This document shows positions 1-20,000 of a stretch of DNA of 20,000 bases, one piece after another. The notes under the pieces are model-generated. The model ran no database searches. It was not told the DNA's origin and saw only the letters and a list, made by a program, of their open reading frames with translations. The stretch's first letter is position 1; each line of letters begins with the position of its first letter. The DNA is from Chiloscyllium plagiosum (taxonomy: Eukaryota), in contig NC_057718.1 of the NCBI RefSeq assembly GCF_004010195.1, positions 66,729,584 to 66,749,583 on the forward strand. Reading direction: 5' to 3'. Made by a program: the position numbers and the translations under genes.

Positions 1-14
1 AGGCATGGATCAAA

Positions 15-1953
15 TTAATCCAATTCAATGGCAGGAAAAGACTGCCATACTTCCTTTTCCTCCGAAGGGGAACCAAGGGCAGGCAATGATGTTTCCTCAT
101 CATGATTAGATTAGATTAGATTAGATTAGATTACTTACAGTGTGGAAACAGGCCCTTCGGCCCAACAAGTCCACACCGACCCGCCGAAGCGCAACCCACC
201 CATACCCTTACATTTACCCCCTTTAACCTAACACTATGGGCAATTTAGCATGGCCAATTCACCTAACCCGCACATCTTTGTGACTGTGGGAGGAAACCGG
301 AGCACCCGGAGGAAACCCACGCAGACACGGGGAGAATGTGCAAACTCCACACAGTCAGTCGCCTGAGTCGGGAATTGAACCCGGGTCTCTGGCGCTGTGA
401 GGCAGCAGTGCTAACCATGTAGATTTAAATATCTAAATATGTAGATTTAAGTAAAGAAAAAGCATGTTCAGGTTGGAACCAATATTGTCAATAGAAGTTA
501 ATATCTTAGCAATAATATGCTTAACTATAGCAATACCAACAAAAAGACCAATTAAAACAATAGTACCATACAAAGACATATTAATTAATCAGTTGTACCA
601 TGAGCAAAACCCCAATCTTCACATCCCGCACTTTCATTCATTTGGTTGACAAAAGTGTGAATATTATCTATATGTCTAGTAATGTTATCAAAAAAAGCAG
701 TGACCCTCATAATGCATTTTCCTTTAATTATAACGCAAAATCCACCTTTCTTCGCAAGTATGTAATCGGTTTTGTTGGGCAAATAGGCACAATTCAGAAA
801 GCATTTCTAATTTCTATTAAGGTATCAGTTGTCTCATTTCCCAAAATTATGAGTCCACCAATGAGATAATTATGGTTTTGATGACTAATAAATCTTAAGG
901 ACTCTCCTAATGAAAGAACACTAAGAGCTGCATATGTCAATGAGTGTGTTTTACTTCTTGATATGGTCTTTGAATTCTTCCATTCTGCACAGAAGTCAGG
1001 AGAATCTGTATGTTTAAAAGGGGAATTATGATTTCATTGCCAGGTAATTGGAGAGGGAACAGAAGTTGGAAATAATGTTCCTACAGCTACGAAATGAGGA
1101 CTACTTGCTGTATTCAGGACAAGGTAGTTAGCTGCCTTATTATAACTGAAAAAAATAATATCCTTTTAATCATAGTACAAAAAAAATTTAGGCACTCTAA
1201 CATAAGCGCACCCCCATTCCTTATTCTTGTAGTAATTTGGATAGGATATTACGGATTTATTGAAGGAAGTCCATAAACAAGTAGCAGGTGGAGATAGGTA
1301 ATAACTAAAAAAGATATTATGTCATGTAAATACTTTAGTACTATTCCATTACCCCATGTTAGGATTTGGAAGGATAAAACGGGTCAGGGAGTCTCTTACT
1401 GAAGTAAACGCATAACAAATTACTTCATCCTCTCCAAAAATTTTATTATGGGTTTCTAGAAACATCCCCCCTTTGTCTCTTTTACTATGTGATCTATCTG
1501 AAAGGGAATAAGGCTTATCAGGGATGCCCATAGTACAAATGTAATCAAATTGGCACATGACAGTTTTACATGGTAAATACTATTTTCTTGTTCTAAATGG
1601 TCTTTACCATGAACTGCGAATTTTTTATGCAGTTGACCACTGCAAAAGTCTTTCTTGGAAACATTCAGTCTTTTGGCACACAAGAACTGATCCACAGTCT
1701 CTGTTTGCTCAGGATCGCACAGGCAAACTGTCCCTTCTTATGCACCAATGCTGGCAATGGCAAGTCCACACAGCAGGTCAAGTTCGACCTTTATCATCTC
1801 CCCCTTTGCAAGGTTGGAGACCGTGAAGTGTCCATTGTAATAAAGTATAAACCATTTCCTCTTTGTATGTAAGTATATACAATATACATATATTCAATTA
1901 AAATAGGCAGTAGCAAAGAAGTAACACAAACTAATCTGGTAGAGGTCACCCAT
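15..1953 (-). pseudogene. env: Endogenous retrovirus envelope glycoprotein (SU+TM), disrupted by stops, frameshifts and a SINE
   Basis: Manual minus-strand translation across frameshifts gives a hydrophobic N-terminus (~1950-1890), Cys-rich SU, KGYYFF..NKAANYL..VAVGTLFP, then PDFCAEW..LTYAALSVLSLG, QNHNYLIGGLIILGNETTDTL, ELCLFAQQNR/DYILAKKGGFCVIIKGKC (ISD + CX6C, ~714-800), FDNITRHIDNI, WGF/CSWYN, TM helix YGTIVLIGLFVGIAIV (~525-575) and a cytoplasmic tail. Confidence 0.88.
105..416 (-). mobile_element. HE1-like tRNA-derived V-SINE, slightly 5'-truncated
   Basis: Minus strand reads TGGTTAGCACTGCTGCCTCACAGC, B box GGTTCAATTCC, V-domain TGTGTGGAGTTTGCACATTCTCCCCGTGTCTGCGTGGGTTTCCTCCGGGTGCTCCGGTTTCCTCCCAC, then a (TCTAA)n tail at 105-132. 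Homologous copies at ~4123 and ~18234. Confidence 0.92.
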
Positions 1954-3036
1954 ATTCTGGTTTGAGTATTGCGGGAGTAGTATATTTGATGTCATAATTT
2001 GTGCCTTTCAGCAGGCTAGAAGCCCTAAGAGCAATTTTGAAATAAATAATTCTCAAATTGATCAAACTCACATCGCCCGTGGGGTAAATATATTGCCTAT
2101 ACTGGCAAAAAGTTCGTTCATTTAAAATTATGCACTAGCATTCCCTTCCTTCCCATTATTTTCTTATTTTATATGGAAAAACCCAGGCATGGGCCAATTA
2201 AGCAAATCTATTTTTATAAATCCAGCTTTGCTGGGATGTAATGCTCTTTGAAGTTTTGCTACTAAAAAAAACTATATTATCTAAAATTTAGATTAGTTCT
2301 GCAATATATTGTTTTTTTTTAAAAAAAATTAACATTGTGCCCAATTAAATGGCCTAATCTACAGCTTTGGTTAGTAGTAACTAGAATTAAATGTAGAAAT
2401 CTGATGATGACTTTGAGAAAAGTCGGTAATAAATATTGGCTAGAGGGCAATGCTGTCCCCAAATTATGGTAACATGACACAAAGATTTCAAACCACACTG
2501 AAATTTTTCTAATATTGAGCTAACCCTAGAATATAGATATTGGTATAGTCTTAAAATTATAAACCATCACTGTTCAGTTATAAATATCTAAGTGAACATA
2601 ATAGCTTAGCCAGACACCCCTTCTTAGATCTAACAGCCCAATCCAAAAATAAATCAAATCAACCAGTGTGTATTCTTACAAACTCCATACACAAAGCAAA
2701 GATATTTAGGCTTAGCGTCCATGTATGAAATCAAATCACTTGATAATTCAGTCAGTAGTATATTGTAGTATAAAGTGCCTGTAAATATTTCAGAAATGGA
2801 AATTTGCAAATTACTTCCAAATTTCAAAACAATATTGAAAATAATCCAAACACTAAACCTGTATGATTACAGTCAGTGAGCAACAGAGAAATCAACCTCT
2901 ACATTGTGAATTTTCACTGAACAGACAGTATCATTCACCCGTGATTTTGCACCTTACCCAGGTCTGGCATACCCATCCTTGTATTGTGTCTAAATGGGTT
3001 TTGCGAGGGACCCAATGGGATCCGAAGTTTGGGGTG

Positions 3037-3312
3037 TAAGGCTACCTGCTTGGCAGCTGAATCTCCTTGCCCTTTACTCTAGAAACAGTATCAGTTTCAT
3101 CAGGATGAGCCAGATATCTTGATAAGTGTCAGATTGATTGGACAAAATAGCATTACTATAATGCTGCCCCCTTTGAAGTTAAAAATCTTCAATGTTCCCA
3201 CAAGGCTCCAAAATCATGGATCATATTAAAAGCACAATGAAGAGTCAGTGTATATTAGTAGATTTTCCTTTTGATGCGATGAAAGCCTGTCAATTCCCAA
3301 CGTCAGCTCCGA
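3037..3312 (-). pseudogene. pol: Retroviral Pol RNase H remnant, class I (gamma/epsilon-like) ERV
   Basis: Across frameshifts: AFIASKGKSTN/IYTDS (3241-3255)/HCAFNMIHDFGALWEH*RFLTSKG ... AHPDETDTVSR/..GDSAAKQVAL. This follows the class I pattern KGKxVNIYTDSRYAFGVVHDFGxLWKxRGFLTSxG...AH...GN..AD.AAK.AA. Confidence 0.85.
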
Positions 3313-3325
3313 GGTAACATTAAAG

Positions 3326-4560
3326 ACACATTACTCCATATTGGCCACATTTCAACAGTTAAAGCAAGGGCCAGGCATTTGCCCCTGGGTTTTGATGTCT
3401 TGTTGCCAGTCACAAAGGTTAAATGTTGGGGCCTGCCTGTCCCCATTTTCAGGATCCCCTCGAGAAAGCGTTGTCCAGCAGTGGTCGTCGGGTAGGTACA
3501 TGAGGTAGGTTCCGCCCCCAGTGGGTATCCTGGTTCCAATCAACCCTATCATGGCTGGCATATGGTATTCGGAATCGTGAGGATGCTGAATATAATTTGT
3601 TTAACCTGTAACTTGCATCATGGTTCCGTCTGGTTCTGGCCATCCCATAGGAAAACCACCACTCACCTCATTTGCGACTGGAAATTCCTGGACTGGTTTG
3701 TACTGTTGGTCTGGATCATGTCAGTGACTCCAGCCAGAAAGCATTGCAAAAGCATAGGGTCAAATACAGGTAATTGAGTGTCTTGATTATTGTTCATTTG
3801 TTTGTCACTTCCATCAGACAGATAGACTCATCTTTCAGACTTGTAACACAAGCCATTCGTATTCAGGCTACTCCTAGAATTTTACTGCATTTGCATCCGT
3901 ATCACACTTGGACATACTGAGCAAATTTGGCCGTTTGGTCTTGTAGTCAGGAGCATGCTTCATTAACATTACTCTAGTCCCTAGGATGGGACCCAGTTTA
4001 GGATGGTGCAAGTCACTCATCCCCATGATATCGACTACGAAGACTGAATGCTTCATTTTCAAAAGAAGGAAAAGTTTCAACAAGTGGATGCTTTAAATTA
4101 ATGCTGGAGACAATCAGGAGATGATTCAATTCCCTACAGTGTGGAAACAGGCCCATGTCCACACCAATCCTACAAAGAATAAACCATCTAGACCCATAAT
4201 GCACCTAACACAATGGGCAATTTAGCATGGCCAATTCACCTGACATGCACATCTTTGGACTGTGGGAAGAAACCGGAGCACCTGGAGGAAACCCATACAG
4301 ACACAGGGAGAATATGCAAATTCCACACAGACAAGTCGGACCCTGGTATCGCAAGGCAGCAGTGCCAACCACATAGCCACAGGGCTCAGCATGTATACAG
4401 GAACAAAATCCCAATTCTCAAAAAGGGTCAGTGTGCCAGACATAGGCTCAGGATTCCGAGTAGAATCTAAGTTTTTTTTTATTTTACAGTATTGTTGCTT
4501 TAACTTTGTTTATATATTCCTCAATCTTAGTGGCCTTACATTGTTTTCTCATGTCATTTC
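3326..4560 (-). pseudogene. gag: ERV Gag C-terminal remnant (capsid-like region and nucleocapsid zinc knuckle), interrupted by a SINE
   Basis: A 1-nt frameshift repair at 3326-3366 gives CFNCxKCGQYGVMC, the CX2CX4(H>Q)X4C spacing. It is preceded by a ~130-codon Pro/Gly/Gln-rich frame with two stops. Capsid-like traces are weak: PRD*SNVNEA..., MACVTSLKDE, LDSTRNPEP. Confidence 0.6.
4123..4389 (-). mobile_element. HE1-like V-SINE, older and internally deleted
   Basis: Same CCTACAGTGTGGAAACAGGCCC tail, GGGCAATTTAGCATGGCCAATTCACCT block and V-domain as the copy at 105-416. Confidence 0.88.
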
Positions 4561-4587
4561 TAATTTTTTTATACACATATATATAAA

Positions 4588-4610
4588 TGAATGGGAATGG
4601 TTTTATATAG

Positions 4611-4641
<31 letters not shown>

Positions 4642-4653
4642 CATTCCCATTCA
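4588..4653. repeat. 66-bp near-perfect palindrome with (TA)n core
   Basis: TGAATGGGAATGGTTTT-(TA)n-AAAACCATTCCCATTCA; the arms are exact reverse complements. Confidence 0.9.
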
Positions 4654-4729
4654 CCTCCCCAACTTTTGGGAGTTTCATCTGCCATATATATCTATCCCTA
4701 TTCCCCCAATCATCTGCAAAATTTCTTCA

Positions 4730-5995
4730 ACTGGCCAGTAATGTAGCTTTCCATTCTTTAATTAACAATGAATTAATGCAGTCATGTTTTAAATTAGCCA
4801 TTAATCAATATGACAGGTCACTGAGAATGTGTGATGGAGTCCTGCCAATTAATATTGATTCAGGCTAATACAATTGATTTATTATAAATATTAATAATAT
4901 AAATAATAATATATAATTAATAATGAATCTTTATAATAATAAATAAAATAACCATTATCTTTAATTCAAGGTGGAAACCCAACAAGTGACTAAAACATTT
5001 TTAAAACTGTACTCTGCTGCTTTTCCCTCTTATTGCATCATTCTCTTCCCTTCTGTAGTTGATCTCCTTGCCTCTATTTTCATTTTAGCCTCATTTAACC
5101 AATTTATTAATTTATGCTTGTATAACTTTAAAGCCTGTTCCTAACTATACATTTTGGAATCTTACTTGTCATAATCTGAAAGCTAATTTTAGGCTTTGAA
5201 TTTTCAGCGAATCAAAAATTGCAAGAGGAGAATAACTAAATAGGTGATTTGTCTCATTCACTTGTCCTAGTCATTGTATCACATAGCTGTGACATTATGG
5301 AGCTTGCCAACTCCATGAAATGGGGCAGTGATGCTACAAAAGAAATAATGATTGATATACCACCCTATTCCTCGATATGTTTGGCTGACCCTAATTTCCA
5401 AAGGTTGGAATACTGGGTGACAGCAGTGCCTGCTTAAGTCAGGCAGTAGTCCTTTTTCATTATTAAGGACACCTAATGATATGGATAGAATTCAGCTTGA
5501 ATTTTGGAGAGAGCACTGAGTGGAGTGGTACCAAGCATACTTTATGCATTACTGAATGTGGATACATCTGAAGAAGGTTATGGAATATAAATAAGTTTTC
5601 AATTATTTTTGTGGACATTGGAGGATCAACAGAGCTTAGTTCTCATTGTCTTGTTTTGAGAGCGGATCTCCTCTTTGGTAATATATCAATGGTCATTTTT
5701 TAAATAATATATCTGAGTAACATCCAACATTTTATTTTCTTATATAATTTATAAATATATATTTATATATTATATATAAATTGGAAATTCATTTATTCAG
5801 TGTTTAATATTTAAAATGTAAAATGCATCCAGTTCCCAACTTTGAAATCCACTATAATTACACGGTTTTAGTCCCTTAATTTAAATCCAAAATTAGTTTT
5901 CTTAAGTAGTCCTGTCCAGTCATTGCTCAATTACAATGCTATAGGTCGTGAAATAACTGGAGCTGCCTTAAAAGGATTTGTCTATTCAAGTTAAA
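4730..5995 (-). pseudogene. Very degraded LTR-element reverse transcriptase/RNase H-like traces
   Basis: Short motifs in the expected order on the minus strand: NLNR..APVI (~5990-5950), KFKLNS, SLGVLNNEKGLLPDLSR (~5485-5435), SFVASLPHFMELASSI (~5345-5295), IKEWKATLL (~4765-4735). No YxDD recovered. Confidence 0.35.
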
Positions 5996-6545
5996 AAAAA
6001 CTACTAATGCATGAATAATGGATGAATCCAAGGACACAGATACTAACCATAAGATTTTTTTTGATGATTTATTACAATCTAATGTTGAACTGAAACTTCA
6101 ACTGTCAGTGAGGGAGGGGACTTTCTAAACAAAGCTACGGCTGGCACATCATAATCACCAATGAAACACATCAGTCTTAAAATTAAGTGGAAACAAATAA
6201 GTCTGAAACACAATATAAAGGTTATAATGTTGTTTTCCTCCGTATTCAATTTCAAATCAGCTTAATAAGGTTGGCTTTTATGTAAGGATAAAAGAGATTA
6301 GTTAGAAACTAATAGTAAGGCAGTCATGACCTGTAAAAAGAACAGGAGTTAATATTTTATTTCATAATCACTGTAAAATCCTTAATCTTAAAATTAATCA
6401 TGTTAAATTTCCATAATAGAAATCAGATTCAAAACCGTCCCGGATCTCAAGCTCCAGGGAACAAAGTACAAACATTCAATCACCAACAAACAAATGTGCA
6501 TTCAAACCGAATCACAAAAGGTTAAACTTTCTATTAGCTGTACAA

Positions 6546-6582
6546 CTTTTTTTTTCTCTCTCTCTCACACACACACACACAC
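6546..6582. repeat. Compound T/(CT)n/(CA)n microsatellite
   Basis: Direct inspection. Confidence 0.9.
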
Positions 6583-6949
6583 CGTATCTCAGTTTTTAGC
6601 TTGGGAGTTTAGTCTGATAGATCCTGGCTGTGGCATCATTGCTTAACCAAGTGTGGAAGAATTGTTACCGCTGGCCAGCCTTATCTTTTAACACATCAGG
6701 AAAGAATAATGGCCACCCTCCATATTCCATAAACAAAGAACAATCACCAAAACGAATAAAAAGCAATAAAGCAAGACAAGCCAAGCTAAACAGATGCAAC
6801 AGGTACAACAACATCAATACAGCAGATACATCAGCGAAATTATTATCTTGTCAATGTTGTTGCTGGACTATAGCAGTAAAGTTATTGAGAATTAAGTGAA
6901 ACAGCTGTACATTTCAAAGACCAATCAGTCTGTAAGGAAGAGTCTGAAA

Positions 6950-7463
6950 TGGGAGCTGCAAAAAAAATTATATAATTTTTTTTAAAAAGCGCCATTCGTC
7001 TAAATCCGAATTATCATTGTCTTCCTCATTAAAACTAAGGCCAACCATCGAATTGCGCAGTTCTGTTTGTTTACCAGTCACTTGTGACTTCTCCTTTAGT
7101 TTCTGTAATTGTTTTGCTCGAGCACTTCACTTTTAAGAACTTCAACAGACTTCATAGCACCATTTGCAGTTAATTCAATCCCCAATTTGGTGGCAGTATC
7201 CTGCCACGAGCGCAAAACTGAATCTTTGTGCCTCTCATCACAAAACTGTCGCCATAATCCAATTAACTCTTTCGTTCTCGCTCCCATGTTATGTTGCCAA
7301 ATCAATGGCTGAGATTGAGGGATGCCTAATGATATTCTTCATCAGCCAATGTTTTGTTTAGGCCTCCATACAGTTTTCTAAAGGCCTCAAACCTTTCGGG
7401 AAATTTTTCACATAATTTCACTAACGATGATGAATCATCTGTTCTATCTATGTAATTACCCAT
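6950..7463 (-). pseudogene. gag: ERV Gag N-terminal (matrix-like) region
   Basis: AAAATGG Kozak start at 7463 gives MGNYIDRTDDSSSLVKLCEKFPERFEAFRKLYGGLNKTL (Gly2 myristoylation-type start). After a frameshift it reads LIWQHNMGARTKELIGLWRQFCDERHKDSVLRSWQDTATKLGI, then acidic FNEEDNDNSDLDEW. Same strand as, and upstream of, the RNase H and env. Confidence 0.62.
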
Positions 7464-7653
7464 TTTAAAATTACTTCAGTTTTATGGCAACTAATTTAAA
7501 AAAAATTACCCACTGATCAGACTTCCACAAATGCTAATTAATTTCACAAACCTTTTTATTAAACAATAACTTTAATTATAAAATATTGTGATATTTCTTT
7601 TCTTTTTTTAAATTTTTTTTTATTATATTAATAATAACCTATAAATAAGTATC

Positions 7654-7946
7654 AGGAACCTCTTGCTCCCTGTAACTTCAAATACCAGGGGCCTCTTGTG
7701 CCTGTAACCTCAAATACCAGGGGTCTCTTGCCCCCTGTAACTTCAAATGCCAGGGGCCTCTTGCCCCCGTAACTTCAAATGCCAGGAGCCTCTTGCCCCC
7801 CGTAACCTCAAATACTAGGGGCCTCTTGCCCCCTGTAACCTCAAATAACAGGGCCTCGTGCCCCTGTTACATCAAATACCAGGGGCTTCTTGTTCCCTGT
7901 AACTTCAAATGCCAGGGATCTCTTGCCCCTATAATTTCAAATGCCA
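7654..7946. repeat. Minisatellite, 9 copies of a ~32-33 bp unit
   Basis: Consensus AGGGGCCTCTTGCCCCCTGTAACYTCAAATRCC; units start at about 7654, 7687, 7719, 7752, 7784, 7817, 7850, 7881 and 7914. Confidence 0.95.
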
Positions 7947-9499
7947 TTACCTCACACACCCATAGTAGGACTCATACACACAATACCAGCCCATAGAACT
8001 TCTGTGTTTATACGCGGAGAGCATTAAATACTATTAGTGGTGGGCAGAGTTCATAGGTTGACATTGAGGATATGAGGAACCAATGAAAAAAGTGTTGGCA
8101 TGAATTGAATAGGTAAGAGCTTTTGAAGCAATCATTTAAAATGTTTCCACAGCTAGACCTTATTTCACAACCCTTTATGAACTACCAGCCCGAGAAAAGC
8201 TAGCCTGACTCTAGTATAATAGCTGGGACTAGAAGCTATCTACTCCTGCATAGGAGCCAGTCAAGCCAGAGGATGCATGCCAATGAAAATTGGATGTGTT
8301 GGGAGTAGGGCAAGAATCCTGAAATGGGGCCCCATTCACCATTCAAAAACAAAATCCAGCCCATCATTTTCTTTTAAGTCTAACAATTGTTGAATGTTTT
8401 TGTTTACGAATTACTAACAGAAAAAGCCATTCATAAACCCAAAATTTGAATCGCAAGTATGACTGAATGTGTCAGCAGAGATGGTAGGTCTCACATGCAG
8501 CTTCATAAAAAAAATTCCAAACATTACTCAACAACTGAAAGAAAAACACAAATAAATATTAGAGAGTTTCAAAGTATTATATTTGTGCTGTAAGACTTTA
8601 ATGGGGCTAATCTAAAAAAAATGGACAGGTTTGGGTTGGGTGGGGATTAAACTCTTAAAGAGCTTCATGATATAAACCTATCTCTAACCCAACACTTCAG
8701 GCTTTAACTGAGATGGTATGGTGGATAGAAGTCTAAATTGATTCAAGGAGGCTGGTCAGTTCTTAAACACTGAGACTATGAGCCTCATGTATCAATAGGC
8801 TTTTGAATTTTATTCCTGTTGATTGTCCTAATGCACAAGCTCCAACTTGCTGCTCCACTCTGTGTTCAAACTCCCACTCGTTCGATTTGCATCTGTCTCC
8901 TCACTTGGAGAGTGTTCCACTTCCCATCTTCAACATATTTCATCCTGCAGACTCCATTGTCTGATTTTCCACACAAATGGAATCTCAACCTGATTTCTGG
9001 GAATGGAACCAATTAGTATTGAGTTAAAATTTCACAAACTTTGGGAAATATTGACCTCTGTGTTCCTGCAGATTTCGGATTCACCTGTTCCATGTGTAAA
9101 ATGGCTATTACCCAAAACCTTTATTTACATCTTATGACTTATTCAGCAAACCACTGTGAACAATAGTATTTACTTAAAAACCCTTTTTCCATAAGAAAAT
9201 GAAAAATGTTGGAAGTTACTTAACATACATGGTCTGTGAATAAAATGATCATGTGTAACCAAAATAATTGTTCTTTCTGGTCTGTCCAATTTTGTCCCAT
9301 TTAGACACACATTGCACAAATAATCTTTAAAGTATTTAGGTCTTTGTATGAGATTGTTGTCTGTTGTCTGTTAATATTGTGCCTGTTAGTTCCTGGGGTG
9401 ATGCTGCTTCTCTGCAGAATATTTTTGCCATATCATTAGTGCTGCAAATTTTGCAGCATTTATTGGAGAGCAGTTCACTTCTGAGACTGATGATAATTC

Positions 9500-10100
9500 A
9501 GTCCCTTACTTCCTTGGCAAACTCCCATCTGCTTCATCAGCTGTCTGCTGTGAAGAACAGCCTCTCCAGTTGCATGTAGATATATACAGCTGTGATGATA
9601 GCTCTGGCTGTCATCTTTCATCTGTTTGTTTGAGGTGACAACTTCTGTACACAGGGCCAAAGTTCAAAATAGGCTAACTATGTTGAATGTTTACATCTGA
9701 CTAGCAGTCCAACTTTTAACTCTGGCAAATATTTGGCAGCTTATCAAAGTGAAGTTGGGCTTCCTGTCATTTCACTTTGGTTTTGTCATTTAGTTTTGTT
9801 AATACTTCTGGTCTCAGTAACTTCTTAGAGTTGGAAATGTAGTCTGGATGTGGCATATCATTTGTCACTACACTGGACTGTTTTCCCAAGCTTTGGATTA
9901 TATATTTTTCCACTCTGCCACTTGCCTTGTAGCATTTGTGTTGGATCTAACTGACTTTTTTTTTGGTTATCCCTTTAGCATTTTCATTGCTACCCCCACC
10001 TTTCTATTTGACTGGGGATTGTGTGGAGATTTGTGTGCAGTGCCACATTTCTCAATTGTGATCTCAAGCACTTCCTGTATTTATTACAAACAATTCTAAC
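9500..10100 (-). pseudogene. Ty3/Gypsy LTR retrotransposon integrase core end and C-terminal remnant
   Basis: HKSPHNPQSNRKVGVAMKNAKG matches SSPxYPQSNGKAExAVKIAK. Downstream: EWKN..NSPV..IQTTFPT, LLRPEV..KVK*QEAQLHFDK/AKYLPELKVGLLVR, and YHHSCIYLHATGE (degenerate YRRNRRHL). Confidence 0.8.
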
Positions 10101-10217
10101 ATTGCTGCTAAAGTCTATCTCTCTCTGTGTGATGACGCACCTTAAGCTTTTGAAAAAAAGTTTACTATACATGGTTTTCCAGCAAAGGTATATTCCTTTC
10201 TAATTCCATCTTATTTC

Positions 10218-10294
10218 AAGGTTTGTGAAGATTTGTAGCTCAGGTTGAGGTTTAGGGTATAGGTTTGCTCGCTGAGCTGTAGGTTTGATATCCA
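10218..10294. mobile_element. Short terminal fragment of a probable Penelope-like element
   Basis: AAGGTTTGTGAAGATTTGTAGCTCAGGTTGAGG...GCTCGCTGAGCTG resembles, from recall, the end of common shark Penelope-type repeats; no coding motif. Confidence 0.4.
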
Positions 10295-10943
10295 TATATG
10301 GTATCCATACATCTTATTCTATTCACTAACTCCCCAGGGCTCTGTGTACACGCTTACTTGTCCATTCTTCATTTCAATGATTTCATTCATTTATTTAATT
10401 CTAACTAACATTTACTTGATACTTTGATTTTATTTTATCAAGTTCATTCAAACTGCATGCCCCACATCTGCAATTTCGCCTCCTTGCACAGCAAACAATA
10501 TATCTCGACTGTGATAATATATTGGGCAATAGATTTTTTTTAAAAAATCATTAATAGTTCTTTATGTCTTTTGCAGGTCTAACTATATTCTTCATAGTTC
10601 TATCCTTAACCCTTCTTACATTGACCTCAAGTTCAACTCTCAGTGATCTGGCAATGCTAACATTCCAAGACACTTTTTCATGCTTATTTTCATCAAAAGA
10701 ATCATCATTCTCCATACAGACCACATCATTCAAAATATTATAAACAGCTTTAATATCTCTAAAAGTAGCTTAAAACCTTGTATCTTTCAACCTCGTTATG
10801 TTGCAGCATTTGTTAAATCAATTTGGCCATTCGCCTCTGAAATTTCCTTTCTTCTTCTTCCTAATACTTACGACTATTTTTTCTCGTACTTATGTTCCCA
10901 CTCTTTTTAAACCAAGACATCTACATGCTGTCATTTTTTTTTT

Positions 10944-11163
10944 CATGATTTGGAGATGCCAGTGTTGGACTGGGGTTTACAAAGTTAAAAATCACACAAC
11001 ACCAGGTTATAGTCCAACAGGTTTAATTGGAAGCACTAGCGTTCGGAGCGTTGCTCCTTCATCAAGTGATCACCTTCATCACCTGATGAAGGAGCAGCGC
11101 TCTGAAAGCTAGTGCTTCCAATTAAACCCGTTGGACTATAACCTGCTGTTGTGTGATTTTTAA
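10944..11163. mobile_element. Penelope-like element pseudo-LTRs in inverted arrangement
   Basis: 86-bp inverted arms at 10985-11070 and 11078-11163 with a 7-nt spacer and few mismatches; each arm carries a hammerhead-like core. Confidence 0.8.
11080..11114 (+). ncRNA. Minimal type I hammerhead ribozyme motif
   Basis: CAC-CTGATGA-A-GGAGC-AGC-GCTCT-GAAA-GC-TA-GTG gives stem I CAC/GTG, the CUGAUGA and GAAA boxes, stem II GGAGC/GCTCT, a palindromic AGCT stem III and a CUA cleavage triplet. Confidence 0.72.
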
Positions 11164-11442
11164 ATTTTTTTCAGGAGTCCAACTTCCTCATACAATTAAT
11201 TGACCATTAAAATTCAAATCTTGGTGGAATCTAATCAGAATCTCTTGTTTTTAAATTTTCATTTTACAGTTTTTGATCTTGAAGGTACCCCACAGTGTCT
11301 CCCTTCATCTTAGCTTCTTAAATTTAATAACTTGTTCCAAATCAATACAGGCCATATTTGATATATAATGAATATAAATTATTAGTTAATCTAGCAGTCG
11401 GGGGGAACCTAGTGTTAGTGACCATAGCATGAATGAATTTCT

Positions 11443-12045
11443 AGGAATGTTCTTTGATGATTGCAGATTTCATTATCATTCACAACTCCTCAGATACTGA
11501 AGTTCACGCAGCAAGAACTGGACAACATTCAATGCTGGAATAGTAAGTTGCAATTAACAATCATGCCACACAAGTATCAGACAGTGATAATTTCCACCAA
11601 GAGAGAATGTGACCACCTTCTCTTGGTATTCAAAGTGTTACCATTGTTTATTTTCCCACTATCAATATTCTGGGGATATACAACTGAATAGAAATTTAAC
11701 TGGACCATCCATACAGATATTGTGGCCACGAGAGCAGGTCAGAGGCTATGGGAATTCTACAGCGAACAACTCACCTCCAGACTCCTCAATACCTGTCCAT
11801 CATTTACAAGCACAAGTCAGGAGCGTGATAGAATACTCTTCACTTGTCTGAAAGAGTACAGCTGCAACATCACTCAAGCTTGTCACTACAAGGGCAACAC
11901 AGTCCACTTGAATGGCACCCAAACCCCCACCTTAACTACCTCTAATACTGATACACAGTTGTAGTGGCATGAACCATCTCCAAAATGCACTGCAGCAATT
12001 TGCTAAATCTCCTTCACAGCAACTTCTAAACCAATGACATACGCA
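11443..12045 (+). mobile_element. Old non-LTR retrotransposon 3' fragment (RT C-terminus; CR1/L2-group)
   Basis: MFFDDC (degenerate FADD), QQELDNIQCW, PHKYQTVIISTKRE, ATRAGQRL, AQVRSVIEYSSLV across frameshifts. Confidence 0.8.
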
Positions 12046-12744
12046 ATAGATTCCTTGGGTGTTGCCACAAGAAACCCCATCAACGAGACAAGAAGTACTG
12101 TATTGATAATGACATGTGTCATAGAACAAACCATCACAATGTTGAAGATGAGTTTCAAAGTGAACAATAGGCTTTGAGATTCCCTTCGGTGTCACTAATG
12201 TGAGTATCCAGAATGATAGGAGAGTGTTAGTGTCTTGCAACACACTGCGCAGTTGAGAAAATAGCAGGTAGAATAGAATGGAATTTGCTGATTAAACACG
12301 TAAGGAAGAGGAAGAGTTGGAAGACAGAGAAGAAGAGGATTCATTGCCATATCAACCATTTACATCTGTCTCTAAGATACAAAAGGTATCCTACAAAACA
12401 AAGGTTCAATTTATATAAAACCAAAGACTGAAATTCTGCAGCCTCCTCCCACTAGCTAGAAATTCGGGTGGGCAGAAGAAATGTTAAAGAAAACTTAAAA
12501 ATGATATTGGGAGAGGAAACCCTCTGAACTAATCACTAAATTTTGAGTAACCAGTCCACTACTGGTGGAATACCAATGATGATGGAATGATGCCTGCAAT
12601 TTCCCACTTAAGGACCTAATTGGCAGCAGGGCAGGAAAGCGTCTTCTTACCTCAGACCTAAGCAGCATAGAGTCCTCAGCTTTCATCCTCACATCCACTT
12701 AAATGCCTCGACCATCAAACTGGTCACAGAGCAGGGATCAAATT

Positions 12745-14105
12745 CCATCCATAATATGCAAAAATGTGGAACTATTTTTAGGTAGGTAGAATGGAAAAGC
12801 AAAATATTTCTTAAAAGGTGAAATAATATAAATGTTAGGATCCAGAGGAATTTGGGGGTCCTTATGTCCAAACTACAAAAAGTTATCATGCAGGAAAAAT
12901 AAGCAATTAGGAAAGAAAACTGGACATTAACTTTTATTACAAGTAGATAGGAATAGGAGATTCAAGAGCTTCTGCTGTAGTTAAATGTGACTTTGGTGAG
13001 ACCACAGCCTGTGTAATGTGTATAGATTGGTCTTTTTATTTAAGAAAGAATATAGTTGCCTTCAAAAAGAGATTGTCTAGGTTAATTCCTGCATTGAGAT
13101 CTCTTCATTGAGTAGAATGGTTCTCCATTCACTGATAGAAAGATGATTTCTTTAAAATGTATATAACTCTTATTTTCTATTTTCACTGCAGATGATGCAG
13201 AGGAGTGAGTCCTAGGCTCACATGTGTCCATCTGCTTTCTTTGTTGTTTTTAAAAAGGTTTTGCTCTTTTTCTTCATTTTTTTCCTTGTTTTAAAACAAA
13301 AGTCTTTGTGACGGGTTAATTGGCAGCTTCTCCTGGCATTCGGGGTAAGTGACAGTGGCAAATCTCCTCTAACGGTCAGAGGTGGTGGCGGAAGTGGTAG
13401 CAAGATCCTCCTAGTAATCGATGTGAGGCTTGCAGGCTGACCGAGACTTTAAGCTGTAGCTAAGTCTGGGTGCCTGCATTGGTGATTCCAAACTCCATTA
13501 TGGAGATAAGACTTAGACTTTAAAATACAAAATGAACAGTAATTCCTGTCGTTCTTAGTTACTTTTAAAAAGGACTTCCATTGAGCTCACAACTGCAATG
13601 AAATAGCTAACACACACAACATTTCTGTATGATACTATTCATTAAGCAAACTCAAAATACAGAAATGAAACAGATAAAACACCAGACATTGCACTGCAAT
13701 GTTTTTCTTACCTTCTGGCTTTTATTTCGACTGTGTTTTTTTAAATTCTGGTTTTGTCACCAAGACGGCACCAGAGAATGGTGACTTTGTAAACTTTCCA
13801 CTCCATTAATATATTCCGATACTTGAACACATAATAATAAAATCTAATTCTAATTCTTATGGGGCTGACAAAATGACTGCAAAAGGCAGTTTTCTCTGGC
13901 TGGAGTGTCATGAGTGAAAGGTTACATATTGAGGAGAAAGGGTCAACTATTTAGGATTAAAGTTAGGAAAAATCCCTTTACTCTGGAGGTTTTAAGACTT
14001 TGGAATGTTCTGCCATAGAGAGCTCTGGATGATGAGATCGATAGACATTTTTTGGGACTAAAGTAAGTGAATAATATGAGGTTAGGGCATGAAAGTGGAG
14101 TTAGA
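12745..14105 (+). mobile_element. Old CR1 LINE 3' fragment split by a ~690-bp insertion
   Basis: Degenerate CR1 ORF2 C-terminus (QRNLGVL at ~12843, TLVRP at ~12990) up to ~13170. It resumes at ~13855 with FRIKVRKNPFT..LWNVLP and is cut by the younger CR1 at ~14102. Confidence 0.75.
13172..13856 (+). mobile_element. Unclassified non-autonomous retroposon-like insertion
   Basis: Interrupts the CR1 fragment, ends in AATAAAATCTAATTCTAATTCT, and is flanked by similar AACTCTTAT / AATTCTTAT (possible TSD). Confidence 0.5.
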
Positions 14106-14424
14106 GTCATAGAGACGTATAGCATGGAAACAGACCCTTCAACCCATCCGTGTCGACCAGATATCCCAACCCAATCTAGTCCCACCTGCCAGCACCCGGC
14201 CCATATCCCTCCAAACCCTTCTTATTCATATACCCATCTAATGCCTTTTAAATGTTGCAACTGTACCAGCCTCCACCACTTCCTCTGGCAGCTCATTCCA
14301 TATACGTACCACTCTCCACGTGAAAACGTTGCCCCTCAGGTCTCTTTTATATCTTTCCCCTCTCACCCTAAACCTATGCCTCTAGTTCTGGACTCCCCCA
14401 CCCCAGGGAAAAGACTTTGTCTAT

Positions 14425-16975
14425 TTACCCTTTCACTATTCTATCTACCTGCAACTCCACTTTCAAGGAGCTATGAACCTGCAGTCCAAGGTCTCTTTCT
14501 TCAACAAAACTCCCTAGGACCTTACCATTAAGTGTATAAGTCCTGCTAAGATTTGCTTTCCCAAAATGCAGCACCTCGCATTTATTTGAATTAAACTCCA
14601 TCTGCCATCTCTCAGCCCATTGGCCCATCTGATCAAGATCCTGTTGTAATCTGAGTGCTAAGATTTGCTTTCCCAAAATGCAGCACCTCGCATTTATCTG
14701 AATTAAACTCCCATCTCTCAGCCCATTGGCCCATCTGATCAAGATCCTGTTGTAATCTGAGATAACCTTCTTCGCTGTTAACTATACCTCCTATTTTGTT
14801 GTCATCTTCAAACTTACTAACTATACCTCTTATGTTCATATCCAAATCATTTATGTAAATGACGAAATGTAGAGGACCAAGCACCGATCCTTGTGGGACT
14901 CCACTGGTCACAGGCCTCCAGTCTGAAAAACAACCCTCCACCACCACCCTCTGTCTTCTACCTTTGAGCCAGTTCTGTATCCAAATGGCTAGTTCTCCCT
15001 GTATTCCACGAGATGTAACCTTGCTAACCAGTATCCCATGGGGAATCTTGTTGAACACCTTATTGATGTCCATATAGATCACATCTACTGCTCTGCCCTC
15101 ATCAATCCTCTTTGTTATTTCTTCAAAAAACTCAATCAAGTTTGTGAGATATGATTTCCCATGCACAAAACCATGTTGATTATCCCTAATCAGTTCTTGT
15201 CTTTCCAAATACATGTACATCCTGTCCCTCAGGATTCCCTCCAACAACTTGCTCACCATCAACATCAGGCTCACTGGTCCAGTCTGTTCCCTGGCTTGTC
15301 CTTACCACCCTTCTTAAACAGTGGCACCATGTTAGCCAACCTCCAGTCTTCCGGCACCTCACCTGTAACTATCGATAATACAAGTATCTCAGGAAGAGGC
15401 CCAGCAATCACCTCCCTATCTTCCCACAGAATTGAAAGGTACACCTGATCAGGTCCTGGGGATTTATCCCCTTTTATGTGTTTCAAGATATCCAGCACTT
15501 CCTTCTCTGTAATATGGACATTTTTCAAGATGTCACCATCTATTTCCCTACATTCTATATCTTCCATGTCTTTTTCCACAGTAAATACTAATGCAAAATA
15601 CTTGTTTAGTATCTCCCCCATTTCCTGTGCCTCCACACAAAGGCCGCTTTGCTGATCTTTGAGGGGTCCTATTCTCTCCCTAGTTACCCTTTTGTCCTGA
15701 ATGTATTTGTAAAAACCCTTTGGATTCTCCTTAATTTTATTTGCCAAAGTTATCTCATGTCCCCTTTTTGCCCTCCTGATTTCTCTCTTAAGTATACTCC
15801 TATTGCCTTTATACTCTTCTAAGGATTCACTTGATCTATCCTGTTTATACCTTACATATGCTTCCTTCTTTTTCTTAACCAAAGCCTCAATTTCTTTAGT
15901 CATCCAGCATTCCCTGTACCAACCAGCCTTTCCTTTCACCCTAACAGTAATATACTTTCACTGGATTCTCGTTATCTCATTTCTGAAGGCTTCCCATTTT
16001 CCAGCCATCCCTTTACCTGTGAACATCTGCCCTCAATCAGCTTTTGAANNNNNNNNNNNNNNNNNNNNNNNNNNNNNNNNNNNNNNNNNNNNNNNNNNNN
16101 NNNNNNNNNNNNNNNNNNNNNNNNNNNNNNNNNNNNNNNNNNNNNNNNNNNNNNNNNNNNNNNNNNNNNNNNNNNNNNNNNNNNNNNNNNNNNNNNNNNN
16201 NNNNNNNNNNNNNNNNNNNNNNNNNNNNNNNNNNNNNNNNNNNNNNNNNNNNNNNNNNNNNNNNNNNNNNNNNNNNNNNNNNNNNNNNNNNNNNNNNNNN
16301 NNNNNNNNNNNNNNNNNNNNNNNNNNNNNNNNNNNNNNNNNNNNNNNNNNNNNNNNNNNNNNNNNNNNNNNNNNNNNNNNNNNNNNNNNNNNNNNNNNNN
16401 NNNNNNNNNNNNNNNNNNNNNNNNNNNNNNNNNNNNNNNNNNNNNNNNNNNNGTAGGTACATCCACATACTGAATCAGAATACTTTCTTGTACACATTTA
16501 ACAAATTCCTCTCCATCTAAACCCTTAACACTATGGCAGTCCCAGTCTATGTTTGGAAAGTTAAAATCCCCTACCATAACCACCCTATTATTCTTACAGA
16601 TAGCTGAGATCTCCTTACAAATTTGTTTCTCAATTTCCCTCTGACTATTAGGGGGTCTATAATACAGTCCCAAAAAGGTGATCATCCCTTTCTTATTTCT
16701 CAGTTCTACCCAAATACTTTCCCTGGATGTATTTCCAGTAATATCCTCCCTGAGTACAGTTGTAATGCTATCCCTTATCAAAAATGCCACTCCCCCTCCT
16801 CTCTTGCCTCCCTTTCTATCCTTCCTGTAGCATTTGTATCCTGGAACATTAAGCTGCCAGTCCTGCCCATCCCTGAGCCATGGTATGATATCCCAGTCCC
16901 ATGTTCCTAACCTTGCCCTGAGTTCATCTCCCTTTCCTGTTAGGCCCCTGGCATTGAAATAAATACGGTTTAGTT
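14425..16975 (-). pseudogene. CR1 ORF2: AP endonuclease and reverse transcriptase, frameshifted
   Basis: IYFNARGL, GLYYRPPNS, VMVGDFNFPNIDW, KSPGPDQVY, PEDWRLANMVPLFKKG, NQHGFVHGKS, GVPQGSVLGP, FEDD (mutated FADD), FNSNKCEVLHFG. Confidence 0.95.
16049..16452. other. Assembly gap (404 N)
   Basis: Run of N inside CR1 ORF2. Confidence 1.
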
Positions 16976-17063
16976 TATTAGTCCTACCTGTCCCTGCCTG
17001 CCCTGACTGTTTGACTCACTTCTGTTCTCAATTATACTAGTCTCAGATTGATCTCTTTCCTCA

Positions 17064-18083
17064 CTATCTCCCTGGGTCCCAACCCCTCACCTTACTGAAA
17101 CGGTTGTCTATACCTCTGATTAGAGAGTCCCCCAACACAATTGATTTCTTTGAACCCAGCGTACCCCTCAGTGCATCCCGAGCAGCTCTAGCAAATCTCC
17201 CTGCCAGTATATTAGTCCCCTTCCAATTTTGGTGTAATCCGTCTTTCTTGTACAGGTCACTTCTACCCCAAAAGAGATTCCAATGATCCAAAAATGTGAA
17301 TCGTCCTCCCATACACCAGCTCCTCAGCCATGCATGCCTATTCCTTCCCTCACTAGCTCGTAGCACCGGGAGTAATCCAGATATTACTACTCTCAAAGAC
17401 CTCCTTTTTAAATTCCTGCCTAACTCTATGTAATCTCCCTTCAAAATCTCAACCATTTCCCTTCCTATGTCTTTGGTTCCAATGTGGACAATGACCTCTT
17501 GGTGGTCCCTCTCCCCCTTGAGAACATTCTGCACCCTCTCTGAGACATCCTTGATTCTGGCACTAGGGAAGCAACATACCATTCTGATTTTTCGCTGCTG
17601 GCCACAGAAACTTTTGTCTATACCTCTGATTAGGGAGTCCCCCAACACAATCGATTTCTTTGAACCTAACGTACCCCTCAGTGCATTATAGGCAGTCTCA
17701 ATACCAGAAACATGACTGTTTGTGCTATGTTCCCCTGTGAATTGATCACCCCCTACATTTTCCAAAACAGCATATTTGTTTGAAATGGGGATAGCCACAG
17801 AAGACGCCTGCATTAACTGCCTACCTCTCTTACCTTTCCTGGAGTTAACCCATCTATGTGGGTATAACTACGATATTTCCCCCTTGATATATCTGCCATC
17901 CATCATGTTCCGTTGCTGTTGCAAATTCCTCATTGCTTCTAATTGTCTCTCCAACTGATCCATTTGATCTGATAGGATTCGCAACCAACAGCATTTATTG
18001 CAGATATAATCCACAGTAACCTGTACACTCTCCTTAAACCCCCTCATTTGACAAGAAGCACATATCACTCTACTAAAGGCCAT
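17064..18083 (-). pseudogene. CR1 ORF1: C2C2 zinc finger, leucine zipper and SGNH/GDSL esterase domain, frameshifted near 17860
   Basis: MAFSRVICASC..YICNKC..LSDQMDQLERQLEAM; VLGDSLIRG, CCFPSARIKDV, VHIGTKD, DGLH. Confidence 0.92.
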
Positions 18084-18233
18084 TTTTGCTCCTTCACAAT
18101 CTACAGACCCAGAAAATAACACCATCTTATTCCTCCACAAAACACTGCTCCAGGTTAAATTAATAGTTATGGCTTATATTTTAAGTTTAATCAAGAGACA
18201 TATCTCAAAAAACATATAATCAAGAGTTTTTAC

Positions 18234-18516
18234 ATTAGATTAGATTCCCTACAGTACAGAAACAGGCCCTTCAGCCCAACAAGTCCACACCAACCCTCTG
18301 AAGACTAACCTAATCCCTACTAATGCACCTGTCACTATGGGCAATTTAGCATGGCCAATTCACCTGACCTGCACATGTTTCGACTGTGGGAGGAAACACA
18401 CACACACACAGGGAGAATGTGCAAACTCCACGCAGTCAGTTGCCCGAGGCTGGAATTGAACCCAGGTCTCTGGTGCCATGAGGCAGCAGTGCTAACCACT
18501 GAGCCACTGTGCCTCC
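18234..18516 (-). mobile_element. HE1-like V-SINE
   Basis: Intact head GGCACAGTGGCTCAGTGGTTAGCACTGCTGCCTC (A box), B box GGTTCAATTCC, V-domain and (TCTAA)n tail. Confidence 0.92.
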
Positions 18517-18538
18517 TTAAACCTTGTAGCACGGGGAT

Positions 18539-18551
18539 CCAAGATGGCGGC
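18539..18551 (+). promoter_or_regulatory. YY1-binding motif of the L1 internal promoter
   Basis: CCAAGATGGCGGC matches the YY1 consensus, a few bases from the element start as in other vertebrate L1s. Confidence 0.7.
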
Positions 18552-18694
18552 GACCCAGCAAGACTGAGTCTACAGTGCTCCTCCCAAGACTTGGGTACAG
18601 TGGGTCACCCACCCCCTACCACGCTCACCAAATCAGTTGTGTAATTTAATTAGTTGTGTAATATTACATTTAAACAATTTAATCCTAAGTATAA

Positions 18695-19529
18695 ATGACT
18701 AAAGGGAAGGGAGCCCACAGCGCTCAGCAAGCAGGAACCCCTCCCCCACCCTCTCCAGCTGCAACAGAGGCGTCCACAGCCACCCCGGGGGACTTACCTA
18801 AAGTGACAAGCCTTGCAGAAATGATTTCCAAGCTGGATTCGAAGATAGATGCCTTTATTGCAGAATCCAGAAATAGTTGGGACTCGCTCTCGGCCGCGCT
18901 GCAGAAGCATGACCGAGAAATCCAAGAAATTGAGCGCCGAGTCGGAGGGGCGGAGTTAAAGGCCGCGACCTCCGAAAATACCACTCAATCGGCCGTGGAT
19001 CAGGTCCGGACTCTCGAGAAGCGAGTCCGGACCTTGGAATCGAGGTCGTCGAAAAAATATTCGTTTGCTGGGCCTTCCCGAACGGGAAGAGGAAGGCCAG
19101 CTTACAGCATTCCTGGAGCAGTGGCTGCCACAGCTTTTAAATCTGGAAGCTGGATCAGGCCAGGTAAGGGTGGAATGGGCCTACTGGGTCGCAATACGCG
19201 GGCCTGGCTCAAACCAGCGCCCACGCCCGGTCCTGTTCCAGCTGCAGAGCTACAAGGAGAGGCAGATACTTCTAGAAGTCTCTAGAAATCTCGGAAAAGA
19301 CCCCCAAGCTATGATCTATAAAGGATCCAAGATCATGCTATTTCAGGACTTTTCCCCGGCTCTGGTTCGAAAGAGGAAGGCATTCGACGAGATGAAGAAG
19401 CGTTTAAGGGACTTACATGTTCAGTACTCCTTACGCTACCCAGCGATGTTACGCTTTAACCATGAAGGATCTGTATATAACTTTGGATCACCAGAAAAGG
19501 CGAAGGAATTCTTGGACTCTCTTAGATAA
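18695..19529 (+). pseudogene. L1 ORF1p (Transposase_22 family; coiled coil, RRM, CTD) with one frameshift near 19037
   Basis: Coiled coil ending RVRTLE, then in another frame NRGRRKNIRLLGLPERE, RPRPVLF, KIMLFQDFSPALVRKRKAF, YSLRYPAMLRF, F.SPEKAKEFL. Confidence 0.93.
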
Positions 19530-20000
19530 ACTGTAAGACATAATGGATGTTGGTCTGCCTTCCCCCCCACCCGCTTTGGTTTATATCCCCTCCCTTTTTT
19601 TTTCTTACCTTATTGCTTAATATTATTATGGGGGGTGGGGAGAGGGATTTGATTTTCTCCCCCCCCCCCCCCCTTGGAGTTGTTTTCTGTTATTATTTTA
19701 TGTATATATGAGGGATGTGTGTGTATATATATATATAAAAGCTGGGGGATTTGGTTAATGTTGGTGGGGGGAGGTGGTTACCTTATTCGATTTTACCTCT
19801 GTCTTTAGGAGCGGGGTTGTTTTTCCCTTCGTTATTTTGTATTATCATATTTAATTATTATTTGTTGAACTGGTAATTTTATAGTTATATGTTTATATAT
19901 GGTATTAACATTACCAAATATACCCAGGTGTTGGTAGGGGTGGGGGTGGGGTGCTCACTGTTAACTCTAGCTTTGTATTATATTTGAATTTTCCTCATTT

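Follow-up and report, generated by a model that had tools for sequence, protein, structure and literature searches.

Ectodomains in a retroviral context have been reported from Chiloscyllium, Scyliorhinus, Amblyraja and Leucoraja, and the accompanying table adds Rhincodon (Nino Barreat and Katzourakis, 2024; PMC11521997). In the accessible part of that article, the cartilaginous-fish ectodomains are placed as sister to the GP2 of Ebola-, Cueva-, Marburg- and Dianlovirus with a posterior of 0.83, and Tapajós virus is grouped with lizard elements with a posterior of 1. The table contains 14 cartilaginous-fish rows, four of them with Tapajós as the best reciprocal match. It also gives two matched stretches between Mab2 and the Tapajós glycoprotein (GP), one of which is N-terminal, so the Mab2–Tapajós link is already implicit there. 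The preprint of the same study makes no mention of GP1, a surface subunit, a fusion loop, a fusion peptide or CX6CC. Gamma-type Envs were described from six cartilaginous fishes, with a CXnC subtype among the anamniote gamma-type Envs, and skate and bamboo-shark endogenous retroviruses (ERVs) were reported to be similar to the F-env of chelonid herpesvirus 5 (Chen et al., bioRxiv 2021.11.23.469661). The third cysteine is described as making the bond between the surface subunit (SU) and TM, the internal loop as the alpharetrovirus type, and CXXC as absent from alpharetroviral and filoviral proteins too (PMC9967133). Structural-modelling preprints (2021.11.05.467493 and 2023.10.07.561363) describe a proximal domain common to SU and GP1. 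The idea of a filovirus link was published in PMC11521997, and the present locus, real but mostly known in kind, appears to be a decayed member of that lineage. The origin of filovirus GP2 from a retroviral Env is a real evolutionary question; the locus itself is badly decayed and adds no function.

A decayed env in a multicopy element

The window, which is the whole stretch of 20,000 nucleotides that was analysed, carries gag, RNase H, integrase and env remnants in retroviral order (Table 1). The 3' LTR lies just outside, about 35–666 bases before position 1 (about 6918–7549 in L021), and no match was found for a 5' LTR of this copy. RT had no match anywhere in the window element, and Pfam on the three minus frames of 1900–8102 returned nothing informative. 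The gag region matches other copies at the DNA level over 7467–6886. The 33-bp array is longer in copies C1b and C37, and the likeness to other copies stops at 7947.

All the motif strings listed in the initial annotation were recovered by six-frame translation of the window. They lie on the minus strand in shifted frames, and the annotation was silent on the frame breaks between them. The immunosuppressive domain (ISD) between HR1 and HR2 is present and is split by such a break in the window copy. The second loop cysteine has also been lost here; a Cys stands at the same position in 34 of 48 aligned stretches. The SU remnant lacks a few hundred bases of other copies at 1155–1165, the start of env probably falls near 1797, and the longest open env frame in the window is below 100 codons. 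In other copies position 444 is joined directly to about 107, so that the insertion in the env tail is absent from them. Repeats related to this insertion occur at 4123–4338 and 18230–18516, and it is called SINE-like from its repeat features, independently of Rfam or a repeat library.

Table 1. Positions of the retroviral remnants and insertions in the window.
Feature	Position	Strand	Basis or remark
Defective LTR element, portion inside the window	1..7947	-	Comparison with ten other copies
env: cytoplasmic tail end and stop codon	15..107	-	Stop codon at 17-15; same tail in copies L093 and L096
SINE-like insertion with (GATTA)n end, inside the env tail	about 108..443		Comparison with other copies
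env TM: membrane anchor, first part of cytoplasmic tail; stop and frame break at its start	444..600	-	Second frame again, about 600-444
env TM: ISD remainder, CX6C loop without third cysteine, second sequon, HR2, membrane-proximal region	591..770	-	DYILAKKGGFCVIIKGKC…FDNITRHIDNI, third frame
env TM: HR1 end and first half of ISD, shifted frame	765..813	-	ELCLFAQQNR, second frame, about 813-765
env: degenerate SU/TM cleavage position, TM start (~1009), internal fusion loop, first part of HR1 with sequon	797..1033	-	SPFKH / TDSPDFCAEW…NHNYLIGGLIILGNETTDTL in a single open frame; T after SPFKH at 1009
Remnants of env SU containing stops and frame breaks	1010..1797	-	Matches 1794-1621, 1576-1319, 1489-1274, 1162-803
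Integrase C-terminal remnant overlapping the env start	1590..2015	-	E 5e-14 to L097 frame, itself with an MLVIN_C match
Integrase, further piece	3090-2947	-	E 5e-12 to the same L097 frame
Short RNase H remnant	3159..3233	-	
Older SINE-like insertion inside the element	4123..4338		Copy comparison
gag remnant	6885..7077	-	E 2e-14 to the L103 frame preceding its zinc knuckle
33-bp tandem array, 8.9 copies, in 5' leader	7659..7946		

The intact skate (Leucoraja) Env aligned to the window with E 3e-34, and the env likeness of the stretch is, judged by such matches, beyond chance. The best PDB match of a 70-aa piece (591–800) was CAS virus GP2 (E 0.0028), followed by filovirus GP2 chains. The fusion-loop frame alone (797–1033) found no GP2 in PDB and only chance matches, and Pfam on the window's own TM frames gave no informative match.

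The element belongs to a dispersed repeat with at least 79 DNA matches (40 of 458 candidates were scored) and at least 150 protein matches (from 150 of 778 candidates scored, and likewise 150 of 480), these copy counts being lower bounds. Identical scores were seen at paired places, and some copies may be segmental duplicates. We also collected 20 more distant related regions, picked for long open frames, and scanned 68 of their 83 ORFs with Pfam. Retrovirus-type pol domains lie upstream of the same env in seven of these regions (L097, L098, L099, L100, L101, L103, L106); two further regions have an RT match alone, possibly of a LINE. In 14 of the 20, a TM frame reached Pfam Ebola-like_HR1-HR2 at E<=0.01, one of them over the curated cut-off. 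RT, RNase H, integrase, LTR pairs and a tRNA-His primer site are all present among the related copies. In L032 and L102 the primer site stands immediately after the 5' LTR; the tRNA-His genes that it complements were called at two of three fetched places. The RT of one element, L101, matched MLV RT (E 9e-41), foamy RT (7e-23) and HIV-2 RT (4e-14); by these matches this one element is closest to the gamma/epsilon type. None of the 11 close-copy regions, which may fall short of the full copy length, gave an RT match. A tblastn match of the HR2 piece to a LINE RT in L003 was judged to be chance, and an IMG/VR scan with the Env alignment gave 45 pattern matches, none of which was confirmed. As far as these sequence comparisons reach, the stretch is the TM-coding end of the env of a class I ERV of cartilaginous fishes that is present in many copies. 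This agrees with the ERV env TM identity that had been assigned to it beforehand, which is upheld by the retroviral context, the RT of relatives and the skate alignment.

The history of the copies can be read from their lesions. Among the 30 best loci, both tested TM frame breaks occur in 15 and one of them in six; six are in frame and three differ. Across the SINE at 4123–4338 the match runs continuously in copies C1a, C1b, C2, C37, C50a and C8, and it is interrupted at this site in the more distant L093, L102 and L109. From the graded sharing of frame breaks and the distribution of this SINE it follows that the lesions arose stepwise and were then copied onward. The flanks of the copies differ beyond the LTR. 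The window subfamily kept spreading after the death of its env. The LTR pairs of C2, L097 and L102 have K2P distances of 0.075, 0.075 and 0.106 (in C2 an LTR, formed by the last ~600 bases of the element, stands at both ends with 90.9% likeness), which corresponds to roughly 37–53 million years if a rate of 1e-9 per site per year is assumed. The simplest reading is that an env-dead, RT-less element was copied intracellularly by proteins of related ERVs. The subfamily lost RT, broke its env, gained the SINE and was still copied; we hypothesize that this happened by intracellular retrotransposition with the Gag and Pol of related ERVs and priming by tRNA-His, which is the likeliest route. Shared lesions are observed, and the trans-complementation would explain them. 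In this family, copies with a dead env and no RT have spread step by step through a slowly evolving genome.

Anatomy of the Env in intact relatives

Database relatives of the family include a Leucoraja Env of 561 aa (45% identity over 90% of the query) and proteins from Pristiophorus, Mobula, Heterodontus and Scyliorhinus, in addition to unnamed ones; these hosts are consistent with a cartilaginous-fish host. The intact relatives, which come from skate, sawshark, horn shark and manta, show a basic cleavage site with an internal Cys–Cys loop behind it. In the Leucoraja Env, R-V-R-R-R stands immediately before the matching TM start, which confirms the position of cleavage. At this place in the source genome, a dibasic pair occurs in 11 of 43 stretches and the full R-x-K/R-R in none of the 43. 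From Cys to Cys the loop has 44 residues in the intact relatives (40 in two of them), 45 in Ebola, Marburg, Lloviu and Měnglà viruses, 38 in Tapajós and Mab2, and 36 in the ASLV-like P0124, and its cysteines are likely to form a disulfide. The initial annotation had proposed a degenerate cleavage position and an internal loop instead of an N-terminal fusion peptide, and both proposals are borne out by these proteins.

No third Cys follows CX6C in any of 50 stretches (49 distinct places, as L066 and L102 overlap), and the intact relatives likewise lack it. CXXC was found in the SU of neither of the two full-length relatives. Because both the third cysteine and CXXC are missing, the link between SU and TM is probably non-covalent. 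In its loop the Env looks ASLV/filovirus-like. By its cysteine pattern, it is a variant that fits the CXnC subtype of Chen et al. and not the canonical gamma type. The two N-glycan sequons, which had been put forward earlier as a likeness to GP2, are indeed present, but they are not diagnostic. The HR1 sequon occurs in 116 of 130 fetched proteins with a locatable motif and both sequons in 63 of the 130, so we rejected the pair as a sign of special GP2 kinship.

The AlphaFold models were of low confidence (pLDDT 51.5 and 43.9) and fold searches with them were uninformative; the top Foldseek row for one low-confidence model was the F-env of chelonid herpesvirus 5. In the ESM Atlas the skate Env fell with TLV_coat clusters (0.95), and a filovirus GP cluster stood at 0.89, which is a lead only. 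The ancestral Env would have been a class I fusion trimer, divided into SU and TM by a protease of the furin type. Its TM would have begun with a short polar stretch, after which the disulfide-clamped internal loop entered the target membrane. By homology, HR1 and HR2 may then have refolded to a six-helix bundle, as in filovirus GP2 and ASLV TM.

Relationships of the TM and SU subunits

The unbroken TM of L093 matched filovirus GPs first in PDB (E 3e-13), followed by syncytin-2 (2e-7), CAS virus GP2 (4e-5), ASLV (0.015) and MLV (0.04), a ranking that is biased because the PDB set holds no fish ERV Env. In the full search, Tapajós GP (E 3e-16) stood above Marburg GP (5e-12). Core identity to filovirus GP2 on equal columns was 30–35%, as against up to 38.5% for other ERV Envs, and the mammalian filoviruses held identity ranks 22, 66, 75, 81 and 84 of 169.

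Three trees of the TM were compared. Before the FastTree run of 185 rows, seven fragments or false matches were removed by hand and two rows by a length filter. The IQ-TREE tree (49 rows, 152 columns) and the core tree (43 rows, 90 columns) used hand-picked rows out of 183, and the core tree lost two more that had no motif match. The row sets leave out reptarenavirus, tarsier, MLV and exogenous ALV, and for ASLV they contain look-alikes, P0124 among them (E 1e-20 to ASLV TM). A homolog search from the squamate-type Env P0070 for reptarenavirus GPC returned 11 proteins, of which the named ones were all squamate.

In the FastTree tree both window frames nest in the family, inside a cartilaginous-fish clade that joins Tapajós/Mab2 (0.82) apart from Ebola/Marburg. 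The same clade has support of 92/87 in the 49-row IQ-TREE tree, where it is united with Ebola/Marburg-type GP2 at 87/41 (SH-aLRT 41) and, with Tapajós/Mab2 added, at 95/89. The family itself joins the Leucoraja, Heterodontus and Mobula rows (100/99 with 49 rows, 87/91 with 43 rows), which are database proteins and perhaps not the loci of PMC11521997. In the core tree the clade, filoviruses, Tapajós/Mab2, ASLV-like Envs and squamate Envs leave an open fork (71/84), and a sister link to Ebola/Marburg is recovered neither there nor in FastTree. AU tests rejected none of four alternatives, namely grouping with Tapajós/Mab2 (p-AU 0.325), with ASLV-like Envs (0.186), all filoviruses together including Tapajós (0.153), and grouping with ordinary fish-type Envs (0.071). 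The deep branching of the TM tree is, on these alignments, unstable.

Of the phylogenetic expectations in the initial annotation, a place outside the ordinary fish-type class I Envs was obtained in all three trees, although nesting among them is not formally rejected. A greater similarity to GP2 than to other ERV Envs failed on core identity. For a position close to the source of filovirus GP2 the trees are equivocal: one of them groups the lineage with filovirus GP2 and Tapajós/Mab2, and the sister link to Ebola/Marburg has low support and competes with the four alternatives above.

When an SU-only profile of the clade was run against 104 SUs, the best non-member was Mabuya Mab2 (40.6 bits, E 1e-12); the next had 13.9 bits (a clade member by FastTree) and then 8.2. 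The Mab2 SU reached 43.5 bits against a maximum of 6.1 in 469 scored shuffles. The reciprocal profile of Tapajós and Mab2 SUs found clade members first (E 1e-6, 2e-5 and 5e-4), and the homology is detectable at both ends of SU. Against Tapajós alone the match was weak (4.6–4.8 bits; hhalign probability 72%). With a GP1-head profile, no family or clade member scored above 0 bits, nor above 0.76 in E-value, and the match of the shark SU end to the conserved GP1 head strand was not significant (hhalign probability 4.9%, E 0.008). The SU matches that of Mab2 and Tapajós GP and not Ebola-type GP1, which is a modest addition. We found no statement of a shark-SU link to Mab2/Tapajós in the literature, where supplements and paywalled papers may contain one.

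Taken together, we are confident that the locus is the dead env of a non-autonomous class I ERV, that its TM lineage groups with filovirus GP2 and Tapajós/Mab2, and that it was copied after env loss. For the deeper kinship two readings have equal standing, each a little short of an even chance. The first, proposed in the initial annotation and in PMC11521997, takes the lineage as the donor, or the specific sister group, of the GP2 found in Ebola, Marburg, Lloviu and Měnglà viruses, and we regard it as tentative. The best IQ-TREE tree joins them, the published posterior points the same way, the loop of 44 residues is nearer to their 45 than are those of Tapajós/Mab2 or P0124, and the L093 TM scores filovirus GPs first in PDB. 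However, the SH-aLRT of this node is low, two of the trees lack it, the PDB ranking is biased, and the mammalian filoviruses hold no special place in the identity ranks. Moreover, the missing third cysteine as opposed to CX6CC, together with an SU that resembles Mab2/Tapajós and finds no match in GP1, weakens the reading as a direct source.

The second reading, no firmer than the first, takes Mabuya Mab2 and Tapajós GP as the closest relatives, with the whole Env shared (SU and TM, no third cysteine) and Ebola-type GP2 one step further out. It agrees with the SU profile matches in both directions, with the absence of the third cysteine from both proteins, with the order of the full search, with the FastTree node and the highest p-AU, and with Tapajós being the best reciprocal match for four of the 14 published rows. 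Nevertheless, its log-likelihood is 5.1 below that of the best tree, the SU match to Tapajós alone is weak, and the shared SU may be a retained ancestral state while GP1 evolved faster. A wider and rather unlikely proposal is that the cartilaginous-fish ERVs, lizard Mab2 and Tapajós form one ancient whole-Env lineage with an internal fusion loop and a non-covalent SU–TM link, to which all GP2-bearing filoviruses would owe their whole spike, perhaps through one capture event, GP1 being a fast-evolved form of this SU. Two results touch on it, the p-AU of a single filovirus clade including Tapajós and the insignificant SU–GP1 strand match. Were the proposal to hold, no retroviral proteins would model the origin of the receptor-binding subunit of filoviruses more closely than the intact Envs of sharks and skates.

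A host-co-opted functional env, for instance a secreted SU or a syncytin-like gene, is very improbable here; open Env frames do occur in other cartilaginous fishes, but SU and TM of the window are disrupted by stop codons and frame breaks as well as by a deletion and a SINE, and only short env frames are left. An endogenised filovirus or reptarenavirus glycoprotein gene, which the reptarenavirus and filovirus GP2 matches of the window piece in PDB could suggest, is scarcely credible, because integrase remnants on one side and an LTR on the other enclose the stretch, its candidate copies number in the hundreds, the GP1 profile found no family member, and its relatives' LTR-gag-pol-env context, with RT, RNase H, integrase and primer site, fixes the class as retroviral and refutes such an origin.

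Comparison with described lineages

The preferred reading, a dead env copied after its loss within a lineage near filovirus GP2 and Tapajós/Mab2, adds three small to modest points to what was published: the SU tie to Mab2/Tapajós, the missing third cysteine and the spread after env death. The first two make the published placement as sister to Ebola/Marburg less secure than the ectodomain trees suggest. With the lineage of PMC11521997 the family shares the retroviral context, the Ebola-like HR1-HR2 domain and, at low support, the tree position in IQ-TREE, and the best viral matches are likewise among filoviruses, Tapajós virus and CAS virus. Leucoraja is among the hosts there, and an intact Leucoraja Env is 45% identical to the present family. 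That article treats the ectodomain, and its accessible part contains nothing on the fusion loop, on the lack of a third cysteine, on the SU link or on the env-dead spread.

Tapajós virus GP (YP_010798909) and the Mabuya Mab2 Env (ATY46612) resemble the family in the internal Cys–Cys loop, in CXnC without a third cysteine and in SU homology. They differ in a loop of 38 residues instead of 40–44, in CX7C instead of CX6C, and in an overall identity of 21–22% to the skate Env. The GP2 of Ebola, Marburg, Lloviu and Měnglà viruses has in common with it a loop of nearly equal length that ends hydrophobic-hydrophobic-Cys, the HR1 sequon, the ISD and the second sequon, but these viruses have CX6CC and a GP1 without sequence match to the family SU, and core identity is 30–35%. 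In ASLV-type Envs the fusion loop is internal and flanked by cysteines and the SU lacks CXXC, as in the family (PMC9967133); unlike the family, the ASLV look-alike P0124 keeps CX6CC, has 24% core identity and stands in a separate starred clade. With the anamniote CXnC groups of Chen et al. the family shares the CXnC trait, and it may belong to one of their named groups.

Other repeats in the window

The features found in the window are collected in the table below. Pieces resembling the inverted repeat were found near C10 and C50b, two other genomic copies of the ERV element, in the comparison with the window copy; because of these similar pieces, the repeat is probably a member of a small hairpin-type repeat family. 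The decayed minus-strand LINE is presumably of the CR1/L2 type. The two overlapping plus-strand frames resemble an L1-type ORF1, and only weak coiled-coil matches were obtained for them in Pfam.

Repeat features in the window and their coordinates
Feature	Position	Strand	Details
Inverted repeat	10981-11167		90 bp, 92% complementary, spacer of 7 bases
Decayed LINE	14100-18170	minus	RT match and esterase-like ORF1 frame
RT match in LINE	14636-15301	minus	Pfam, E 2.7e-22
Assembly gap in LINE span	about 16048-16473		N run
ORF1 frame in LINE	17067-17867	minus	Pfam, esterase-like (Lipase_GDSL_2, OSK)
Two overlapping frames	18695-19529	plus	196 aa (coiled-coil-like) and 189 aa

Env frames annotated as genes and the extra SU domain

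Long open Env frames of the cartilaginous-fish lineage (P0002, P0008, P0004, and P0003) are annotated as host genes in a set of hosts comprising skate, sawshark, manta, and horn shark. The annotation of P0211 from Scyliorhinus torazame names it an isoform of LDL-receptor class A domain protein 3, but the C-terminal two thirds of P0211 correspond to an Env of this lineage that lacks part of the TM. P0211 is a chimeric gene model or transcript. In some members of the lineage (P0001, P0211, and P0212), a cysteine-rich extra N-terminal domain precedes the SU core, and in P0212 it is followed by R-V-R-R. A similar N-terminal domain is carried by P0073, an otherwise distant Env, which matched P0001 in an SU-only comparison with an E of 0.0067.

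Other Env families and clades

The genome of Chiloscyllium plagiosum contains other env families besides that of the window, with at least 78 TLV_coat matches (78 candidates were scored out of 1041), and in the TM tree their loci (L071-L090) sort into unrelated clades. The database protein P0163 (ALT19595.1) is named as a Zaire ebolavirus GP, yet clustering at 90% groups it with Marburg GP, and the match of its GP1 portion is to Marburg; it is probably a chimeric construct or wrongly labelled. An internal Cys-Cys loop, of 49 residues in P0070, is also present in the squamate Env clade (the group of P0033, P0045, P0070, and P0109), which lacks the third cysteine of CX6CC. In one tree (IQ-TREE), this squamate clade was joined to the ASLV-like group at 97/90.
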